The position numbers were made by a program, and so were the translations under genes. Below the pieces are notes generated by a model. The model saw nothing but the letters and a program-made list of their open reading frames with translations. It ran no database searches and was not told the origin of the DNA. DNA of 64,000 nt, taken from the IMG/VR virus record IMGVR_UViG_3300017569_000126, positions 4,865 through 68,864 of that record. One strand, 5' to 3'. Origin of the DNA: a virus (Duplodnaviria; Caudoviricetes). Shown here one piece after another: positions 1 through 64,000 of the stretch (positions are counted from its first letter, which is position 1; each line of letters starts with the position of its first letter).

Positions 1-258
1 TTATTTTGCATATCCTATCTAATGGGACATGGGAAAATAAAACGGATGATTCCGTCTGTTGCGTGCAGTATGTCAAGGATATAAATCTCTAAACAGTTAG
101 AGCGGCTTTGCCGCTCTTTCTTTTTGTGTATGCTGAAAATATTTTTATATTTTTTGAAAATTCCTATTGACATATGCCGCAAAGCGTGGTATACTATAAT
201 CACGGAAAGCAAAGAGCAATCCGAATACATAGCCTATACAGGCAAAGGAGATTTCACC

Positions 259-435
259 ATGAAAGTTAATAACAAGCAATTTATCCGCGATTATCTCGGT
301 AGTAAACGCTTTGCAAGCCCTGAATATTGGGAAGCAAAGAGAGAAGCCGAACAGGAACAAGAATATAGTGAATATATCATGTATCACGGATACATGATTA
401 GCCCTGATGAATACGAGCAGACAATCCGATACTAA
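259..435 (+). CDS. small hypothetical protein (58 aa)
   Basis: AAAGGAG RBS then ATG at 259, in frame with track ORF 124..435; promoter upstream and terminator downstream. Confidence 0.65.
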   Translation: MKVNNKQFIRDYLGSKRFASPEYWEAKREAEQEQEYSEYIMYHGYMISPDEYEQTIRY

Positions 436-440
436 AACAC

Positions 441-466
441 AGCGCGGCAAATGCCGCGCTTTTCTT
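441..466 (+). terminator. intrinsic terminator
   Basis: AGCGCGGCA-AA-TGCCGCGCT followed by T-rich tail, directly after the ORF stop. Confidence 0.75.
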
Positions 467-546
467 ATATCCTAAAATAATAATATTTTTATATTTTAGT
501 ATTTTATAAAGTGCAAAAATTTTTTCAAGTTTTTTATAAAAACCTA

Positions 547-575
547 TTGACAAGTAAAATAAAAAAGAGTATAAT
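547..575 (+). promoter_or_regulatory. sigma70/sigmaA consensus promoter
   Basis: TTGACA-17 bp-TATAAT, perfect consensus. Confidence 0.85.
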
Positions 576-692
576 AAAACCATAGAAAGCAAGGGAGGCG
601 CTAACAATGACATACGTTTTAACCGATGATGATACCCCGCTTTGACGGCAAAAGCAAAAGTACATATTTTAGATTAAAAGGAGATTATCAAA

Positions 693-947
693 ATGAGCAA
701 AAAGGAATTTGTGGCCGATATTATGGAAACAGTTGGAAGCCTGATGGCGATGGCCGGAATGGGCTGGTTTTTCGTTGAAATCTTTTTTGGATGGTTAAAT
801 TATTATCGCGTTAATTGGGTGCATATCTGTTTTGCAATCGCTTTATTGGTTTTTGGCTTGATGTTCGCCCAATGGGGAAGTGAGGATTATTGGATAGAAC
901 AAAGCTATTTGAGCGAATCAAAAAAACGCACACACAAGGCACGTTAA
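693..947 (+). CDS. small membrane protein, two predicted TM helices
   Basis: AAGGAG RBS; two hydrophobic stretches. Confidence 0.7.
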   Translation: MSKKEFVADIMETVGSLMAMAGMGWFFVEIFFGWLNYYRVNWVHICFAIALLVFGLMFAQWGSEDYWIEQSYLSESKKRTHKAR

Positions 948-1629
948 AAGGTTAAAAGGCTGTTGCAATTTTGCAATGGCCTTTTCTTTTTAGAATACTA
1001 AAATAATATTTTTATATTATCGTTTTGCCTTTATCGGCAATTTTGCCATTTTATACCACGTTTTTATTTGTCGATGCTGGAAAATTTTAGTAAATCGTAA
1101 ATGACATAATCATAAATGACTAAAATTTTATCTTGCAAGCCGAAAAGGTCAAAAGCTCAATTTTGCGGCCATTTCCAGATGTTTTATAACTTTATTGGCA
1201 TGGTTTGTTTTTTATAATTACAAGGGCTTATAAAACCTTTATTTTGCGGGTTTTGTGCGTCTTGATGGCTATAAAATTTTTCCAGATTTTCCCAGCCTAT
1301 GCTATCTACAAAACGTAATTTTTTCTAAAACGTGTATTTATAAAATGTATAGCGTTTTTACAAATCACATTTTACAAAAAGCAAAAACAAAATCCAATTA
1401 CCAAAAATAAAAAATAAATATTATTTCTAAAAATACAAAATCGAAAAAGTTTTATATAATATAAAAGCCTAAAAATCTAAAATAAAAATTACGTTTTATT
1501 AAATATTCTAAAATATAATAATATTATCTTTTTAGATTCCATCACGGCGGTTTATTCCAGTCTTTGCGCGATTTGTTTTCCAGACTTAAAAATCAGCTAA
1601 AAATTTTCAAAAAATTTTTGAAAAAAGTA

Positions 1630-1658
1630 TTGACTTGTATTTTAGAATGTGGTATACT
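1630..1658 (+). promoter_or_regulatory. sigmaA-type promoter
   Basis: TTGACT-17 bp-TATACT with TGTG upstream of the -10. Confidence 0.75.
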
Positions 1659-1740
1659 ATTGTTGTCGAGAGGAACAACTTCCGATGGCGTTGACTGACC
1701 GTTCAGTCGTACATAGTCCAAAAGGACAAAGGAGATTTTT

Positions 1741-1899
1741 ATGCTGTATACCGTTAATTTTACGAATGAGGGCGAAGTCGTTGACACGAAAAACTACCAC
1801 GATGAGGATGGCGCTATTTGGGCAGGCTGTAATTGGGTAGCAGATGAACAACACGATAGAGGCTATTTTATTACGGCACGGATTGACAATAGGTTTTGA
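1741..1899 (+). CDS. small hypothetical protein (52 aa, below the track cutoff)
   Basis: AAAGGAG RBS, ATG 1741 to TGA 1899 (MLYTVNFTNEGEVVDTKNYH...), between a promoter and a terminator. Confidence 0.65.
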   Translation: MLYTVNFTNEGEVVDTKNYHDEDGAIWAGCNWVADEQHDRGYFITARIDNRF

Positions 1900-1942
1900 A
1901 GATATACGATACACAACAAAGGATGGTGAAGATTAAATAACC

Positions 1943-1970
1943 ATAGCGGGCAGAAATGCCCGCTATTTTA
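1943..1970 (+). terminator. intrinsic terminator
   Basis: ATAGCGGGCA-GAAA-TGCCCGCTAT plus T tract. Confidence 0.75.
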
Positions 1971-2738
1971 TTTGATTTTGGCGTTTTAACATTTTAGAAA
2001 TAATGGCTTTGCGATAAATTCTAAAAAGATTTTTTGGCTCTACATGGTTTGTATGAAACAAAATCTTAAAATAAAAACGTAAAGCCGTAATAAAATTTTT
2101 GCAAACTTTTTCACTTTTCCCCTAATTCTAAAACATAATAATATTATCTTAGAATTTTCGCATTTTTGGATTTTCAAAAATTATTTTTTTTTGCTTTTTC
2201 AGAATACCAAAATTTTTTGCTTTTTTGAATTTGTAAATTCAAGTCACTGTAAAATTTTGTAAATTATCTGATTGAAAATTAGAAATTTGGCTGAATGATT
2301 TTTTAGAAATTCTAAAAGATAATATGTTTATATTGGTAAAATTTTCCATGGCGATATAGGCCAAAAATCGTGGGCTAATTTTTGCCGCGCAAGAAAAGCG
2401 GTATATTTGCAGGGCATATATAGCAGGGCGTGAGCTTTTTCGTGAGCGCCCACAGCCGCGCCATTGTGGGCTTTTTGTGGCGTGTATGAGTGTATTCTAA
2501 TATAAAAATATTATTCTTTTGCGCGTGCTGGACAGTGCCAGCGCCCAAAATTTACAAGTTTTTTTACTCTTTACAAGCAACTGTACAAATAAAAATATAT
2601 TTTTTGGGATAATACGTTATTTTTATCTGTTTTATGGCAATTATCCGACAAACAAAGCGCATTTGCCGTTTTAGTCGCTCTTGTGCAATTCTAACAATAA
2701 TATATCAATATTACATGGTTATTTCGTCACTTTACCGA

Positions 2739-2767
2739 TTGAAACATGTTTGCGTTCGTGGTATACT
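2739..2767 (+). promoter_or_regulatory. sigmaA-type promoter
   Basis: TTGAAA-17 bp-TATACT upstream of ORF 2869. Confidence 0.65.
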
Positions 2768-2868
2768 ATTGACAATGGAAGGGGAGAACAACACCCGACC
2801 ACGCGAACGCAGACAGCGCCGCGCAAGTACATAGCCGCCCAACGGCACGAACGAAAGGAAGAAACACC

Positions 2869-3630
2869 ATGAAAAAGACTGCCGAAAATCGCCAGAACAC
2901 CGCCAGCATGAACATCAACAGCCGTTATAAATCCGCTATCAGCGGCCAGCCAATAGACCATGACGCATGGCGCACATGCAATGGTATCACAAAGGCCAGC
3001 ATACCCAGCCAGCCGATTATAGCAGCATATAACAGCGAATTGAATATTCCGCGCATTGACAGACTGCCCGCTATACTCACAAGCGCGATGTGCGCCGCCA
3101 AAAATGCCGATGCCGTTACAACGTGGTTGACTTTGCGCGTGGACGTAGCGGACAGCACCGACACAAGAGCGCTACAACTTGCTTTGCGTTATGCCTACAA
3201 CGCGACAATAGCACGGGACAAGCGCGGCAATATACGCATCGTGTTTGCGCCACGTTGCAATTTAAGCGGCATTGCTAAGGCCATCCGCTATATTGCCAGC
3301 TATAACGGTATTACAATCAGCGGCATTTACGCCAACGCCAAAACGCCGGAAATGCTGGACGGTGTAGAAGTTGAAAGCCTAAATGATTGCGCCGCGCTTG
3401 AAGAAATTTTTGTAAAACGTTTTGGATACACCTTTAAACCCGACAAAAACGGTAAAGGAATTTCAGCAAGTGCAATTTTTGAAAATGATAGGCAAACGCT
3501 CGCAACGTTATCCGCACTCAATGCCCTTGCTACAACATTGGCGAAAGGTAAAACGGCAGACAAGGCCAGCGCGGAAGCCCTCAAGCAATATGGCTACACG
3601 CTTAAAAGAGGCAACAAGGCCAGCGCCTAA
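2869..3630 (+). CDS. hypothetical protein (253 aa, Ala-rich)
   Basis: long ORF with GAAAGGAAG RBS, own promoter and terminator; family not recognised. Confidence 0.75.
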   Translation: MKKTAENRQNTASMNINSRYKSAISGQPIDHDAWRTCNGITKASIPSQPIIAAYNSELNIPRIDRLPAILTSAMCAAKNADAVTTWLTLRVDVADSTDTRALQLALRYAYNATIARDKRGNIRIVFAPRCNLSGIAKAIRYIASYNGITISGIYANAKTPEMLDGVEVESLNDCAALEEIFVKRFGYTFKPDKNGKGISASAIFENDRQTLATLSALNALATTLAKGKTADKASAEALKQYGYTLKRGNKASA

Positions 3631-3651
3631 AACCCCGACCACCTACCACCG

Positions 3652-3681
3652 CCCCGGCGGACTCCCCGCCGGGGATTTTTT
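3652..3681 (+). terminator. intrinsic terminator
   Basis: CCCCGGCGG-ACTCC-CCGCCGGGG then ATTTTTT. Confidence 0.8.
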
Positions 3682-4056
3682 GCGGCCATTTTTCCGAAAA
3701 CAAACCGCCCCCGTTTTACAATTTTGGCCGCAGCGAGAGAACGATTTGATATATACCTATTTACCTCACAGAAAAATTATCAAAATCACTCCATAATATA
3801 GAAATTTCCAAGAAACGTCAAAATCTTTGCGACACCAAAAATATATCTTTCTTCTTTTACGGAGAGCACGCACAAAATGCAGTAAAAATACGGCTCCATT
3901 TTTGCATCATGCAGATAATTTTTCTGCATAATTCCCATCCCGCCCTAATATAAAAATTTATACCCCGTCCAATTATAACGAGGTATAACATAAATTTATA
4001 TAAAATTTTATACAACCCTAAAAAGGAAAGCCATTTCCGCAGCACAATTTTGTAAA

Positions 4057-4290
4057 TTAGCCTTTGCCAATTCTCGTAAAATAAAAACAAGTCGTTGTTC
4101 CATCCTTAACATTAGGGTAAATAATAAAATGCGAGAACTTATAGTCACATGTTCTTATAAAACATATCGCTTCATTGTCTCCATCTGAAAGGAACCAACC
4201 GTTTTCGTTATCACACGATTTTCTTCCCATAACGACGACAGGATTATCGTCGAACGCAAACGCCACACGGTTATTTTCAGAGTTCTTCAT
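4057..4290 (-). CDS. hypothetical protein
   Basis: last gene of a tightly tiled minus-strand run. Confidence 0.6.
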   Translation of the reverse strand: MKNSENNRVAFAFDDNPVVVMGRKSCDNENGWFLSDGDNEAICFIRTCDYKFSHFIIYPNVKDGTTTCFYFTRIGKG

Positions 4291-4687
4291 ACTTTTTTCT
4301 TAGCCCTCTTATACACTCCAATGTAGCTTCACACTGTGCATAGTATTCCTGCAATCTTTCCATTCTTATTTTAGTATTTCTCATTTCAGTCTGAACATTT
4401 TCAATCGCCATATTTAGCGTTACTGGAACATAGAAATTTCCAATTCCATATGACCAATATTTTTGGTATGTTTGCGGGAACTTTTCTGGTGTCAAAACGA
4501 GTGCGTCCAAAGTCTCATTATACGGAGTGTTGCTAATCTTTTCTCCGTATTTTGCGCTTAGTTTTAGCAAGGCGAGAGACTCTTTGGACTCTTTATCGTA
4601 ACACTCTTTCTGCTCCTTTTTCCAATCTTCCTCGTTCCAAAAGACTACTAAAAAAGGCTCTGAGCTTCCATCTTCATATACAGTCAT
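4277..4687 (-). CDS. hypothetical protein, C-terminal coiled coil
   Basis: overlapping stop/start tiling with neighbours. Confidence 0.7.
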   Translation of the reverse strand: MTVYEDGSSEPFLVVFWNEEDWKKEQKECYDKESKESLALLKLSAKYGEKISNTPYNETLDALVLTPEKFPQTYQKYWSYGIGNFYVPVTLNMAIENVQTEMRNTKIRMERLQEYYAQCEATLECIRGLRKKYEEL

Positions 4688-5049
4688 TCGCTCACCTTCT
4701 CGTCGTTCTCAATAATTGGGAATTTTACTTGAAGAAATGTCTTGAAATTCTTTGCAGTTTCAATCACATTTTTTGCGTTTCCAACTTCTTCCTCATCAGC
4801 TTCTATATCTACGACAAATTGATAATTGTTACAAACTCTGTCAATATATTTCATTGCCTCGTCATAGCTAATTTCACGAATTGAGTTTCCCTCATCAGAC
4901 ATAATGGCAGGATAATCTTTAGGACAAGATACTTTTATGGAAAAATCCAGAGGTGGCACTACACTCTTGCTGAGTCTCATCAAATTTCTTTTAATTGCCA
5001 TTACTTGTTGTTCGGATTCTACATAATAAATGTTATGAAAGCTATACAT
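4684..5049 (-). CDS. hypothetical protein
   Basis: tiling with neighbours. Confidence 0.7.
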   Translation of the reverse strand: MYSFHNIYYVESEQQVMAIKRNLMRLSKSVVPPLDFSIKVSCPKDYPAIMSDEGNSIREISYDEAMKYIDRVCNNYQFVVDIEADEEEVGNAKNVIETAKNFKTFLQVKFPIIENDEKVSE

Positions 5050-5051
5050 TC

Positions 5052-5375
5052 TTACACCGTCCCGAAATATTTTTTACTAATAGCTTCTTTTAATTTTTCG
5101 AGTCTCTTTAATTTATCATCAAAAGTTTTAATCTCGTTGAGTGTATTCTCATACACTTCTTTAGCTTTATCTTTATCGAGTTCTGTAAAAGTGCCACCAT
5201 CTGTTACAGTGTAAATGGCAGGATATTTACTTGGAGGAATTATTTCATAAAGTGTGCCCTGCAAATCAATCACACTAAGAAGCTGTTCTCCGTGAACCTT
5301 CACACTTTTAATTTCGATGGTCTTCATCACGTCATTAAAGTCGAACAGAACATAGTAATCCCCAACCTTAATCAT
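5052..5375 (-). CDS. hypothetical protein
   Basis: GGAGG RBS, tiling. Confidence 0.7.
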   Translation of the reverse strand: MIKVGDYYVLFDFNDVMKTIEIKSVKVHGEQLLSVIDLQGTLYEIIPPSKYPAIYTVTDGGTFTELDKDKAKEVYENTLNEIKTFDDKLKRLEKLKEAISKKYFGTV

Positions 5376-5965
5376 GTATATTCCTCCGTTTCGCCCTTAA
5401 TACTCACTTCGTTAGAAGTAAATGTTTCCCCGTTATTAAATGCTTCGATGCAATCTTTTAAGTCAATATAACCACCGTAGGTTTCTGGAACAGAAGTAAC
5501 AAGCTCAATAGAATCTATAAAATTATGCCAATCTTTTTCGGCTTTTTCTTTGTTTTCGTAATATTTTTCAAAAACGAAAACCGTTACGCATCTTTCGCCT
5601 GTTATGTCTGAGTAAAGTTTGCTCGAATCAACAGCAATTATATCCTTATCCTTTAGAATCGGCGCAAGCTTGCAATAAATAAAACCTTTTGTAATAACAG
5701 TGGCCCTGTTCCACGCATTGTATCCTGGAGGCATACAAGGTACTACACCTTGCAAAGCGTTGTCTTTATGACAAAGAGAACGCATCATAAACATTCCGAC
5801 ATGTTTTGGAGCATCCTGCGTAAGCCATAAATAATGATTGTTTTCCTTGTCAATATATCTAAAACAAAAATGCTTAAATCTGTTTTCAAAATATTCAGGA
5901 ACTGTTTCAATATTGAGTATCGCATCAAGAACATCGTCTTGACTAACATTTGCAGTAATTCTCAT
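5372..5965 (-). CDS. hypothetical protein
   Basis: GGAG RBS, tiling. Confidence 0.7.
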   Translation of the reverse strand: MRITANVSQDDVLDAILNIETVPEYFENRFKHFCFRYIDKENNHYLWLTQDAPKHVGMFMMRSLCHKDNALQGVVPCMPPGYNAWNRATVITKGFIYCKLAPILKDKDIIAVDSSKLYSDITGERCVTVFVFEKYYENKEKAEKDWHNFIDSIELVTSVPETYGGYIDLKDCIEAFNNGETFTSNEVSIKGETEEYT

Positions 5966-5967
5966 GG

Positions 5968-6294
5968 TTATTTCTCCCCATTAGGATTGTCTTCCAAGAC
6001 AAAATCATACCCTTTATAACTTCCAAATAAAGTATATTTTTTTACTAAAAGGCAATCAATAACGTCTTCACTATCGTAGGCATACTCCAAACCAGCAGAT
6101 ACGGGAATTACTTTTCTGTATTCTTCGTATTCAACTAACGCTTTATGATAACCGCAGCCCCTAAAAGATATTTTGGCTTTTACCCGTTCTGCTTCCTTTT
6201 TGAATGGTAATACTAATGCGAGTAAGAAAAACATCGCGCAAAGTATCACATTTCCCACAAGCCATGCCACAATTTTAGTCACACAAATCACCAC
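5968..6294 (-). CDS. hypothetical protein with N-terminal TM helix
   Basis: hydrophobic N-terminus, tiling. Confidence 0.65.
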   Translation of the reverse strand: MVICVTKIVAWLVGNVILCAMFFLLALVLPFKKEAERVKAKISFRGCGYHKALVEYEEYRKVIPVSAGLEYAYDSEDVIDCLLVKKYTLFGSYKGYDFVLEDNPNGEK

Positions 6295-7676
6295 CTCGAC
6301 ATTACGTTATAATCCTCGTATTTGTATAATCTTGCTCCGTAATGTTGTGAATAAGCATATTGCGTGTCTGTCTCAACCGTTAATTCTATCGGATACTGCC
6401 CATTATCGTCCATATAACTGGCGTTCGTAAATGCACATTCTCTGGTTGAGAAAAGCTTATTTACAGCCTCGTCAAATATTTTTTGTTCTGTAAAATTCGC
6501 ACCATATCTGTGTCCAAATGTCTCCCATTCCAGATAGTAGCTTTTGTGTTTTACATATTGTTTAGCGTCAGCCTTCAAAATCCCCCATACGTTGTTTACC
6601 ACCTTATACTGCTTGCACGCTTTTATATCGCATATGGTTACATCTTCAATTTTTGCTGTGCTGTTCTGGGCAATTTCTCCAAGAGTCGTCAAAAATTTAA
6701 TATAATTTTCGCAGTATTCGGTTCCATGAAGTCCTTTAATATCGTCATATACCCAAGCAATCACATATTGGCTATCGTAAAAATATCTCCACAATGTTCC
6801 TATTGTTGATATTTTAGCACCGTCAGGAAGATTAAATTCTTCAAAATTATACGGATTTACCCATGATTTCTCCGTTCCGCTTGTTTTTTCGCACCGTAGT
6901 TTATAGCCGAGCGAATTAAAGTTTGCTCTTACAAATTCATGAGCTTCATCTTTAGTTAAAACTGGACTTTCGCAAGCTCTATTTTTAGTGTAATCATCTA
7001 AAGTTATATCATCCCAATAAAATTTATACGATGGGTCACATACACGGTTCTCTTTAACCGCTTGTATTAGTTCCTTTGGAATTGTACCAGCAGCAATATG
7101 GGAAGCATCAATCGCTCCGACCGTTACATTTTTATCGGTCTGCTTAATTGCGCCTTGCGTATCACCAAAAATGCCATTGGTCATTTTAGTACGTTTTCCG
7201 TCTTTATCAATATAATATACGCTGCATCCAGAATTAACGTAACTTTCTACATCATCGGGATAAATTGACAATATAAGTTCGTATTCGCCAATTTTGTATA
7301 CTAAGACATATTGCTCTTTGTAAAATTCGTTTGAATATTTCTCGGAGTTATCAATAATTATGTTTTCCTCTTTAGGAGTATTATTTTGTCCAACGGGAAT
7401 ATTCTTGCAAACCTTACAAAAAGCAAGATAATCTCTTAAATTCTCAAAGACAATGAGTGTATTACTCTTTTTTAGATAAGGTTCCTTAACTGCTCGACCT
7501 TCCCATATTGTTTCTCTGGTTTCAATATAGTCCGAAACCAATTCACGCATCGTCTTAAATTCAGTCCAAGACAACCTAACCTTATTCTCTTTAGAATTTT
7601 GGGCACAATCCCTTGTTGCGATTGCATATGAAACATTTGGAACAAAAATGCCAATTAACCACCAAAACATCGTCAT
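6288..7676 (-). CDS. hypothetical protein (462 aa), N-terminal membrane anchor
   Basis: long ORF, tiling; family not recognised. Confidence 0.75.
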   Translation of the reverse strand: MTMFWWLIGIFVPNVSYAIATRDCAQNSKENKVRLSWTEFKTMRELVSDYIETRETIWEGRAVKEPYLKKSNTLIVFENLRDYLAFCKVCKNIPVGQNNTPKEENIIIDNSEKYSNEFYKEQYVLVYKIGEYELILSIYPDDVESYVNSGCSVYYIDKDGKRTKMTNGIFGDTQGAIKQTDKNVTVGAIDASHIAAGTIPKELIQAVKENRVCDPSYKFYWDDITLDDYTKNRACESPVLTKDEAHEFVRANFNSLGYKLRCEKTSGTEKSWVNPYNFEEFNLPDGAKISTIGTLWRYFYDSQYVIAWVYDDIKGLHGTEYCENYIKFLTTLGEIAQNSTAKIEDVTICDIKACKQYKVVNNVWGILKADAKQYVKHKSYYLEWETFGHRYGANFTEQKIFDEAVNKLFSTRECAFTNASYMDDNGQYPIELTVETDTQYAYSQHYGARLYKYEDYNVMSRW

Positions 7677-8257
7677 TCACCCTTACAGACCTTATCGGTT
7701 GCTTTCTTTGCTTCTTCTGCATAATTGTTTTGAACTTTTTGCAGAGCCTTCACAAGTCCTTCGTAAGCTTCTCTATTTTCGTTACTGGAAGTTCTCAGTT
7801 TTTCTTCACTTCTTTTTTCATTATGATAAAACAGCCAATATCTTTCCTCGTCAAATGGTTTCTTAAAAACAATCCTTGTTCTTTTAATGGTCGAAAACTT
7901 TCTGTCGTATTGCGAAAGCAATGGATAATTGTCATCATAAAGCGTTATTTCCTGAGAACAATTTCTGTTTTCTTTCTCGTATTGCTTCAAGATAATATAT
8001 ACACTTTTGAAAAGTCCAAAATCCATTTTGATATAATTACTTGAAGCCATTATATCTTTTTTCCTTGACCGAATATCGCTTCCACAAACAAGCAAACCAT
8101 TTATGGTAAAAGCGCAAAAAGATAGGACAGTCCACAACGTTCCCCATAAAAAGCCAAAAACATTTCCCGCAGTAATCAATACAGCGAGGGAAGCTATTGC
8201 GATTATAACAGACGCAATCAGAAACAAAAGCGCCAGTATCATAAACAGTATAGACAT
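7673..8257 (-). CDS. membrane protein, two N-terminal TM helices
   Basis: hydrophobic N-terminal half; first gene after the minus-strand promoter at 8295-8323. Confidence 0.7.
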   Translation of the reverse strand: MSILFMILALLFLIASVIIAIASLAVLITAGNVFGFLWGTLWTVLSFCAFTINGLLVCGSDIRSRKKDIMASSNYIKMDFGLFKSVYIILKQYEKENRNCSQEITLYDDNYPLLSQYDRKFSTIKRTRIVFKKPFDEERYWLFYHNEKRSEEKLRTSSNENREAYEGLVKALQKVQNNYAEEAKKATDKVCKGE

Positions 8258-8294
8258 AAAAGCAATCCCCTTTCTGTGTCAACTTCTGTTAGAA

Positions 8295-8323
8295 AGTATA
8301 ACACAAAATGGGGGTTTTGTCAA
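8295..8323 (-). promoter_or_regulatory. sigmaA-type promoter with palindromic spacer
   Basis: minus strand TTGACA-17 bp-TATACT; contains ACAAAA-N6-TTTTGT. Confidence 0.75.
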
Positions 8324-8402
8324 GCACTTTTTTACGATGCTAAATAATATTTTTTCGTACTATTTAGCGTATTATCGTTAAATGCCATATTTTTCCTACA
8401 AT

Positions 8403-9320
8403 TTACCAGTTTACATAAGGAGAATTGTCTTTTTTTTCGACAAATTCCTCTGGTGTGATTTGCTTCTTAATGAAGTGTCTGTCGCTATGAACCGTATCAA
8501 TAATAAGCTTTGGGATTTTTTCTTCAAGACCGTCTACGGTAGACACAATCAAATCTTGTCCTAAAACAGAACCAAACGAAGATTGAATCCTGTCCTTATA
8601 TCTTTCATAACAGTTTTCGTAACCGCCATCAACAGCGATATGGAACACGTTCCATTTTTCGCAGACTTCCTTGTAGAGATTCTGTGTCTTTACATTGCTC
8701 TGCAATTTGTCACCAGTGAGGTCTGTCATACGAGCAGAACGAAGCTCCATATTGAGAGGTTCGTCACCCATAGTGATAATAATTCCCTTCGTTCCTGCAA
8801 AAACACCAGAGTTTGTTCTCGTCCAGCAGTCGCACTTCGTATGACGAGCAGCCATATACCATGCTGCGGTATAGCTTTCACAACTGTTTCCACCGCCGCC
8901 ACGTTCAAAGTACAAATTTTCAAGTTGAGAAGCAATACGAATATCACTCTCGAATTGTCCTATTTGAATTGGAGCATCATCGTAGTCAATATCTCCAATA
9001 CCCATGATACAGAACTCAACATCTGTTACTTGGTCAAAAAGCTGCTTCATGATTGTATCAAGGTGCTTTGCGATATAATTCGCCGTCTTTCCCATCGAGC
9101 CAGTAACGTCAAGGGCGAGAATAACAGGAATAGTGGATTTATGTTCATCACTATCGCAACATTCGCGCATAACGTTCATGGGAACGAACATATCTTTGAT
9201 TTTATTTACAGTATAAAGTTGACTTGTACTTGCCTTGTAAAATTCGTCCATAGTTGCAAATCCTCTCACAGAGGTGCTATGGTTTACATAGGCTTTAGCA
9301 GTCCAAGAGCCACCGCCCAT
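8403..9320 (-). CDS. vWA (MIDAS-type) domain protein
   Basis: VILALDVTGSMG (DxSxS-like DVTGS), GIGD and GGGGN..ESY motifs. Confidence 0.75.
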   Translation of the reverse strand: MGGGSWTAKAYVNHSTSVRGFATMDEFYKASTSQLYTVNKIKDMFVPMNVMRECCDSDEHKSTIPVILALDVTGSMGKTANYIAKHLDTIMKQLFDQVTDVEFCIMGIGDIDYDDAPIQIGQFESDIRIASQLENLYFERGGGGNSCESYTAAWYMAARHTKCDCWTRTNSGVFAGTKGIIITMGDEPLNMELRSARMTDLTGDKLQSNVKTQNLYKEVCEKWNVFHIAVDGGYENCYERYKDRIQSSFGSVLGQDLIVSTVDGLEEKIPKLIIDTVHSDRHFIKKQITPEEFVEKKDNSPYVNW

Positions 9321-9325
9321 TTATT

Positions 9326-9592
9326 TCACTCCTTTTTTATCCATTTGAAAAATTCCGTATAACTTCCTACATCAAATGTCACTTCGTCTTCTCCATAATA
9401 ACGAGTATAATAATGATGGAAGTTCGGATATTTTTCTAAAAACTTAGTTATTTCCGATAAACATTCTTCTATGGTATCGCACTCACAAATATAACTGCGA
9501 GAATGGTCGGAATGTTGAAAGTAAAATTTACCCATCAGCTTCCTCTGCGGAATCGGACTCAGCTTCATCGGAGTCATCAAACATAGAACCAT
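9326..9592 (-). CDS. hypothetical protein (true start probably the internal MGKF)
   Basis: tiling between vWA gene and upstream gene. Confidence 0.55.
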   Translation of the reverse strand: MVLCLMTPMKLSPIPQRKLMGKFYFQHSDHSRSYICECDTIEECLSEITKFLEKYPNFHHYYTRYYGEDEVTFDVGSYTEFFKWIKKE

Positions 9593-10184
9593 CGAACAAA
9601 CCGTCGAAATTCAACATATCGCCAAAACTATTATTTCCAGACAGCATAGACAGCGCCATGATATTTCCCATATTCATACCACCAGAAGAAGAATTACCAA
9701 AAACATTTCCGTTGCCATTACCAAGCAGCGACTTCATCATCATCATCTTCATAATGCTATTCATGCCGTTTTTCTTGCCACCAAGACCGTTGCCCATAAT
9801 GCTCCAAATCTTAGTGTAAAAACAGGCATTACCCAAAATCATATGTTTCTCAGGAACGATAGTCTGGATGGTGGAATCTTCGTAGCGAAAAGCTTCAACG
9901 CGCTTGCTCGCGCTATCCGTCTTAGTTACGCAACAAGGCTTGCCATTCCAGAGGATAATGTCACCAACCTTGACGGAGTTGCACATAATTGCGAAGAACA
10001 TATCGTCCGCAATATCAAAGACGAAACCGTCACAAGCGATACAGTTACCAGTCTTTGTGTTATAGACTTTGTAGCCGTTTGGTGTCTTAATGGCAATACC
10101 ATTCATCGCTAAACGACACAGCCCCGGCTGAACCTGTTGAATCAGGCTACCAAGGGTCTCGTTCATGTTTCCCATAATACTCAT
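9528..10184 (-). CDS. hypothetical protein with Gly/Met/Asn-rich C-terminus
   Basis: GAGG RBS; low-complexity tail. Confidence 0.75.
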   Translation of the reverse strand: MSIMGNMNETLGSLIQQVQPGLCRLAMNGIAIKTPNGYKVYNTKTGNCIACDGFVFDIADDMFFAIMCNSVKVGDIILWNGKPCCVTKTDSASKRVEAFRYEDSTIQTIVPEKHMILGNACFYTKIWSIMGNGLGGKKNGMNSIMKMMMMKSLLGNGNGNVFGNSSSGGMNMGNIMALSMLSGNNSFGDMLNFDGLFDGSMFDDSDEAESDSAEEADG

Positions 10185-10230
10185 AGTTATACCTCTTTCT
10201 TTATTTTATTCAAACTTCGTGCTGGCATAA

Positions 10231-10557
10231 TTATCGTAAGTAGTGATTGTCTACCACTTGAAACTTTTTCCTGCTTTCTTTTGCAGCTTTTTCTCGCTTT
10301 TCTTCTGGCGAATCGTATGCAAACGCCTCTGTACCAGACAGAATCTCAAATGTTGTTGCACAAAAATTCATCAACGTGGCAGGGTCTTCTTCAAATCTTT
10401 CTCCAAGGTCGAGAATTTTTGTCGCACATTCGTCAATATATTCCATTAACTTTTCTCGAAATTCGGAGCCTTCTTGGTAATTTTTAGAAGTCCAATTATA
10501 TTTGGATAACTGCTCAAAAGTGACAGTTTTGCCTCTTTTTTGAATTGTATTCCCCAT
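10231..10557 (-). CDS. hypothetical protein
   Basis: tiling. Confidence 0.65.
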   Translation of the reverse strand: MGNTIQKRGKTVTFEQLSKYNWTSKNYQEGSEFREKLMEYIDECATKILDLGERFEEDPATLMNFCATTFEILSGTEAFAYDSPEEKREKAAKESRKKFQVVDNHYLR

Positions 10558-10561
10558 GTTA

Positions 10562-10747
10562 TCAAAGCCCCAATTTCTCTCGAATGGAATTTACTGTTTC
10601 TATAACGTCATCGCGATAACGACCTTCGTGAATAGCAATAGCGTCATACGTTCCTATGTCGTATTCTTCCGATAGGAGATAATCAAGAACTTTTATTTCA
10701 AAAGGAGTAAACTTTGGTTTATCTGAGAGCAAATCAACAATAGGCAT
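10562..10747 (-). CDS. hypothetical protein
   Basis: GAGG RBS, tiling. Confidence 0.6.
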   Translation of the reverse strand: MPIVDLLSDKPKFTPFEIKVLDYLLSEEYDIGTYDAIAIHEGRYRDDVIETVNSIREKLGL

Positions 10748-10967
10748 CCTCTTTCATCCTCTCCGTGCGTCTACGTTTTTCGATTTCTTCGACCTTATTT
10801 GGCAAGTAGTCATACATTTTGGCGTATTCCATAGCTTCTGATTTTCTTTTAGAAAAACTTCCTGATACGGGGATATATGAATAGCCCTTCATGTGTGCGT
10901 ACCACAAACCAGACTTAGTGTCTTTGGATATAGTATACCTCTTGTTCATAGCTTTGTCAACACCCAA
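10734..10967 (-). CDS. hypothetical protein
   Basis: tiling. Confidence 0.6.
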   Translation of the reverse strand: MGVDKAMNKRYTISKDTKSGLWYAHMKGYSYIPVSGSFSKRKSEAMEYAKMYDYLPNKVEEIEKRRRTERMKEDAYC

Positions 10968-11580
10968 TTACGTTAATTGCGCAAGATTTCATTACTTTGT
11001 ATGCTGCTTCTGCTCCTTCTGGCGTAATACCAGCACAACAAGAAGCATCTACTACGATTTTGTGAGTAGGCAATACGCTTCTAAGAAGTAAAGCGTTAGA
11101 AATCACACAAACGTCAGAAGCCACCCCAACAATTTCTAAAACATCGTTTGCGTATATTTCAGAGCTATTGATGTCCTGTTTAATGTACTCTGCAAGTGTG
11201 GAGCTTGCGAACGTATCCTTTTCTATAATATCACGTCTGCGATGAAGTGCGATTGCCTTGCCTACTTCGGGAATCAAATGACAACCAGTGCTACCCCCTA
11301 TACAGTGCTCTGAATATGTCAAACTCTCTTGCGTTTTATTATATTCATCTTTAGTATGGGTGTCCATAGTTAAGTAGACATACTCATTGTTTGAAACATA
11401 CTTGTTGATTTTCTTTACAACATTTTCGACAACAGTATCACTTGGTCGAAAATCATTTTGCATATCAATTACGATTAGTCGATTCATCTTCTTCTCCAAT
11501 ATCCATATAATAACATATACCACCGTAAATAAAAGACCATAGTATTCCGATGGTAAACCAAATTCCGGGCTGTTTGCCAA
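10957..11580 (-). CDS. pncA: isochorismatase-family cysteine hydrolase, nicotinamidase-like (start probably at MNRL)
   Basis: LIVIDMQNDF, D-T-H, HC..GS.G, IEKDTF and VGVASDVCV motifs. Confidence 0.75.
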   Translation of the reverse strand: MANSPEFGLPSEYYGLLFTVVYVIIWILEKKMNRLIVIDMQNDFRPSDTVVENVVKKINKYVSNNEYVYLTMDTHTKDEYNKTQESLTYSEHCIGGSTGCHLIPEVGKAIALHRRRDIIEKDTFASSTLAEYIKQDINSSEIYANDVLEIVGVASDVCVISNALLLRSVLPTHKIVVDASCCAGITPEGAEAAYKVMKSCAINVIGC

Positions 11581-11625
11581 AGAGAATAAATACTAAAACA
11601 ATAAAGATAAAATCCATTAAACCCA

Positions 11626-12072
11626 TCAGAGTAGAACCTCATCCACAATTTGCTGTACAAGTTTACCGTCAGCTTTTCCTTTTACTAAAGGCATGATATA
11701 CTTCATCATTTTACCCTTATTTCTTTCTCCTGTGTACTGCATAAGGATAGAGCGAATTTCGCCTTCCGACATTTGTGCTGGAAGATATTGCGTTAGAAGA
11801 TTAAACTCAATGAGAAATTTTCCCTTTTCCTTATCGTTTCGAGCCAGTCTAATGTTTTCTTCGATAGCTTTCTTTTCCTTTTGAAGCGCAGCGATAATTT
11901 TCGTTTCATCACCGCCGTCTTTTTCAACTTTCTTTGCAACAGAAATAAAATAAGATAATGCACGATGATTTTCTTTAGCTCCGCGTTTCATTGCAAGAAT
12001 ATTATCTTGTGCCATTTTATCAATAATCGCCATAGGCTTTTGCAATACTCCCTTCGTAATCAATCCCGCCAT
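11626..12072 (-). CDS. GatB/YqeY domain protein
   Basis: E..LL..YLPAQMSE.EI, KGKMMK.IMP..KGKADGK.V..IV motifs. Confidence 0.85.
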   Translation of the reverse strand: MAGLITKGVLQKPMAIIDKMAQDNILAMKRGAKENHRALSYFISVAKKVEKDGGDETKIIAALQKEKKAIEENIRLARNDKEKGKFLIEFNLLTQYLPAQMSEGEIRSILMQYTGERNKGKMMKYIMPLVKGKADGKLVQQIVDEVLL

Positions 12073-12427
12073 GTTCGTTTAGAACAATTTCTACTTCTTC
12101 AAGAGGAACATTAGAATACACGGTTTTCTTTGGATGTTTTGAGTCTTCTGCATATTTCATCCATTGTTTAACAGCTTCGCTTGGAAATCCGAGTTCTACT
12201 GTTTCATAATTATGAAGTTCCTCGGTATTCCAATAAGCGTTACAATAATGGTAAGTAGAGTGTTGTACGCTTACGCTAAAACCATCCTTGCAAAAAATTC
12301 GAGGGCGATTGCAATTAAAATGGTTATTACCATCTTCTGTGTCGTTTTGAAAAAAGCAGAAAGTTTTAGATAGATATTCTGCGAGCGTCATTTCCAAGTA
12401 CCTCCGCAAACGTTGTGTAGTTTCCAT
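12020..12427 (-). CDS. hypothetical phage protein (start probably MTLAEY)
   Basis: R.RI.C.DGFSVSVQ..VELGFPS pattern seen in phage hypotheticals. Confidence 0.65.
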   Translation of the reverse strand: METTQRLRRYLEMTLAEYLSKTFCFFQNDTEDGNNHFNCNRPRIFCKDGFSVSVQHSTYHYCNAYWNTEELHNYETVELGFPSEAVKQWMKYAEDSKHPKKTVYSNVPLEEVEIVLNEHGGIDYEGSIAKAYGDY

Positions 12428-13208
12428 TATTTGTATTGGGAATTGCGAACATTACTGTATGAATACGGCTTCCTTTTAGCGCGTCTTTGAAGCTTTGCGC
12501 CATAATTTTTGGGTCGCAGCCAAATACTCCGCAGCCAAAGGCTCCTAAAATTAAAATGTTTACATCGTGCTGTTCCGCGACATTCACAACAAATCTACAC
12601 CGTTGTTCGGTTATATCTTTTACTAAGTGTTCGTTAAAATTTAGTTTCTGGTATTCGCACCATGTTCTATAAGCGGATACATTCGGAGCAGCGCAAGTGA
12701 TAACATTGACTGTGCTTCCTTCTGGTGTGTCATCTTCGCAAAACAGGCGTATCCCCTGGGAATAAATTGCTTTATTTAGATAAAGTCCGCGATTGGTTCT
12801 TTGCCTATTTTGCCAATAATATTCTTTCTCGAATTTCGAGTCGGACAAAACATTATAAAGGAAAGTTCTATGGCAGATTGCTTCTTCTTGCGCTTTAGAG
12901 CCTTCAATAAACATTCCACCAGCAAATTTATAGCTTGCGAAATTCAAAATTGTGACATTTGCATATTGGTCTTGCTTTGTCCAAGATTCCGCAGCTTTAA
13001 TTGTATCGCAGTCTGAAATAAAAATTTCAGGGTAATCGCCGGAACGGAGGTTTTGCTTTGATAGGTCTTGATGAATCGTGGATGTTCTAATAGAATGGTC
13101 AATCTCATCTTTATATTTAGAAGCCATCAGCTCTGTGTGTTTACGAGCCTTTTCTGCCATTTCGCTTTTGGAACCCCAAGCGCTCTTTCTTTCATTCATA
13201 GCTTTCAA
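12366..13208 (-). CDS. TIGR02452-type microbial PARG-like macrodomain protein
   Basis: LNFAS...GG..EG..AQEE.IC..T.LY, VITCAAPN and LILGAFGCGVF motifs. Confidence 0.85.
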   Translation of the reverse strand: MKAMNERKSAWGSKSEMAEKARKHTELMASKYKDEIDHSIRTSTIHQDLSKQNLRSGDYPEIFISDCDTIKAAESWTKQDQYANVTILNFASYKFAGGMFIEGSKAQEEAICHRTFLYNVLSDSKFEKEYYWQNRQRTNRGLYLNKAIYSQGIRLFCEDDTPEGSTVNVITCAAPNVSAYRTWCEYQKLNFNEHLVKDITEQRCRFVVNVAEQHDVNILILGAFGCGVFGCDPKIMAQSFKDALKGSRIHTVMFAIPNTNNGNYTTFAEVLGNDARRISI

Positions 13209-13295
13209 TGTCTACGCCCTCTTTCTTTGTATTAAGATTTTAGCATAAAAAACAAATTTTGTCAAGCGGGTTTTGCTTATTTTTTATGGATTTCA

Positions 13296-13324
13296 TTGAC
13301 TTTTAGCTTAAAATATGGTATAAT
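13296..13324 (+). promoter_or_regulatory. sigmaA-type promoter (one of a divergent pair)
   Basis: TTGACT-17 bp-TATAAT; a minus-strand TTGACA...TAAAAT promoter lies just to the left. Confidence 0.75.
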
Positions 13325-13369
13325 CTTGTCAAAAGCAAGCAAAATACTACTAAAAGGAGAGCGTCAATC

Positions 13370-14536
13370 ATGAACGTCGATGTTGTAATTGGTGCTAATT
13401 TTGGCGATGAAGGCAAGGGAGCAGTCACTAACAGCCTTTGTAAAGAGCATAAAGACGAAACCAAACTTAATGTTCTTTTTAACGGCGGGTGTCAGAGAGG
13501 GCACAATGTAAAGGATAGAATTATTGAACACACTTTTCATTGTTTTGGCAGTGGATATTATAGTGGCGCTGATACCTACTACGAAAAAGATTTTATGATT
13601 GACCCCTTTGGGTATGCAGCAGAAGCGAATGTTCTGAGTTCTTTTCCCATTCAGGTGATTGCTCATCCTGAGTGTCAGATTGTTTTTGTTATGGACAAAG
13701 CTGTTAATCGCGCGGTAGAAGGACTTCGTAATAATCGTCACGGCTCATGTGGCATGGGGATTTATGAAGCATGGAACCGTGTGAATAATGGCTGTTCTTG
13801 TACTGTTCTGGATTGTGGCGTGTTTGACCTCGCAAAACTTTTGAAAGATGTAAGCGCTTATTATAGAGATGTTCGCATTCCAGAGGTTGCGAAGGAGCTT
13901 CACGTTCCCGAAGAAAAGGTTTTGGGCAAAATAAACGAAGTTCTTACTCGTGATGGTGACTGCGATATTAGTGCTTGGGTTTATTGTATGAAATCTTTCT
14001 ATAAAAATTGCGATATAAGTGCTAACCCTTATAAATATTATGATTATGTGATTTTTGAGGGTGGTCAGGGGCTTGCCTTGGATATGGATAATAAAAAATA
14101 TTGGCCTCATCTTACTCCCTCTCACACTGGTCTTGCCAATCTTGTTCGGCCTCTGAAAAATTTGGGATGTACTTATCAAGTAAATTATATCTCACGTCCT
14201 TATTATACACGTCATGGAGCGGGAACTCTCCGCAACGAAATGAAAGCATCTGAGCTTCCTTTTGCTTTGTCAGAGGATATTAACGTACCGAACTCTTATC
14301 AAGGAACTTTGCGTTATGCACCTTTAGACTCTGAAATTCTAAAGAGAATAGAGAACGATAAGCATTATGCTGGCGATGTTGGTCTGCCTTTTATTTCTCG
14401 TATTGTGATGACTCACTTGGATGAAACGGACGGGAAAATTTTCTATAAGAACAATCAGACCAAATCCGAGCCTCATTTTATCTCTTTGGATAAGGCAAAG
14501 ACTTTTATGGGGAGGATAGACCCGTTCAACCCCTAA
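13370..14536 (+). CDS. purA: divergent adenylosuccinate synthetase-like protein
   Basis: VVIGANFGDEGKG, GG.Q.GH, HGSCGMGI, IFEGGQGLALD, HLTPS.TG, TRHGAG motifs. Confidence 0.75.
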   Translation: MNVDVVIGANFGDEGKGAVTNSLCKEHKDETKLNVLFNGGCQRGHNVKDRIIEHTFHCFGSGYYSGADTYYEKDFMIDPFGYAAEANVLSSFPIQVIAHPECQIVFVMDKAVNRAVEGLRNNRHGSCGMGIYEAWNRVNNGCSCTVLDCGVFDLAKLLKDVSAYYRDVRIPEVAKELHVPEEKVLGKINEVLTRDGDCDISAWVYCMKSFYKNCDISANPYKYYDYVIFEGGQGLALDMDNKKYWPHLTPSHTGLANLVRPLKNLGCTYQVNYISRPYYTRHGAGTLRNEMKASELPFALSEDINVPNSYQGTLRYAPLDSEILKRIENDKHYAGDVGLPFISRIVMTHLDETDGKIFYKNNQTKSEPHFISLDKAKTFMGRIDPFNP

Positions 14537-14685
14537 AACTGTTCTCCCTCGGAATACAATTTTGTCTCGTAAAAATATAGAAAAAAGCAACCGCACAAAT
14601 GCCTTGTTTTGCTGACATTTCTGATTAACGCCGAAATGCAGTAAAATATTGGTATTTGTATACATAATTTTAAGGAGGCGGTCGT

Positions 14686-14910
14686 GTGACAACTTATATG
14701 TACTCTTGGTGGTTTGATGAAAAACGGCAGTCGTATTGGGATTCTGCCACTATTCCAATGGGGATATACGTAGATATTTTCTCTAATGGTAGACCTAACA
14801 ACGCAATTTTTGTTTTAGCGGAAGACGAAGAACGTGCCTACAATATAGGGCGCAGCTTTATGTTTGCTGGCGATAGAAGCTTTTGCCGTAAATTAAAAAA
14901 TTTTGACTGA
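14686..14910 (+). CDS. hypothetical protein
   Basis: AAGGAGG RBS with GTG start. Confidence 0.65.
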   Translation: MTTYMYSWWFDEKRQSYWDSATIPMGIYVDIFSNGRPNNAIFVLAEDEERAYNIGRSFMFAGDRSFCRKLKNFD

Positions 14911-14913
14911 GGT

Positions 14914-15099
14914 TTGATTATGTTGATTGTCATTTCATTTTTCGCAGCGTTTTCTCTTGTTTTTTATACTGTTCTTGCTTTTTTGTGCGGGACTTGCGTT
15001 TCTTCTAAAAGTGATGTTGCAATTTATCTTGGCATTTTTACTCCGTTGCTTTTATTTTCTGTTACTTTCTTGAAATTTGTTTTGGGGTTGGTTGTATGA
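14914..15099 (+). CDS. small membrane protein
   Basis: GAGG RBS, two hydrophobic helices. Confidence 0.6.
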   Translation: MIMLIVISFFAAFSLVFYTVLAFLCGTCVSSKSDVAIYLGIFTPLLLFSVTFLKFVLGLVV

Positions 15100-15280
15100 T
15101 GATTGAACTTTACAAATCCTTTTTAACTAAATTATCTGATTCGCTAACACGATTAAAGGAAATCGTCGATGATAACATGGCAAATTGTGAGACAGAAGTT
15201 ATAATGTTCGGGATTTTACTTTTCTATTTCTTCTCTATGAGTTTCTGTATTATAATCGTTTACACTTAAAAGGTGATTTT

Positions 15281-15466
15281 ATGGGAAATTTATTATATCT
15301 AATTCTAAGCGCAATCACGATGGTCTTAGCGTTTTATTTAATTAAAAACGATAAATATTTCATTTACCATCATGAATGTAGGGCTATTAGGATATTTTAC
15401 TACTGGTTTACAGTTATTATTTGCTTTTTGACAATTATTGTCAGTATTTATGGATTGGTGAAGTAA
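15281..15466 (+). CDS. small membrane protein
   Basis: AAGGTG RBS, two hydrophobic helices. Confidence 0.6.
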   Translation: MGNLLYLILSAITMVLAFYLIKNDKYFIYHHECRAIRIFYYWFTVIICFLTIIVSIYGLVK

Positions 15467-15627
15467 TTATGAGTTTAGGATTATTAGTTTGGATAATAGT
15501 AGGCTTTGTGCTATTAAACCTTGCAGAAGAAAAAGACCCGCTACTTCTCATTCTCTGTATTGCTGGGTTGGGAATTTTCTTTATGATAGCCAGCGTCTTT
15601 CTCATTGTTTGGAATTTGATATTTTAA
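15421..15627 (+). CDS. small membrane protein (start probably MSLGLL near 15468)
   Basis: two hydrophobic helices, tiling. Confidence 0.55.
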   Translation: MLFDNYCQYLWIGEVIMSLGLLVWIIVGFVLLNLAEEKDPLLLILCIAGLGIFFMIASVFLIVWNLIF

Positions 15628-15962
15628 GTGCAAATATTCGGTTTGTTGTTCTTATTGCAAGTTTTTGGTTTGTTGTAACGGTTTTGGGTTGTTTTGATAG
15701 TGCTTTTGTGTTTTGATGGTATTTTTTATTTTTTAATACTGTTTTTGTCTTTTGATATTGTAATACCTTTTCTCTCACACAAAAGAGAAAATTATCCAAA
15801 TCTCAACTAAAAATACAACTCTCCAAAATATTTCATAAAACACCATTTTAATCCAAAACAAATCTCAATAAAACCCTAAGTACAATATTTTAATATTTCA
15901 GCGCAAAATCCAACCCAAACTTACATAGACGCAGCATTGCGTCAGAAAGGTGGTTATAATAT

Positions 15963-17225
15963 TTGAATAAACCAATTATTAAATTTTACGACACAAATGC
16001 CATGCTTGCGCTAAAAGAGAAACCATTTTTAGATAAATCCATCTCTTTTACAGCTTATGGCGGCACAAGAGTGTGTAACTTTGCACTTAGTCATAAAACC
16101 TTAGAGGAAATAGAAAATATCAAAACTTCTTCTAAAAAAGATGAAGAAGTAAAATATGCTGCGAGAAAGGTATCACACGCATTGCAGGACTATGATAACT
16201 ATTTTGTGTGTAATTCTCAGTACGACCAAATTCTAAGTGAGATTATGGCGAAAGGATTAGAGGCTACGCCTGATGCTGTTATTATAACAGAGTGTTATCT
16301 TTTTAGTAATGATTATCCAGAATATGATATTATATTTGTAACAGATGATGTTTGCTGCTATAATATTGCAAAAAGGATATTTAATCTAAAAGTTGAAACA
16401 TTGCGCAGTTTGTCGCAAGATTTATATAAAGGTTATGTAAAAATTCAAGGAAATACTACTGAAACTAACGAAAAATTTGCAAAATTAGTAGAAAATAACG
16501 AACTTTTTGCTAATGAATACGTTATTTTTGAGGATGAAAACGGAAATTCCGTTAAAGAATGTCGCTGGGATGGAGAAAAATTGTGCGATTTGAGACTGCC
16601 TCCTAATAAGGTAATCAAGGCTCGGAACTCTCTCCAACGGTGTGCCTTGGATGCCCTCAACAACAAAGAATTGTCGATAGTATGTGTTTTTGGAAAGGTT
16701 GGCTCCGGGAAAAGTATTTTAACGTTATTGTCTGGACTTTACCAAGTCAGAGATAAAGGGAACCAAAGCACATTGCTCGGAGTGAGAGAACCAAGAGGCG
16801 AGGGAGCACAGGTAGGTTATCTTCCGGGAGAGTTTGAGGATAAGACTGGTGACTTCTTTACTCCGTTAGCGCAGCAGCTACAAGGTGGACAAAGGGAATT
16901 TGACTCATTGAAAATGCAAGGTATTCTTGATGTGCAGATACCTTATTACCTAAAGGGAACCACCTATAATGATTATATTATCTTAGTAGATGAAGCCGAG
17001 GATTTAACAGAGAGCCAGATAAAATTGATAGGTACAAGATTGGGTTCTAATAGTAGAATATTCTTTAGTGGCGATTATAAACAAAGTTTAATAAATCGTA
17101 CTGTAAGTAACCCGCTTGTAAAGATGTGTGAGGCGTTTAAGGGCAACTCTAATTTTGCTTGCATATATCTTGAAGATGATGTTCGTAGTACGGCATCGAA
17201 ACAATTTGCTGAACTCTACGAGTGA
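15963..17225 (+). CDS. phoH: PIN domain plus PhoH-like ATPase
   Basis: N-terminal FYDTN (PIN), GKVGSGKS Walker A, ILVDEAEDL Walker B, GYLPG and F.GD.KQ motifs. Confidence 0.9.
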   Translation: MNKPIIKFYDTNAMLALKEKPFLDKSISFTAYGGTRVCNFALSHKTLEEIENIKTSSKKDEEVKYAARKVSHALQDYDNYFVCNSQYDQILSEIMAKGLEATPDAVIITECYLFSNDYPEYDIIFVTDDVCCYNIAKRIFNLKVETLRSLSQDLYKGYVKIQGNTTETNEKFAKLVENNELFANEYVIFEDENGNSVKECRWDGEKLCDLRLPPNKVIKARNSLQRCALDALNNKELSIVCVFGKVGSGKSILTLLSGLYQVRDKGNQSTLLGVREPRGEGAQVGYLPGEFEDKTGDFFTPLAQQLQGGQREFDSLKMQGILDVQIPYYLKGTTYNDYIILVDEAEDLTESQIKLIGTRLGSNSRIFFSGDYKQSLINRTVSNPLVKMCEAFKGNSNFACIYLEDDVRSTASKQFAELYE

Positions 17226-17256
17226 TACGATACTCTATAAGTAAATAAAACACTAA

Positions 17257-17286
17257 TAGGCCGACTATTTTTTAGTAGTCAGCCTA
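17257..17286. terminator. hairpin between convergent genes, possible bidirectional terminator
   Basis: TAGGCCGACTA / TAGTCAGCCTA inverted repeat with one mismatch. Confidence 0.55.
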
Positions 17287-17311
17287 ATATTATTGTACTT
17301 TGATATAAAAG

Positions 17312-18004
17312 TCAAACAAGACAAACGGTTAGAGGCTTAGGCGCACTAACACCGTCTGATTCCTGTCGAGGCAGTAAACCTAATCTTCCAAGGAACTGCT
17401 TTTTAAGCTTTTCAGTAGCTTCTTCATCATAGTCTTTTAGAGTGGGTTCCTTAGAGATGTCAGTAATGGAGTCAATTTTCGCAGTATTTACACAAAAACA
17501 TACAGATTCTTTCTTAGAAGTTCTATCTTTCGACGAAGGACATCCTTGTGTGGCGAGATATGTTTCTTTAGAAGTTGGCATACTTGCCCCTTGGGGATTC
17601 TCATTGGAGACAGTACGCTTGTGAAAGTGTCCATAAGCCATGGGCTTGGCAGGAGTATCGGTTCTCTCGTTGGAACGGTCTTTTTGAGGAACAGGCTCAG
17701 TCTTTTGGGGCGCAATACTGTCTTTGATGTGCGCGATAGCTTTCTTCGCAGTCTGGTACATCTGGTGTACAGTACCCTTCCATGTAGACTCTTTCTTTAG
17801 AAGTAATCCGTCAGATACTAACGTGTCAATGATGGACTTGATTTCATCAACAGTAGTGCAAATCATGTCAGCAAGATATTGAAAACTGCCATAAAAACAC
17901 TTCTGGTGCGTTGAAAATCCATGGATTGCCGCATATACTAACAGGGTGTTTCCAGAAAGGTGAAGGTCACGAATCATAAAGGGCTGTACATTGATGTATT
18001 GCAT
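17312..18004 (-). CDS. winged-HTH phage replication-initiator-like protein (start at ATG 18004; track ORF extends to 18154)
   Basis: AGGAG RBS; MQYINVQPFMIRDLHLSGNTLLVYAAIHGFS...FYGSFQYLAD...IKSIIDTLVSDGLL resembles phage HTH replication proteins. Confidence 0.55.
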   Translation of the reverse strand: MQYINVQPFMIRDLHLSGNTLLVYAAIHGFSTHQKCFYGSFQYLADMICTTVDEIKSIIDTLVSDGLLLKKESTWKGTVHQMYQTAKKAIAHIKDSIAPQKTEPVPQKDRSNERTDTPAKPMAYGHFHKRTVSNENPQGASMPTSKETYLATQGCPSSKDRTSKKESVCFCVNTAKIDSITDISKEPTLKDYDEEATEKLKKQFLGRLGLLPRQESDGVSAPKPLTVCLV

Positions 18005-18138
18005 AAAACCATAACTCCTATAACTTCTAAAATGGTTGTACGTTGATGTCGTGAGGACGATGAAATCGTCCGAGGGAATGAGCGTTGCGAAGCAATGCGA
18101 ATTATTGCATAAAACCATAACTCCTATAACTTCTAAAA
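17997..18138. repeat. 36-bp perfect direct repeat, two copies (17997-18032, 18103-18138)
   Basis: TATTGCATAAAACCATAACTCCTATAACTTCTAAAA in both; carries AGGAG and ATG on the minus strand. Confidence 0.9.
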
Positions 18139-18319
18139 ATGATACTCCCAACAATCAACACGCTTGACGTTGAAAACTTTAGAGGCAGTATACCACAACG
18201 AGGTCTAAAAGTCAAGTGAATTGAAAAAGTTTTCAACAGGAAGTGGATAACACTTAATATTAAATAATACTAAAAAGCTATATATTTATTATTATTATAT
18301 ATAATATTAAAAAGGGCAC

Positions 18320-18348
18320 TTGACAAAATTGTGAAGGTGTGGTATAAT
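18320..18348 (+). promoter_or_regulatory. sigmaA consensus promoter
   Basis: TTGACA-17 bp-TATAAT with TGTG. Confidence 0.85.
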
Positions 18349-18391
18349 TCTTTAGAAGAATGGTAAACATAAGAGAAAGGCGTGGGGATAA

Positions 18392-18787
18392 ATGAAGGAA
18401 AATCAAAAGTTGGGTAAGATTACTAAGGGGGAGAAGGGGATTGAAATTGGAAACGACGTACTAATTTCCGTATTCGGAAAAATTCATGACGAATACGTTT
18501 ACCGCGAAAACAACGGTAACATTATAATCACTCCTGTTTCTGATGAGTATGACGCTCGTATATTGTATAACAAGTATATCAACAGCACTTATAAGATAAA
18601 AAGTCGAACTGTTGATGGATTGCGTTTTACTACAATCAAGGACAATAACGGCATATTTCATGATGAGGCAAGTGTAATTACGAGAGAAGACACACCATCC
18701 AAAATTGCGGAGTGCATTGCATTATTACGGTTTCGCGGAATAAATAATGAACTCGAAAAGTTTGAAAAGTATATTGTGAAAGCATGA
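18392..18787 (+). CDS. hypothetical protein
   Basis: first ORF after promoter. Confidence 0.7.
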   Translation: MKENQKLGKITKGEKGIEIGNDVLISVFGKIHDEYVYRENNGNIIITPVSDEYDARILYNKYINSTYKIKSRTVDGLRFTTIKDNNGIFHDEASVITREDTPSKIAECIALLRFRGINNELEKFEKYIVKA

Positions 18788-19080
18788 GAAGACGGACAGA
18801 CAATATAAGGGGTAATAAAATTTCAGAGTTCTATTGTACTTGTTGCGGCAAGAGAACGATTCCGATTTATAGACGTGCTGGATGTGAACGCGAAAAGGGT
18901 CATCTGAAAAAGTTATATTGCTTAAATTGCAGAGCAGAGAAAAATTGCGTTGAAGTAGGCGCTAATTGGAATTACACTTTAGAAGATTTCAAGGCAGAAT
19001 TTGATTCGGGAAATTTTACACGAGAGGGATTGAGAAAAGATGTCGGGTTCACTGCGAAAAGAAAAAATTCAGGGTTATAA
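18784..19080 (+). CDS. small zinc-ribbon protein
   Basis: CTCCG...CLNC...C cysteine pattern. Confidence 0.7.
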   Translation: MRRRTDNIRGNKISEFYCTCCGKRTIPIYRRAGCEREKGHLKKLYCLNCRAEKNCVEVGANWNYTLEDFKAEFDSGNFTREGLRKDVGFTAKRKNSGL

Positions 19081-19263
19081 AGTTAAACATACACTATATT
19101 CCATCGACGATGATAAAAAGCTATGGGTTGATTTAACTTTGATGAATAAAGCAAAACAGTATGACAGCGTTCCGATTTATCGGCTCGGTTTTAATGGCGA
19201 AATGATTTTTGATTCGTGGAGAAGCAAAAAGTGGTTGCAGGAAAATATATGAGGTGATTAGAT

Positions 19264-19512
19264 ATGAAATGGGTTACGGCTGCAATGCTTGTAGGATATA
19301 TAAATGACGGCTATAAGGTTGAACTAAAAAACGAAAGCAAACAGAGCACGGCAGAGTTCTTTTTTGTAGACGGAGTTTATAAACACATCATTGACGGAGA
19401 GACCAAAGTTTACAAGAATGAGGAAGCTATGAAAAACGGGCTTGAATTATGCTTGCATACGGGATATAAGATACAACCTCTTGGGATTAAAGAGTTTGCA
19501 TATAAAAAGTAA
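19264..19512 (+). CDS. hypothetical protein
   Basis: GAGGTG RBS. Confidence 0.65.
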   Translation: MKWVTAAMLVGYINDGYKVELKNESKQSTAEFFFVDGVYKHIIDGETKVYKNEEAMKNGLELCLHTGYKIQPLGIKEFAYKK

Positions 19513-19822
19513 AATTTCTAAAGGAGAATGTATTATGGATTATAAGACTTATGTTGGTAACTTGAAGAATGGTAAAGTGATGAGACTTGCAGATTTTGAA
19601 TATGCTGTAAAGTTTTTTGGCATGGATGATGAAATGCTAACGGATTTCTGTTATATCTCTGTGCCCGATGATGATATTATCGGATTGCTTTTCGTAAATG
19701 ATAAAGCGGCTGCATCACAGGCATATCGAAACCTCCATGATGTTTCTGCTTCTCTTGCTGGTAGGTGCATTGACATCATGGCACATGATATGGCAAAAAT
19801 TCGCAGTGGTGCGACCGAATGA
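19442..19822 (+). CDS. hypothetical protein (start probably MDYK)
   Basis: AAGGAG RBS before MDYK. Confidence 0.6.
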   Translation: MNYACIRDIRYNLLGLKSLHIKSKISKGECIMDYKTYVGNLKNGKVMRLADFEYAVKFFGMDDEMLTDFCYISVPDDDIIGLLFVNDKAAASQAYRNLHDVSASLAGRCIDIMAHDMAKIRSGATE

Positions 19823-20208
19823 ATGAAGATAAATATGTCTGGCATGGTTGCATTACACTGAAAAATGGAATAAATGAAGCCCCTTTTCTGGCCAATATAC
19901 CGCCAGAAAAGCTTTTAATTGTGGAAACAAGCACAGGGGCATCTCCTGAGATATTGCTACAAGCTATCAAGCCAAGGTATATAGGAAGGGATGCAGCGCT
20001 TAGTTTTACTAAGGCAAATTTCAACGATTCGCCAGATAATCCGTGCTTTGTTTCACAATCTTTGCAAGAATGCCAAAAATGGTATGTTGCAAGAATGAAC
20101 GCTTGTATCTGTGAGCTTGACAGAAGAATGGAGCATATTAAAAAGAATTATGAGATTGCACGTTCTGAATGTCAAAATAACGCACATGAAATTAGCAAAA
20201 TGATGTAA
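19819..20208 (+). CDS. hypothetical protein
   Basis: ATGA overlap tiling. Confidence 0.65.
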   Translation: MNEDKYVWHGCITLKNGINEAPFLANIPPEKLLIVETSTGASPEILLQAIKPRYIGRDAALSFTKANFNDSPDNPCFVSQSLQECQKWYVARMNACICELDRRMEHIKKNYEIARSECQNNAHEISKMM

Positions 20209-20227
20209 AAAAAATAAGGGAAAGACT

Positions 20228-20710
20228 ATGCGTAGATGTGTTTATAGTGGAACTGTGTTTGAATATTATATTATGTCAAGGAAACAAGCGGAAGAATATT
20301 CTTGCTATGTTCATAATACAGATTCAATAGTTATTAGCATAACCGACCCACTACACAATGAATGCGGGGGAACTTTTGCGAAAATTCATCCTAACGAGGA
20401 AAACAAAATTTGCGAGGTGCTTCGTTTTATGTTTGACGATGTTGAAAAAAGTAACGCAGAGGAATCGCCCATTCCATACATTTTGATTAGTGAGCAGAAT
20501 GCGCAAGATATTTCAAACTTCGTTAAGAGATGGGCTGGTAAGGTTAAGCGCATTATTGTTCATTGTGAAGCTGGAATTAGTAGAAGTGCTGGATGTTGTG
20601 CTGCGATTATGAATTACTTTGAAAATACGGATGAACCAGTATTTAATGGACGTTTTTGTCCAAATATGACTGTTTATCGAACTGTTTTGAAGAAACTTTA
20701 CGGAGAGTAA
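20228..20710 (+). CDS. protein-tyrosine/dual-specificity phosphatase-like protein
   Basis: IIVHCEAGISRSAG, HCxxGxSRS active-site loop. Confidence 0.85.
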   Translation: MRRCVYSGTVFEYYIMSRKQAEEYSCYVHNTDSIVISITDPLHNECGGTFAKIHPNEENKICEVLRFMFDDVEKSNAEESPIPYILISEQNAQDISNFVKRWAGKVKRIIVHCEAGISRSAGCCAAIMNYFENTDEPVFNGRFCPNMTVYRTVLKKLYGE

Positions 20711-20865
20711 TATATGAGAGAGAGACTATCGAGTTTTGGGGTTGAAGGTCATTGCGAAGATTGCGTTTATTTTAATGATGAAAGTTCAGAATGTGAGTGT
20801 GAAGATTCTGAAAACTGGTATGAAGAAGTCGATGAATTGGATACTTGCACACACTTTGAGGAAGC

Positions 20866-21084
20866 ATGACCATGGATTTGATAGATACTAAAGTTAAGCT
20901 TTTGCAATTTGATGGCAAGGTAGTATATATTGTTGGAGATGGCTGTACTGGCTACTATTTTGTAGAGGCTACAAGTGAGATGCTGATAAAAGAAGCGCCA
21001 GTATCTCCTGACAAGACAATCGCTTATACTTTTGATTTTGCATTAAACAAACAAAACAAGATACAAATTTTTAGTCATAAATGA
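20866..21084 (+). CDS. hypothetical protein
   Basis: GAGG RBS, tiling. Confidence 0.55.
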   Translation: MTMDLIDTKVKLLQFDGKVVYIVGDGCTGYYFVEATSEMLIKEAPVSPDKTIAYTFDFALNKQNKIQIFSHK

Positions 21085-21090
21085 TAAGAG

Positions 21091-22188
21091 GTGAAATGTT
21101 TGAGAAAATTAGCAAGTATTAAAACAATTTCTGAAATAGTTCCTATTGCGAATAGAGATAGAATTGTCCTTGCGATTATTGACGGTTGGCAGGTAATTGT
21201 TAAGAAGGATGAATTTAATGTAGGAGATAAGTGCGTTTATTGTGAAATTGATTCTGTAATGCCTGACAAGCCAGAGTTTGAGTTTCTAAAGAAAAACGAC
21301 TTTAGGATTAAAACAATGAAAATGGCAGGAGTTATATCTCAGGGTATTTGTTTTCCTCTTTCTATCCTTCCCAAAGGAGAATACAATGTCGGGGACGATG
21401 TGACAAGCATCATAGGTGTAAAGCAATACGAAGAAACGATGGATATTGAAAAGCCAGAAAGAAAACCAACGGCTAAGAAGAAATATCCGAAATTTTTGAT
21501 GAGATTTGCATGGTTTAGAAAGCTTGTCCTTCCAAAGCCAGTGGATGATACGTTCCCGATACAATATATTAGCAAATCCGACCAAGAAAGAATCCAAAAT
21601 TTACCGAATATCGTAAAGGATAAAGGTAAATGGGATTGCACAGAAAAAGTAGATGGAAGTTCAGCAAGCTATCTTCTCGTGAGAAAGAAGAAAAAGAACT
21701 TTTTTGATAGTGAATCATACGAGTTTATCGTGTGTAGTCGCAACAAAAAGATTCCCATCAAAGACAATTCTTCTTATTGGAAGGTAGCAGAAAAATTTCA
21801 TATTAAGCAAGTTCTTGAATTTTTGATTCATGATGATGATTGGATAGCAATTCAAGGAGAAGTCCTTGGCCCCGGTATTCAGAAAAACAAATATAGATTT
21901 AAGGACTATGAATTTCGAGTGTTTGATATGTACAGACAGAAAATCGGCGGTAAAGTTGATTTCCGTACTATGAAAACGCAAGTAGAAGCTGCTGGTTTGA
22001 AAACAGTTCCTCTTGTGGAGACTGATTATGTTCTGCCAGACACAGTTGATGATGTTTTGAAATATGCTCATGCACGTTCCGTTGAAGCAAATATTTGGCG
22101 AGAAGGAATTGTTTTTAGAAAAGTCGGTGACGGAAACAAATCCTTCAAGGCGGTTGACCCTGAGTTTTTGTTGAAGTATGATGAGTGA
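21091..22188 (+). CDS. RNA ligase, DRB0094/Rnl2-like family
   Basis: RKLASI..I.....I.N.DRI...IDGW.VIVKKDEF.VGD.CVY.EIDS N-terminus; TEKVDGSS motif I, IQGE, EGIV and FK motifs. Confidence 0.85.
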   Translation: MKCLRKLASIKTISEIVPIANRDRIVLAIIDGWQVIVKKDEFNVGDKCVYCEIDSVMPDKPEFEFLKKNDFRIKTMKMAGVISQGICFPLSILPKGEYNVGDDVTSIIGVKQYEETMDIEKPERKPTAKKKYPKFLMRFAWFRKLVLPKPVDDTFPIQYISKSDQERIQNLPNIVKDKGKWDCTEKVDGSSASYLLVRKKKKNFFDSESYEFIVCSRNKKIPIKDNSSYWKVAEKFHIKQVLEFLIHDDDWIAIQGEVLGPGIQKNKYRFKDYEFRVFDMYRQKIGGKVDFRTMKTQVEAAGLKTVPLVETDYVLPDTVDDVLKYAHARSVEANIWREGIVFRKVGDGNKSFKAVDPEFLLKYDE

Positions 22189-22388
22189 GAAAATTTATGG
22201 CATATTTATCCAAAAGGAAAGGGAGCGCGTTCATCTATTGGGGATGCACAGCCTGTGAAGATTGTTTTTATCTTGATAAACCAGAAAGAGTAAATTACTG
22301 TCCTCATTGCGGAGAGAAAATCGAGAACCCAAATGGTGAGCCATGCCCTCTTGATGTTGACTATCGAGAGCAAGATGAGAAAAGTTGA
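22185..22388 (+). CDS. small zinc-ribbon protein
   Basis: CTAC...YCPHCG. Confidence 0.6.
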   Translation: MRKFMAYLSKRKGSAFIYWGCTACEDCFYLDKPERVNYCPHCGEKIENPNGEPCPLDVDYREQDEKS

Positions 22389-22479
22389 CAAAAATGATAT
22401 TTTGTGCTAAAATATATAACGTATCTACGTTAATAAATAGAGCCAAAATATAGGGTTTTGAGAAATTTTCTAAAAATAC

Positions 22480-22508
22480 TTGACAAATCTAAATGGGTGT
22501 GTTATAAT
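22480..22508 (+). promoter_or_regulatory. sigmaA consensus promoter (a second promoter lies at 22385-22413)
   Basis: TTGACA-17 bp-TATAAT upstream of the DUF2828 gene. Confidence 0.85.
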
Positions 22509-22562
22509 TTACTCGTGAAGTTTGAGACACAAACTGCAAAACGATAAAATTTATAACAAGGA

Positions 22563-24068
22563 GTGTCTAATATGGCAAATTTGTTTACCAACGCTGTTCG
22601 TGAAGCGACCGATGTTTCGCATACTACTAATGGCGCGTATGCGCACAAGTCTACTAAGAGTGACCTCTTAGATATGTTTTCCTGCCTTGGTGCATTGCGT
22701 TCTCGTATTGGCGATGTAGACGATATGTTCGCTCGTGCGTTTCGTGAGAATCCCGAACTCGCTACGAAGATGGCGTTTTATGGGCGTGATATTCGTGGTG
22801 GCTTGCAGGAACGCGCGGTTCCGCGAATGATTTTCAGGTGGTTGGCAATCCACGAGCCTGTTACTATGAAGGCCAACATGAAATACATTTCCGAGTATGG
22901 TCGTTACGACGATTTGTATGAGTTCGTTGGCACACCGTGCGAAAACTATATGTGGAACGAAGTTTTTATTCCTCAATTCAAGCAGGATATGAAGAATTAT
23001 CGTGCGGGAAAGCCGATTTCTTTGCTTGCAAAGTGGGCAAAGTCCACCAATACTTCTTCTAAGGAAAGCTGCCGTCTTGGGCGTTTAACTGCCGAAAAGC
23101 TTGGCATGACTACTAAGCAGTATCAAAAGACGCTTTCGCTGTTGCGCGAATACATTCGTGTACCTGAGCATCTCATGTCTGCTGATAGATGGGGCGAGAT
23201 TCCTTATGAGAATGTTCCGTCTAATGCTATGACTAAGTATTGTCATGCGTTTGGCCGTCATGATTATGAACGCTTCAATGAGTATATCAATCAGGTGAAG
23301 TCAGGAGAGAAGAAAATCAACGCTTCTACTTTGTTCCCCTATGATATTGTCCACAAATATTCTGTTGGAAGTTTGTGGTCTTGGAGAGTTTCTGGTGAAG
23401 GCAAGAACGATGTTCTTGAAGCTCAGTGGAAGGCTTTGCCAAATTATCTTGACGGGGAAAACAATGTTCTTGTGATGGCTGATACGTCTGGTTCGATGTA
23501 CGGAGAACCTATCGAAGTAGCGCTTTCTCTTGCGATTTATTTTGCGGAGCGCAATAAAGGAGATTGGCATAACCTGTTTATGACGTTTGAGAGCAATCCA
23601 CATTGGGTTGAACTCCGTGACGGTTCTCTTATTAACAATCTCGGTATTGCATACAAGGCCGATTGGGGTGGAAGCACTTCGTTGGATGCAGCTTTCAATC
23701 TCGTTCTCGATACCGCAATTAAGAACCATGTTGAAGCCAAGGATATGCCAAAAGCAATCGTTGTTATCACCGATATGGGAATCAATGTTTGTTGCCATGG
23801 AAATAATAAGACGATTGTTGATACAATGAAGTTGAAGTATGCTGCTCATGGATATGAGCTTCCCAATATCGTATTCTGGACTGTTGGACGTTTCAGCGGT
23901 GATGCCTACCAGAATCGTTACAACACTGAAAATGTTCAGTGCTTCTCTGGCGCTGCTGCTTCTACGTTCCGTTCTGTTATGGAAGCTATTGGCATGAACT
24001 CTTACGAGGCTATGCTAAAAACTCTGAATAACAAGCGCTACGAGCCGATTCATTATGTTGCGGCGTGA
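22563..24068 (+). CDS. DUF2828-type TROVE/Ro60-related protein with C-terminal vWA domain
   Basis: T.NGA..H.ST....LD.F, RDIRGG..ER, EYGRYDDL, SLLAKW, VPS.AM..Y..AF.RHD..RF, VMADTSGSM, DWGGST, VITDM, LP.IVFW motifs. Confidence 0.8.
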   Translation: MSNMANLFTNAVREATDVSHTTNGAYAHKSTKSDLLDMFSCLGALRSRIGDVDDMFARAFRENPELATKMAFYGRDIRGGLQERAVPRMIFRWLAIHEPVTMKANMKYISEYGRYDDLYEFVGTPCENYMWNEVFIPQFKQDMKNYRAGKPISLLAKWAKSTNTSSKESCRLGRLTAEKLGMTTKQYQKTLSLLREYIRVPEHLMSADRWGEIPYENVPSNAMTKYCHAFGRHDYERFNEYINQVKSGEKKINASTLFPYDIVHKYSVGSLWSWRVSGEGKNDVLEAQWKALPNYLDGENNVLVMADTSGSMYGEPIEVALSLAIYFAERNKGDWHNLFMTFESNPHWVELRDGSLINNLGIAYKADWGGSTSLDAAFNLVLDTAIKNHVEAKDMPKAIVVITDMGINVCCHGNNKTIVDTMKLKYAAHGYELPNIVFWTVGRFSGDAYQNRYNTENVQCFSGAAASTFRSVMEAIGMNSYEAMLKTLNNKRYEPIHYVAA

Positions 24069-24078
24069 TTTCAGCAGT

Positions 24079-24130
24079 CGATACTCTTACAGCAATCTCT
24101 AAGTTAAACAGAGAAAGCTTACGGGTATTG
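24079..24130 (+). ncRNA. CAGCAAT-motif structured RNA, copy 1
   Basis: stem GATACTC/GGGTATT, then TTACAGCAAT and inner hairpin CTCT-AAGTTAAAC-AGAG; 11 nt after the DUF2828 stop. Confidence 0.5.
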
Positions 24131-24174
24131 GTTTATATAAAGAGCGGGGAACCGCTCATACATATTGGTGGATT

Positions 24175-24546
24175 ATGAGCAGAAGAAAAAATTATCATGA
24201 TGTAAATTATATAGTTTGGAGTAAACCGAATCCTAAGACCAAGAAGCGCAAACGTGTTGTAATTGCTCATAGTACAGAAGCAACGCGCTTATTTTTAGAA
24301 ATAGTCTGCGATGAACATCCCAATATAACGGAAAACGAATTATTTGAATTACTAAAAGATAGGAGAAGATATATTCAAAACCCAGAAGCAATACAAGTTG
24401 TTCAGGCACACATTGACAAAGGATATGGAAGTTTTATAGCAGATTATAAGCCAGAACAAATAGAGTTTTTAGAGAAATATAATAAATTCGGAAATAGAAA
24501 ATATCGGTCTATTCTAAGAGAGTACAGAGAAAAGGAGAGCGTATAA
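24175..24546 (+). CDS. hypothetical protein
   Basis: clean basic ORF, tiling. Confidence 0.65.
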   Translation: MSRRKNYHDVNYIVWSKPNPKTKKRKRVVIAHSTEATRLFLEIVCDEHPNITENELFELLKDRRRYIQNPEAIQVVQAHIDKGYGSFIADYKPEQIEFLEKYNKFGNRKYRSILREYREKESV

Positions 24547-24547
24547 C

Positions 24548-24754
24548 ATGAAAAAGGTTCTTAGTTCAATAAACAGAGAAAGCGGAGTAGAACTATCGTT
24601 TGGCATTAACGAAACCAAACTTAACGGAGAGGAAGTTCAGCGATTTTATTTTAAGACTATCGCTGGTGATGGCAAAGAAACATACTTCGACTTTGAAAAT
24701 AAGGACGATGCTGCGAATTACATTGAAAATGCTCGTCGTATGTTAGAGGGTTGA
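24548..24754 (+). CDS. hypothetical protein
   Basis: AAGGAG RBS. Confidence 0.65.
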   Translation: MKKVLSSINRESGVELSFGINETKLNGEEVQRFYFKTIAGDGKETYFDFENKDDAANYIENARRMLEG

Positions 24755-24786
24755 GAGAAAACCCATAAAAAATATGTAAAACCCTC

Positions 24787-24815
24787 TTGACAAAAGGTGC
24801 ATTTTGTGGTACAAT
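24787..24815 (+). promoter_or_regulatory. promoter of the tRNA/ncRNA cluster
   Basis: TTGACA-17 bp-TACAAT, contains ACAAAA-N6-TTTTGT. Confidence 0.8.
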
Positions 24816-24910
24816 AATGTTGTCAAAGGGGAGCGGCTAAATCCTAAGACATATATTGAATCGACTATATTTATTTTCATTTAGATTTTCGCCGATTCTC
24901 TGTTGTTATA

Positions 24911-24973
24911 AAGACGCTTACAGCAATTAAAGAAACATCAGACAGTTAATCTGACAACGTTTTTTTGCGTCTT
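24911..24973 (+). ncRNA. CAGCAAT-motif structured RNA, copy 2
   Basis: stem AAGACGC/GCGTCTT, TTACAGCAAT, inner hairpin TCAGA-CAGTTAA-TCTGA. Confidence 0.6.
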
Positions 24974-24979
24974 GTGTTT

Positions 24980-25057
24980 GCGGAACACGCCAATATGGTA
25001 TCGGCGCACTCCTTATAAGGGTGAGATAGTAGCGTTCGAGTCGCACGTTCCGTACCA
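24980..25057 (+). tRNA. trnI: tRNA-Ile(TAT)
   Basis: acceptor GCGGAAC/GTTCCGT plus ACCA, anticodon arm CACTC-CTTATAA-GGGTG, T-loop TTCGAGT; T-stem needs a 1-nt bulge. Confidence 0.8.
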
Positions 25058-25269
25058 AGCTATCCCAAAATGTGAGGACAAACGGTAATTTGATTGTTAT
25101 GCCATTAGCAATTATAGTTCAAGAACAAATTGGAATAGCATACATACATGACATATTTGTGACTACAGTTCTCAATCTTTTTGCTTTATTGTAAAATTGA
25201 ATCATCATGTTTAAGGTTTTTTCATTCTCTACTGAATAATAGTTCGCAATCTCTGTTATGTTTTGATAT

Positions 25270-25496
25270 ATAGGGGTAGGGAAGTAGACAAACCCGACTG
25301 TCCAACATATGAGCCGTTCGATAATAACCGTCTTTCTTTATTTCTGGTTTTAAAAACCTTTTTTGGTAAAAGCTGTATGCTCTGCCTTTATCAGTAAACA
25401 AGTAGTTTGGATACTTATCGGCTCTGACAGCAATTTCTATATGGGCCAAAACAGTTGCTTAATGCTACGATAGTGCAAATCTATCCCCCTATGCCA
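25270..25496 (+). tRNA. degenerate tRNA-like gene (CCA anticodon-like) with ~142-nt insertion in the anticodon arm
   Basis: acceptor ATAGGGG/CCCCTAT plus GCCA, D-arm GGG/CCC, anticodon stem ACTGT/ACAGT, T-arm GATAG-TGCAAAT-CTATC; insert 25302-25443 contains GACAGCAAT. Confidence 0.55.
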
Positions 25497-25505
25497 ATTC
25501 CTAAA

Positions 25506-25681
25506 GCCGACTGTGTACGAGGGCTATAAGATGTCCTGTCGGCAGGGCGCATTCCTGCGAAATGGGAAGACTAACCGAATCTGCAAGCAAAGGTGACAGC
25601 AGGATAGACTGTCTTTGTCTGTACCGCACTGTTGTATGGTGTTGCGATGCCGCTCAACAGATGTGAGCAACGCAGACAAAG
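25506..25681 (+). ncRNA. unidentified multi-helix structured RNA
   Basis: helices GCCGAC/GTCGGC, GCAGG/CCTGC, GACAG/CTGTC, CTTTGTCTG/CAGACAAAG, GCTCA/TGAGC between two tRNA genes; no ORF. Confidence 0.45.
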
Positions 25682-25688
25682 TTTATAT

Positions 25689-25763
25689 GCGGGATTCGTA
25701 TAACGGCAAGTACGGCTGACTTCCAATCAGCAAATGACGGTTCGATTCCGTTATTCCGCTCCA
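25689..25763 (+). tRNA. trnG: tRNA-Gly(TCC)
   Basis: canonical cloverleaf: GCGGGAT/ATTCCGC, GCTGA-CTTCCAA-TCAGC, TTCGATT, encoded CCA. Confidence 0.95.
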
Positions 25764-25765
25764 CA

Positions 25766-25883
25766 CGAGAAATGGTGCAACGGATAGCACGCTGCTTGAC
25801 AAAAAGCTATCTTTTATTGGTAGATGCAGCAATCTATAATGTCTCAGGAGGCAGCGATAGTAGTTCGACTCTACTTTTCTCGT
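25766..25883 (+). tRNA. tRNA-like gene, CAG anticodon, short variable loop, 46-nt insertion
   Basis: CGAGAAA/TTTCTCG, D-stem GTGC/GCAC, anticodon stem CTGCT/GGCAG with loop CTCAGGA, T-arm AGTAG-TTCGACT-CTACT; insert 25797-25842. Confidence 0.7.
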
Positions 25884-25978
25884 CTATACATACTTCAAGT
25901 AATTTTCCTTGAAGTGGTTGCTATTACAATGCAACTTTTGCCGTCGTGTTGTGTGCTTAAACATAGCGGCTCCTTTCT

Positions 25979-26029
25979 GGGAGGACTGTAAAGACAGCTC
26001 GTTGCGGTCACACCGCGATTCTCCCACCA
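25979..26029 (+). ncRNA. 51-nt tRNA-like element lacking an anticodon arm, ends in ACCA
   Basis: GGGAGGA/TTCTCCC-ACCA stem enclosing CTGT-AAAG-ACAG and TTGCG-GTCACAC-CGCGA hairpins. Confidence 0.45.
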
Positions 26030-26030
26030 A

Positions 26031-26150
26031 GCCACACTTAGCTCAGTCGGTAGAGCAACGATAAAAATGCGTCGAATTGGCGCAATCAGCAATTTATAAT
26101 TGTTTAGGCTTGTAACCCGTGGGTCGGCGGTTCGAGTCCGTCAGTGTGGC
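26031..26150 (+). tRNA. trnT: tRNA-Thr(TGT) with 46-nt insertion in the anticodon stem
   Basis: TAGCTCAGTCGGTAGAGC D-arm, loop CTTGTAA, stem ACG+GG/CCCGT, T-arm GGCGG-TTCGAGT-CCGTC; insert 26061-26106. Confidence 0.8.
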
Positions 26151-26172
26151 CCTACATAATGAAGTATTATAA

Positions 26173-26228
26173 AGACGCTTACAGCAATTAAAAAGATGCA
26201 GCTATGGAAGCACATTCTAATAGCGTCT
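26173..26228 (+). ncRNA. CAGCAAT-motif structured RNA, copy 3
   Basis: stem AGACGCT/AGCGTCT; shares 26 identical nt (TTATAAAGACGCTTACAGCAATTAAA) with copy 2. Confidence 0.6.
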
Positions 26229-26232
26229 GTTT

Positions 26233-26305
26233 TGGGGTCATAGCATAACGGATAGTGCAAAAGACTTCTAATCTTTGAATCGAAGTTCGATTCTTCGTGG
26301 CCCTA
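26233..26305 (+). tRNA. trnR: tRNA-Arg(TCT)
   Basis: GGGGTCA/TGGCCCT, AAAGA-CTTCTAA-TCTTT, CGAAG-TTCGATT-CTTCG; no encoded CCA. Confidence 0.9.
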
Positions 26306-26367
26306 TTGAAAAGCTGGCAAAGGCCAGCTAATTTTTTAGGCAGAACTAAATAGTATTAAAATATAAA

Positions 26368-26910
26368 TTGGTGATTAAGATGAATACTATTGTTATAGCG
26401 GCTTTCCCATTATGCGGAAAAACTTGGTGCCATGACTATTCATGTACACTTGATAGAACGTCTTTGGATTTGGATAGTGAAAAATATCGTTGGAAAACTA
26501 TATATGTTAATTTTACACCACCTTCTAAAATAGAAGACCCTGATTTCCCAGAAAACTATATTCAGAAAATAAAAGACAATATCGGAAAATACGATTATAT
26601 TTTTATAAACACCGATGAAGGTGTGCTCGAAGCAATGGATAAAGAGAATATGGATTATGTTTTAGTATACCCAGAAAGAAAATTGATTGAAGAATGGGTC
26701 GGAAGATGTTGGATTAGAAAAAAGAAGCGCGGCGGCTTATTTGAGACAGAAGAACTTTATACAATGTGGAAAGCATGGATTGACTGCTTGGAGAAACGCT
26801 CTAAAGAGCATAAAACTTACAGATTAAAGGCAGGGCAACACTTGGCTAACGTCATTTTCAAAATTGAGAAAGACATGGAGGTAAAGCATGAACTTAATTC
26901 AGACAAATAA
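26368..26910 (+). CDS. P-loop NTPase / nucleotide-kinase-like protein
   Basis: VIAAFPLCGKT Walker A-like motif and DLDS. Confidence 0.7.
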   Translation: MVIKMNTIVIAAFPLCGKTWCHDYSCTLDRTSLDLDSEKYRWKTIYVNFTPPSKIEDPDFPENYIQKIKDNIGKYDYIFINTDEGVLEAMDKENMDYVLVYPERKLIEEWVGRCWIRKKKRGGLFETEELYTMWKAWIDCLEKRSKEHKTYRLKAGQHLANVIFKIEKDMEVKHELNSDK

Positions 26911-27565
26911 AAAGAAAGTCTACAACGTTCTTGATGTTTCAAAATATCAGGGCAATGTTGACTATGAAAAAGTAAAGGCGAGCGGTAATGTCGATTTTGT
27001 TATTGCGCGTTCCGTTTCAACTTCTAAAGGAGAAAAGTATATTGACCCAAAGTGGGAACGAAATTATTCAGAATGTAAGCGAATGGGGCTTCCTATTGGA
27101 ACATACTTTTATAGTGTTGCAAAAAACTGGGAGGAATTTAGCGGAGAGATTGATTTATGCTTTGAAGCGCTAAATTCTAAAACATTAGAATTGCCTCTCG
27201 CTATGGATATAGAATCCGAAAGTTGTGCTTCTATTGGGAAAGACGGATTGACAGCGATGATTTTGCAGGGCAAATCAAAGATAGAAGACAAGTGCTTTTA
27301 TCCGATGTTGTATTCTGGATTGAATTATTCACAGAATTACATCGACATGAATAAAATTGAAGAAGCTGGACTTGATTTTTGGCTTGCAGCATATCGCAAG
27401 ACAGAACCCGATTTGGAACATACGATGTGGCAATATACATCACAGGGAAGTGTTGAAGGTGTTTCTGGGGATTGCGATTTGAGTTATTGCTATACAAATT
27501 ATCCGCAAATCGTAAGATGGATGACCGCTGTGTATCAAATCAAAAGAATATTTAATGGATTATGA
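26888..27565 (+). CDS. GH25 muramidase (lysozyme), no cell-wall-binding domain
   Basis: LDVSKYQG.VD..KVK, G.YFY, MDIE, W.A.Y, WQYTS.G.V.GV.G.CDL motifs. Confidence 0.9.
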   Translation: MNLIQTNKKKVYNVLDVSKYQGNVDYEKVKASGNVDFVIARSVSTSKGEKYIDPKWERNYSECKRMGLPIGTYFYSVAKNWEEFSGEIDLCFEALNSKTLELPLAMDIESESCASIGKDGLTAMILQGKSKIEDKCFYPMLYSGLNYSQNYIDMNKIEEAGLDFWLAAYRKTEPDLEHTMWQYTSQGSVEGVSGDCDLSYCYTNYPQIVRWMTAVYQIKRIFNGL

Positions 27566-28248
27566 TTATGAATGAGAACGCTTTTCCAAATGAGAATGTT
27601 TTACTAAGTGATGAAATAAAAGGCGAGTTTATAAATCTTTGGATAGCAAATGATTGCTTTCCTTATGTTTTAGGAAATAACGTATTGTTTGATACGGAAT
27701 TATTTCTTCGAGTCATGGAACTAACCGTCAAAAAGGTCAAAGAGGAAGACGAAAGAAATAACTCGTTTCATATACGATATTCTTGGACTTATAGGGGAGA
27801 GATTATTTTTATTTGCGATTCAAAGACAGCGATTCCGAATTATGACTTGCCCACATTGACTGCGTTTGTAACTGTTATATTCAATAGAGTTCTAAGAGAT
27901 GAAGTTACGAGTTATTTTGCTATGTATACAGAGAACTCTGATAAGACACAAAGGTATACAGATTATCAGAATGCAATAAATAGCGATTTGTATTTTGTAG
28001 GAACTGCGGATATTTTAAGTCTAAATGCAATTATAGCAAGAATGGTAAGCGAAGAAAAAGTGTTGTACAATGACACATATAAGTGGCTTGAACAAACGCA
28101 TGATAAAGAATATATAAACAATGTTGAAATCAAAAAACCACAGGTACTTTATGGGACTGGATTTGCTTGTAATTATTTTGCCCACCATGAGGAAAAAAAG
28201 TTTTGGAGTTCTGAATTTGAAAAGTATCTGAAAGGAAGTTTACAATGA
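27562..28248 (+). CDS. hypothetical protein
   Basis: ORF, tiling. Confidence 0.7.
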   Translation: MIMNENAFPNENVLLSDEIKGEFINLWIANDCFPYVLGNNVLFDTELFLRVMELTVKKVKEEDERNNSFHIRYSWTYRGEIIFICDSKTAIPNYDLPTLTAFVTVIFNRVLRDEVTSYFAMYTENSDKTQRYTDYQNAINSDLYFVGTADILSLNAIIARMVSEEKVLYNDTYKWLEQTHDKEYINNVEIKKPQVLYGTGFACNYFAHHEEKKFWSSEFEKYLKGSLQ

Positions 28249-28790
28249 GATTTTTCGCGGAGTTCGATGGAGATAAAAAGGTTTATGAGAAAGCCATAAT
28301 AAGGGATATGCCAATAATAAACAATGCGATAGCGAATACGACGAAGGAGTTGGCGAGAGAAAACCGTTTTGTATGGGGTATGGGTACAAGTATATATGTG
28401 TATTCTAATAACCCACATTTTGGGTGCTATCGCTATGACGATTTGCTAAACTACACAAGTCGTGTTACATTGTGGTTTAATAAGTGGTTGAATTTTCTAT
28501 CACGCAAGAACGATATTTGCGATTGTGTCATAAGAAATGTTGGCTTTACTTTTAGAGCGGATATGATGGACGAATCAAAAGATATTCCTTTTGAAAGAAG
28601 GGCAAAATTTATAATCGCATCACAGGCTTCTGAGAGCGCCTTTTATAAGGAAAACAAACCTTTATTTAGAACAGATTACCCTAAATATCAATCCTCAACC
28701 GTGAATGGGAATTTGTATTTGGATGGAAAAATGTGTATGTGCCCAATTTTTGATGAACAAAGTCTCAAAAATTTTATGGAACCCGCTTGA
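28245..28790 (+). CDS. hypothetical protein
   Basis: ORF, tiling. Confidence 0.7.
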   Translation: MRFFAEFDGDKKVYEKAIIRDMPIINNAIANTTKELARENRFVWGMGTSIYVYSNNPHFGCYRYDDLLNYTSRVTLWFNKWLNFLSRKNDICDCVIRNVGFTFRADMMDESKDIPFERRAKFIIASQASESAFYKENKPLFRTDYPKYQSSTVNGNLYLDGKMCMCPIFDEQSLKNFMEPA

Positions 28791-28869
28791 CATTTTGGGA
28801 GACAAATGGTATACTATAAACACGATAAGCATTTTAATAATATAAAAGTATAATTTAAGGAGTAAAGTT

Positions 28870-29253
28870 ATGAAAATCGTTAGTTATCCCGACCACCGTT
28901 GTACGGTAGCTATTGGCAGCTTTAGCACAAAGTCTTTTTGCGGTGATACCGATTTGATGTATTCTCGAAAGATTAAGGCTTCGACTGTTTGTCATCCTGA
29001 TGACACTTACGATGAAAAGCTTGGCGTTGAAATTGCAAAGCGCAAGTATGCAATTAAGGAACGCAGAGTAAAGCGTGATTACCATGAGTCTCAGATGAGG
29101 GAATATATGGCAAAAGCAGAGCGTTATAAGCATCTCGTTGAAGAAGAAAAGAAGATTATTTCCAATCATGATGTAAAGATTGCTGAAATGCAGAGCAACT
29201 TGGAAAAATTTATTGGTGACAGCCTCTGCTGTTCTGACCCAAGCCAGAGCTAA
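28870..29253 (+). CDS. hypothetical phage protein
   Basis: AAGGAG RBS; C.P.D.YDEK.G.EIA pattern; promoter near 28788. Confidence 0.7.
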   Translation: MKIVSYPDHRCTVAIGSFSTKSFCGDTDLMYSRKIKASTVCHPDDTYDEKLGVEIAKRKYAIKERRVKRDYHESQMREYMAKAERYKHLVEEEKKIISNHDVKIAEMQSNLEKFIGDSLCCSDPSQS

Positions 29254-29258
29254 AAGCG

Positions 29259-29967
29259 ATGGGCAAGAGAGTTCCTGCGGAAGAACGGATAGGAGAACAA
29301 TCTGTAAGCAACAAATGATATTGACGTTAAGTTTGAAAATGGAAATGTCAGGCACGGTGTTTCCTATGAGGCATTTCAGAAAGGCGAAGTTCAAGATTTG
29401 TATTTTAGAAGCCCCAGACATGGTGGATATATGGGTGAAGGAGAGTTCACAAAACGAAACGGCCCGTATTCGGTCTGGAATGGGATGATGGAAAGGTGCT
29501 ATTTTCCAAAAGAAAGTGAGACACTTGCTTATGCAGGATGTGTTGTTTGCGAGGAGTGGCATTGTTATCAGAACTTTGCCAAGTGGTATTCTGAAAATTA
29601 CTATACTGTTGAAAATGAGCCGATGAACATAGATAAAGATTTGCTGGTTCATGGAAACAGGGAATATTCACCAGAAAAATGTTTGATAGTGCCGCAAATG
29701 ATAAATTCTTTTATTATAAAGCCAACACACAGAAAACAGGATGTTCCAATAGGAGTTGTAAAAAGAAAATATTCTTATGAAGCAAAGCTTAGATGGTATG
29801 GGGAGTATGTCTATATAGGAAACTATGACACACCAGATAAAGCGTTTGCTGCTTATAAGCAGGAAAAAGAAAACAGGATAAAAATGCTTGCAGACATATA
29901 TAGAGATAAGATACCTAATAAGGTATATGAAGCGCTTATAAATTATAGAGTTTCGATAACTGATTAA
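29259..29967 (+). pseudogene. HNH-like plus AP2 free-standing homing endonuclease, apparently frameshifted near the 5' end (intact frame 29398..29967)
   Basis: W..MMERCY, Y.GC.VCEEW..YQNF..W, IDKD.L..GN..YSPE.C, GV..R..Y.A, IG.YDT...AF.AYK..KE; ATG 29259 frame stops after 19 codons while plausible coding continues in another frame. Confidence 0.6.
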
Positions 29968-29978
29968 GGAGTGATTAC

Positions 29979-30947
29979 ATGGCTTTCCAAAAAGCTGTTA
30001 GAGAAAAATTGTGGGCCAAGGTTTTACTTGCAGGGCCAAGTGGGAGCGGTAAGACTTATTCGGCCTTGCGACTTGCAAAAGGTCTAAGCCAAAAAACTGG
30101 TGGAGCTGGCGTGGCATATATTGATACCGAAGCTGGACGTGCAAATTATTATGCAGACCAGTTCGATTTTGACACAATGATTTTGCAGGAGCCTTATACA
30201 CCAGAAAAGTATATTGATGCGATTGATGAAGCTGTTGCTGCTGGGTACAAAGTTGTCTGTATAGACAGTCTGACACATGAATGGTTGTTTTTGAATGAAA
30301 CTCATAGTAAAATGCCCGGGAACAGCTTTCAAACGTGGGGGCCGCTAAAGGCACGTCATAAGCTACTAATGGAAAAAATCTTGCAAGCTCCGATTCACAT
30401 TATTGCAACTGCTCGTGGCAAGGATGCTTATGTGCTTGAAACGAACGAAAAGGGTAAACAAACGCCCAAAAAAGTCGGTGAGGGAATCGACGGAGACAAG
30501 CAACTTGAATATAATTATACTTGTACTTTCCAGCTTTCTCAAGATACCCATGTGGCAAGCGTGACAAAAGATAACACTCATATCTTTGAAGGAAGATTTG
30601 ATAAGCTGACAGAAAATGATGGTGTTCTTCTTTACAACTGGTGTAATAGCGGAGCAACGCCCAAGCCTCGAATGACTACCGTGGACGAGAATAAGGCTTC
30701 CACTTCCAACCTCACCCCAGAAGCGCCAATCGAGCTTAGTTATCCAAGCGAACTTCCTGATGCTATCGCAAATATTGGGAGACTTGCAAAGCAGCTCGCG
30801 GCTAATGGCGTAACAAGAAATGAGATTTCAAGCGCGATTTCTAAGTTTAACATTGTGGATGGAAAGCCAAGCGCAAATTATAACGCAATTACTGAAATTG
30901 ATGTAGCAAGGAATGTTCTCGATGCGCTTTCGAGCATTTCAAAGTAA
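29979..30947 (+). CDS. AAA_24-type phage ATPase (Sak4-like recombination protein)
   Basis: LAGPSGSGKT, YIDTEAG, CIDSLTHEW, IIATARGK motifs; next to ssb. Confidence 0.8.
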   Translation: MAFQKAVREKLWAKVLLAGPSGSGKTYSALRLAKGLSQKTGGAGVAYIDTEAGRANYYADQFDFDTMILQEPYTPEKYIDAIDEAVAAGYKVVCIDSLTHEWLFLNETHSKMPGNSFQTWGPLKARHKLLMEKILQAPIHIIATARGKDAYVLETNEKGKQTPKKVGEGIDGDKQLEYNYTCTFQLSQDTHVASVTKDNTHIFEGRFDKLTENDGVLLYNWCNSGATPKPRMTTVDENKASTSNLTPEAPIELSYPSELPDAIANIGRLAKQLAANGVTRNEISSAISKFNIVDGKPSANYNAITEIDVARNVLDALSSISK

Positions 30948-30968
30948 ATAAATAGGAGAAAATAATAT

Positions 30969-31424
30969 ATGAATAGTAATAATACTGTTATAGTAATGGG
31001 GCGTTTGGTTCGCGACCCCGAAATCACTACCGCAAATACTGGTATGTCGATTATGAATTTTAGTATCGCGCAAAATCGCGCCAAGAAAGATGCAAGCGGA
31101 GCGGACGTGACTGATTACTTCCGCTGTGTGGCGTTTGGAAAGACGGCAGAGCATATCGCGAAGTGGTTTCATAAGGGCGAGCGTATTCTTGTTGGAGGCC
31201 ATTTGCAAATGTCAACATATAATGACGCGAAGAATCCAAACGCAGATGGAACGCCTCGACGTGTTGAACGGACTGAAATTATTGTTGATAATGTAAATTT
31301 CGTTGAGCCATCTAACAAGAGCGGAACGGCTACTTCGGCAGCTACTCCTAATGTATCGGCTCCTTCGTATAGCCGTAACACAAACTACACGCCTGTGGAC
31401 GATGCGTCAGATTTGCCGTTCTAA
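30969..31424 (+). CDS. ssb: single-stranded DNA-binding protein
   Basis: GRLVRDPE, DYFRCVAFGKTAE, KG.RI.V.G.LQ, C-terminal DLPF. Confidence 0.95.
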   Translation: MNSNNTVIVMGRLVRDPEITTANTGMSIMNFSIAQNRAKKDASGADVTDYFRCVAFGKTAEHIAKWFHKGERILVGGHLQMSTYNDAKNPNADGTPRRVERTEIIVDNVNFVEPSNKSGTATSAATPNVSAPSYSRNTNYTPVDDASDLPF

Positions 31425-31623
31425 ATAATATATAACACCTCAAAACAACATTGATGTATTTCATGCGCCGACACTCTTATACTCATACTCCTATCGGTGC
31501 ATGATTTATAAAAATAAAAGTCAGTGCGTTTGCACTGGCCAACTAATATTCTAAAATAAAAAAGCTGGATGGGGTGGGGTGAAAGCCCCACCTTGTTTTC
31601 ATATAAAGAGGTGAGATAATGAA

Positions 31624-32400
31624 GTGAATAGCTATTCTTATAGCAGATTAAAAGCATTTAAGCAGTGTCCTTATTGCTATTGGTTGCATTATCTAAATCG
31701 TTCGATGAAAGATAAAGAACAAGGGCATGGGGTAAGCGAATTTGGAACCTTATGCCATGAAGTTCTTGAAAAATATGGTCGTGGAGAACTTGCAGAATGG
31801 GAATTACTTGATGAATACAAAGAACTATATCCGCAAATAGTAGTTGATGATTCTGTACTTTGGATGAGTGAAGATTTTACAAAAGATATGGGGCCGAAAT
31901 ACTATGAGGACGGAGAAAAGTTTTTTACTGGATTTGGCGGCTTTGATTTCAACTTCGTCGAAGTAGAATTGCCATTTGAAGTACAATACCATGATTTTTT
32001 GTTAAACGGAAGAATAGACTGCATAGCAGAAGATTATAATGAGAAAAAGTTGCTCATTGATTACAAGTCAAAGGGAAATTGGAAAAATAAAGCCGAAAGA
32101 CTTGAATATGAAAAACAATTATATATATATGCTTATGCTCTAAAGAAGATACACGGATACTACCCTGATAAAATGGCGTTTTTTCATTTTAGAACAAATA
32201 AATGGACATGGACGAATTTTGATGAAGTGAAGTTGGATTTAACTTTGAAATGGGCTGAAAAAACCGTTAAAGAAATAGAAGCGGCCAAAACCTATCCTGC
32301 GATTGTAAAAACCAATGAAGGTAAATTTGATTTTTATTGCTGGAATTTTTGTCCATATAGGGATTGCTGTAAATACAAAATGGAAATGCAAGGAGCGTAA
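31624..32400 (+). CDS. PD-(D/E)XK RecB-like nuclease
   Basis: SYSRL..FKQCPY, GRID, IDYKS, QL.IY, CWNFCPY..CC. Confidence 0.85.
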   Translation: MNSYSYSRLKAFKQCPYCYWLHYLNRSMKDKEQGHGVSEFGTLCHEVLEKYGRGELAEWELLDEYKELYPQIVVDDSVLWMSEDFTKDMGPKYYEDGEKFFTGFGGFDFNFVEVELPFEVQYHDFLLNGRIDCIAEDYNEKKLLIDYKSKGNWKNKAERLEYEKQLYIYAYALKKIHGYYPDKMAFFHFRTNKWTWTNFDEVKLDLTLKWAEKTVKEIEAAKTYPAIVKTNEGKFDFYCWNFCPYRDCCKYKMEMQGA

Positions 32401-32402
32401 TT

Positions 32403-32621
32403 ATGAAAATTTACACTATGTGTTATAGATGTCGTAAAATGATTACGATTGACAACGATTGTAAAATAGATGTTATAGTTCCAGGAAGAACTAAAGGGCT
32501 GAATCTCGAAGATATAGAACTTGACGATGAAATTGTGCTATGCCCTAATTGCAAGTTACAATTTGAGAAATGGCTTGATTTAAGAGGCGATAGTTGTGTA
32601 AGCGATAAGGTTTGTGATTAA
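32403..32621 (+). CDS. small zinc-binding protein
   Basis: CYRC...LCPNC. Confidence 0.6.
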   Translation: MKIYTMCYRCRKMITIDNDCKIDVIVPGRTKGLNLEDIELDDEIVLCPNCKLQFEKWLDLRGDSCVSDKVCD

Positions 32622-32638
32622 ATAAAAAGGGGGATTAT

Positions 32639-34633
32639 ATGTCCGACCTTTACGAAAAGATAAAAGAAGCCAAAGAAGCTCTTGGTAACAAACAAGCTGA
32701 GATAATTGCGGAAGGACACCCCTTAGAAGCATGGGATGAGTCCAAAGGCTCTGCTAAAAGTATATTTAATCCCAACGACAATACTCCATCCATGATGTGG
32801 AACAAAAAAGAGTATTATTTCAAAGATTTTTCAACGGGAAAGACCTATGGAATAATAGATTTTTATATGCAAAAGTATGGAGACACGTTTACTAAGGCTG
32901 CTAAAAGACTATTTCAAGAGGCTAACATTGAGTATTCGTCTGACCTGTTGGATTTCTCTCAAACACAAGAGAATAAGGACTTTTTTAGAAATTATAGATA
33001 CCCGCGAGAAGAACCACAGGCGAATGATGCTGTAATCGAATATATGGCTAAACGTGGAATATCAGAGGAAACGTGTAGATATGTTGGGTTGGGCGTTGGA
33101 TATAATAATGCTGTTGCTTATCAGTTTAGAAATCATGACGGAAAGATTGTCCAAGTAAAATATAGACCATCTCATGCAATTAGAAAAGGAGAATCAAAAT
33201 ATTATTATCAAAGAGATGCCGATAGTTGCCCTATTCTTTTTAACATCGACAAAATTGATATAACAAAAACTCTTTGTATTTGCGAGGGAATGAATGACGC
33301 GATGGCAATTATAGAGGCTGGGTTTGTCAATGTTGTCAGTATTCCAAGTGGAGCAGAAGATGATAATTGGATAAATTTCAATTATGAATTTTTAGACCAA
33401 TTTGAAGATATTGTACTATGGTATGACAATGACAACGCTGGTGAAATCGGCATAAAGAAAGTAATCCCTCGTTTGGGGGAATATCGCGTTAGAATTGCAA
33501 AACCAACAGAAGAAGACGAAGCTGCCGTTGAAAAATATTATAAGGATATTACTAAAAAAGACAATCTAAGTATTAGGAAAACGGATGCCAATAATGTGCT
33601 TCTCGGTTGTGGTAAGGCAAGAGTTTTGGCGATTATCAATCAGGCAGAAGAAGTACCGTTGGAATCCGTTGTAGACCTTATGGATGCGGAGCCATTTGAT
33701 ATAAGTACAGTAAACTATATTCCGAGCGGAATATCATCTCTTGACAGAGAGATATATGGTTATATAAATGGCACTTTTTCGATTTTTACAGCATATGCAG
33801 GATGTGGGAAAACGACACTTTTATCGCAATCGTGTGTCTTGGAGACAATAGATAAGGGAGAACCAGTATTTTGGTACAACGCTGAAAGCAGCACTGCAAG
33901 TATGCTTTCTTGGATTTTACAACAGGCTGCTTCAAGAAAACACTGCGTCGAGTATACTAATGCCAACGGGTTCAAGTATTATAAGCCAACGCCACAAGCA
34001 ACAGAAGCTATAAAAAAGTATTATGCCAAGAAAATATACGTTTATGATAATTTGTTGCTTAGTAGTCCAGACCAAGTTCTTGAAAAGATGAAATCAATTT
34101 ATAGAAAAAGAGGCGTAAAAGTTTTCATTCTTGATAATTGGATGTGTCTAAACTTTAGGGGCGTTTCTGAAACTGATATAGCTGGCGTACAAGTTGAGTT
34201 TCTAAATAAATTGATACATTTTACAAAACAGAATGGGATGATTGTTTCCCTTGTGGCCCACCCTAAAAAGCCTTCAATACAAGAGCCATTAAATATGTAT
34301 AGTCTTCTTGGGTCAAGTAACATCACAAACCTTGCGGATAGAATATACGGACTTGAAAAGATAATATCGCCAGAACTAAGAGACCAAGGATACGATAGGC
34401 AACTGACTGTATTCAAAGATAGAGTTCTTGGAGTTCAGGGCGCAAAAGTTGGTTTAAGATATGATAGAGTGACAAGAAGGTTATATTCCGATTCTGATGA
34501 TAGAGATAAATCTTATTCATGGGATGATGGCTCGATAAAGTATAGCAGTCCGAATTTTGGCTCAAACGGTATTCTTGTCGGAGATAGAATCTTGGATTTT
34601 GATAAAAAAAATGAGAACGACGTACCATATTAA
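32639..34633 (+). CDS. primase-helicase (TOPRIM plus SF4 helicase, T7 gp4/Twinkle-like)
   Basis: ICEGMNDA, SIPSGA, WYDND.AG, TDAN; AYAGCGKTT, ILDN, LVAHPKK, GSSNI..LAD. Confidence 0.9.
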   Translation: MSDLYEKIKEAKEALGNKQAEIIAEGHPLEAWDESKGSAKSIFNPNDNTPSMMWNKKEYYFKDFSTGKTYGIIDFYMQKYGDTFTKAAKRLFQEANIEYSSDLLDFSQTQENKDFFRNYRYPREEPQANDAVIEYMAKRGISEETCRYVGLGVGYNNAVAYQFRNHDGKIVQVKYRPSHAIRKGESKYYYQRDADSCPILFNIDKIDITKTLCICEGMNDAMAIIEAGFVNVVSIPSGAEDDNWINFNYEFLDQFEDIVLWYDNDNAGEIGIKKVIPRLGEYRVRIAKPTEEDEAAVEKYYKDITKKDNLSIRKTDANNVLLGCGKARVLAIINQAEEVPLESVVDLMDAEPFDISTVNYIPSGISSLDREIYGYINGTFSIFTAYAGCGKTTLLSQSCVLETIDKGEPVFWYNAESSTASMLSWILQQAASRKHCVEYTNANGFKYYKPTPQATEAIKKYYAKKIYVYDNLLLSSPDQVLEKMKSIYRKRGVKVFILDNWMCLNFRGVSETDIAGVQVEFLNKLIHFTKQNGMIVSLVAHPKKPSIQEPLNMYSLLGSSNITNLADRIYGLEKIISPELRDQGYDRQLTVFKDRVLGVQGAKVGLRYDRVTRRLYSDSDDRDKSYSWDDGSIKYSSPNFGSNGILVGDRILDFDKKNENDVPY

Positions 34634-34670
34634 ACGGGCTTTGCCCGTGTACATAAAAAGGAGGTAAAGT

Positions 34671-36369
34671 ATGATGAATTATGTGCAAACTCATATTCAT
34701 TCTGATATTTCATTATTAGATTCATGTACGAAGTTTCAAGATTATGTACAACGCGCTGTGGAGTTGGGGCAAACAGCTATTGCAAGTACAGAACATGGTG
34801 TGATTTATAATTGGGTAGAAAAAAAGAACGTTTGCAATGCTGCGGGATTAAAGTACATTCATGGAGTGGAATGTTATTTAACTGAAAAACTAAAACATAC
34901 GAGGTTGGATGGCTCTACTTTTAAGATTAGGGACAATTACCATACAATTCTCTTGGCAAAAAATCAAGGGGGAATAAAAGAATTAAATTCTATTGTATCT
35001 AAATCCTCTTTAGACTCGCACTTTTATTATAAACCGCGAATTAGTTTTGATGAGTTTTTGCAGTTATCCGACAATATAATTACTACATCTGCGTGTTTAG
35101 CATCAAGTATTAACCTTGATAATTTTAATAAAACGGGGCAAGAAATACTTGAGCAATGTGGTGAAAATGCTTATAGAGAACATCTTGCATGGTATGAAAA
35201 GCTGTGCCAAAGATATGATTTTTTTGAGGTTCAGCCACATTATATGAGCCAAGAACAAGCGGCTTTTAATGAATATTTGCTTTCACTTGCAAAAAAATAT
35301 CAAAAGCCAATTATTTGTGGTTGTGATGTACACAGTATCAATAATTATAAGGCTGAGTGCCGCAAAATATTCAAAGAGTATAAAAAAATTGAATATTTAT
35401 CAGAAGATGATTTCGATTTAACATATCATAGTTATGATGAAATTTATGATATGTTCAAACGACAAAACGTGTTGTCGGACGCACAAATTGAAGAAGCGTT
35501 GCATAACACATTGGTTGTTGCAGATTCCGTTAATGACCCCGACCTTGACAGAACAACAAAATATCCAGACATGGGCGATGGAGCAGAGGATAAATTCGTT
35601 AATCGTGTTTGGTCTATGTTTAATAAAAAAATAGACGACGGCGTTATTCCAACATCGCAAAAAGCGGCTTTTGAAACAAAGCTTGATGAAGAAATTCGTG
35701 TGTTTAAGAAAGTAAATATGTGTACTTTTATGCTATCAATGTCGGAAATTATTGGGTGGTGCAAAGCCAACGGAATTGCAGTTGGGCCAAGTCGAGGAAG
35801 TTGCGGAGGCTCTTGCGTGGCGTATGTTACTGACATAACGGACTTGAATCCCGTCCGATGGAACACTGTGTTTTCACGCTTTTGCAATGAAAACAGGGTC
35901 GAAATTGGAGACATTGATGTTGATATTTACGAAGATGATAGGCCGATTGTATATCAACATATAATTGATACATTTGGCAAAGAGAAAACGGCTTATGTTC
36001 TTGCCCTTGGCACAATAGCAGAAAAAGGAACCATTGATGTTATTGGTGGAGCATTGGCAAAAAGATGGGAGAAAGACCATCCAGATGACGAGCAAAATCC
36101 ATATTCTTTAAGTATTATTGCTAAAATAAAAAAGGAATATGATAACAACCCTAAAGGCTGCAAAGAAAAATATCCTGATATTTTTTATTATTTTGAAGGG
36201 TTGGTTGGGACGTACCAGTCGCAATCTATGCACCCCGCTGGCATGATAATTTCCCCTGTTACTTTAGCTGATAATTATGGCACTTTTGTAAAAGACGATA
36301 TGCAAATACTTTGTCTTGATATGGACAATTCGCATGATGTTGGATTGGCAAAATATGATATTCTTGGGT
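34671..36369 (+). CDS. dnaE: DNA polymerase III alpha subunit, exon 1
   Basis: PHP motifs HIHS..S.LD, TEHG, HGVE.Y; GPSRGS.GGS; GDIDVD; SMHPAG; ends KYDILG at the intron boundary. Confidence 0.92.
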
Positions 36370-37722
36370 AAAACTTTGCCCAAGTAAAACGGGGTTATAT
36401 GCTGGGAAGTCCTTAGAGCTTTTGGAGCCAAAGTGCAAAAGACCAAAAGATTGGATAATCAGCAGGGAAGCGTAAGCGCCCTCAACGACTATGAGAATAT
36501 CTCAATTATATTTAAGCGATTATATATAATAACCCCCGTAAAGCAAAAGCTGAATGATATAGTCTGGACTTCTATCGAAAGGTAGAGAGCCAAGCAGAAA
36601 TGACTTGGCAACTGCGTTATAAATTACTTGTAGTGGAGGTGGTCTTATAAGTAAAAAGAAAATTACAAAAGAAGTGTTTGTTAATGAAATTAGAAGGCTC
36701 TATAATATATACGGAAATGTTAATGTGCATATTTGGAATGAACATAGTGAAATTGAAGGGAACTTCCAATGTTATTGCCATCGTTTTGGTGGACTCCGTA
36801 ATATAATGAATGAGTTAGGATTACAGCATTTACAATACAATCAGAAGACCAAGGAAGAAATCATTCGCTGCTGTCATATTGCATTAGAAAAAGAGGGCAA
36901 GTTAAGAAGCGAAATACTTGATAAATATGGAGTATCGGGCTGTGTTGTCAAAAGACTGTTTGGCTCATATCAAAATATGTATAAAGAAATTGGATACGAG
37001 AGCGGCTTTCATCGGAATGTTGAATTTAATGATGTAGAACAAGATATACTTAAAGTTACTCGTGAACACAATAGTATATCAAGTCTAACATATAGAAAAT
37101 ACGGTAAATATTCGACTACAATCACTGATAGATTCGGTGGGTGGTGCGCGGTGCTACGCAGAATTGGAATAGAACCAATAGAGCCTAAAGTTGGGAAAGA
37201 AGAAATCGACAAACAAATTTATGATGTAATTAACGAGTATGGGTATTTATCAAATAACTTGATAGAAAATAATTGTTCGTTTTCGTTGCAAGCGCTAATG
37301 TGGTATTACGGAAGCGTTGATAAACTTGCAAAACATTATAATACAGAGTATTATTCCAGTGTTAGAATGAGCAGTGGAGCCAAAACCGTTTATCAAAAGT
37401 TAGTTGATAAGTATGGAGAAGATAATGTTGAAACAGAAAAAACTTGGCCGTGGTTGCGAAATATAACAGGAAAACATTTGTATTGCGATTTTTATATACC
37501 TCAAATCAATACTGCTATAGAGTATGATGGAGAGCAACACTTCAAGTTTGTTCCAACGATACACAAAACGCAAGAGGCATTTGACGCATTAGTAGCAAGA
37601 GATATGTTGAAGAATAAATTGCTACGGGAAAATGGTGTGGCACTTATTAGGATACCATACTCAACAAAAATCGAAAATAGCTTGTTTGATGACTTGTAAA
37701 ATAACGCAGTTTAACAAAATCG
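36370..37722 (+). mobile_element. group I intron in dnaE carrying a homing endonuclease
   Basis: P1 CTTGGGT/GCCCAAG with U-G at the splice site; P3 GGGGTTAT/ATAACCCC; P ATGCTGGGAA; Q AATCAGCAG; R CTCAACGACTAT; S GATATAGTC; terminal G 37722; removal restores KYDILGLRNIGII. Confidence 0.92.
36674..37699 (+). CDS. intron-encoded homing endonuclease: N-terminal repeats plus Vsr/EDxHD-like PD-(D/E)XK domain
   Basis: four repeats of a ..RFG(G/S)W/Y....IG type; C-terminal CDFYIP...AIEYDGEQH...D..KN......LIRIPY. Confidence 0.8.
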   Translation: MFVNEIRRLYNIYGNVNVHIWNEHSEIEGNFQCYCHRFGGLRNIMNELGLQHLQYNQKTKEEIIRCCHIALEKEGKLRSEILDKYGVSGCVVKRLFGSYQNMYKEIGYESGFHRNVEFNDVEQDILKVTREHNSISSLTYRKYGKYSTTITDRFGGWCAVLRRIGIEPIEPKVGKEEIDKQIYDVINEYGYLSNNLIENNCSFSLQALMWYYGSVDKLAKHYNTEYYSSVRMSSGAKTVYQKLVDKYGEDNVETEKTWPWLRNITGKHLYCDFYIPQINTAIEYDGEQHFKFVPTIHKTQEAFDALVARDMLKNKLLRENGVALIRIPYSTKIENSLFDDL

Positions 37723-39248
37723 TAAGAAACATTGGAATTATAAAGAAATGCACGGAATATATTGGAACTCATTTTCCAAAGTCTCATGAGATTGACTGGA
37801 ATGATACAGAGGTTTGGGACAGTATAAAAAAATCTCCAATAGGAATTTTTCAATTTGAAGAAAGTTTTGCCTTTTCCTTGTTAAAGAAATTTGGGACAAA
37901 TTCGATAGAAGATATGTCGCTTGTTACTGCTTGTATTAGACCGTCTGGTGCAAGTTACCGCGATAATTTAATAGCAAGAATCCCGCATAAAAACCCATCT
38001 AAAATTATTGATGATATGCTAAAAGATAATTTGGGTTATCTTGTATATCAAGAAGATACAATTAAATTTTTGCAAGATATTTGTGGATTTAGTGGGAGCG
38101 AAGCGGATACGGTTCGACGCGCAATCGGTCACAAAGATGCGAAAAAATTGCAAGAAGCAATCCCCAAAATCCTTGACGGGTATTGTACGAAATCCGATAA
38201 GTCTCGTGAAATAGCAGAGCAAGAAGCTAAAGAATTTCTACAAATTATTGAAGATAGTTCATCTTATCAGTTTGGCTATAATCACAGTATAGGTTATTGT
38301 TTGCTTGGATATTTGTGCGGATATTATAGGCATTACTATCCATTAGAATTTCTCACGGCTTTTTTTAATTGCTCGAAGACAGAAGAAGATTTCGTCAATG
38401 GAGATATTCTTGCAAACGAATTGAAAATTAAAATTCTTCCACCGCGTTTTCGCCACTCAAAGGCCGAATATTTTTATGATAAGGAATTAAACGCTATTTA
38501 TAAAGGAGTAGGCTCAGTAAAATACCTAAATGGAGCTGTGGCAAATGAGTTGTATAATCTAAAAGATAATGCTTACACAACGTTTGCTGGTTGTCTTATG
38601 GATATTTATCATAAAACAACTATTGACTCTCGACAGTTGGATATTCTTGTAAAATTAGATTATTTTAAGGAATTTGGAACACAGAGAGAACTGCTGCAAA
38701 TTATAAAAGTGTTTAACGAATTTAGGGCTGGCGAAGCCAAACCAGTCAAAAGCATAAAAAAAGACAAGTTTAACAATGATGATATTATGACCGCAATTAT
38801 TTCTCGCCATGCAATAGGAACGACAAAGGCAGGGAAAGAATCAAAAAACTGGACAATAACAAATTTGGACGGTTTGATTGACGAGTGCGAAGCATATTTA
38901 CGTCTTCTTAACTTGCCCGATTTACCAATAAAAGACCAAATTGCAAACCAGTTGAAATACACAGGAAATATTTCAATAGTGACAGGAGCACAAAAAGATA
39001 GACCAAGAATTATAATAATAGATAAACGTATATTAAAATCAAAGGAAAGCAACCAGCCTTGGGCTTGTGCCATAACAGGGCAGTCCATCGGAAGCGGAAA
39101 GCGTTCTGAGTATACAATACCTTATGAATTATACAAACGCCAGCCTTTTAAGAATAGTGAAGATGACATTAGCATTATCCGCATATTAGATTGGTACAAA
39201 AACAAAAAAGGATATTTTTGTATAAAAAAGTACGAACTTGAAATATGA
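37723..39248 (+). CDS. dnaE: DNA polymerase III alpha subunit, exon 2
   Basis: GIFQFE, IRPSGA, GYLVYQE, A...RRAIG, Y.F..NHS.GY, YP.EF..A; spliced CDS is 3225 nt (1074 aa). Confidence 0.92.
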
Positions 39249-39263
39249 AATTTGATAAAAGAC

Positions 39264-39292
39264 TGGACAAATGTCAATATTTGTGGTATAAT
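39264..39292 (+). promoter_or_regulatory. sigmaA-type promoter
   Basis: TGGACA-17 bp-TATAAT, contains ACAAAT-N6-ATTTGT. Confidence 0.7.
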
Positions 39293-39369
39293 ATAACAAA
39301 CAATGCGGGTTTGACCCGCTTACATAGCCTGAAAAGGCATATAAAAATAACATAACAACGTAAATAAAA

Positions 39370-39639
39370 ATGTCACAAAAGGAGAATTTTGTAATGTACG
39401 GGTCTGAACTCGTTGGCAAGCACGTTAAGATTGACGTAGATGGAATTATGGCGCGAAAAGGGTGTTCAAAAAAGTTTGTAAAATTTCTAAAGAAAAATAA
39501 AAACACCATTTTCACTGTTGTTGATTCCGACATTAAAACTAAAATCACAGGAATTATTTATCAAGTGCAATTTCAAGACACTGGCGAAGTCCCAATTTGG
39601 CTATTCTATGAAGGCGATTTGGTTGAGGTGGAAGAATGA
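39370..39639 (+). CDS. hypothetical protein
   Basis: ORF after promoter, tiling. Confidence 0.65.
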   Translation: MSQKENFVMYGSELVGKHVKIDVDGIMARKGCSKKFVKFLKKNKNTIFTVVDSDIKTKITGIIYQVQFQDTGEVPIWLFYEGDLVEVEE

Positions 39640-40238
39640 CTGACAAAGCGGTTATAATTATAAACGGCTATCCTCGGTCTGGAAAAGATACGTTTGTTTC
39701 GTATTGTGCGGAGTGCAATGCCGCAAAAGTCAATAAGATACGAGTTAATAATCTTTCTACGATTGACTTTATAAAGAACGTTGCGGAGCAATTAGGGTGG
39801 AATGGAGAAAAAAATCCTAAAAGCCGAAAGTTTCTGTCTGATTTGAAGAAATTGTCTGCCGATTTCAATGACTTCCCTTGCCAACATACAGTAGACTCTA
39901 TTGTTAGTTGTGATGATTACGAACGTTCAGAGGGCTTGGATGATTCGCCAAATTGGTGGTTTATAAATTGTAGGGAGCCAGAAGAAATTGGAAAGCTTGT
40001 CGATGATTTTACGGCTCTTTGCTATCCCGTAAAAACTGTGTTTATAGAACGAAACGACCATGAAACACCAAATTGCGATAGTGACAGCAGGGTAAAAGAA
40101 TTTGGCTACAATTATATTATTGAGAACAACAAAGATTTGTATACGCTGAAAGATAGCGCAGAAACATTTATGGAAAATATGCTTGAAGACGTTAGAAAAT
40201 TTTACAGAAGTGAGGACATTAAAAGTGAAAGGGATTAA
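39636..40238 (+). CDS. P-loop deoxynucleotide-kinase-like protein
   Basis: IINGYPRSGKDT, D.IK..A..LGW, R.FL..LK, CREP.E. Confidence 0.75.
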   Translation: MTDKAVIIINGYPRSGKDTFVSYCAECNAAKVNKIRVNNLSTIDFIKNVAEQLGWNGEKNPKSRKFLSDLKKLSADFNDFPCQHTVDSIVSCDDYERSEGLDDSPNWWFINCREPEEIGKLVDDFTALCYPVKTVFIERNDHETPNCDSDSRVKEFGYNYIIENNKDLYTLKDSAETFMENMLEDVRKFYRSEDIKSERD

Positions 40239-40731
40239 GTTTGAAAAGGTTCCGTTTGAACAGTTTTACAATGATTTGAAAAGATGTTTTCCAGACACAG
40301 AGTTTAATAGCGAAGAAGTGAAAGTTGTTTACGACAGTATTGAATTACCGAAACGCTCCACGGTTGGCTCTGCTGGGTATGATTTCCACACTCCGATTGG
40401 CTTTGAACTTAGCGGGAGCGCGAGTATCAGTTTTCCTACGGGAATCAGATGTAAAATGCCAGATGATGTAGTGCTAATGCTTTATCCTCGTTCTGGTCTT
40501 GGAACTAAATATAGCATGAGATTGGCAAACACTACGGGAGTGATTGATTCATCGTATTATGGTGCTGACAACTACGGTCATATCATGGCAACGATTGAAA
40601 TTCCCAAAGGAAATATGAAAATTTGCACTGGTGATAGATTCATGCAAGGCGTTTTTGTAAATTATCTTACAACGGAAGATGATGAAGTGACTGAAAAGCG
40701 TACTGGTGGTTTTGGAAGTACGGGGGCGTAA
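40183..40731 (+). CDS. dut: trimeric dUTPase
   Basis: SAGYD, PTG, RSGLG, GVIDSSY.G, QGVF, RTGGFGSTG. Confidence 0.95.
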   Translation: MKTLENFTEVRTLKVKGIKFEKVPFEQFYNDLKRCFPDTEFNSEEVKVVYDSIELPKRSTVGSAGYDFHTPIGFELSGSASISFPTGIRCKMPDDVVLMLYPRSGLGTKYSMRLANTTGVIDSSYYGADNYGHIMATIEIPKGNMKICTGDRFMQGVFVNYLTTEDDEVTEKRTGGFGSTGA

Positions 40732-40732
40732 T

Positions 40733-41143
40733 ATGAATCAAATCACGCAAGAACAGGTGGATAAAATTTATGATGAGGCAATCAAACAAACGTTTGATGT
40801 GTTTGGAAAATGCCTTATCATGGCTTGCAAATTGAGCAATGGCTTTGTAATCGTTGAATCTTCTGCTTGTGTTGACCCTCAAAATTTTTCTTTTGATATT
40901 GGAAGAAGAATTTGCGAAGAACGCATTAAAAATAAAATCTGGGAACTTGAAGGATATGCTTTGCAGAAATTAGGAGAAAGCAATAGTGCGGAAAAAGCTC
41001 CTGATATTCCAATGACGGAAGGACAGAAAAAAATGTCTGAGGAACTTGCCGAGTATTTTGGGAAAGCAATAGAAAAATACGCGAACGACAAAGGTATGGC
41101 TATTAGTGATGTCGAAGAAGTTTTTAAGACCATTGGAGAATGA
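40733..41143 (+). CDS. phage N4 Gp49/Sf6 gp66-family protein
   Basis: C.L.NGF.I..SSACVDP.NF...IG..IC.E...NKIWELEGY.L. Confidence 0.8.
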   Translation: MNQITQEQVDKIYDEAIKQTFDVFGKCLIMACKLSNGFVIVESSACVDPQNFSFDIGRRICEERIKNKIWELEGYALQKLGESNSAEKAPDIPMTEGQKKMSEELAEYFGKAIEKYANDKGMAISDVEEVFKTIGE

Positions 41144-41760
41144 ATATGTCTAAAAAATTATATATTAGTGATTTGCATTTTGGTCACGAAAATATTATAA
41201 AATTCGATGGTAGACCATTCAAAAATGTAGAGGAAATGGAAGACGCTCTTGTAGAACGATGGAACTCTGTTGTTGGCAATGGCGATACGGTTTATATCTT
41301 AGGAGATTTTTGCTGGTCTGCTAAAACATCAGAGTGGGTTAGACTATGTAATAGATTAAAGGGTTCCAAACAACTTATACTCGGAAATCACGATGTGCCA
41401 CGTTTAAGAGAAGAAGCAAGAAATAAATTCACCGATATTAAGGATTTCAAGGAAATCATGGATGGGAGCAAAACGGTAATTATGTCTCATTATCCGATGC
41501 CATTTTATCGCCATGATTATTCCAAAAACGTATATATGTTGTACGGCCACGTTCATTGCACAAAAGAAGATGACGCAATGAACTCAATCAAAGAAAGTCT
41601 TTGGCGAGTTTATGACGAGTCAAAAGTATGTAACCGAGGCAACCTAATTAACGTTGGTTGTATGAAATATTATATGGACTATACTCCAAGAACATTGGAT
41701 TATCTAATTAAAGTTTTGGAAAAGGAAAGGAAAACCTATCTTGAAGCTGTTGGGGAATAA
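41140..41760 (+). CDS. calcineurin-like metallophosphoesterase
   Basis: ISDLHFGH, ILGDF, GNHD, HYP, GHVH. Confidence 0.9.
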   Translation: MNMSKKLYISDLHFGHENIIKFDGRPFKNVEEMEDALVERWNSVVGNGDTVYILGDFCWSAKTSEWVRLCNRLKGSKQLILGNHDVPRLREEARNKFTDIKDFKEIMDGSKTVIMSHYPMPFYRHDYSKNVYMLYGHVHCTKEDDAMNSIKESLWRVYDESKVCNRGNLINVGCMKYYMDYTPRTLDYLIKVLEKERKTYLEAVGE

Positions 41761-42403
41761 TTGGGATGATTTTCTGCAACCTGAAAGTCAAAAGCCGTAT
41801 TATCAAGAATTAAAAAGTTTTGTGACGACGGAATATAAAACGGAAACAGTGTATCCAGCAGCCAATAATGTATTTAAGGCTTTTGAACTTACTCCACCTG
41901 AATGTATTAAGGTTGTTATTGTTGGACAAGATGCTTATATCAATGAAAATCAAGCAACCGGATTAGCTTTTGCTGTTCCGAATTGGGTTCCAGCACCTCC
42001 TTCTCTTAGAAATATTAAGAAGGAACTTGATGGCGAGAATGTATACCGCGAAAAATGGTCGGACGATTTGGTAAATTGGGCTAAAAATGGTGTATTCCTC
42101 CTAAATAGAACTCTTACCGTTAGAGCAGGGCAAAGTCTATCACACTACGGTCACGGCTGGGAAGTTTTTACCTTAGATACAATTAGATATATCGAAAAAA
42201 ATTGCAAACAACCCATTGTTTATATGTTGTGGGGTAATAACGCGAGAGAAATTAAGTCGGAGATAAAACAAAAGAATAGACTTATCTTGGAATCGGCACA
42301 TCCTTCTCCGTTGTCTGCAAATCGCGGTTTCTTTGGAAACAAGCATTTTGAAAAAGCTAATCAGTTTTTGACACTAAACGATGTAAAACCTATTTATTGG
42401 TGA
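41741..42403 (+). CDS. ung: uracil-DNA glycosylase, family 1
   Basis: KVVIVGQDAY, A.GLAF, PPSL.NI.KEL, GVFLLN..LTV, MLWG..A, HPSPLS. Confidence 0.92.
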   Translation: MKLLGNNWDDFLQPESQKPYYQELKSFVTTEYKTETVYPAANNVFKAFELTPPECIKVVIVGQDAYINENQATGLAFAVPNWVPAPPSLRNIKKELDGENVYREKWSDDLVNWAKNGVFLLNRTLTVRAGQSLSHYGHGWEVFTLDTIRYIEKNCKQPIVYMLWGNNAREIKSEIKQKNRLILESAHPSPLSANRGFFGNKHFEKANQFLTLNDVKPIYW

Positions 42404-42412
42404 GATGACAAA

Positions 42413-42613
42413 ATGAAGAAGTATATTGAACTTAATACAGAAGATTTGAAAAAGTTAATAGCAAAGGAATATAAAGTGCCAGTAGATGTTGTGAGTCTTA
42501 AAACCTATTATATAAATCAATATGATGTGGGACACGGAGCTATCATTCATGTAAGTTTGATTCCAAAAGTTTCTAAAGGGGTCGGTAACGATGAAAATGG
42601 TTTGTATACTTAA
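42413..42613 (+). CDS. small hypothetical protein
   Basis: shares an EL...DLK.II...Y.V motif with the next ORF. Confidence 0.6.
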   Translation: MKKYIELNTEDLKKLIAKEYKVPVDVVSLKTYYINQYDVGHGAIIHVSLIPKVSKGVGNDENGLYT

Positions 42614-42914
42614 TGAAAGAGAGATACAAGAGGCCATTGCAAAAAAATATCGCGTTATGTGGGAGGATGTAATCCTATATAACGGAGATACCTCTCCGAT
42701 TAAATGTATTATAAATAGAACGAAGGTGTCTATTATGAGAAAGTGGATTGAACTTGAAGAAAAAGACTTGAAAGAGATTATATCCGCTGCTTATGGAGTT
42801 TCTAAAAACGCCATCAGCTTTGGAAGGGTGACAAACGATAGGGATGGAGTTGATTTTAATTGCACCATTGAAATAAATAACCTCGAAGGCTTTGACCCGC
42901 CTCGGTTGACATAG
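42591..42914 (+). CDS. small hypothetical protein, two tandem copies of the same motif
   Basis: LNEREIQEAIAKKYRV and LEEKDLKEIISAAYGV. Confidence 0.6.
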   Translation: MKMVCILNEREIQEAIAKKYRVMWEDVILYNGDTSPIKCIINRTKVSIMRKWIELEEKDLKEIISAAYGVSKNAISFGRVTNDRDGVDFNCTIEINNLEGFDPPRLT

Positions 42915-42935
42915 AGGTGGAAAGGAGTGAATTAA

Positions 42936-43244
42936 ATGGAACCAACAGAACGTGAATGGAAAGAACTTGTCCAACAGCTAAAACAAATAAACAAAACGCT
43001 TAGTAGCCTCGAAGAAGACATACACATAGACATAGACGATGGCAGCGATGAGCATTATCTTAATACATTGCTTGATTGTGAAAATTGTGGTGCGTCACCA
43101 ATTTTAGAAAAAGCGATTGATACAGATGGCAATATGCTTTATGCTTTTAGGTGTTCTTGCAAAACTACGCTTTTTGTGAGCAAAATAAAAGATGCTGCTA
43201 ATTGCCGGGCATATGATAAGAAACTTAGAAAGCTGTGTGATTAA
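42936..43244 (+). CDS. Lar-like zinc-ribbon protein
   Basis: LL.CENCG.SP...C.C. Confidence 0.55.
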   Translation: MEPTEREWKELVQQLKQINKTLSSLEEDIHIDIDDGSDEHYLNTLLDCENCGASPILEKAIDTDGNMLYAFRCSCKTTLFVSKIKDAANCRAYDKKLRKLCD

Positions 43245-43703
43245 ATGAGCAAGATTACAAGAAGAAACTTTATTATTGGAGCGGGTATTGCTGGTTTGAG
43301 TGTTTTAACATCTCCCATTGCAAACGCAGAAACAACCGCAAATGAAGACATAACCATATGTTCAGCTTTAGGACATAGAATTATATATTTATCAAAAGAA
43401 GATTACTGCTTTTGTGAAGACCCATCCGATTTTTTAATATATAATTTTGATAGCATCGAGAAGATTACGAGGTTGATAGGAGATTGGACACAAATAGTCG
43501 AATTGAAAGATGCACTTACGAATGAACATTATCGCCTAAACTCAATAGATATGTGGCTTTGGTATGTAAGAGATTATGATAGTCTAATATATAGACTTTC
43601 TAATGGAACAGAAATAGAATATCACGGGAATGAGGTAAGATATGGCAATGAACGGAATTATATCGAACGGCTCAATGAAACTTGCGAAAATTTCATTGAA
43701 TAA
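43245..43703 (+). CDS. protein with twin-arginine (Tat) signal peptide
   Basis: MSKITRRNFIIGAGIAGLSVLTSPIANA-E: RRxF motif, h-region, AxA cleavage site. Confidence 0.7.
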   Translation: MSKITRRNFIIGAGIAGLSVLTSPIANAETTANEDITICSALGHRIIYLSKEDYCFCEDPSDFLIYNFDSIEKITRLIGDWTQIVELKDALTNEHYRLNSIDMWLWYVRDYDSLIYRLSNGTEIEYHGNEVRYGNERNYIERLNETCENFIE

Positions 43704-43742
43704 CCATTTATTCTAAAGAAAAAGAGAAAAGGAGTAAATATT

Positions 43743-44387
43743 ATGTTTAATTGTACAGAACTTTTACAAGCTATTAAATTGGATGAAAGTAGCGCACAGG
43801 AATTTATTGATGTGCTAACTAATGCCATTGAAAAGATGGGGACAGGATATAACACGAGAACCATTGATGACGGTGTAGAAGTATACATGGTGGTTTCGGC
43901 TGGAAGTGGTTCAAAAGAAATTACCGTAAAGATGTATTATTATGGAAGCATTTGTGTAATTTCGGCAATGGAGGTAAATCTTCCAATGAGTTTTACCGAA
44001 GATGAATTTAACGAACATTTCCAGTGTGAGTGTGGCAGTCCCTACTGCAATGTTCCTGACGCGCAAGTAAAGTTGTCGAGCAGTTGCAGTGGTAATAATT
44101 GTAAGTGCTGTTCTACTACAACATCCAGTAGTAATTTTTCGTCATCAAGTAGTAGCAGTTCGTCTACCGATACAAGTAGTGGCGATACTTCTACTAACAC
44201 CGACACAGACACGGGAGATAGCTCTGATACTAAGGATGACGGTGATACTACTACAGATACTGAGACTGATAACAGTAGTACGGAAACCGATAGCGGCACT
44301 TCAACTGAAACAGATGTAAATACAGACACAGGCGAAACCACAGAAGATACAAAAGTAGAGAACAATACAGATGACGAAACGACGTAA
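43743..44387 (+). CDS. hypothetical protein with Cys cluster and long Ser/Thr/Asp-rich tail
   Basis: CECGSPYC...C.CC then ~85 aa S/T/D/E low-complexity region. Confidence 0.7.
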   Translation: MFNCTELLQAIKLDESSAQEFIDVLTNAIEKMGTGYNTRTIDDGVEVYMVVSAGSGSKEITVKMYYYGSICVISAMEVNLPMSFTEDEFNEHFQCECGSPYCNVPDAQVKLSSSCSGNNCKCCSTTTSSSNFSSSSSSSSSTDTSSGDTSTNTDTDTGDSSDTKDDGDTTTDTETDNSSTETDSGTSTETDVNTDTGETTEDTKVENNTDDETT

Positions 44388-44403
44388 TTGAAGGTACTAA
44401 AAC

Positions 44404-44763
44404 ATGAATAAAGAAGACGTTATGGCGGTTAGACGTAAAAGACCTGAAAATACAGACGATGCTTATATTATAACGGAAAGAAATTTTCTCGAAGCATTGC
44501 CACTTCTTATCCCACAACTGATGAATGATGAGGACTGTGAATTTAAGGTCAAGCGAAAAACCAAACATGGAGAAGTACCTTGTTTCTTTGAGGTAACTGT
44601 TTATAATCGTTATGGTGCAAAAGAGTCTACCGAGAATCCACAAGTGTTTAGAGTGGGGCACGATATTGTTTGGGTTAGAAGCCCTGAGTGCTCAAATCCG
44701 AATGGTATGTTTTACTTGCCCAAAGGGGAATTTGAACGCCAGTATGATGTGATTGAAAAATAA
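44404..44763 (+). CDS. hypothetical phage protein
   Basis: RKRP N-terminus and G.FYLPK.EFE.QY C-terminus resemble small phage proteins. Confidence 0.65.
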   Translation: MNKEDVMAVRRKRPENTDDAYIITERNFLEALPLLIPQLMNDEDCEFKVKRKTKHGEVPCFFEVTVYNRYGAKESTENPQVFRVGHDIVWVRSPECSNPNGMFYLPKGEFERQYDVIEK

Positions 44764-44776
44764 TAAATTGTGAATT

Positions 44777-44820
44777 AGCAGCGGATAACACTTGACTTAT
44801 CCGCTGCTTTATGTTATAAT
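44777..44820 (+). promoter_or_regulatory. promoter whose -35 lies inside a 12-bp perfect inverted repeat
   Basis: AGCAGCGGATAA-N8-TTATCCGCTGCT; TTGACT 44792, TATAAT 44815. Confidence 0.75.
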
Positions 44821-44864
44821 AAAGACGAAGTAAAAGATAAAACAATAAGAAGGGTGATACAAGA

Positions 44865-45485
44865 ATGATTTACGGATATTGTAGAACATCACGAAAGCAG
44901 CAAAATATTGAACGGCAAATCAGAAATATTAAAAAAGCATATCCCGATGCTGTGATTGTCACTGAGAAAGGTGTAACGGGTACGACAATGAAACGTCCAG
45001 AATGGAGCAAGTTGTACCATACTTTAGAAGAAGGAGATACCGTTGTTTTTGACGATGTGTCGCGCTTGGCAAGAAACTGCGAAACTGGATTGACGCTATA
45101 TAAAGAGCTATGCAATCGCGGAGTCGGTATTGTATTCTTGAAACAACCGCAAATCAACTCAGATGTATTTCTGTGTTCTGTTGATATAATGGAATACCAA
45201 GTTAAATTAGCCTTTGAACAGGCAGAGAAAGAAGTCACAGACTTGCATCAACGCACTAAAGAAGGTATTGAAACAGCACGTTTGAATGGCAAACAGATAG
45301 GACGCAAGGAAGGCTCGAAAATTGAAACCAAAAAGGCCAAAGAGGCAAAGCAGACCATCAAGGATTATTCTAAGGACTTTGGCGGCTATTTGAAAGATAC
45401 AGAAGTTATGAAGATGCTTAATGTTAGCAGACCTACCTATTATAAATATAAGGCAGAACTAAAAGCCGCAAAGGTCACAACGTGA
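44865..45485 (+). CDS. small serine recombinase (resolvase/invertase family)
   Basis: IYGYCRTS..QQNIERQ, EK..TGT...RPE, GDTVV...VSRLAR, G...A..NG..IGRK, C-terminal HTH (LNVSRPTYYKY). Confidence 0.9.
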   Translation: MIYGYCRTSRKQQNIERQIRNIKKAYPDAVIVTEKGVTGTTMKRPEWSKLYHTLEEGDTVVFDDVSRLARNCETGLTLYKELCNRGVGIVFLKQPQINSDVFLCSVDIMEYQVKLAFEQAEKEVTDLHQRTKEGIETARLNGKQIGRKEGSKIETKKAKEAKQTIKDYSKDFGGYLKDTEVMKMLNVSRPTYYKYKAELKAAKVTT

Positions 45486-45630
45486 AATTGGAGGCGCGAT
45501 ATGAACGCATATTATTCCTTTGGATATATTGTTTTAGCCTCTATCTGTTTCACAATGAAAAGTATTCTGATAAAAGAGGGCGGCATAGGTTTTATATTAT
45601 TTAGCTGCTTATTTTGCGTCTTAGGATGTC

Positions 45631-46470
45631 TTGCAATATTTGAATCTGCACTGCAACTTGTTTTGTATTTTCTGGGAGCGTGATTTAATGATTGAAACAT
45701 CAATTTGCAACACAAATGGTGTAAGTTTTAGGCGTGGAACCAATTTGGCAGAATATGTTTTGCATGAGAAAGTTCTCAATTATGTTGGAATTAGAAGCTT
45801 GCTCATGAACGTATACGATACTGCATTAGAAAAGTTTGGCTCGTATAATTTTGGAATTTGTCTTCATTTTCACACTTGTTATTTTTATAGAGTCACTTTT
45901 GATATACCTTGTTATGCAAATCAAAATGTAAAAATCGAATTTCGCTTTTTGGATTGCGCTTTTAATCGGTGCGACTTACGCCCTCTTGATACAAGCTTGG
46001 CGAAAATTGAGTTTATCGCGGACTCAAATTGCGTTTTTGAAGAATGTGATGGAGGGCCAATATACCATTATTTGTCTTGTCCATCTAAGGGCGCGTTTGT
46101 TGGGTGGAAAAAGGCTTATTGCAACAATCATAATGCGCTTGTTGAATTGTATGTTCCGAGCGAAGCTAAAAGGACTTCTGGAAACTCTTGTAAATGTAGA
46201 GTGGATAAGGCGAAGGTCGTGTCAATTCTTGACTTGGAAACAGGGTTTAATGAGTCTGTGGCCACAAGTGCATTTTGCGAAGTGTTTGGTGCAAAACCCT
46301 TGGAGTACAAAGTTGGAAGTTGGGTGGAAGATTATAGATTCGATAGTGCGGACGATGCTATTTGTGCTGGTGGAATACATTTGTTTATAGATAAACAAGC
46401 GGCGATAGATTTTACAAACACTGCGATTCTAAAGCACATGAGTAGCAAATGGGTAGAAATGAAACGTTAA
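45631..46470 (+). CDS. DUF5758-type protein
   Basis: CP..GAF.GWKK...LVEL.VP..AKR.S....KCR..KA.V..I, Y.VG..V....FD......C..GIH.F. Confidence 0.75.
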   Translation: MQYLNLHCNLFCIFWERDLMIETSICNTNGVSFRRGTNLAEYVLHEKVLNYVGIRSLLMNVYDTALEKFGSYNFGICLHFHTCYFYRVTFDIPCYANQNVKIEFRFLDCAFNRCDLRPLDTSLAKIEFIADSNCVFEECDGGPIYHYLSCPSKGAFVGWKKAYCNNHNALVELYVPSEAKRTSGNSCKCRVDKAKVVSILDLETGFNESVATSAFCEVFGAKPLEYKVGSWVEDYRFDSADDAICAGGIHLFIDKQAAIDFTNTAILKHMSSKWVEMKR

Positions 46471-46476
46471 ACGTCT

Positions 46477-46809
46477 TTGAAAGGATGGAAAATGACTATA
46501 AATCCCTATAAAGAAATAACAGTAGTAAGAAACACAAATGAATTTTGCGCAGTAGCGGCAAAATATGATGTCGTTACTATTGATAAGCTGGCGGCAGAAG
46601 CATTTAGGTATCCATGTTGTATTGTAAAATATGTCAATGGACAAGTGAAAGTAAACGACCTTAAAACAGTGTCTAATGTTTTACTGGATGTAATCAAAAC
46701 CGCATTTAACGATAACGATGAAGACCGCGTTAGTCAAGAGGATTTTCTCGAAGCAATAGAACTACTTAGAGCGATTCAACGGATTCAATGGGAGCTAACG
46801 AAGCAATGA
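46477..46809 (+). CDS. hypothetical protein
   Basis: tiling. Confidence 0.6.
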   Translation: MKGWKMTINPYKEITVVRNTNEFCAVAAKYDVVTIDKLAAEAFRYPCCIVKYVNGQVKVNDLKTVSNVLLDVIKTAFNDNDEDRVSQEDFLEAIELLRAIQRIQWELTKQ

Positions 46810-47138
46810 GAACTGATTATGCTATGCCGCTTAGGAACTGCAAATACCAATTCTGCGAGGTAAGATACGGAGATGAACAGAATTTCATTGAGTGGCTCAA
46901 TGAAAGATGTGAAGATTTCATCGAAAAACCATTTGTTCTAAAGAAAGAGAATAATGAATTTGGAAGCAGAAAGTACGTTATAGAATTGCCTAATGGCGGT
47001 TGGATTCCATTACGTTATGGAATATATGTTGACATGGAAAATGCAACATATCCCTTAGATTTTTATTATCCAAGTTACAATGAGTTTTGTAAATACTTTT
47101 GCGATTTGCATTATGGAGTGTGTGAAATTGCTTATTGA
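46788..47138 (+). CDS. hypothetical protein
   Basis: tiling. Confidence 0.6.
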   Translation: MGANEAMRTDYAMPLRNCKYQFCEVRYGDEQNFIEWLNERCEDFIEKPFVLKKENNEFGSRKYVIELPNGGWIPLRYGIYVDMENATYPLDFYYPSYNEFCKYFCDLHYGVCEIAY

Positions 47139-47473
47139 ATGTAAATGAATCACTTATAGAGGATTGGAATATGAGAAAGTGTGTTCTAAAAGTTAAAGAA
47201 ACCAACTATATAGAATATAACGGAAGTGACCGTTGCAAATTAGATATAATTACACTTGCGGCTTCTTGTGAAAACATTAAAATTGTTAGTGTTGATGAAG
47301 ATGGGGATATTCTTTGTTTAGCGGTCGAAAATGGATACGGTAAATTTAATCTGTGGCGTTTCTATAGCGGTCATTTCTATGTAAAAGAGCGTATTGATGA
47401 ATCAACTGAGAAAATCGTATCGTATTGTCCAACCGATTTTTTGAATAAATATACTATACAGGAAGATAAATAA
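47135..47473 (+). CDS. hypothetical protein
   Basis: tiling. Confidence 0.6.
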   Translation: MNVNESLIEDWNMRKCVLKVKETNYIEYNGSDRCKLDIITLAASCENIKIVSVDEDGDILCLAVENGYGKFNLWRFYSGHFYVKERIDESTEKIVSYCPTDFLNKYTIQEDK

Positions 47474-47973
47474 TGATTATAGAACGTAAATGGGCTATGC
47501 CTAATAAATGGACTTTTACAATAAAACCCATAGCGGAACTTCTAAAAGAAGAAATAACTGATGGATTATGGGTTGACCCATTTGCAGGAGAACATTCGCC
47601 AGCACAAATAACAAATGACTTGAATCCAGAAAGACCAACGAACTATCACATGGACGCTTTAGAATTTCTAAAGTTGTTTGGCAATAATTCTGTTGATGGA
47701 GTTTTGTTTGACGCGCCATACTCTCCACGTCAGGTAAAAGAATGTTATGATAATATTGGCAAAAACTTGAAATGGGACGGTAGAACAACATTTTGGTCTA
47801 AAACCAAAGATGAGATTGCTCGTATTATCAAACCCAATGGGAAAGTAATTTGTTTTGGCTGGAACTCTATGGGGATAGGCAAAACTCGTGGTTTTGAAAT
47901 GACGAGAATCTTACTTGTTCCTCATGGTGGGAGTAGAAATGATACGATTTGCACTGTCGAGGTAAAATTATAA
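47473..47973 (+). CDS. small phage amino-DNA methyltransferase
   Basis: DPFAG SAM motif, DAL.FL, VLFDAPYS (DPPY-like), IKPNG.VI.FGW.S.G.GK.RGF. Confidence 0.8.
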   Translation: MIIERKWAMPNKWTFTIKPIAELLKEEITDGLWVDPFAGEHSPAQITNDLNPERPTNYHMDALEFLKLFGNNSVDGVLFDAPYSPRQVKECYDNIGKNLKWDGRTTFWSKTKDEIARIIKPNGKVICFGWNSMGIGKTRGFEMTRILLVPHGGSRNDTICTVEVKL

Positions 47974-48263
47974 TGGTTGAATATATAGACCGTGACGAAC
48001 TCTATAGGCGGCTTTACAATATACACGGTAATATTGATAGAATTGATGCACTGGCAGAAGTAAGAGCTATGCCCGCTGCTGATGTCGTGCCAGTAGTACA
48101 CGCACATTGGATAAAAGCCAAATCATACGGTGAATATCAATGCTCTAACTGTCGGGGTTATGACATGAATTGCAGTGACTATTATAGTACGCATATTGCG
48201 AATGAACAGGATTTTTGCCCTTATTGTGGTGCAAGAATGGATGAGGTAATTGTCGATGGCTGA
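47949..48263 (+). CDS. small zinc-finger phage protein
   Basis: YIDR..., ADVVPVVHAHW, CSNC, CPYCGA.M. Confidence 0.7.
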   Translation: MHCRGKIIMVEYIDRDELYRRLYNIHGNIDRIDALAEVRAMPAADVVPVVHAHWIKAKSYGEYQCSNCRGYDMNCSDYYSTHIANEQDFCPYCGARMDEVIVDG

Positions 48264-48567
48264 ATACATTGATAGGAGCGCAGCGATAGAGTATCTGGAA
48301 GCAAATAGGCGCGTATATGAACGGCGTGGGTATCTTTTGGCGGCAGACCATGAGGCCATAATTGAGTTTCTCAATGATAGGCCGTCGGTAGACGTTGCAC
48401 CTGTGGTACATGCACACTGGATATTTGGCGAGTTTGACGGTGTTGGCTGTGAAGTCAAATGCAGCAACTGCGGTTCGCACGACTTAACGGACGATAGAAA
48501 ATTGTGGTTGACATACGAAAAACACCAATACTGCGGAAGGTGCGGCGCGAAGATGTATGACAACTAA
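48250..48567 (+). CDS. small zinc-finger phage protein (paralog of previous)
   Basis: YIDR, VDVAPVVHAHW, CSNCG, CGRCGA.M. Confidence 0.7.
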   Translation: MSMAEYIDRSAAIEYLEANRRVYERRGYLLAADHEAIIEFLNDRPSVDVAPVVHAHWIFGEFDGVGCEVKCSNCGSHDLTDDRKLWLTYEKHQYCGRCGAKMYDN

Positions 48568-48584
48568 GAGCACGAAAGTGCGTT

Positions 48585-48806
48585 TTGACGAAAGTGAGAA
48601 AAATCATGAAAAGTAACAGCAATGGGAATAGCGGAATGGGAATTTGCGGTGTGCTGACAGTTATATTTATTGTGTTAAAATGTCTTGGGGTAATTGAATG
48701 GTCTTGGGTATGGGTTTTTTCTCCACTATGGATTGAAGCAATTATAATTATCGTAGTGCTTGCAATACTTGAAGTTGTTCTATCAATGTCGAGGATTCAT
48801 AAATGA
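48585..48806 (+). CDS. small membrane protein
   Basis: G.G..GVLT.IFI.LK..G.I.WSW.WV.SP.WI motif. Confidence 0.7.
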   Translation: MTKVRKIMKSNSNGNSGMGICGVLTVIFIVLKCLGVIEWSWVWVFSPLWIEAIIIIVVLAILEVVLSMSRIHK

Positions 48807-49381
48807 AGTTTAAGAATGTTGGTATCTTATGGTTTTTTACTCACATCGAATATTTATTATTATTGATTTCCATTGGAACATTTGCGATTTCTTCGGTGCG
48901 TAACAATGACATCTCGTGTATATTACTGGTTGTTTTAATTACTGCTTCAATTTCAACAATTATATATGAACATATTTTTGATGAAGGCTTGGCTGTTAAG
49001 CGGCCTTGGTTTGCATACAAAAGTGCTAAAAACGAGATTAAAACGCGGAAGTATATTGCGTTATCATTCGACACGTTTGTATCTATTTATAAACTAATGT
49101 GCTATCGCGAAAAAGAAATTAACAAGGCTAATCCATTTGCTACAAACTATAGGTATCCATTTTATAATGAGACAATGATAGTGTTTAGTGACGCGCTGGA
49201 TTATATAAGATTTATAAAATTTCTACGAACGGAAGCAGAACAGGAAGAAAGGAATAATATAAAATCAAATTACGATATTAAGGCGCTTGCTGAAATAAGT
49301 GATGACTTTGAAAATGAAAAGAAACGTCAGATGTCTAAATATAATAACTTGTATCAAGAATTAAAGGTAGGCGAAAGATAA
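48803..49381 (+). CDS. membrane protein
   Basis: two N-terminal TM helices. Confidence 0.65.
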   Translation: MKFKNVGILWFFTHIEYLLLLISIGTFAISSVRNNDISCILLVVLITASISTIIYEHIFDEGLAVKRPWFAYKSAKNEIKTRKYIALSFDTFVSIYKLMCYREKEINKANPFATNYRYPFYNETMIVFSDALDYIRFIKFLRTEAEQEERNNIKSNYDIKALAEISDDFENEKKRQMSKYNNLYQELKVGER

Positions 49382-49382
49382 T

Positions 49383-50129
49383 ATGGCAAAAGTAAATTTA
49401 ATCACATACACACCAGAGCCAGAAAAAATTGTGGCAGCAGCAGCAAAACTGTGTTATTCCAATAGCGATGTTGATAAGCTAATGGATGGTCTAACGGAAG
49501 ATAAAGTAAATTCCTTCTTAGAACATTTAACGAATCTTGGACACCAATCGCCTCTTGAACACGTTTCTTTTACTTTTAGTATTGAAGGTGTCAGCCGTAG
49601 TTTTCTTGCTCAGATAACGAGACATAGAGTGGGCTGTGCTTACTCCGTCAGAAGTCAAAGATATTGCTCAATGGCAAATACCGATTGCGTTATACCAGAG
49701 CAGGATTACATGGCAGAAAACGGCGTTGACTGGCTGTTTACAGAATCATACAAGAAATCTTTTGAAAGTTATAATTCTCTTGTCGAACATTTAACAAAAA
49801 TTTATGTTGATTCTGGGATAGCGGAATCTGTGGCTAAAAAGAAAGCGCAAGAGAACGCAAGATATGTTCTTCCAGAGGCTTGCAATACGGCTATGATTGT
49901 AACAATGAACGCGAGAGAGCTTCATCATTTTTTTGAACTTCGGTGTTGTAATCGCGCTCAAACTGAAATCCGTGAAGTTGCGGAACAAATGCTTGCTTTG
50001 GTGAAGACGATTGCTCCCCATTTGTTTGCCAATGCTGGCCCAAGTTGTGTTAGTGGTGGTTGCGGAGAAGGTTCTATGTCATGCGGAAAGGCCAAAGAAG
50101 TCAGGGAAAAGTATTCTAAAATCTATTGA
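49383..50129 (+). CDS. thyX: FAD-dependent thymidylate synthase
   Basis: GH.SPLEH, GVSRSFLAQITRHR, S.RSQRY, E.ARYVLP, MNAREL.HF..LRC..RAQ.EIR. Confidence 0.95.
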   Translation: MAKVNLITYTPEPEKIVAAAAKLCYSNSDVDKLMDGLTEDKVNSFLEHLTNLGHQSPLEHVSFTFSIEGVSRSFLAQITRHRVGCAYSVRSQRYCSMANTDCVIPEQDYMAENGVDWLFTESYKKSFESYNSLVEHLTKIYVDSGIAESVAKKKAQENARYVLPEACNTAMIVTMNARELHHFFELRCCNRAQTEIREVAEQMLALVKTIAPHLFANAGPSCVSGGCGEGSMSCGKAKEVREKYSKIY

Positions 50130-50182
50130 CAAAAACACAATTCCGTGCTATACTTGCTCCATAAAACAAAGGAGTTGTTTAT

Positions 50183-50710
50183 ATGGAATGGATTTGTGCT
50201 TTAGACAGACAACCAGAGAATAAAGGTTGGTATATAGTATTTGCTCCGAGATATTTTAATGCTTCTAAAGAAAAAATTGGCGGCGTTATGTTCTCAAAAT
50301 GGAATGGTAAAAGTTGGAGTATTGACGCTGGGAATATCAATCATCCGAGTTTTGTAGATTACTGGATGCAAATTATACAACCAAATGGCTATGCTCGAAA
50401 ATACAAAATAATTAAGCAGGGTAAGAAATTGCCATTGGTTATTAGATTTGAAACGGAACAAGATTTTTTAGACAGCACTCGCCACTATTCATATTTTACA
50501 GAAGAAGCAAAAGATGACTCTGGAAAGTTGTTGGAGACTTTCTTGAAAGGGCATGACCATCTTGTGATATTTTCGGAGTGTTTTTCAAGATGGGCCGATG
50601 TTCCAATTTTCGTTTGTGAGAATATGACATTCCCACAGGTTTATAAACTTGGAGCAACACGAACTGGACATAACTATTATTTTCCTTATGGGGATTGCTA
50701 TAATGAATGA
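50183..50710 (+). CDS. DUF551-like protein
   Basis: MEWIC..DR.P...GWY.V....V.YWM. Confidence 0.65.
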   Translation: MEWICALDRQPENKGWYIVFAPRYFNASKEKIGGVMFSKWNGKSWSIDAGNINHPSFVDYWMQIIQPNGYARKYKIIKQGKKLPLVIRFETEQDFLDSTRHYSYFTEEAKDDSGKLLETFLKGHDHLVIFSECFSRWADVPIFVCENMTFPQVYKLGATRTGHNYYFPYGDCYNE

Positions 50711-50925
50711 TTTCGAGCCAATATATGATTGCAACCAGTGCCGTTATCTTGTGATTTATAATTGTTTCGATATAGATTTAGCGGCTCCTAAGAAGTATAA
50801 ATATCAATGTGGTTGCCCGAACAGATACTATTTCTATGGAGAAGAACAGCAACAAGATGTGTTTCATTTTTCGCACAAGCATTGTTCTCAATATAAGCCA
50901 AAATAAAACAAGGAGATAAAGGCTA

Positions 50926-51474
50926 ATGGACGAGTTTATTTCTGTTACTGATAGATTGCCAACGGAAAATGGATGGTATTTAGTATATGCGCCAGAATAT
51001 ATTGCTGGCAGTTCTTCTTCCAAAGAAAAAGCCAACGATGTCATGTTTTCAAAATATTATGCTAAATCAGGTTGGTCTGTTGAGACTCCAAGAAATAAGG
51101 GGTGCGTCAGATTTTGGATGCCCGTTCCGCAGCCTGAAAAGCTCGCAAAGAAATTTACGGTTATCGAAAAAGGCAAAGGATTACTGCCTTTGATGATTAG
51201 ATTTGAAACGTATGATGATTTTCTTTCGAGTACTCAGAAATACGATGTATCTCTAAAGGAAGTTATTGGAGATTATGGTATTAAATTTAATCAAATTCTA
51301 AGTCATGAAGTGTTGCCTATCGCAACGACCTATCAGAGAATTAGAGTCCCAATATATAGTTCAGAGAAAGTCTCTTTTCCTCGCAATTTTGAGCTTAATA
51401 TGACAATAGAAAATGAACTTTACTATGTGCCAATACTCTCGGTAGAAGAAGGTAAGGAATGGAGGCTAATATAA
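50926..51474 (+). CDS. DUF551-like protein (paralog of 50183)
   Basis: FISVTDRLP...GWYLV..V.FWMP.P; shared LP..IRFET..DFL.ST. Confidence 0.65.
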   Translation: MDEFISVTDRLPTENGWYLVYAPEYIAGSSSSKEKANDVMFSKYYAKSGWSVETPRNKGCVRFWMPVPQPEKLAKKFTVIEKGKGLLPLMIRFETYDDFLSSTQKYDVSLKEVIGDYGIKFNQILSHEVLPIATTYQRIRVPIYSSEKVSFPRNFELNMTIENELYYVPILSVEEGKEWRLI

Positions 51475-51475
51475 T

Positions 51476-51754
51476 ATGAAATTTACACAAGAATGGATAA
51501 GCGTGAAAGACCACTTGCCTAAAGAGACAGGAAGTTATCTTGTGAATGTTCACGAACGTTGGGAAAATGACGATACTGAGGTAGAAAATAATCTGGTGCT
51601 AAAAGCTTGGTATAATCCCACCAAACCTCTATTTTGTCCTGATGAAATAGGTTGGACTTTAATGGATGAGTTTTATCCGTACTCTGATAGGATAAGGGAA
51701 CACATAACGCATTGGACTACATGGCCTAAGCCAATCGAGGAATACGATGAGTGA
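51476..51754 (+). CDS. DUF551-like protein
   Basis: WISVKD.LP...G.YLV...ITHW..WP.P. Confidence 0.7.
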   Translation: MKFTQEWISVKDHLPKETGSYLVNVHERWENDDTEVENNLVLKAWYNPTKPLFCPDEIGWTLMDEFYPYSDRIREHITHWTTWPKPIEEYDE

Positions 51755-52046
51755 TTATATTGAACGCGAAAAACTAAAAGAATTATTAAGAAAACGCAGA
51801 GACTGGCTCGAAGAACACAATTATGATGAATACTCAGAAGCTTATCGCGATAGTTGCGATACTGACATAGATTTAGTCGATAAAATTCCTTCTGCTGACG
51901 TTGTGCCAGTAAAGCACACCAACCCATATGTGGCGCGAAATTATAGGATGAGTGATAGACAGATGTATATAAAACAATGGTTTTTCATCTTTTTAATAGT
52001 ATGGGCCATTATCTATTTGGCTGGGAATCATTATGAAACAAAATAA
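51747..52046 (+). CDS. hypothetical protein
   Basis: YIERE...ADVVPV motif shared with 47949 and 48250. Confidence 0.6.
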   Translation: MSDYIEREKLKELLRKRRDWLEEHNYDEYSEAYRDSCDTDIDLVDKIPSADVVPVKHTNPYVARNYRMSDRQMYIKQWFFIFLIVWAIIYLAGNHYETK

Positions 52047-52082
52047 ACTATTGGCTGTAGAACAAAAGGAGAAATCTAAAGA

Positions 52083-52328
52083 ATGAAGAAATTGCTTGTC
52101 ACTCTTGCGATTGTTTTGACTTTTGCTGGTTGCGGCACTGTTTCCACTGAATCAAAGACAAACAATTCTTCCACATATTACTATGCTTATATATCAATGC
52201 CAGATGGAACCATTGTAGAAGGCAATGTGGAAACGGTGAGAGGACATATCAGCGGGATGGTAAAAGTAGTTATTGATGGCGTAGAGTATATTACAAGCTC
52301 TGAAAATGTAGTTCTGGTTAGAAAATAA
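52083..52328 (+). CDS. small lipoprotein
   Basis: MKK...LTFAGC lipobox. Confidence 0.75.
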   Translation: MKKLLVTLAIVLTFAGCGTVSTESKTNNSSTYYYAYISMPDGTIVEGNVETVRGHISGMVKVVIDGVEYITSSENVVLVRK

Positions 52329-52348
52329 TTTTATAAAATCTGCGAATC

Positions 52349-52391
52349 ACCCTTTAGAAGTCTTGACTTCTAAAGGGTTTTGTGTTATAAT
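52349..52391 (+). promoter_or_regulatory. promoter whose -35 is centred in a 13-bp perfect inverted repeat
   Basis: CCCTTTAGAAGTC-TT-GACTTCTAAAGGG; TTGACT 52363, TATAAT 52386. Confidence 0.75.
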
Positions 52392-52422
52392 TACAACAGA
52401 TAAAACGAAGTGAGGGCTGACG

Positions 52423-53253
52423 ATGCAAGAGCAAAAAGAACGCAAGATTAAGTGTGAGATATATAGAGATAGTTTTCAAAATTATAAAGGGTATTGTGTT
52501 CCGAGAGCACAGTTGGTAATTTGCGACATTCCGTATAACGTAGGCACGCAGTTTTATGGCTCTAACCCAATGTGGTACAATCATGGCGATAGAGTAAACG
52601 GAGAAAGTAAACTTGCGGGAAAACAGGCTTTTAATTCCGATATGAATTTCAATTTATATGAGTATTTTCATTTTTGCCATAAGCTGTTGAAAAAGGAAGA
52701 TACAAAACCGTGCGCTCGTGGACGTTCTTCAAACTCTCCTTGCATGATTGTGTTTTGCTCTTTTGAACAAATTTCAACACTAATTGATGCAGCTAAACAA
52801 CATGGATTTGTAAATTACATTCCTTTAGTATTTATTAAGAATTATTCTCCACAGGTTCTAAAGGCAAATATGCGGGTTGTCGGAGCGACAGAGTATGCGC
52901 TTCTACTTTATCGAGGGAGATTGCCAAAGTTCAGAAATGGTTTGCAAGTCGATGAAAACGGAAAAAACATTCGTGGAACAGGTCATATGGTTTTTAATTG
53001 GTTTGAGTGGCAAAAGGATGACGCAAAAATCTATCCCAAAATTCATCCAACGCAGAAACCTGTTGGAGTATTAAAGAAGCTTATTGAGACTTTTACAGAC
53101 CCATATGATATTGTAATCGACCCTGCTTGTGGCTCTGGAACAACGCTTCGAGCGGCAGCAGAGCTTGGACGAAGTTCTTATGGTTTTGAGATTGATAGAA
53201 ACTTTTATCAGAGAGCAAGAGATGAAATGCTTAAAGATTATTTGACAATTTAA
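52423..53253 (+). CDS. N6/N4 DNA methyltransferase (beta class)
   Basis: ICDIPY catalytic motif precedes HPTQKP and DPACGSGTT SAM motif. Confidence 0.9.
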   Translation: MQEQKERKIKCEIYRDSFQNYKGYCVPRAQLVICDIPYNVGTQFYGSNPMWYNHGDRVNGESKLAGKQAFNSDMNFNLYEYFHFCHKLLKKEDTKPCARGRSSNSPCMIVFCSFEQISTLIDAAKQHGFVNYIPLVFIKNYSPQVLKANMRVVGATEYALLLYRGRLPKFRNGLQVDENGKNIRGTGHMVFNWFEWQKDDAKIYPKIHPTQKPVGVLKKLIETFTDPYDIVIDPACGSGTTLRAAAELGRSSYGFEIDRNFYQRARDEMLKDYLTI

Positions 53254-53292
53254 TCTCAAAATGACAAGATATGTGCGAAAATACAAATTTAG

Positions 53293-53652
53293 ATGAACAA
53301 GAAAAAGAAACGAACAAAATACGAATTTTATCCAGTAGAAATAAGCGCACCTATGAATGTTTTTAACTTCATAAATCGCGTATTTTCAGATAAAATGAAG
53401 AAAAGTCAATATATGATTGTTGAAAACGAAAAAGACGCACTTGTTATAAAGTTCGACTGTTTTCCAAGGGTAATAAGATTCAAACATGGCATGGCTTATT
53501 ATAGAACTGGCGATTGGACGATAGAAGAACATTATAAAACCGAACCAATGATTCAAAAGATGCTTTGGGAAAATTCTAAAAACGAAAGAGAGGTGAATGA
53601 AAAGAAAAATGGAAGAACACATGGTAGAAAAAGTAAACGAGCTTTTAGATAA
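53293..53652 (+). CDS. hypothetical protein
   Basis: ORF, tiling. Confidence 0.55.
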   Translation: MNKKKKRTKYEFYPVEISAPMNVFNFINRVFSDKMKKSQYMIVENEKDALVIKFDCFPRVIRFKHGMAYYRTGDWTIEEHYKTEPMIQKMLWENSKNEREVNEKKNGRTHGRKSKRAFR

Positions 53653-54091
53653 ATACAATGGAGGAACAATTTTCTTTGACGAACTTGATAATGCAATCCG
53701 TCTTGATGAAGAAGTAATTGATTCTATATATAAAATGATAGAGCAAGACCATGATTTATCAGAAGTAAAGATTGTAGCATCTGGCAAAACTGGATATAAA
53801 ATTAGAGAGCTTGGTTATCGAGTCGATTTACTTGTATGTGGTGGGCTGCGAAACGGGGACATTCCAGATGAATATGATTGGCTGATTGATGAGTATTGCG
53901 ATTATGTGTTTATTGATGATTCTTATTTTCTTGGACGAACCGAGGCAGCGATTGAAGAAATTCTAAGTCACAAAAATGCAGAATTAGTTGATACCTATGT
54001 TGCTTACGACGGTTGTATTTGTGAGCGCCCTTGGGTACACTCTTTATATAGATACTACGATTTTCATGATAGGCTTGGAAGAAAGCTGTAA
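53597..54091 (+). CDS. phosphoribosyltransferase-fold protein
   Basis: VFIDDSYFLGRT resembles the PRPP-binding loop (hhhDD....G.T). Confidence 0.6.
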   Translation: MKRKMEEHMVEKVNELLDKYNGGTIFFDELDNAIRLDEEVIDSIYKMIEQDHDLSEVKIVASGKTGYKIRELGYRVDLLVCGGLRNGDIPDEYDWLIDEYCDYVFIDDSYFLGRTEAAIEEILSHKNAELVDTYVAYDGCICERPWVHSLYRYYDFHDRLGRKL

Positions 54092-54135
54092 AATAATTAA
54101 AGCTTATAATAAATTACTAAAAGGAGAAAAATAAA

Positions 54136-54426
54136 ATGGGTAATGTTTGTATGCCGAAAATGACTTATTTCTTTCTCAGAAAAGAAAATGTCGGAGCGTT
54201 TGAAGATTTTTTGAATAGCTGTAACGTTGCTTTTGATTTTAAGACAAGAGATGTTGTTGAAGATGGAGTAAATTACGGCGAAGAAGGAAACAAAACGAAG
54301 TTTAATTTTGGCGCTTGCTATGTGCATAATCCGATTTCAAAAGACGCAAAGTTGATGGAAATGACTCCCGACCAGTTTGCCCAGTCGTTTGTTACGGTGA
54401 ACATCAACGAGGGCGGCAATGGCTAA
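54136..54426 (+). CDS. hypothetical protein
   Basis: AAAGGAG RBS. Confidence 0.65.
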   Translation: MGNVCMPKMTYFFLRKENVGAFEDFLNSCNVAFDFKTRDVVEDGVNYGEEGNKTKFNFGACYVHNPISKDAKLMEMTPDQFAQSFVTVNINEGGNG

Positions 54427-54793
54427 CTACAATATGCACCTTTACTTTGAAATCTACAAAGGTAAAGATGACGATAAACACACCGTAGAGAAAAACGTGT
54501 TTGATGTAATAACTCTTGATGATTATGTTAGCGCCCAAAGAAAAATAGCGGAGATTATCTCCAAATACAAAAATGAATATGGATTTTACCATAAAGGATA
54601 CATTTTCTCGACATTTGGTTACATCTGCAAAGGGCATAGAGTGTTAGGGAAAGACTTGAATTGGCTTGCATTTGCAAAAGGTATTAACAGCAAGAGCAAA
54701 TTACTATGGTTTCAAAATATGGTCAGCAACTTTGTGTTAGAATTTATACATCTTGCAACAAGCGAAGCGGAAGTGAGCGAAAATGAAAATTGA
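54419..54793 (+). CDS. hypothetical protein
   Basis: tiling. Confidence 0.6.
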   Translation: MANYNMHLYFEIYKGKDDDKHTVEKNVFDVITLDDYVSAQRKIAEIISKYKNEYGFYHKGYIFSTFGYICKGHRVLGKDLNWLAFAKGINSKSKLLWFQNMVSNFVLEFIHLATSEAEVSENEN

Positions 54794-55058
54794 TGTTAAT
54801 TATGTTATGGAAGTTTCTGGTAAGACGGAAACAGAAATAATTAGAAGGGCAAGAGAAAGCAAAAAAACACTTGCAGACTTTTTGGCCTCGTCTTTAATTC
54901 AGCGGCTTGGTTCTGTCAGCTCTGATGATACAAAGATAACCGTTAGAGGCATAACGGTTAAGCAAAACGGTAAAACCACTAAATGGCCAAACAAAAAGGA
55001 TGAAGGAGACGAACGTGAGCTTGAAATCCAAATGAGGAATCTCGGATATGATTGTTAA
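54783..55058 (+). CDS. hypothetical protein
   Basis: tiling. Confidence 0.6.
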   Translation: MKIDVNYVMEVSGKTETEIIRRARESKKTLADFLASSLIQRLGSVSSDDTKITVRGITVKQNGKTTKWPNKKDEGDERELEIQMRNLGYDC

Positions 55059-55875
55059 AAAAACTGTCAATTTTTTGTGGCATGACCGTATGATAGTGGT
55101 CGAGAAAATAACATCTACAAATAACAAGATTACTACTACTATTCATATAAAAGACTCATATTGCTTTTCATATATAAACGAGATTGTCCCAGAAGCATTG
55201 ACAAGAATTGCTGGATGGTTGTCAGATTTAATTGTGATTAGTGTTGTCGAATCTTATTTTGATACACTCTGTATTGCCAGAATAAAAGAGGGTACAATAG
55301 TTTTCAAAGATGCTCGAAAATCGAAATTAGTCAATCTTAAAACGGCAGTTTCACATATTGTGATAAGATTTGACAGGTGTACATTCTGTGCTTGCAAAAT
55401 CCACAAAAGTTTTTCTTTAATTGGAACAAACAATGTATTTGTCGATACACAAGGAGTTAAAACAGAACATATAAATTGCCCTTCGGATGGAGAATTTATA
55501 GGCTGGAAAATGTGCGGACATTGCTTAGTAAAATTAAAAATTCCAGCAAGCGCACAAAGGACATCAGGGAGTTCCTCTAAATCACGTTGCAGCTATGCTT
55601 ATGTTGAAGAAATCTACGAAATTCCATCAAATCCATTCCTTCCAATACGTCGAAAAGAGACTGTTGAAAGTACAATGTATCCCACAAAGGCGGTCACTTA
55701 TAAAAGGCATAAAATGGTATACGCGGATTCATTCGACGATTCTAAAGATATGATTTGCACTCACGGAATACATTTTTATATTGATAAGCGAGAAGCGTTG
55801 AGTATGATTGCGCCTGAACCGCGTATTGATGCAATTATACGCAGAATAGAAAATCTCGAAGCTGAAAGTAGATAA
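55048..55875 (+). CDS. DUF5758-type protein (paralog of 45631)
   Basis: CPS.GEFIGWK....LVKL.IP..A.R.S....K.RCS.A.V, DSFD......C..GIHF. Confidence 0.75.
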   Translation: MIVKKTVNFLWHDRMIVVEKITSTNNKITTTIHIKDSYCFSYINEIVPEALTRIAGWLSDLIVISVVESYFDTLCIARIKEGTIVFKDARKSKLVNLKTAVSHIVIRFDRCTFCACKIHKSFSLIGTNNVFVDTQGVKTEHINCPSDGEFIGWKMCGHCLVKLKIPASAQRTSGSSSKSRCSYAYVEEIYEIPSNPFLPIRRKETVESTMYPTKAVTYKRHKMVYADSFDDSKDMICTHGIHFYIDKREALSMIAPEPRIDAIIRRIENLEAESR

Positions 55876-56114
55876 AACATTGCGAGACAAGCCATGGATA
55901 AGCATATAACGAAAATTGGCGATTCTTCTTATTTGTATAGAATGACGCAAAGGTGTCTTGACTATGATGATGAGGATGTTTGCGATGCGTTTGTTTTTCA
56001 TGTCTTCTCAAATGAAAAACATATAAATTATAATAAATAAACGGAAAAACATGGGGCAACCGCAATGGTTGCCCCACTTATTATTTTAGGAGTAATTTAT
56101 TATGATTGGTTTAA

Positions 56115-56420
56115 TCAAACTTTGCCAAGCGCTGATTTGATTACAGAAACAATCTTATCGTATCCGATTTGTGAACCGATGATTGTTGCCACGCCCTCAA
56201 ATATAGCCCATAAGGCGTTAAGTACGGTAATGGGAGTTCCATTAACAACATAAACAACAAAGGTTCCTACGATACCAACAATACCGCCGACAATTACAGC
56301 AATAAGTTGTGTATTATAAGTTTTGCCTTGTCCATCTGCATAGGTTTTGATAAACTCAGTAATTACTGTTGCTATTGTTCCGAAAGCGAGAAGTAATACG
56401 CAAAAATATTCAACTGTCAT
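56115..56420 (-). CDS. holin-like membrane protein
   Basis: three hydrophobic segments; immediately after the endolysin gene. Confidence 0.65.
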   Translation of the reverse strand: MTVEYFCVLLLAFGTIATVITEFIKTYADGQGKTYNTQLIAVIVGGIVGIVGTFVVYVVNGTPITVLNALWAIFEGVATIIGSQIGYDKIVSVIKSALGKV

Positions 56421-56444
56421 TTCACAACATCCTTTCTGTTTATA

Positions 56445-57083
56445 TTAACAGAACATTTTAGTCCAAGTGTTTTTACCAACTACACCATCAGCCGTCAATC
56501 CATTATCTTGCTGAAACTTGATTACAGAGCTGCGAGTTCCGCTACCAAACTTTCCGTCAATAGATATTCCAAGCTTTTTTTGAACGAATTTTACAGCGGT
56601 TGATTTGCTGCTTCCTTTTTTAATGGTAGGCATCAAATCGGTATTATAATATTCGTATTTTCCAGCCTTGGCACAAAGCCAATGTTTTACGGTAGGTCTT
56701 GTATCAACATGGACAAAATCGGAAGTACCATAGTAATATGCTCCAACGCCGTTCGTAACTGTCTGTGCAAAGTAAGCTATTTCTACAGCGCTAACTCCTT
56801 CAATTTTAATATCTGCGGCCATTCCTTTGCAATGATAGGAGCTTGACGAACCACCTTGCTTTGCGTTCCAAGATACAGTTCTATAAGCTGAATTTATCTT
56901 GACAGGTTTGCCAAAATGGTCGCGAATTTTTTGTAGTACGTCAACAAGGTCTGTGTCTATTAAAACTTTATCAGAACCGTCTTTGCAAGCAAACTCAGAC
57001 ACGGTAAAGTTGTTTGATAGTTTTAGACTACCTTGTGTTTTCACAGAATAAGTTTTAACCATTACAACCCCACCTTCACTCAA
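56445..57083 (-). CDS. endolysin: peptidase M15A plus PG-binding domain
   Basis: NF...EFACKDG, INSAYR, S.H..G.AADI, FVHVDTR; C-terminal DG.FG..T...V..FQ...GL.ADG.VG..TW. Confidence 0.9.
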   Translation of the reverse strand: MSEGGVVMVKTYSVKTQGSLKLSNNFTVSEFACKDGSDKVLIDTDLVDVLQKIRDHFGKPVKINSAYRTVSWNAKQGGSSSSYHCKGMAADIKIEGVSAVEIAYFAQTVTNGVGAYYYGTSDFVHVDTRPTVKHWLCAKAGKYEYYNTDLMPTIKKGSSKSTAVKFVQKKLGISIDGKFGSGTRSSVIKFQQDNGLTADGVVGKNTWTKMFC

Positions 57084-57088
57084 TTAAA

Positions 57089-57352
57089 TCAAGACTCGGC
57101 AGAAGTCTCCGTTTCAGTTTCGGCAGCTTCGGTTTCAGTGGTATCAGCGGCTTCGAGCGATGCGATTTCAGCTTCATAAGCGTTGATATTATCGCGCCAA
57201 GTTTGACGCTTTGCTTTCATGTCTGCGTATTCATCTTCGGTCAATGCGCCATCGGCGTATTTCATGCACTGATAGTCTGATTGAGAGAGAAAGAGTTTAC
57301 AAGCTCTAATCTCCGACTCCAAGTATTCAATTCTTTCACTATTTTGTTCCAT
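57089..57352 (-). CDS. small tail-associated hypothetical protein
   Basis: AAAGAGG RBS; L..SDY...KY.DG.....EY..MKA.RQ.WR..IN pattern. Confidence 0.65.
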   Translation of the reverse strand: MEQNSERIEYLESEIRACKLFLSQSDYQCMKYADGALTEDEYADMKAKRQTWRDNINAYEAEIASLEAADTTETEAAETETETSAES

Positions 57353-58503
57353 AGTTTTACCTCTTTCTGTTCTTTAGGTGTATTTGCAAATATCCTATAA
57401 AACAGCCTCGTCATATTCAAGACCGTCTTAAAAGTATTTTTATGTTCGGCATAGCTTTTCCAAGACTGGAAAGAAGCGTAAGCTTGCCCGAAACTCATGC
57501 AACCAGCATTAACAAATTTGATAAATTTCTTTAATTTACGGCGCATTGCAGTAACGCCTTTTCTGCATATGCGTTTTACTATCTTGCCGTTTTCTTCTAC
57601 GAAGAATTGAGTCTTTAGAAAAGTAAAACCTTTTGTTAATTTAACAATTTTTGTTTTCTTTTCATTGACTACAATCTCGTATTGTTTATACCATTCTCGG
57701 AGAATAGTCAATATACGTTCGGCTTCTTCTTTGGTTTTGACTATAATTAAAGTGTCATCTGCATATCTGACATAGGCTTTTAATTTTAGAACTTCTTTTG
57801 CGTAGTGGTCTATTCTGTTCATAAACACACCAGCAGCAGCTTGGCTTACTTGTGAACCAAGCCCCAAGCCCTTATTACCAAATGCCGCAACAAAGCTCCA
57901 ACACAAATCAAACAGCTTCTTATCTTTTATATAATGTTCAAATATCTCTTTCAACTTTTTATGAGATATATTGGCAAAATATGATGAAAAATCTATTTGT
58001 ATAACATAGCCATTTCTTCCGTATTTGCGGTAATGGCGTTCAAGAGAACATTGTGCTCTCTTTATAGCAAACTGAATACCTTTGTTCTTTATACTTGCAC
58101 CATTGTCGTATATCAAAGTAGGTGTAAAAAGCGGAGACAAGACTTCATCACATACAACTCTTTGAACTATTCTCTCGCGGAAATGAACACTTTGTATAAA
58201 CCTCGCTTTTCCTCTTTCAAAGAGTGTAAATTGAATAAACCCCATGCGCATATCTTTTCCAGCAATCATTTCTTTATGAATTGTATGCAGATTTTCAAGC
58301 AGAGTTATTGATGCCTTTTGAGTGCTTTTCTTCCAACTAACGCCAAGCTTTGATAACAGATATGCACGATAAAGCGCATCTAATGTTATAGTATTATCAA
58401 AGGTAATTTGCACCGCTTTGCTTTTATCATGTTTAGCTTCTCTTAGTTTGATTCTATTTAATCTTCTTCGTTTTCTTCTTGATGGCTTTATCGGCTCATC
58501 CAT
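57262..58503 (-). CDS. DGR reverse transcriptase
   Basis: K.R.I....FRERIVQ, LIYDN.A....KG...A, Y..QIDFSSYF..I.H, GLGLGSQVSQ, YVRYADD, F.FL; adjacent TR and avd. Confidence 0.92.
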   Translation of the reverse strand: MDEPIKPSRRKRRRLNRIKLREAKHDKSKAVQITFDNTITLDALYRAYLLSKLGVSWKKSTQKASITLLENLHTIHKEMIAGKDMRMGFIQFTLFERGKARFIQSVHFRERIVQRVVCDEVLSPLFTPTLIYDNGASIKNKGIQFAIKRAQCSLERHYRKYGRNGYVIQIDFSSYFANISHKKLKEIFEHYIKDKKLFDLCWSFVAAFGNKGLGLGSQVSQAAAGVFMNRIDHYAKEVLKLKAYVRYADDTLIIVKTKEEAERILTILREWYKQYEIVVNEKKTKIVKLTKGFTFLKTQFFVEENGKIVKRICRKGVTAMRRKLKKFIKFVNAGCMSFGQAYASFQSWKSYAEHKNTFKTVLNMTRLFYRIFANTPKEQKEVKLWNKIVKELNTWSRRLELVNSFSLNQTISA

Positions 58504-58828
58504 AAGAAATCACCTATTTCAATTCCTTAAAACAGCCCGTACCGTTCAGTACAATAAATTAAAGTAAAGTACAATATCTACGCATTTTTCTAACGGCGTG
58601 ATTGTACCAAGTATGCAACGAGAATATGCGTAAAAATCTCGCCATGCACGCGCATCAATGACCTTTCTTGGCAATAAATAACTATATCGGTCTGATGGCG
58701 GCGTCCACTTGACAATATCGAGCTATAAATTTACGAACTTAATCGGGGGACATTCACTCCTTCCGAAGTACCACGGACTTTGAGAGAATCAAAGTGTCAG
58801 GGCATATTTGTATAGGAAAATACATATT

Positions 58829-58969
58829 CGGAATCACAGCGGCTCGGACAGCCAATCATTAGAGTTGGAGGCCGCATTGTTGTTCGCATTGCCATTGTTG
58901 TTGACATTGCAGAAGTTCGTAGACGAACCAGCCTGCGCTGATGCCAACCACCAGTTATTACGCCCAGCA
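58829..58969 (-). repeat. DGR template repeat (TR)
   Basis: 141 bp matching 60546-60686; AAC/AAT-rich on the minus strand; all 21 mismatches fall at TR adenines. Confidence 0.95.
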
Positions 58970-59006
58970 ATAGAATACAGCGAATATCCCTAATTTATAA
59001 AAATTC

Positions 59007-59441
59007 TTACTCTTTCTTTTGGCTTTTATTTAGTTCACTAATTCTTTTTGAAGCGGCCTCACGAACGCCAATTATTTTAGATTTTAGTCGAGACATTGTG
59101 TCGAGAATCGCTTCTGCTTCGGATAATTTAATTCCGTTAAGATTAACCGCGAACAAAATTTCTTCATCAAGAACCGCAATTTTCGATAGAATATCTTCGG
59201 CCAAATCGTGTTTCTTTTGGCACTTTTCGACAGAGGCGTTATTAGTACAACTGATAACAACAGCGTTGTCGTTAATCTCTCGAACAAGGTTTATTGTCGG
59301 AATTTTGAGAGTGAATGTGCAAGATTTTGGATAACGCTTTGGAGAATCGCAAAAAACATGAACACGCTTTCTTAATTCCCTTGAAAGCTCCAAATACTCT
59401 AAGCCAGTTGGTGTATGATTTCTCTGATTAACATTACTCAT
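59007..59441 (-). CDS. avd: DGR accessory variability determinant (Avd-like four-helix bundle)
   Basis: 144-aa helical protein immediately upstream of TR; RYPK..F.L motif; call rests largely on position. Confidence 0.7.
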   Translation of the reverse strand: MSNVNQRNHTPTGLEYLELSRELRKRVHVFCDSPKRYPKSCTFTLKIPTINLVREINDNAVVISCTNNASVEKCQKKHDLAEDILSKIAVLDEEILFAVNLNGIKLSEAEAILDTMSRLKSKIIGVREAASKRISELNKSQKKE

Positions 59442-59446
59442 AATTC

Positions 59447-60337
59447 TTATACCTCATTCTTAATACGCTTTAGAAAAAGCACGATAATATCTACCGTCGA
59501 ACTGTCTGCTATTAAAGAATAGCGAATTGTATCACTTCTCATACAAGTATAATTGTCTGGAAGGGTTTGCAATCTTTCGTATTCAATAGGCATTAGCTTT
59601 CGACACTTTCCACTTTGAAAAATCTTTCTCACTTGATACCCGCCATGATGGGTGGTTATGACTCCACATTTGCCATCAAGTCCGTATACACGCCGATTCA
59701 TTTCGTGCGTGTTGATGTTCAGGTAAGCAACTACATTATGCCCTTCGCTGGACGTAAGAGTGTAATCATTCTGACACCAATATCTCTTGTGGACTAAACT
59801 TGGCGGCTCAACAATATCTCTGAGAACAAGGCTTTTTACTGGTGATTGTACGCAATCAAATGGCGAAGCCTGTATATTGCTCCAATACAATTTTTCTCGG
59901 CGTTGAGCTGAAACAATGCTGCTGTTGATTAAAACTGGTTTTACTTTAAGAGCATCGGCTATAATTTGCTGATTTTTCTCAGAAACAACATATGTTTCCA
60001 GTAAAAACCATTTTGGCTTTATATAATCAACAACACGCTTAAATTCATAAAATAGTTTATTATTTTCGTTAGAATCGTCACAAAAATCCAAATTGGATAA
60101 ACCACCAAAAACCATGTCTATTTGGTCTAAGGACTTTAGGACGCTGTTGCTTAATTTATATACGTTTCCAATCTCGTATATATCGTCATAATTTCTCAAA
60201 GCAACATCAATAGCTTGCATGTTGGTTTCACAAGCATAATACTTGAACACGTCTATTTCTGCTCTTTCAAGAGCCACGCGAAAACTTGCTATTCCATCAA
60301 ATAAGCTTAACACTGTCATACTCATTTCTCCTTTCAC
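59447..60337 (-). CDS. C5-cytosine methyltransferase homolog lacking the catalytic Pro-Cys
   Basis: VLSLFDGI, SAQ.R..LYW.N, L.P.EYERLQTLPDNYT present; motif IV reads GGLSNLDF and motif VI reads LLETY. Confidence 0.8.
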   Translation of the reverse strand: MKGEMSMTVLSLFDGIASFRVALERAEIDVFKYYACETNMQAIDVALRNYDDIYEIGNVYKLSNSVLKSLDQIDMVFGGLSNLDFCDDSNENNKLFYEFKRVVDYIKPKWFLLETYVVSEKNQQIIADALKVKPVLINSSIVSAQRREKLYWSNIQASPFDCVQSPVKSLVLRDIVEPPSLVHKRYWCQNDYTLTSSEGHNVVAYLNINTHEMNRRVYGLDGKCGVITTHHGGYQVRKIFQSGKCRKLMPIEYERLQTLPDNYTCMRSDTIRYSLIADSSTVDIIVLFLKRIKNEV

Positions 60338-60535
60338 TACGATATAGATATGCCTCGTGTTTATAAAAATTTTTATAAATTTAATAAATTACTGCATTGG
60401 AATCACCCATAAACCTTTCATTTTAGAAGTGGTATTTCATAACAATATAGACATCGTTTGTCGGAGCAGATAGCTCCGAGCAAACGTGTCATTGAAGTCA
60501 AAGGCTATATTTTATATGGCCCTTGCGGGTCTGGC

Positions 60536-61402
60536 TTACGCCAGACGGAAGCACAGCGGCTCGGACAGCCAATCACCAGAGGTGGAGGCCGCAGAGTTGC
60601 CCGCAAGGCCATCGTAGCTGACACAGCAGAAGGCCGCAGACGAACCAGCCTGCGCTGATGCCAACCACCAGGTACCACGCCCAGCAGGGCTGGTCGAGCT
60701 TTTGCCCTTTAGGCGGCTTTTCCAGTTGTTAGCGAACAGTGGATATTGCATAGCTTGCTGAGAACCCCACGTCTGGTCACTCCAAATAGAAGTGCCAAAA
60801 ACTTCAAATTCGGTGGGGAGCCAAAGCTTACCAATATCCTCCCACTCCCAAGACGTAGAATCGGTCAAAGTTCCATTTGCAGAATAGCGATATTCCATAA
60901 TAGTACGCTTTGTAACAATAACACTCTGCAAATCAGAATCAAGAGTACCGTAGACTTCATCGCCGTTGAGCCAAGTGTACATCTCACTTGCAAGCCAGGG
61001 AGAGTGCGAAGTTTCGGTTCCGTTGTTGGTATTGGTACTATTCATAACGTGTCCTGTACCAAGTAAACCTACACTAATCCAGTCGATGTGGTGGCCAATA
61101 GCAGTATCGCCAGTATTGTAATAAGTATCAATACCAGCAATTTGCATTCTAACAGTGCTGCCCATACAAGTGGTGTCTTTATAGTCACCGACCATGATGT
61201 TATTGGCGGCGGCAGTACCAGCCTTAGCAATGGTGCTAAGAGAAGCCCATGTCATGCTGTTCAGGCTGCGGCCCAAACCATCAATGGGGAATCTGTCTGT
61301 GCGGCTCAGACCGTTATAAATACGGTTTTCCAAGTCATTAAGAGAAGTGTAGTTTAGCGGGGTTGAAGATGTATTACCCCAAGTCTTTTTAGTAAAATTC
61401 AT
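60536..61402 (-). CDS. DGR target protein, DUF6273/C-type-lectin-fold tail or adhesin-like
   Basis: W..SEMY.WLN, KLWLPTEFEVFG, QYP.F, C-terminal WWLAS...FC.V..G.A...A motif containing the VR. Confidence 0.85.
   Translation of the reverse strand: MNFTKKTWGNTSSTPLNYTSLNDLENRIYNGLSRTDRFPIDGLGRSLNSMTWASLSTIAKAGTAAANNIMVGDYKDTTCMGSTVRMQIAGIDTYYNTGDTAIGHHIDWISVGLLGTGHVMNSTNTNNGTETSHSPWLASEMYTWLNGDEVYGTLDSDLQSVIVTKRTIMEYRYSANGTLTDSTSWEWEDIGKLWLPTEFEVFGTSIWSDQTWGSQQAMQYPLFANNWKSRLKGKSSTSPAGRGTWWLASAQAGSSAAFCCVSYDGLAGNSAASTSGDWLSEPLCFRLA
60546..60686 (-). repeat. DGR variable repeat (VR)
   Basis: 3' end of target ORF; differs from TR only at TR adenines. Confidence 0.95.
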
Positions 61403-61533
61403 AGATTTACCTCTTTTCTATTCTAAAGAGAAAGTACGCACAGTCTCTTTAGAACGGGCGTTAAACCCTAATTCTAAAAGAAAATTTTCTTTAGTGCGCA
61501 TTTCTGCGCTATATAAAACGGTAGCGAACCGTT

Positions 61534-62016
61534 TTAACGAAGTAAGTGTTTTGCATCTCGAAGTGCATTGACTTTTGCTGCGCGATATTCCTTTTCATAA
61601 TCGCTATCGGCTTTTTCCTTATTAACGATTATTTTATCTCGCGTTTCTATAAGCAAATTGTAAAATCTTATCTTGTCTTTTATATAAGAACTCATTTCTG
61701 CGCTGTGCGAGATGTTTTTATTATAAAGGTCAATGTCTTGCTGAAAATCTTTTATGGCAGAGTTTATTCCCTCAACATCCAGTTTTATAAACATAGAGCT
61801 ATTGTTAGTGAAATAACATTCGGCAACAGCGGGGTATGTCATGAAATCTGGATAATCATATTCCAAATCGTATTCATCGAAGCTCTTATTTGGAATACAA
61901 ACCTCACCACCCAAAAACTTGCCATATCTTGATTGGAATAACCAATCCTCTTTAGAATCAACAATCATATAACGATTAAATATGTGTATCATTTTATCAA
62001 CCCCTTTTATTCCCAC
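61534..62016 (-). CDS. hypothetical protein
   Basis: tiling; start probably MIHIF. Confidence 0.65.
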   Translation of the reverse strand: MGIKGVDKMIHIFNRYMIVDSKEDWLFQSRYGKFLGGEVCIPNKSFDEYDLEYDYPDFMTYPAVAECYFTNNSSMFIKLDVEGINSAIKDFQQDIDLYNKNISHSAEMSSYIKDKIRFYNLLIETRDKIIVNKEKADSDYEKEYRAAKVNALRDAKHLLR

Positions 62017-62447
62017 GATAGACCATATAGCATTTCTAAAGCATACAAGTAGTCATTACATTCTTCCATGTGCTGTTCCCATTTTGGATTTCCATTTGCT
62101 CTTTCTTCGTTCCATATATCATCCATCGACTTTACTCTGTTTAGAATTTCACTACTATCAGAGCTTTCTATCTCGGTATATTTCCTCGTGAATTTATTGA
62201 ATTTTATAATTGTCGGAAAGTTCAAGATGTTTTCCTGATATTTCTCACCATACTTAGTAGAAATCCATCCCATTGTGTACCCGTGTAAAATTCCCTTTGG
62301 AGCAAAACAATTATCAAATTCTCTGCGAGAAGTGACTACAAAATATCTTGGATAGTCAGTATCGCTTAGTCTATTGTCTTTTATACTCATAAATTTTTCC
62401 ATTTTAATCACTCCTTTCTTCCAATTATAAAAGTTGACAAAAAGCAT
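62007..62447 (-). CDS. hypothetical protein (start probably MEKF near 62402)
   Basis: GAAAGGAG RBS. Confidence 0.65.
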   Translation of the reverse strand: MLFVNFYNWKKGVIKMEKFMSIKDNRLSDTDYPRYFVVTSRREFDNCFAPKGILHGYTMGWISTKYGEKYQENILNFPTIIKFNKFTRKYTEIESSDSSEILNRVKSMDDIWNEERANGNPKWEQHMEECNDYLYALEMLYGLSWE

Positions 62448-62452
62448 ATTTT

Positions 62453-63298
62453 GTGTATAAATATTTAACGTACTATCGTTATATATTTAAGCAATTCAAG
62501 CTAAAATACAGCAGAACCACGTTGTTTTATGAAATCGCACCAAAACAAAATTCTACTTCTGTTTCCATCGCCAACACCGCACAGGAAATAACTGGTAATA
62601 AAGGCGGTTATGTTGTAATACGCGACGCGGACGAAGATGATTACCCAGACGAAATACTCATAATGAACGCCGCCGATGTAAAACACAGCACAAAAGTTTG
62701 GCGTTGGAATAAAGGCGGCTTAGGATACGCCTCTGGTGATACTCCTTATGACAGTAGCACTGGTAGATATGTTTATGAAGACGATGACAAATATAGTCTT
62801 GCAATCACACAGGATGGTAAGATAAACGCCAGCTTCATTCAAACAGGTACACTAAATGCTGATTTGATTCAGACTGGAAGTATAGATGCCGAAGAAGTAA
62901 CAATAAAAAATTTATCTGCCAGTTCAATTACCACTGGTACACTTAGAACCAACTCAGGGACACTTTCTATCAATCTTGACAATAATTATCTTTCCCTCGG
63001 AGGTTATGGACAAGGATTGTATATAAATAGATACGGCTCAATAGGGGCCTATGGAAGTGTATATAATGGCTCTTATGCAACATCGGGGCTGTTTAAGGGA
63101 GACACTGGATATTTTGATTTGGCATCATCATGGGTTGTGGGCTTTCCGGGGCCGGGGCCAATATTCGTTATAAAATGGCACAGGGTATGGTTTGTCAATG
63201 GACTATTTATTGGTGTTTCTGATGGTTATGGGCAATCGGAAAAAGACGAAACATGGTCGTATTCTGGCGTTCCAAGCACATGGAATGGCAATTATTGA
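62453..63298 (+). CDS. silent alternative tail-protein C-terminal cassette (no convincing start)
   Basis: ITGNKGGYV..DEILIM..KVWRWN.GGLG..AIT.DG.INA.FI.TG.LNAD typical of phage minor tail proteins; opposite strand to the structural module. Confidence 0.7.
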   Translation: MYKYLTYYRYIFKQFKLKYSRTTLFYEIAPKQNSTSVSIANTAQEITGNKGGYVVIRDADEDDYPDEILIMNAADVKHSTKVWRWNKGGLGYASGDTPYDSSTGRYVYEDDDKYSLAITQDGKINASFIQTGTLNADLIQTGSIDAEEVTIKNLSASSITTGTLRTNSGTLSINLDNNYLSLGGYGQGLYINRYGSIGAYGSVYNGSYATSGLFKGDTGYFDLASSWVVGFPGPGPIFVIKWHRVWFVNGLFIGVSDGYGQSEKDETWSYSGVPSTWNGNY

Positions 63299-63301
63299 TA
63301 C

Positions 63302-63619
63302 AATGCTGATTTTGTGAACATCACTGGAACTCTCAACAGTGTGACCATAAAAAGTAGCACGATAACAGGCAATACAATAAAAGGTGGGACAATTCGCATA
63401 GGGGATTACAGCGATTATATATATATGTCTTCTGGTGGTATATATGTCCACACAAGTGACTATCAGTCATACCAATCCACAAAGAGTTCAAAGAGTTTTG
63501 GAGTTCACTATGGGTATGGACGGAGTGCCATTGTTCAAGTAGATGTTCCATGGTGGACGCCAGATTACATATGGCTAAAGTTTATAAATGGTTTGCTTGT
63601 AGATGTAATTACTTCGTAA
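63302..63619 (+). CDS. second silent tail C-terminal cassette
   Basis: open frame from the repeat (NADFVNITGTLN...) to TAA 63619; ends WLKFINGLLV. Confidence 0.7.
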   Translation, partial: NADFVNITGTLNSVTIKSSTITGNTIKGGTIRIGDYSDYIYMSSGGIYVHTSDYQSYQSTKSSKSFGVHYGYGRSAIVQVDVPWWTPDYIWLKFINGLLVDVITS

Positions 63620-64000
63620 TTACACATTCCATATAGATGGTGGCGAACTTGCGCCTGTGTTTAATATCCCATCACCCGTAGACCCAACCATAAGGCCATT
63701 ACAAAACCATAAGGTGCGAGTGTCCCATGTCATTCCAAGCCCTGTTAATGGTACGCCGCCAGTAATTTCTGTGACAGTCGCACCACCTGTCCTTCCACGA
63801 TATAACCCATATGTACCGTTTATCGTACCACTCGCACCAATATAACCAGACGAACTAATATATAGGGCTTTTGAGTTCACTGAAAAATAATTTTCGTCTA
63901 AGGATATTGAAATACTTCCTGACTCGCTGCTGATTTTCCCTGATGTAATAGAATTTGCGCTTAAATTTATAACGTTCACAAAATCAGCATTTAGTGTACC
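63620..64000 (-). CDS. 3' end of a tail protein gene entering from the right edge (probably the expressed C-terminus)
   Basis: frame open to the window edge: GTLNADFVNVINLSANSITSG...WFCNGLMVG. Confidence 0.75.
   Translation of the reverse strand, partial: GTLNADFVNVINLSANSITSGKISSESGSISISLDENYFSVNSKALYISSSGYIGASGTINGTYGLYRGRTGGATVTEITGGVPLTGLGMTWDTRTLWFCNGLMVGSTGDGILNTGASSPPSIWNV

What the first reader, a model, noticed from the sequence alone, without database searches (positions are those of the whole stretch)
25766..26150. Two tRNA genes each interrupted by a related 46-nt insert in the anticodon arm
Seen: removing 26061-26106 restores a canonical tRNA-Thr(TGT) anticodon stem (ACGGG/CCCGT). 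Removing 25797-25842 restores a cloverleaf with loop CTCAGGA. Both inserts are exactly 46 nt and share AAAAA-hairpin-AT(G)CAGCAAT(T/C)TATAAT(T)GT. Established: bacterial tRNA introns are normally group I/II self-splicing elements hundreds of nt long, and these inserts lack such cores. Inference: either a new enzyme-spliced mini-intron class (the phage RNA ligase is 3.6 kb upstream) or permanent tRNA/Y-RNA-like hybrids. A CAG anticodon on a short-variable-arm C1:G72 body is also atypical for Leu.
Basis: partly seen in the sequence, partly recalled or inferred. Interest (0 to 1): 0.85.

Follow-up and report, generated by a model that had tools for sequence, protein, structure and literature searches.

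The report
tRNA-shaped RNAs with Ro60-type handle
Two tRNA-shaped genes in this gut phage carry a conserved 46-base extra arm that recurs beside a Ro60-like protein gene in many phages, so they are most likely permanent partner RNAs of that protein, not tRNAs with a new kind of intron.

Summary
At 25766-25883 and 26032-26150 lie two complete tRNA bodies, each with exactly 46 extra bases in the 5' strand of the anticodon arm. Cutting these out gives ARAGORN tRNA-Leu(CAG) and tRNA-Thr(UGU).

The inserts are neither chance nor decay. Each holds a hairpin, about 3 nt, then CAGCAAU. The same module sits in the anticodon arm of over 100 distinct tRNA-like genes. It also occurs free-standing, as a closing helix followed by 3-5 nt and CAGCAA.

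The module lies next to DUF2828/vWA genes in uncultured gut and rumen phages and Bacillota prophages. Free-standing copies lie near the gene in a Felix-O1-like coliphage, Listeria P100 and Bacillus Tsamsa. The window's DUF2828 protein (22563-24068) folds like Ro60.

Within lineages CAGCAA never varies. The anticodon-like loop does vary and is often non-canonical. RNA1 has a CAG anticodon on a short-variable-arm body with U73, so it cannot be a Leu tRNA.

Best reading (0.6): stable, unspliced tRNA mimics that dock the Ro60-like ring, an unpermuted analogue of YrlA Y RNAs. Enzymatic splicing is not excluded (about 0.12). Binding and non-splicing are inferred, not shown.

This scan has noted the same pairing on other genomes. 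I found it neither in Rfam nor in the papers searched.

The parts
25766..25883 (+). RNA1: tRNA-shaped RNA with a 46-nt arm in the anticodon arm. It has C1:G72, U73, a 4-nt variable region and no encoded CCA.
   Evidence: it is a row of alignment A4, whose six helices all covary
25797..25842 (+). RNA1 insert between positions 31 and 32. It holds an A-run, the hairpin CTATC/GGTAG (25807-25811 / 25819-25823), the spacer ATG, CAGCAAT (25827-25833) and a linker.
   Evidence: module model R1 gives 12.6 bits, E 0.68, so it is a divergent member
25843..25849 (+). RNA1 anticodon-like loop CTCAGGA, closed by CTGCT (25792-25796) and GGCAG (25850-25854)
26032..26150 (+). RNA2: tRNA-shaped RNA with a 46-nt arm interrupting the 5' strand of the anticodon stem between positions 29 and 30
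26061..26106 (+). RNA2 insert. It holds an A-run, the hairpin TGCGTC/GGCGCA (26068-26073 / 26079-26084), a 2-3 nt spacer (AT, or AAT if the outermost T-A pair is left open), CAGCAAT (26087-26093) and a linker.
   Evidence: best R1 hit of the whole window at 21.2 bits, E 0.004
26109..26115 (+). RNA2 anticodon-like loop CTTGTAA, on the split stem ACG+GG / CCCGT
22563..24068 (+). DUF2828 + DUF7788/vWA protein of 501 aa, the Ro60-like ring protein proposed as partner of the module
   Evidence: Pfam; PHROG 850 'RNA-binding protein'; AF2 model with pLDDT 75; the top 13 Foldseek PDB hits are all Ro60/TROVE
21091..22188 (+). RNA ligase of the DRB0094/DraRnl type with an N-terminal OB domain
24787..24815 (+). 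sigma-70-type promoter TTGACA-17-TACAAT with a TG extension, at the start of the ncRNA operon
26312..26339 (+). intrinsic terminator ending the ncRNA operon
25689..25763 (+). ordinary tRNA-Gly(UCC). It ends 2 nt before RNA1, so RNA1 lies in a tRNA precursor.
26233..26306 (+). ordinary tRNA-Arg(UCU), the last gene of the operon
24079..24130 (+). free-standing module copy 1: GATACTC-tta-CAGCAAT ... GGGTATT, starting 11 nt after the DUF2828 stop codon
24911..24973 (+). free-standing module copy 2: AAGACGC-tta-CAGCAAT ... GCGTCTT, just 5' of a weak tRNA-like gene
26173..26228 (+). free-standing module copy 3: AGACGCT-ta-CAGCAAT ... AGCGTCT, ending 4 nt before tRNA-Arg

Best explanation
RNA1 and RNA2 are stable, unspliced, tRNA-shaped non-coding RNAs. 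They are transcribed with the phage's tRNAs from one promoter. Because acceptor, D and T arms are intact, host RNase P, RNase Z and CCA-adding enzyme would trim them like tRNAs.

The 46 extra bases form a side arm on the 5' strand of the anticodon stem: a hairpin, then about 3 nt, then single-stranded CAGCAAU. This arm is the docking handle for the Ro60-like DUF2828/vWA ring protein encoded 1.7 kb upstream.

The resulting particle would be a phage analogue of Ro60 with YrlA Y RNA. The protein is held on an RNA that otherwise looks like a tRNA, including an anticodon-like stem-loop. That shape could bring tRNA-handling factors to the ring, such as the adjacent RNA ligase, or host anticodon nucleases acting on the RNA as bait.

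Shown by computation:
- the tRNA architecture and its covariation;
- the conserved module;
- its linkage to DUF2828 genes;
- the Ro60 fold of the protein.

Inferred: that the protein binds the module, that the arm is not excised, and the downstream role in tRNA repair or counter-defence.
For: 1. The module is a family trait. ARAGORN with introns allowed found 153 such genes (73 unique) in loci fetched only by a 15-mer. It found 105 more, all on the gene strand, in 65 of 160 loci fetched only by DUF2828 protein similarity.

2. Hairpin + 3 nt + CAGCAA occurs 92 times on the gene strand of those 160 loci. It occurs 6 times on the other strand, and the median is 5 for permuted hexamers. Of 125 strict copies, 94 lie within 1 kb upstream of the gene.

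3. The hairpin covaries at all 7 pairs while C-A-G-C-A is invariant. In 26 full-length members all six helices covary, including both halves of the split anticodon stem.

4. The same module exists free-standing, so it is not defined by exons. There are three free-standing copies in the window, and copies beside the DUF2828 gene and tRNA clusters in a Felix-O1-like coliphage, Listeria P100 and Bacillus Tsamsa. All three near-complete records that lacked the gene in the fetched flank have it elsewhere.

5. The protein folds like Ro60: the top 13 PDB hits are all Ro60/TROVE, over the full length.

6. Decoding is unlikely:
- Loops of 6, 8 and 9 nt occur, as do A33 or C33 and AGGGG-type loops.
- Six of 7 loop positions vary within one lineage, while CAGCAA never does.
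- RNA1 has CAG on a class I body with U73. By the established identity rules this is not a LeuRS substrate.

7. There is precedent. Ro60 genes in bacteria and phages have adjacent tRNA-mimicking Y RNAs (PMC4201824, PMC12135203).
Against: - No RNA or binding data exist. The link to DUF2828 rests on co-location only.
- The family was collected with ARAGORN's intron mode, and the hairpin rows were chosen for having a hairpin. Both choices inflate how regular the family looks.
- RNA1 matches the module model only weakly (E 0.68).
- In RNA1, RNA2 and many relatives, exact excision restores a 5-bp stem and a 7-nt loop with U33 and R37. A splicing model predicts exactly this.
- RNA ligases of two unrelated families recur near DUF2828 genes (the window, L174, and RtcB in P100). 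This fits splicing as well as it fits repair.
- The AF2 model has only moderate confidence (pLDDT 75).
Confidence: 0.6

Rival explanations
1. Enzyme-spliced mini-introns. The module is the recognition element for a protein machine: the Ro60-like ring, an unknown endonuclease, and the phage or host RNA ligase. This machine excises the 46 nt and produces decoding tRNA-Thr(UGU) and a CAG-reading tRNA.
For: Exact excision restores canonical anticodon arms in RNA1, RNA2 and many relatives. The total stem length of 5 bp is kept although the insertion point slides. RNA ligases lie near DUF2828 genes in the window, in L174 and in Listeria P100, where the ligase is annotated 'tRNA splicing ligase'.
Against: - No EndA-type endonuclease or RtcB is found in the record, which is only about 60% complete.
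- No ligase was found by tblastn with the window's ligase in the fetched flanks of the 15-mer loci, nor by PF09414 in the records of L037, L056 and L033.
- The same module occurs in RNAs with no exons.
- Several lineages have 6-, 8- or 9-nt or AGGGG-type loops that could not decode after excision.
- The anticodon-like loop is among the most variable parts within lineages.
- RNA1 lacks Leu identity.
- Some members (T3, T13) have an intact anticodon hairpin, with the module lying outside it.
Confidence: 0.12
2. Permanent tRNA-like RNAs whose CAGCAA module works without the DUF2828 protein. It could be a processing or stability signal for a host RNase, a site for another conserved neighbour, or a sequence that base-pairs with an invariant cellular RNA.
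For: An invariant single-stranded hexamer could be a pairing or cleavage site. Free-standing copies sit 4-6 nt before tRNA genes in the window. Binding to DUF2828 is untested.
Against: The module tracks the DUF2828 gene across phages of Bacillota and Enterobacteria. The other neighbours differ between these phages. No conserved complementary partner sequence was seen.
Confidence: 0.15
3. Working tRNAs that decode with the extra arm in place, much as class II tRNAs carry a long variable arm.
For: Acceptor, D and T arms and an anticodon arm with a 5-bp stem and 7-nt loop are all maintained by covariation.
Against: A 46-nt arm on the anticodon stem should clash with the ribosomal A and P sites; this is inference from known ribosome-tRNA structures. 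RNA1's identity elements fit no synthetase for CAG. Relatives have non-canonical loops.
Confidence: 0.05
4. Dead tRNA genes disrupted by a small mobile insertion, or an assembly artefact.
For: Standard tRNA finders do not call them.
Against: An independent contig carries identical copies amid about 1.4% divergence. Over 100 distinct homologues keep every helix by compensatory change. There are no target-site duplications or terminal inverted repeats; the insertion point varies, yet the module's orientation is always the same.
Confidence: 0.02

Closest known systems
YrlA-type Y RNAs with Ro60/Rsr in bacteria and phages (Rfam RF02553; Chen et al. 2014, PMC4201824; Thermus phage phiLo Yrl1/Yrl2, PMC12135203)
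   Same: Small RNAs are encoded next to a ring-plus-vWA protein gene, often in several copies. The RNA mimics a tRNA with D and T arms and an acceptor-like stem. The protein-binding part emerges where the anticodon arm would be. RNA ligase genes are often in the neighbourhood, as in the rsr-yrlBA-rtcBA operon.
   Different: - Here the tRNA is not circularly permuted. The free 5' and 3' ends are at a normal acceptor stem, and an anticodon-like stem-loop is kept.
- The conserved element is hairpin + 3 nt + CAGCAA, not the bulged Ro-binding helix or CGAA motif.
- RF02553 scores only 23-31 bits against a threshold of 69, and those hits span the junctions between neighbouring tRNAs.
- The protein belongs to Pfam DUF2828, not TROVE, and its similarity to Ro60 shows only in the fold.
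Archaeal and eukaryal tRNA introns removed by the EndA/Sen endonuclease and RtcB or Trl1 ligase
   Same: Short inserts of tens of nt lie in or near the anticodon arm. Archaeal inserts also occur at non-canonical positions such as 29/30. Excision restores the cloverleaf.
   Different: The context is bacterial phage. No EndA homologue was found. I saw no bulge-helix-bulge arrangement at the junctions, though this was only an inspection by eye. The insert has a conserved sequence core that also occurs outside tRNAs.
Bacterial and phage tRNA genes with group I introns
   Same: The interruption is in the anticodon region of tRNA genes of bacteria and phages.
   Different: Group I introns are over 200 nt long with a catalytic core. 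No such core is detected here, and 46 nt cannot hold one.
tmRNA and other tRNA-like domains fused to a functional RNA module
   Same: A tRNA body provides processing and protein recruitment for an attached module.
   Different: There is no mRNA-like reading frame and no tag peptide. ARAGORN's tRNA/tmRNA scan of the window lists only the two tRNAs, and Rfam tmRNA gives only 8.4 bits.

Membership tests
Canonical decoding tRNA (Rfam RF00005) | Cloverleaf with a continuous 5-bp anticodon stem and a 7-nt loop, detected by standard tools | tested here: not met
   Default ARAGORN and Rfam (gathering threshold, and E up to 10) do not call RNA1 or RNA2. They are called only after the 46 nt are deleted. 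Some relatives do reach 30-50 bits with RF00005, with the insert treated as an insertion.
Canonical decoding tRNA (Rfam RF00005) | Identity elements consistent with the anticodon | tested here: not met
   RNA1 has anticodon CAG but a 4-nt variable region, U73 and C1:G72. Bacterial tRNA-Leu is class II with A73, by established knowledge. RNA2 (UGU) is compatible with Thr apart from C1:G72.
Group I intron in tRNA | Catalytic core (P3-P9), more than 200 nt | tested here: not met
   The inserts are 46 nt. No intron family is found in 24500-26500 at E up to 10.
Endonuclease/ligase-spliced tRNA intron (archaeal type) | EndA-family splicing endonuclease available | tested here: not met
   PF01974 is absent from the 68.9-kb record at E up to 1. 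The record is about 60% complete and the host genome is unknown, so a host enzyme cannot be excluded.
Endonuclease/ligase-spliced tRNA intron (archaeal type) | Removal of the insert in vivo | not testable with these tools
   No transcript data are available.
YrlA / Y RNA (RF02553, RF00019) | Match to the family covariance model | tested here: not met
   There is no hit in the window's ncRNA region at E up to 10. In seven related loci RF02553 scores 23-31 bits against a threshold of 69, spanning junctions of adjacent tRNAs.
YrlA / Y RNA (RF02553, RF00019) | Encoded next to a Ro60-type protein gene | tested here: met
   The window's genes lie 1.7-2 kb downstream of the Ro60-like gene. In 160 protein-fetched loci, 94 of 125 strict modules lie within 1 kb upstream of the gene, on the same strand.
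YrlA / Y RNA (RF02553, RF00019) | Bound by the Ro60-type protein | not testable with these tools
   This needs EMSA or RIP experiments.
Ro60/TROVE protein (for the proposed partner, 22563-24068) | Ring of helical repeats plus a vWA domain with a MIDAS motif | tested here: met
   The AF2 model (pLDDT 75, pTM 0.71) has its top 13 PDB matches all to Ro60/TROVE over the full length, with TM 0.40-0.59. The DxSGSM motif is invariant in 9 homologues.
Ro60/TROVE protein (for the proposed partner, 22563-24068) | Sequence match to the Pfam TROVE domain or to Ro60 chains | tested here: not met
   Pfam gives DUF2828, DUF7788 and VWA_2 only. A profile search of PDB sequences finds no Ro60.

The most novel reading that the evidence does not exclude
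The 46-nt arms are true protein-dependent tRNA introns of bacteria. The Ro60-like ring recognises the hairpin-CAGCAA handle, an unknown nuclease excises the arm, and the phage DraRnl-type ligase (RtcB in other phages) reseals the anticodon stem. The phage would then make extra decoding tRNAs only when its own machinery is expressed. This would be the first enzyme-catalysed tRNA splicing system in the bacterial world.
Probability: 0.1. Interest if true: 0.95.

Novelty: new variant of a known kind. Interest (0 to 1): 0.72.

Why it matters
Ro60 with its Y RNAs is a conserved RNA-surveillance particle whose bacterial role is still poorly understood. If this reading holds, a second, sequence-divergent branch of Ro60-like proteins (DUF2828) has its own partner RNAs with a simple invariant handle. 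That branch is present in about 700 sequenced phages, including relatives of Felix O1, Listeria P100, KVP40 and mycobacteriophages.

In gut Bacillota phages the handle has been grafted into otherwise complete tRNAs. This gives a natural, unpermuted counterpart of YrlA. It also gives a defined motif for binding and structural studies, and an explanation for tRNA genes that look 'intron-containing' when phage genomes are annotated.

Because the genes sit with tRNA clusters and RNA ligases, the system bears on how phages protect or repair tRNAs under attack by host nucleases. Cultured systems exist for testing it: coliphages, P100, Bacillus phages, and a Roseburia hominis isolate contig (L238) that carries a tRNA-embedded copy.

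Tried and rejected
- Default tRNA and Rfam scans do not see RNA1 or RNA2.
- blastn of the region against GenBank phages found no relative.
- A sequence-only search of the PDB did not find Ro60; only the fold search did.
- My automatic parser for the split anticodon stem failed on 77 of 130 sequences, including ones that parse by hand. I therefore gave no family-wide percentage of canonical loops.
- A closing helix inside the insert (AUAAA/UUUAU in RNA2, GACA/UGUC in RNA1, AAAG/CUUU in T5) is not general, for example in U5, so I do not claim it.
- Single-sequence folding does not recover the cloverleaf of RNA1. In RNA2 it pairs CAGCAAU into a local hairpin that other members cannot form.
- I considered TTGACA and TATAAT inside the RNA1 insert as a promoter and rejected it, because the spacing is 33 nt.
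- I rejected a DNA-level motif because of the strand bias (92 against 6) and the compensatory changes in the hairpin.
- An EndA homologue and RtcB were sought in the record and not found.
- Seven literature searches (DUF2828; Ro60/TROVE with phage tRNA-like RNAs; phage tRNA introns) found no description of this RNA family. One review, PMC10870794, was not held.
- The 15-mer scan mixed true elements with chance matches in coding DNA, and these had to be separated by context.
Full report
**1. The observation**

The stretch 24755-26367 has no long ORF. A strong sigma-70-type promoter (24787-24815, TTGACA-17-TACAAT with a TG extension) and an intrinsic terminator (26312-26329 plus a T run) bound it. 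ARAGORN and Rfam call two ordinary tRNAs in it: Gly(UCC) at 25689-25763 and Arg(UCU) at 26233-26306.

Between them lie two further tRNA bodies, RNA1 (25766-25883) and RNA2 (26032-26150). Both have a 7-bp acceptor stem, a D arm with A14 and G18G19, and a T arm with the GTTCGA loop. Standard scans miss both.

These segments are 25797-25842 and 26061-26106. The parse is not unique. With introns allowed, ARAGORN reads the same genes as Val(gac) with a 48-nt intron and Ile(tat) with a 31-nt intron.

Both inserts share an A-run, a hairpin, a 2-3 nt spacer and CAGCAAT. That heptamer occurs six times in 24090-26188, against about four expected per strand in the whole 68.9-kb record. One independent IMG/VR contig (L001, the same contig as L092) carries both genes without a single difference in 237 nt. 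Neighbouring features differ by about 1.4%. This argues against an assembly error and against decay.

**2. The insert is a family trait**

Two relatives share only 51% protein identity in the neighbouring 501-aa gene. Each carries a tRNA-like gene with the same plan as RNA2:
- ACG, then an A-rich linker;
- the hairpin CCGTC/GGCGG;
- the spacer TAA, then CAGCAAG and a linker;
- a small anticodon-like hairpin and CGT.

About half of the hits were chance matches in coding DNA. The rest showed a closing helix GACGC...GCGTC around a variable interior.

In those loci ARAGORN with introns allowed found 153 'interrupted tRNAs' of 105-140 nt (73 unique sequences). Often 3-4 stand in tandem. About 55 of the unique sequences carry a hairpin, then 2-3 nt, then CAGCAA in the anticodon arm.

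**3. Linkage to one protein family, tested in both directions**

From RNA to protein: 49 of the 108 loci held at that point (105 from the 15-mer scan plus L001-L003) encode a homologue of the window's 501-aa protein, at 33-51% identity (99.8% in L001, the same phage). Five records had a structured element but no such gene in the fetched flank. The three that are at least 82% complete encode the gene elsewhere in the record.

From protein to RNA: I aligned nine homologues (A1) and fetched 160 loci by protein similarity alone. Eighty came from IMG/VR. Eighty came from genomes, mostly MAGs of Lachnospiraceae, Erysipelotrichaceae and other Bacillota. In these loci:
- A perfect hairpin of at least 6 bp ending exactly 3 nt before CAGCAA occurs 92 times on the gene strand and 6 times on the other strand. 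The median for 59 permuted hexamers is 5.
- ARAGORN finds 105 interrupted tRNAs with CAGCA inside, in 65 loci, all on the gene strand.
- Of 125 strict modules, 94 lie within 1 kb upstream of the gene.

**4. Structure of the RNAs**

In 55 non-redundant modules, all seven hairpin pairs show changes on both sides. There are 101 such cells, against 29 +/- 6 in shuffles. Sliding the partner columns drops pairing to 37-45%. C-A-G-C-A is invariant. These rows were chosen for having a hairpin, so the percentage paired is by construction; the variety of pair types is not.

A covariance model was built without this phage and its 51% relative. Its best hit in the 64-kb window is the RNA2 insert (21.2 bits, E 0.004). 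The RNA1 insert scores 12.6 bits (E 0.68). Six of the top nine hits lie in 24076-26189. RNA2 is therefore a clear member. RNA1 is a divergent one, placed by its context and plan.

I aligned 26 full-length members, including RNA1 and RNA2. All six helices covary: acceptor, D, T, the module hairpin and both halves of the split anticodon stem. The outer pairs of that stem show CG/GC/AU and UA/GC/CG. The inner pairs show CG/GC and CG/AU/UA/GC.

The RNAs are thus cloverleaves with a fifth arm set into the 5' strand of the anticodon stem. The insertion point slides between lineages:
- 26/27 in T3 and T13, where the anticodon hairpin is intact;
- 28/29 or 29/30 in most members, and in RNA2;
- 31/32 in RNA1 and its relatives.

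**5. The module also exists without a tRNA**

The window has three free-standing copies, at 24079-24130, 24911-24973 and 26173-26228. In each a closing helix is followed by TTA or TA, then CAGCAAT, then an inner hairpin. The topology is a circular permutation of the embedded form: the helix strand that precedes CAGCAA is the 5' strand of a closing stem rather than the 3' strand of a capped hairpin.

The protein family occurs in 702 GenBank phage records. These include Felix-O1-like coliphages and Salmonella phages, mycobacteriophages (annotated 'Ro-like RNA binding protein'), Listeria P100-like, Staphylococcus, Enterococcus and Campylobacter phages, Vibrio KVP40 and Bacillus Tsamsa-like phages.

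In E. coli typing phage 1, Listeria P100 and Bacillus Tsamsa the gene lies beside or among the phage's tRNA genes. Unannotated gaps there hold three or four free-standing elements with covarying closing helices: GACC/GGUC, GGAAUC/GAUUCC, GAGAGC/GCUCUC and GACAC/GUGUC.

**6. The protein**

Pfam sees DUF2828, DUF7788 and a weak VWA_2. PHROG 850 is labelled 'RNA-binding protein'. A profile search of PDB sequences finds no Ro60.

An AlphaFold2 model was built from the nine-sequence alignment (pLDDT 75, pTM 0.71). Its 13 best PDB matches are Ro60/TROVE structures only, aligned over the full length with TM 0.40-0.59. They include Thermus phage phiLo Ro60, Xenopus and human Ro60, and Deinococcus Rsr. 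Plain vWA domains follow. The MIDAS motif DxSGSM is invariant.

**7. Intron or permanent arm?**

For splicing:
- Exact excision restores a 5-bp stem and a 7-nt loop with U33 and R37 in RNA1, RNA2 and many relatives.
- RNA ligases recur near the gene: a DraRnl-type ligase in the window, PF09414 600 nt downstream of the gene in L174, and RtcB in P100.

Against splicing:
- The same module occurs in RNAs that have no exons.
- Several lineages could not decode after excision. Loops of 8 nt (AUUAUCAA), 6 nt (AAUCCA, CUUAAA) and 9 nt occur. So do A33 or C33, and a whole lineage has AGGGG in place of an anticodon loop.
- Within the GAGTGAGG lineage (14 sequences), six of seven loop positions vary. CAGCAA and the inner hairpin stem never do. 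For a decoding tRNA the reverse would be expected.
- RNA1 pairs a CAG anticodon with a 4-nt variable region, U73 and C1:G72. No bacterial LeuRS substrate looks like this, by the established identity rules.
- No EndA-type endonuclease or RtcB is in the record, which is about 60% complete. No ligase was found near the gene in the large L037 family, nor by PF09414 in the records of L056 and L033.

The known precedent also points to a permanent arm. Ro60 genes of bacteria and phages are flanked by Y RNAs, and YrlA is a tRNA mimic whose Ro-binding stem leaves the body where the anticodon arm would be (PMC4201824, PMC12135203).

**8. Most likely mechanism**

RNA1 and RNA2 are cut out of the tRNA precursor like tRNAs. 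RNA1 starts 2 nt after tRNA-Gly. They keep their 46-nt arm and use hairpin + 3 nt + CAGCAAU as the handle for the Ro60-like ring.

The tRNA body and the anticodon-like loop would then present the particle to tRNA-handling factors. A role in tRNA repair or in countering anticodon nucleases is suggested only by the neighbourhood: ligases of two unrelated families, a phosphatase-like gene at 20228-20710, and tRNA clusters.

Binding, non-splicing and the downstream role are all inferences. I put 0.6 on this reading and 0.12 on splicing. I put 0.15 on a functional module with a partner other than DUF2828, 0.05 on decoding with the arm in place, and 0.02 on dead genes.

**9. Comparison and novelty**

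The system works like Ro60 with YrlA, but it is not a member of the YrlA family. RF02553 scores 23-31 bits against a threshold of 69, and those hits span neighbouring tRNAs. The RNA is not permuted, the conserved motif differs, and the protein is recognisable as Ro60-like only by its fold. It is not a group I intron, and the archaeal splicing system finds no support.

Seven literature searches found no description of these RNAs. After I had formed this reading, a look-up showed that this scan has noted the same module-protein pairing in at least 11 other genomes. Those are unchecked AI notes and not independent evidence, but they mean that this window is a further instance and not the first sighting. 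I rate it a new variant of a known kind.

**10. Limits**

- There are no expression or binding data.
- The family was ascertained with ARAGORN's intron mode, which favours spliceable members.
- I selected the rows of A2 and A4.
- Model R1 is short, and its E-values are rough.
- Only one independent contig covers this phage.
- The host genome is unknown.

Noticed in passing
window 25884-26031 (+): The 148-nt spacer between RNA1 and RNA2 folds far better than shuffled versions (-49.6 kcal/mol, z = -4.3, 0 of 200 shuffles as good). It differs by 1 nt in the independent contig. It may be a further structured RNA of the operon.
   Followed up: partly
window 24980-25057 (+): A weak tRNA-like gene with anticodon loop CTTATAA (Ile UAU), G1-U72, a poor T stem and an encoded CCA. 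ARAGORN calls it only at a lowered threshold. It lies 6 nt after free-standing CAGCAAT element 2.
   Followed up: partly
window 25396-25435 (+), CAGCAAT at 25428: A sixth CAGCAAT copy lies in an AT-rich stretch (25060-25690) that also holds a 75-aa minus-strand ORF. The module model gives 12.8 bits. Its context was not resolved.
   Followed up: no
window 58514-58782 (-): Rfam RT-2 RNA at 68.9 bits, above the gathering score.
   Followed up: no
L038, L041, L054, L056 (2668-2799), L064, L089: A second kind of interrupted tRNA occurs in large phages that also carry DUF2828. These genes end in CCA. They have a 47-56-nt insert right after the anticodon, containing a hairpin with loop GGCAGCA or GGCAGTA (for example GTAGG-GGCAGCA-CCTAC). 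RNA1 can also be drawn with such a hairpin (TAGAT-GCAGCA-ATCTA).
   Followed up: no
L269 5768-6480; L270 3663-3900; L271 2258, 3478, 3867: Free-standing helix + 3-5 nt + CAGCAA elements lie in unannotated gaps next to the DUF2828 gene and tRNA clusters of E. coli typing phage 1 (Felixounavirus), Listeria P100 and Bacillus phage Tsamsa. All three are cultured phages in which the RNP idea could be tested.
   Followed up: partly
L002 10548-10634; L003 9543-9629: In the 51% relatives, tRNA-Arg(UCU) is 87 nt long, with an extra arm in the variable region and a G1-U72 pair. This is unusual for Arg.
   Followed up: no
record of L007 (handle G010), 27344-28870: The DUF2828 homologue there matches over its full length but contains one in-frame TAA. 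This could be a broken gene, a sequencing error or recoding.
   Followed up: no

Follow-up and report, generated by a model that had tools for sequence, protein, structure and literature searches.

Does the tail gene that enters this stretch of phage DNA have one fixed 3' end, or can that end be exchanged for others stored beside it? The DNA analysed here (the window) covers bases 4865-68864 of a 68,864-bp IMG/VR record, that is, its last 64 kb. The record is rated about 60% complete, and the end of the window (64000) is also the end of the contig, lying inside the site that we call s3. The rest of the visible 68.9 kb carries replication and nucleotide-metabolism genes. A preliminary description, made from the letters alone, had placed here a tail gene ending at 63620 on the minus strand, together with plus-strand cassettes without start codons reaching to 63298 and spanning 63302-63619, and all of these were found. 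The minus-strand frame of the main gene stays open to the window end and stops at 63620-63622, while one plus-strand frame closes with TGA (63296-63298) and the other runs from 63299/63302 to 63619, with its stop TAA at 63617-63619. The architecture proposed for them, that of shufflons and tail-fibre inversion systems, was also recovered: at least three sites (s1, s2 and s3, plus a pair termed s0) separate promoterless C-terminal cassettes.

The last 9 nt of s3 are the only bases of the constant part of the main gene that the window holds. The missing sequence was supplied by metagenome contigs of the same phage, which were reached through the 90% cluster of the 281-aa frame containing cassette A, since other JGI metagenome contigs also encode members of it. 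Contig L051, which is 98.9% identical to the window across a 570-nt overlap (64000-63431), carries three genes: first one for a tape measure (at least 1940 aa; PF10145, E 5e-31), then a 284-aa gene with DUF6558 ("phage tail protein N-terminal domain") and last a gene for a 1271-aa protein ending in cassette C. The N-terminus of this protein matches the minor tail protein family PHROG 6211 (E 4e-20). Judging from these neighbours and from the PHROG 6211 match, the invertible gene encodes the tail-tip or receptor-binding protein of a long-tailed phage. It enters the window leftwards, and the window represents the "C" state of the 1271-aa gene. The phage is probably of the long-tailed sipho type, and its host probably a Firmicute-type gut or rumen bacterium. 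Exact-protein look-ups with two neighbouring genes, with their version on the IMG/VR contig L046 and with the B frame returned no record, and an ESM Atlas search with the adjacent 146-aa protein gave no usable match.

Three alternative ends, cassettes A, B and C, meet at this locus. Cassette C (63620..63973, minus strand) is the tip expressed in the window's arrangement, and it lies silent on the other strand in three further contigs, L052, L053 and L054. Cassette B (63320..63619, plus strand) is silent in the window and is the expressed tip in those same contigs. Cassette A (62866..63298, plus strand) is a silent tip of about 144 codons closed by the TGA at 63296-63298. The stops of B and C have 0 nt between them, and a single codon (TAC) separates the stop of A from the next N-A-D, which reproduces the spacing of 0 and 3 nt described earlier. 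The N-A-D start shared in one reading frame and the (W/K)F-x-N-G-L motif near the C-terminus, both listed in that description, are likewise present in all three cassettes (WFVNGL in A, KFINGL in B and WFCNGL in C). In pairwise comparison A and C share 38% identity (E 4e-23) and B and C 27% (E 4e-8), and A and B match at E 2e-4; by their sequences the cassettes are diverged paralogues. Only three relatives of cassette C were found at E <= 1e-3 among 1.8 billion cluster representatives, and its tip domain is therefore lineage-specific. An AlphaFold2 model of cassette C from a 7-row alignment reached a mean pLDDT of 49, too poor for a fold search. The target gene of a diversity-generating retroelement lies 1.1 kb from this store of alternative ends.

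Two perfect inverted repeats link the silent cassettes to the expressed gene, namely 62846-62865 with 63981-64000 (20 nt, 100%) and 63302-63319 with 63974-63991 (18 nt, 100%); they correspond to the 20- and 18-bp identities that had been reported for sites 1 and 2, inverted relative to site 3. Site s1 occupies 62846..62872 on the plus strand, with 62846-62865 identical to s3. Site s2 occupies 63294..63319 on the plus strand, with 63302-63319 identical to s3 and its left half overlapping the stop of A. Site s3 (63974..64000, minus strand) is the crossover site within the expressed gene, at codon 1146. The s1/s3 identity stops after exactly 20 nt, at a position where the main gene of L051 has g and F, a silent module to the left of s1, has a. 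All three sites contain the 11-nt core AATGCTGATTT, which occurs three times in the 64 kb, only at s1 (+), s2 (+) and s3 (-), against a mean of 0.10 in shuffled sequence (0 of 100 shuffles reached three copies). The core is read in the same codon phase at every site, AAT-GCT-GAT (N-A-D), and reciprocal exchange within it therefore keeps the frame. The actual cleavage position is somewhere within this common core. Since s1 and s2 are direct repeats of each other, deletion of A is formally possible; no A-deleted form was present among the fetched contigs.

In its 26-nt form, GTACACTAAATG-CT-GATTTTGTGAAC (63999-63974), s3 shows dyad symmetry of 9/12. A dyad pattern, ACWAAAT-N4-ATTTWGT, was taken from its two halves and compared with the other sites. 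It fits s3 with no mismatch and s0, s1 and s2 with two mismatches each, at coordinates that coincide with the identity blocks. There are 12 matches in the window, five of them in this locus, whereas 4.9 were expected and no shuffle reached 12; in the 3.8-kb main gene the pattern finds s3 and s0' (the main-gene copy of s0) and nothing else. A central CT, in gene orientation, is found at s0 to s3, always at codon positions 2-3. The sites fit a dyad model, AC(A/T)AAAT-N-CT-N-ATTT(A/T)GT. For s1 the 26-nt model corresponds to 62847-62872; the half-site facing the constant part is good, and the one facing the cassette is degenerate. One further dyad, ACAAAA-AGCATA-TTTTGT, is intergenic (62437..62454) and follows the site model with one mismatch, though its centre differs. 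A rightward promoter-like TTGACA (62434)-16 nt-TATAAA (62456) overlaps it, and the dyad is a candidate accessory or regulatory site.

The product of an exchange between s2 and s3 was found already assembled. L052 (2122 nt), L053 (1563 nt) and L054 (908 nt) were assembled from three other samples, and the silent C frame (119 aa) is an annotated gene on all of them. Each carries the exact s2 x s3 inversion product: the window with segment 63302-63991 (690 nt) reversed, at 100% identity. In blastn alignments, positions 1-782 of L052 equal window 62538-63319, positions 765-1454 equal the window from 63991 down to 63302, reversed, and positions 1437-2122 (686 nt) equal the main gene of L051, each at 100%. 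The overlaps between these alignments are exactly the 18-nt s2/s3 identity. The left flank is identical to the window at 100% over 782 nt (127 nt in L054), and the main-gene part is 100% identical to L051 over 686 nt in L052 and over 127 nt in L053 and L054. At the first recombinant junction the stop of A is followed by TAC, the core and then C; at the second, B (in reverse) is followed by the core, TAGTGTACC and the main gene. In all three contigs the main gene reads through s3 into B, in frame and uninterrupted, and C lies silent behind A. The parental order is that of the window and of L049 plus L051. These results show that a conservative s2 x s3 inversion gave rise to L052-L054, the genome being identical in all other respects. 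For the B/C pair, the in-frame fusion of the main gene to B thus documents the exchange of expressed tips by inversion that the preliminary description had supposed. One feature of the Gin, Cin, Pin and Min systems, an invertible segment with inverted sites inside a tail-fibre gene whose 3' end is exchanged, is therefore present: the two orientations are assembled at 100% identity, with precise reciprocal junctions and intact frames. As true strains of this phage differ by 1-5% and the two isomers are 100% identical, the inversion is recent or ongoing.

Contig L050, from sample 3300029968, breaks off at 63319; up to this base, but no further, "s2 then B" agrees with "s2 then C". The overlap between L050 and L054 measures exactly 127 nt, and at its other end L054 finishes with the 127-mer that starts at the inner edge of s3. 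These ends look like a branching vertex of a k=127 assembly graph, and since the branching in this sample falls at the site boundary, both orientations probably coexist there.

For the third tip, we consider it likely that an s1 x s3 exchange installs A. This is indirectly supported by the core and codon phase that s1 shares with the other sites, by purifying selection on A (pN/pS 0.34, p 2e-4, window versus the lineage of contig L047) and by a contig end on the last base common to s1 and s3. The contig in question is that of the window itself, which ends on the last base shared by "C-s3-main" and "C-s1-F(reverse)", as it would if the sample of the window itself were polymorphic for s1 x s3; the fit is suggestive. 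Fusion proteins of the types F-C, F-B and main-A were absent from 5.8 billion proteins, and no assembled product of s1 x s3 or of s0 x s0' was found. Contig ends at this locus cannot all be read as inversion sites, because the left ends of L052 and L053 (62538) lie one base after a G/A strain SNP at 62537, and L049 and L051 break inside a (TA)n run. Strain SNPs, too, cause contig ends, so the coincidences at s1 x s3 and at s0 are suggestive rather than proof.

The module F (62563..62845, plus strand), which precedes s1, is in frame and has no start codon. The approximately 300 bp before s1 had been expected to repeat sequence of the main gene, with an inverted copy of about 62570-62865 beyond 64000. 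Neither expectation held. F is a diverged homologue, and the main gene recovered from the metagenome contigs shares with this region only two short perfect blocks. An exact-word comparison of F-A with the main gene identified these as s1/s3 and s0. At the protein level F is 39% identical to residues 980-1078 of the L047 main gene, and its nucleotide identity to the main gene of the window-like L051 is about 52% overall; these values rule out a long inverted repeat of the main gene before s1. F-A as a whole aligns, with deletions, with the last ~320 residues of the main protein, and F is homologous to the pre-tip part of tail proteins (PHROG 1067, E 1.6e-25; PHROG 5555, E 1.4e-17).

The block s0 (62545..62562, plus strand), a proposed outer crossover site for exchange of the middle module, lies at the extreme 5' edge of this stored homologue and is in perfect inverted identity, over 18 nt, to nt 2835-2852 of the main gene. 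It reads ACAAAATTCTACTTCTGT(T), 62545-62562(63) versus main-gene nt 2835-2852(53), the identity extending to 19 nt against the L047 main gene, and its copy s0' sits at codon 945 within Q-N-S-T-S-V. The sequence of s0 differs from that of s1-s3. The closely related L046 matches the window at 98.5% across 10.5 kb and breaks off at 62562. Up to exactly this position F agrees with the main gene of the window-like strain; at the following one F has T and the main gene C.

Between the window and L047 lineages, F has accumulated 10 synonymous and 6 non-synonymous changes (pN/pS 0.16, p 3e-4), and the constant part of the main gene has a pN/pS of 0.02. By these ratios purifying selection acts between strains on both silent modules, F and A. 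F lacks a start codon and a visible ribosome-binding site, and the sole nearby ATG is in another frame; constraint on such a start-less module is best explained by occasional expression after s0 x s0' inversion. F looks like a second, silent "middle" module bounded by s0. A two-tier system, in which the tip exchange at codon 1146 is enclosed in a larger segment flipped by the s0/codon-945 pair, is possible, although we lean slightly against it.

Variation among relatives was informative about what is kept and what is lost. L047 and L048, whose identity to the window is about 95% as far as 63315, keep s0, s1, s2 and s3. Their cassettes are A', a new silent cassette D of 92 codons with Y-F-S-K-G-I-L-V-G at its end, and, as the expressed tip, a B-like one that is only 44% identical to B. 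The same sites with different cassettes indicate that the repertoire turns over while the sites stay. Among 23 loci with distant F homologues (at most 48% identity; from IMG/VR, metagenomes and GTDB genomes), similarity stops at the site region, and an inverted partner of at least 14 nt was found in none of the 23 tail-protein loci; the system is therefore not a family-wide trait. Scans of IMG/VR with the 17-nt site, a 30-mer of cassette C, the C protein and the 18-nt s0 gave chance matches or L046 only, and distant blastn against the INPHARED phages matched nothing.

We searched the visible genome for an enzyme that could act on these sites. A small serine recombinase of 206 aa is encoded at 44865..45485 on the plus strand (PF00239, E 3.5e-25; PHROG 125 'DNA invertase', E 2.5e-42), 17.4 kb from the invertible region. 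It has Y-C-R-T-S near the N-terminus, S-R-L-A-R and a C-terminal helix-turn-helix, its catalytic motifs are intact, and the gene has its own promoter-like TTGACT-17 nt-TATAAT. It is the sole recognisable site-specific recombinase in the 68.9-kb record, which is rated about 60% complete. In that record tyrosine recombinase PF00589 gave no match at E <= 0.1, and neither IS110/Piv-type (PF01548) nor large-serine "Recombinase" domains were found. The six genes within 5 kb to the left of the region lack a recombinase domain, as do the tape-measure and DUF6558 genes on its right. By sequence the 206-aa protein is nearer to Tn3/gamma-delta resolvase (E 7e-12 to ~1e-11) than to Gin (E ~1e-6), and it scores far below the Mpi cut-off. 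Its ~50%-identical relatives (48-53%) on other phage contigs have no inverted sites within 8 kb, which is uninformative. A dyad around a central dinucleotide is what is expected where a dimer of a small serine recombinase cuts. The phage's own recombinase is the most likely enzyme, with, in our judgement, even chances. The assignment follows from its being the only candidate seen and from the dyad symmetry of the sites with their asymmetric central dinucleotide; as no recombinase gene adjoins the region, it would act in trans. Alternatively, the enzyme could be encoded in the other ~40% of the genome or by the host.

Taken together, the feature is real and the switch functions; the locus is, with high probability, a shufflon-like system of programmed DNA inversion among several sites, located at the 3' end of a tail-tip gene that follows the tape-measure and distal-tail genes. 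Site s3 lies in the expressed gene at codon 1146, and s1 and s2, in the opposite orientation, precede the promoterless, start-less cassettes A and B. Exchange between s2 and s3 flips 63302-63991 and replaces tip C by tip B, the one step whose product is assembled; in the proposed mechanism, exchange between s1 and s3 would install tip A. The s0 x s0' exchange may flip the larger segment and replace the last ~320 residues by the stored F-A unit. A phage serine recombinase acting in trans would catalyse these exchanges. The most likely biological effect is a switch of receptor specificity within the phage population.

Homologous recombination on the short inverted identities, by host RecA or by the phage's own Sak4/UvsX-like protein, would make a dedicated recombinase unnecessary, and the serine recombinase would then serve something else. 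This reading is improbable. It draws on the Sak4-like/UvsX-like recombination protein that the phage encodes (29979-30947), on the 17.4 kb between the serine recombinase and the segment together with the lack of nearby sites around its relatives, and on s0, which is unlike s1-s3 in sequence and yet is also a sharp 18-19-nt identity block. Against it, 18-20 nt is a very short length of identity for homology to drive exchange efficiently, whereas both isomers reach assembly-level abundance in several samples. Moreover, a single dyad model covers s0 to s3, all of which have CT at the centre in one and the same codon phase, and sharp perfect blocks within sequence of ~52% identity have the look of conserved recombinase sites.

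It is very unlikely that the two orientations represent two fixed strains separated by one ancient inversion, with no switching at present. Each assembled contig does show one orientation, as two fixed strains would. The isomers, however, are identical at every position across ~2.1 kb where true strains diverge by 1-5%, the graph of sample 3300029968 branches exactly at the site boundary, and the silent cassettes are maintained by purifying selection. An assembly or library artefact at short inverted repeats is hardly credible. The inverted contigs are indeed short (908-2122 nt) and located where the graph branches. Their junctions, however, recur in independent assemblies of three samples, both with intact reading frames, and the 18-nt repeats are far below the 127-nt overlaps (implied k = 127), so that real reads must span each junction.

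The programmed inversion that we favour has well-known counterparts. Gin of Mu, Cin of P1 and Min of p15B are serine invertases, and in their systems the constant 5' part of the tail-fibre gene lies outside the invertible DNA. Sites of serine invertases are 26 bp long and consist of two imperfectly symmetric 12-bp halves around a 2-bp crossover. In the Gin, Cin, Pin and Min systems a recombinational enhancer and the host factor Fis ensure that inversion prevails over deletion. The R64/IncI shufflon uses the tyrosine recombinase Rci and 19-nt sfx sites in pilV, which encodes the conjugative pilus adhesin of a plasmid. As in R64/IncI, multi-site inversions here pick one of several C-terminal ends of an adhesin; the protein concerned is the tail-tip protein of a phage rather than the conjugative pilus adhesin of a plasmid. 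With Gin, Cin and Min the present system shares the constant 5' part outside and the alternative 3' parts inside the invertible DNA (PMC6109161), short inverted crossover sites inside coding sequence, a phage-encoded small serine recombinase, and a dyad-symmetric site built of A-tract half-site and central dinucleotide. With more than two sites it can form several isomers, as Min does. Unlike in those three systems, the recombinase gene lies 17.4 kb from the segment instead of adjoining it, its product is nearer to resolvases by sequence, and a second class of sites may swap an internal module. The segment here also holds no tail-fibre assembly or chaperone (U/U'-like) genes, and the probable sipho-type phage and Firmicute-type host are further differences.

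Two more recently described systems are close in other respects. Rin, in Bifidobacterium prophages, relies on an adjacent tyrosine recombinase and an 11-nt rix core (PMC6109161). Like the present locus, it has a constant receptor-binding-protein gene followed by promoterless C-terminal cassettes with an 11-nt core before each, and its isomers were recognised by comparing assemblies (PMC6109161); unlike in Rin, no tyrosine recombinase was found in the 68.9 kb here, and the core sequence is unrelated. BV01-like phages of gut Phocaeicola carry a tail-fibre shufflon of three cassettes and six isoforms (preprint, PMC13596623). That shufflon resembles ours in its three cassettes at the distal end of a tail-fibre gene, its short directional motif with extensions, its up to six isoforms and its detection in gut metagenomic or viral-tagging data (PMC13596623). 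It differs in that the recombinase flanks the system, the phage is a temperate phage of Bacteroidota, and the cassettes are non-homologous, whereas here they are diverged paralogues (PMC13596623). Tail-fibre genes are among the commonest targets of programmed inversion in bacterial genomes (PMC9881135), and a trans-acting recombinase for such a system had not been reported for phage genomes according to a 2018 paper (PMC6109161). The mechanism is thus of a known kind (Gin/Cin/Min, Rin, BV01-like) and the layout is unusual, in its non-adjacent recombinase, its lack of chaperone genes, its homologous cassettes, its possible enclosing site pair and the nearby target of a diversity-generating retroelement.

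For this viral contig, inversion polymorphism is a likely reason for truncation, as at least one related contig, L050, can be shown to break at such a site; contig ends that coincide with short inverted repeats offer a way of finding such systems. If the nested tier is true, two middles combined with three tips would give up to six proteins, and one trans-acting serine recombinase would serve two classes of sites that share a half-site and the central CT. Such a nested design, if it holds, would be a compact way of combining shaft and tip modules and a possible template for engineering phage host range. Tail-fibre shufflons extend beyond the classical enterobacterial and the Bacteroides and Bifidobacterium cases, and the present locus is a natural and currently active switch, most likely of host range, which assemblies alone sufficed to document in a large uncultured phage.

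Two small genes on the minus strand (146 and 160 aa; window positions 62007-62447 and 61534-62016) lie between the shufflon of invertible tail-tip cassettes and the target gene of the retroelement, the place that the invertase gene occupies in classical inversion systems. Neither gene matched a family in Pfam or PHROGs, and a search of the ESM Atlas returned nothing for the small genes beside the shufflon (nothing usable for the 146-aa protein). In the stretch 62437-62462, a near-perfect dyad, ACAAAA-AGCATA-TTTTGT, was located 91 nt upstream of s0, the proposed outer crossover site. This dyad is similar to the crossover sites but differs in its centre, and it is overlapped by a rightward promoter-like element (TTGACA-16-TATAAA) directed into the silent cassettes. 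The dyad might be a binding site for the recombinase or a regulator. At the gene of the candidate invertase, a small serine recombinase, a perfect 12-nt hairpin (AGCAGCGGATAA...TTATCCGCTGCT; 44765-44830) overlaps the -35 of the promoter-like element; it either terminates transcription of the upstream gene or serves as a site that controls how the recombinase is expressed.

The neighbour of the shufflon is a diversity-generating retroelement (57262-61402). Its reverse transcriptase (57262-58503) matched PF00078 (E 2.5e-22) and PHROG 1423 (E 6e-77), and its 141-nt template and variable repeats (about 58829-58969 and 60546-60686) share 85% identity, the variable repeat being contained in a DUF6273 gene of 288 aa. 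Between the retroelement parts lie a homologue of C5-methylases and another gene, of 144 aa.

Two metagenome contigs of a related strain, L047 and L048, come from different samples and both stop 85 nt upstream of the DUF6558 tail protein gene (contig-end stretches 15741-15825 and 7245-7329, respectively). The window-like contig L051 continues past this end point into the tape-measure gene, which places a strain-specific break or variable spot at this position. The DNA polymerase (34671-39248) is split into two frames of 566 and 538 aa that align with consecutive parts of PHROG 405; the 1.26-kb insert between them is presumably an intron or homing element. Finally, a 388-aa protein (13370-14536) matched PHROG 1211 (E 1.1e-38), the family that comprises the PurZ-type, adenylosuccinate-synthetase-like proteins of 2-aminoadenine phages; this match hints that the adenines of this phage may be modified.
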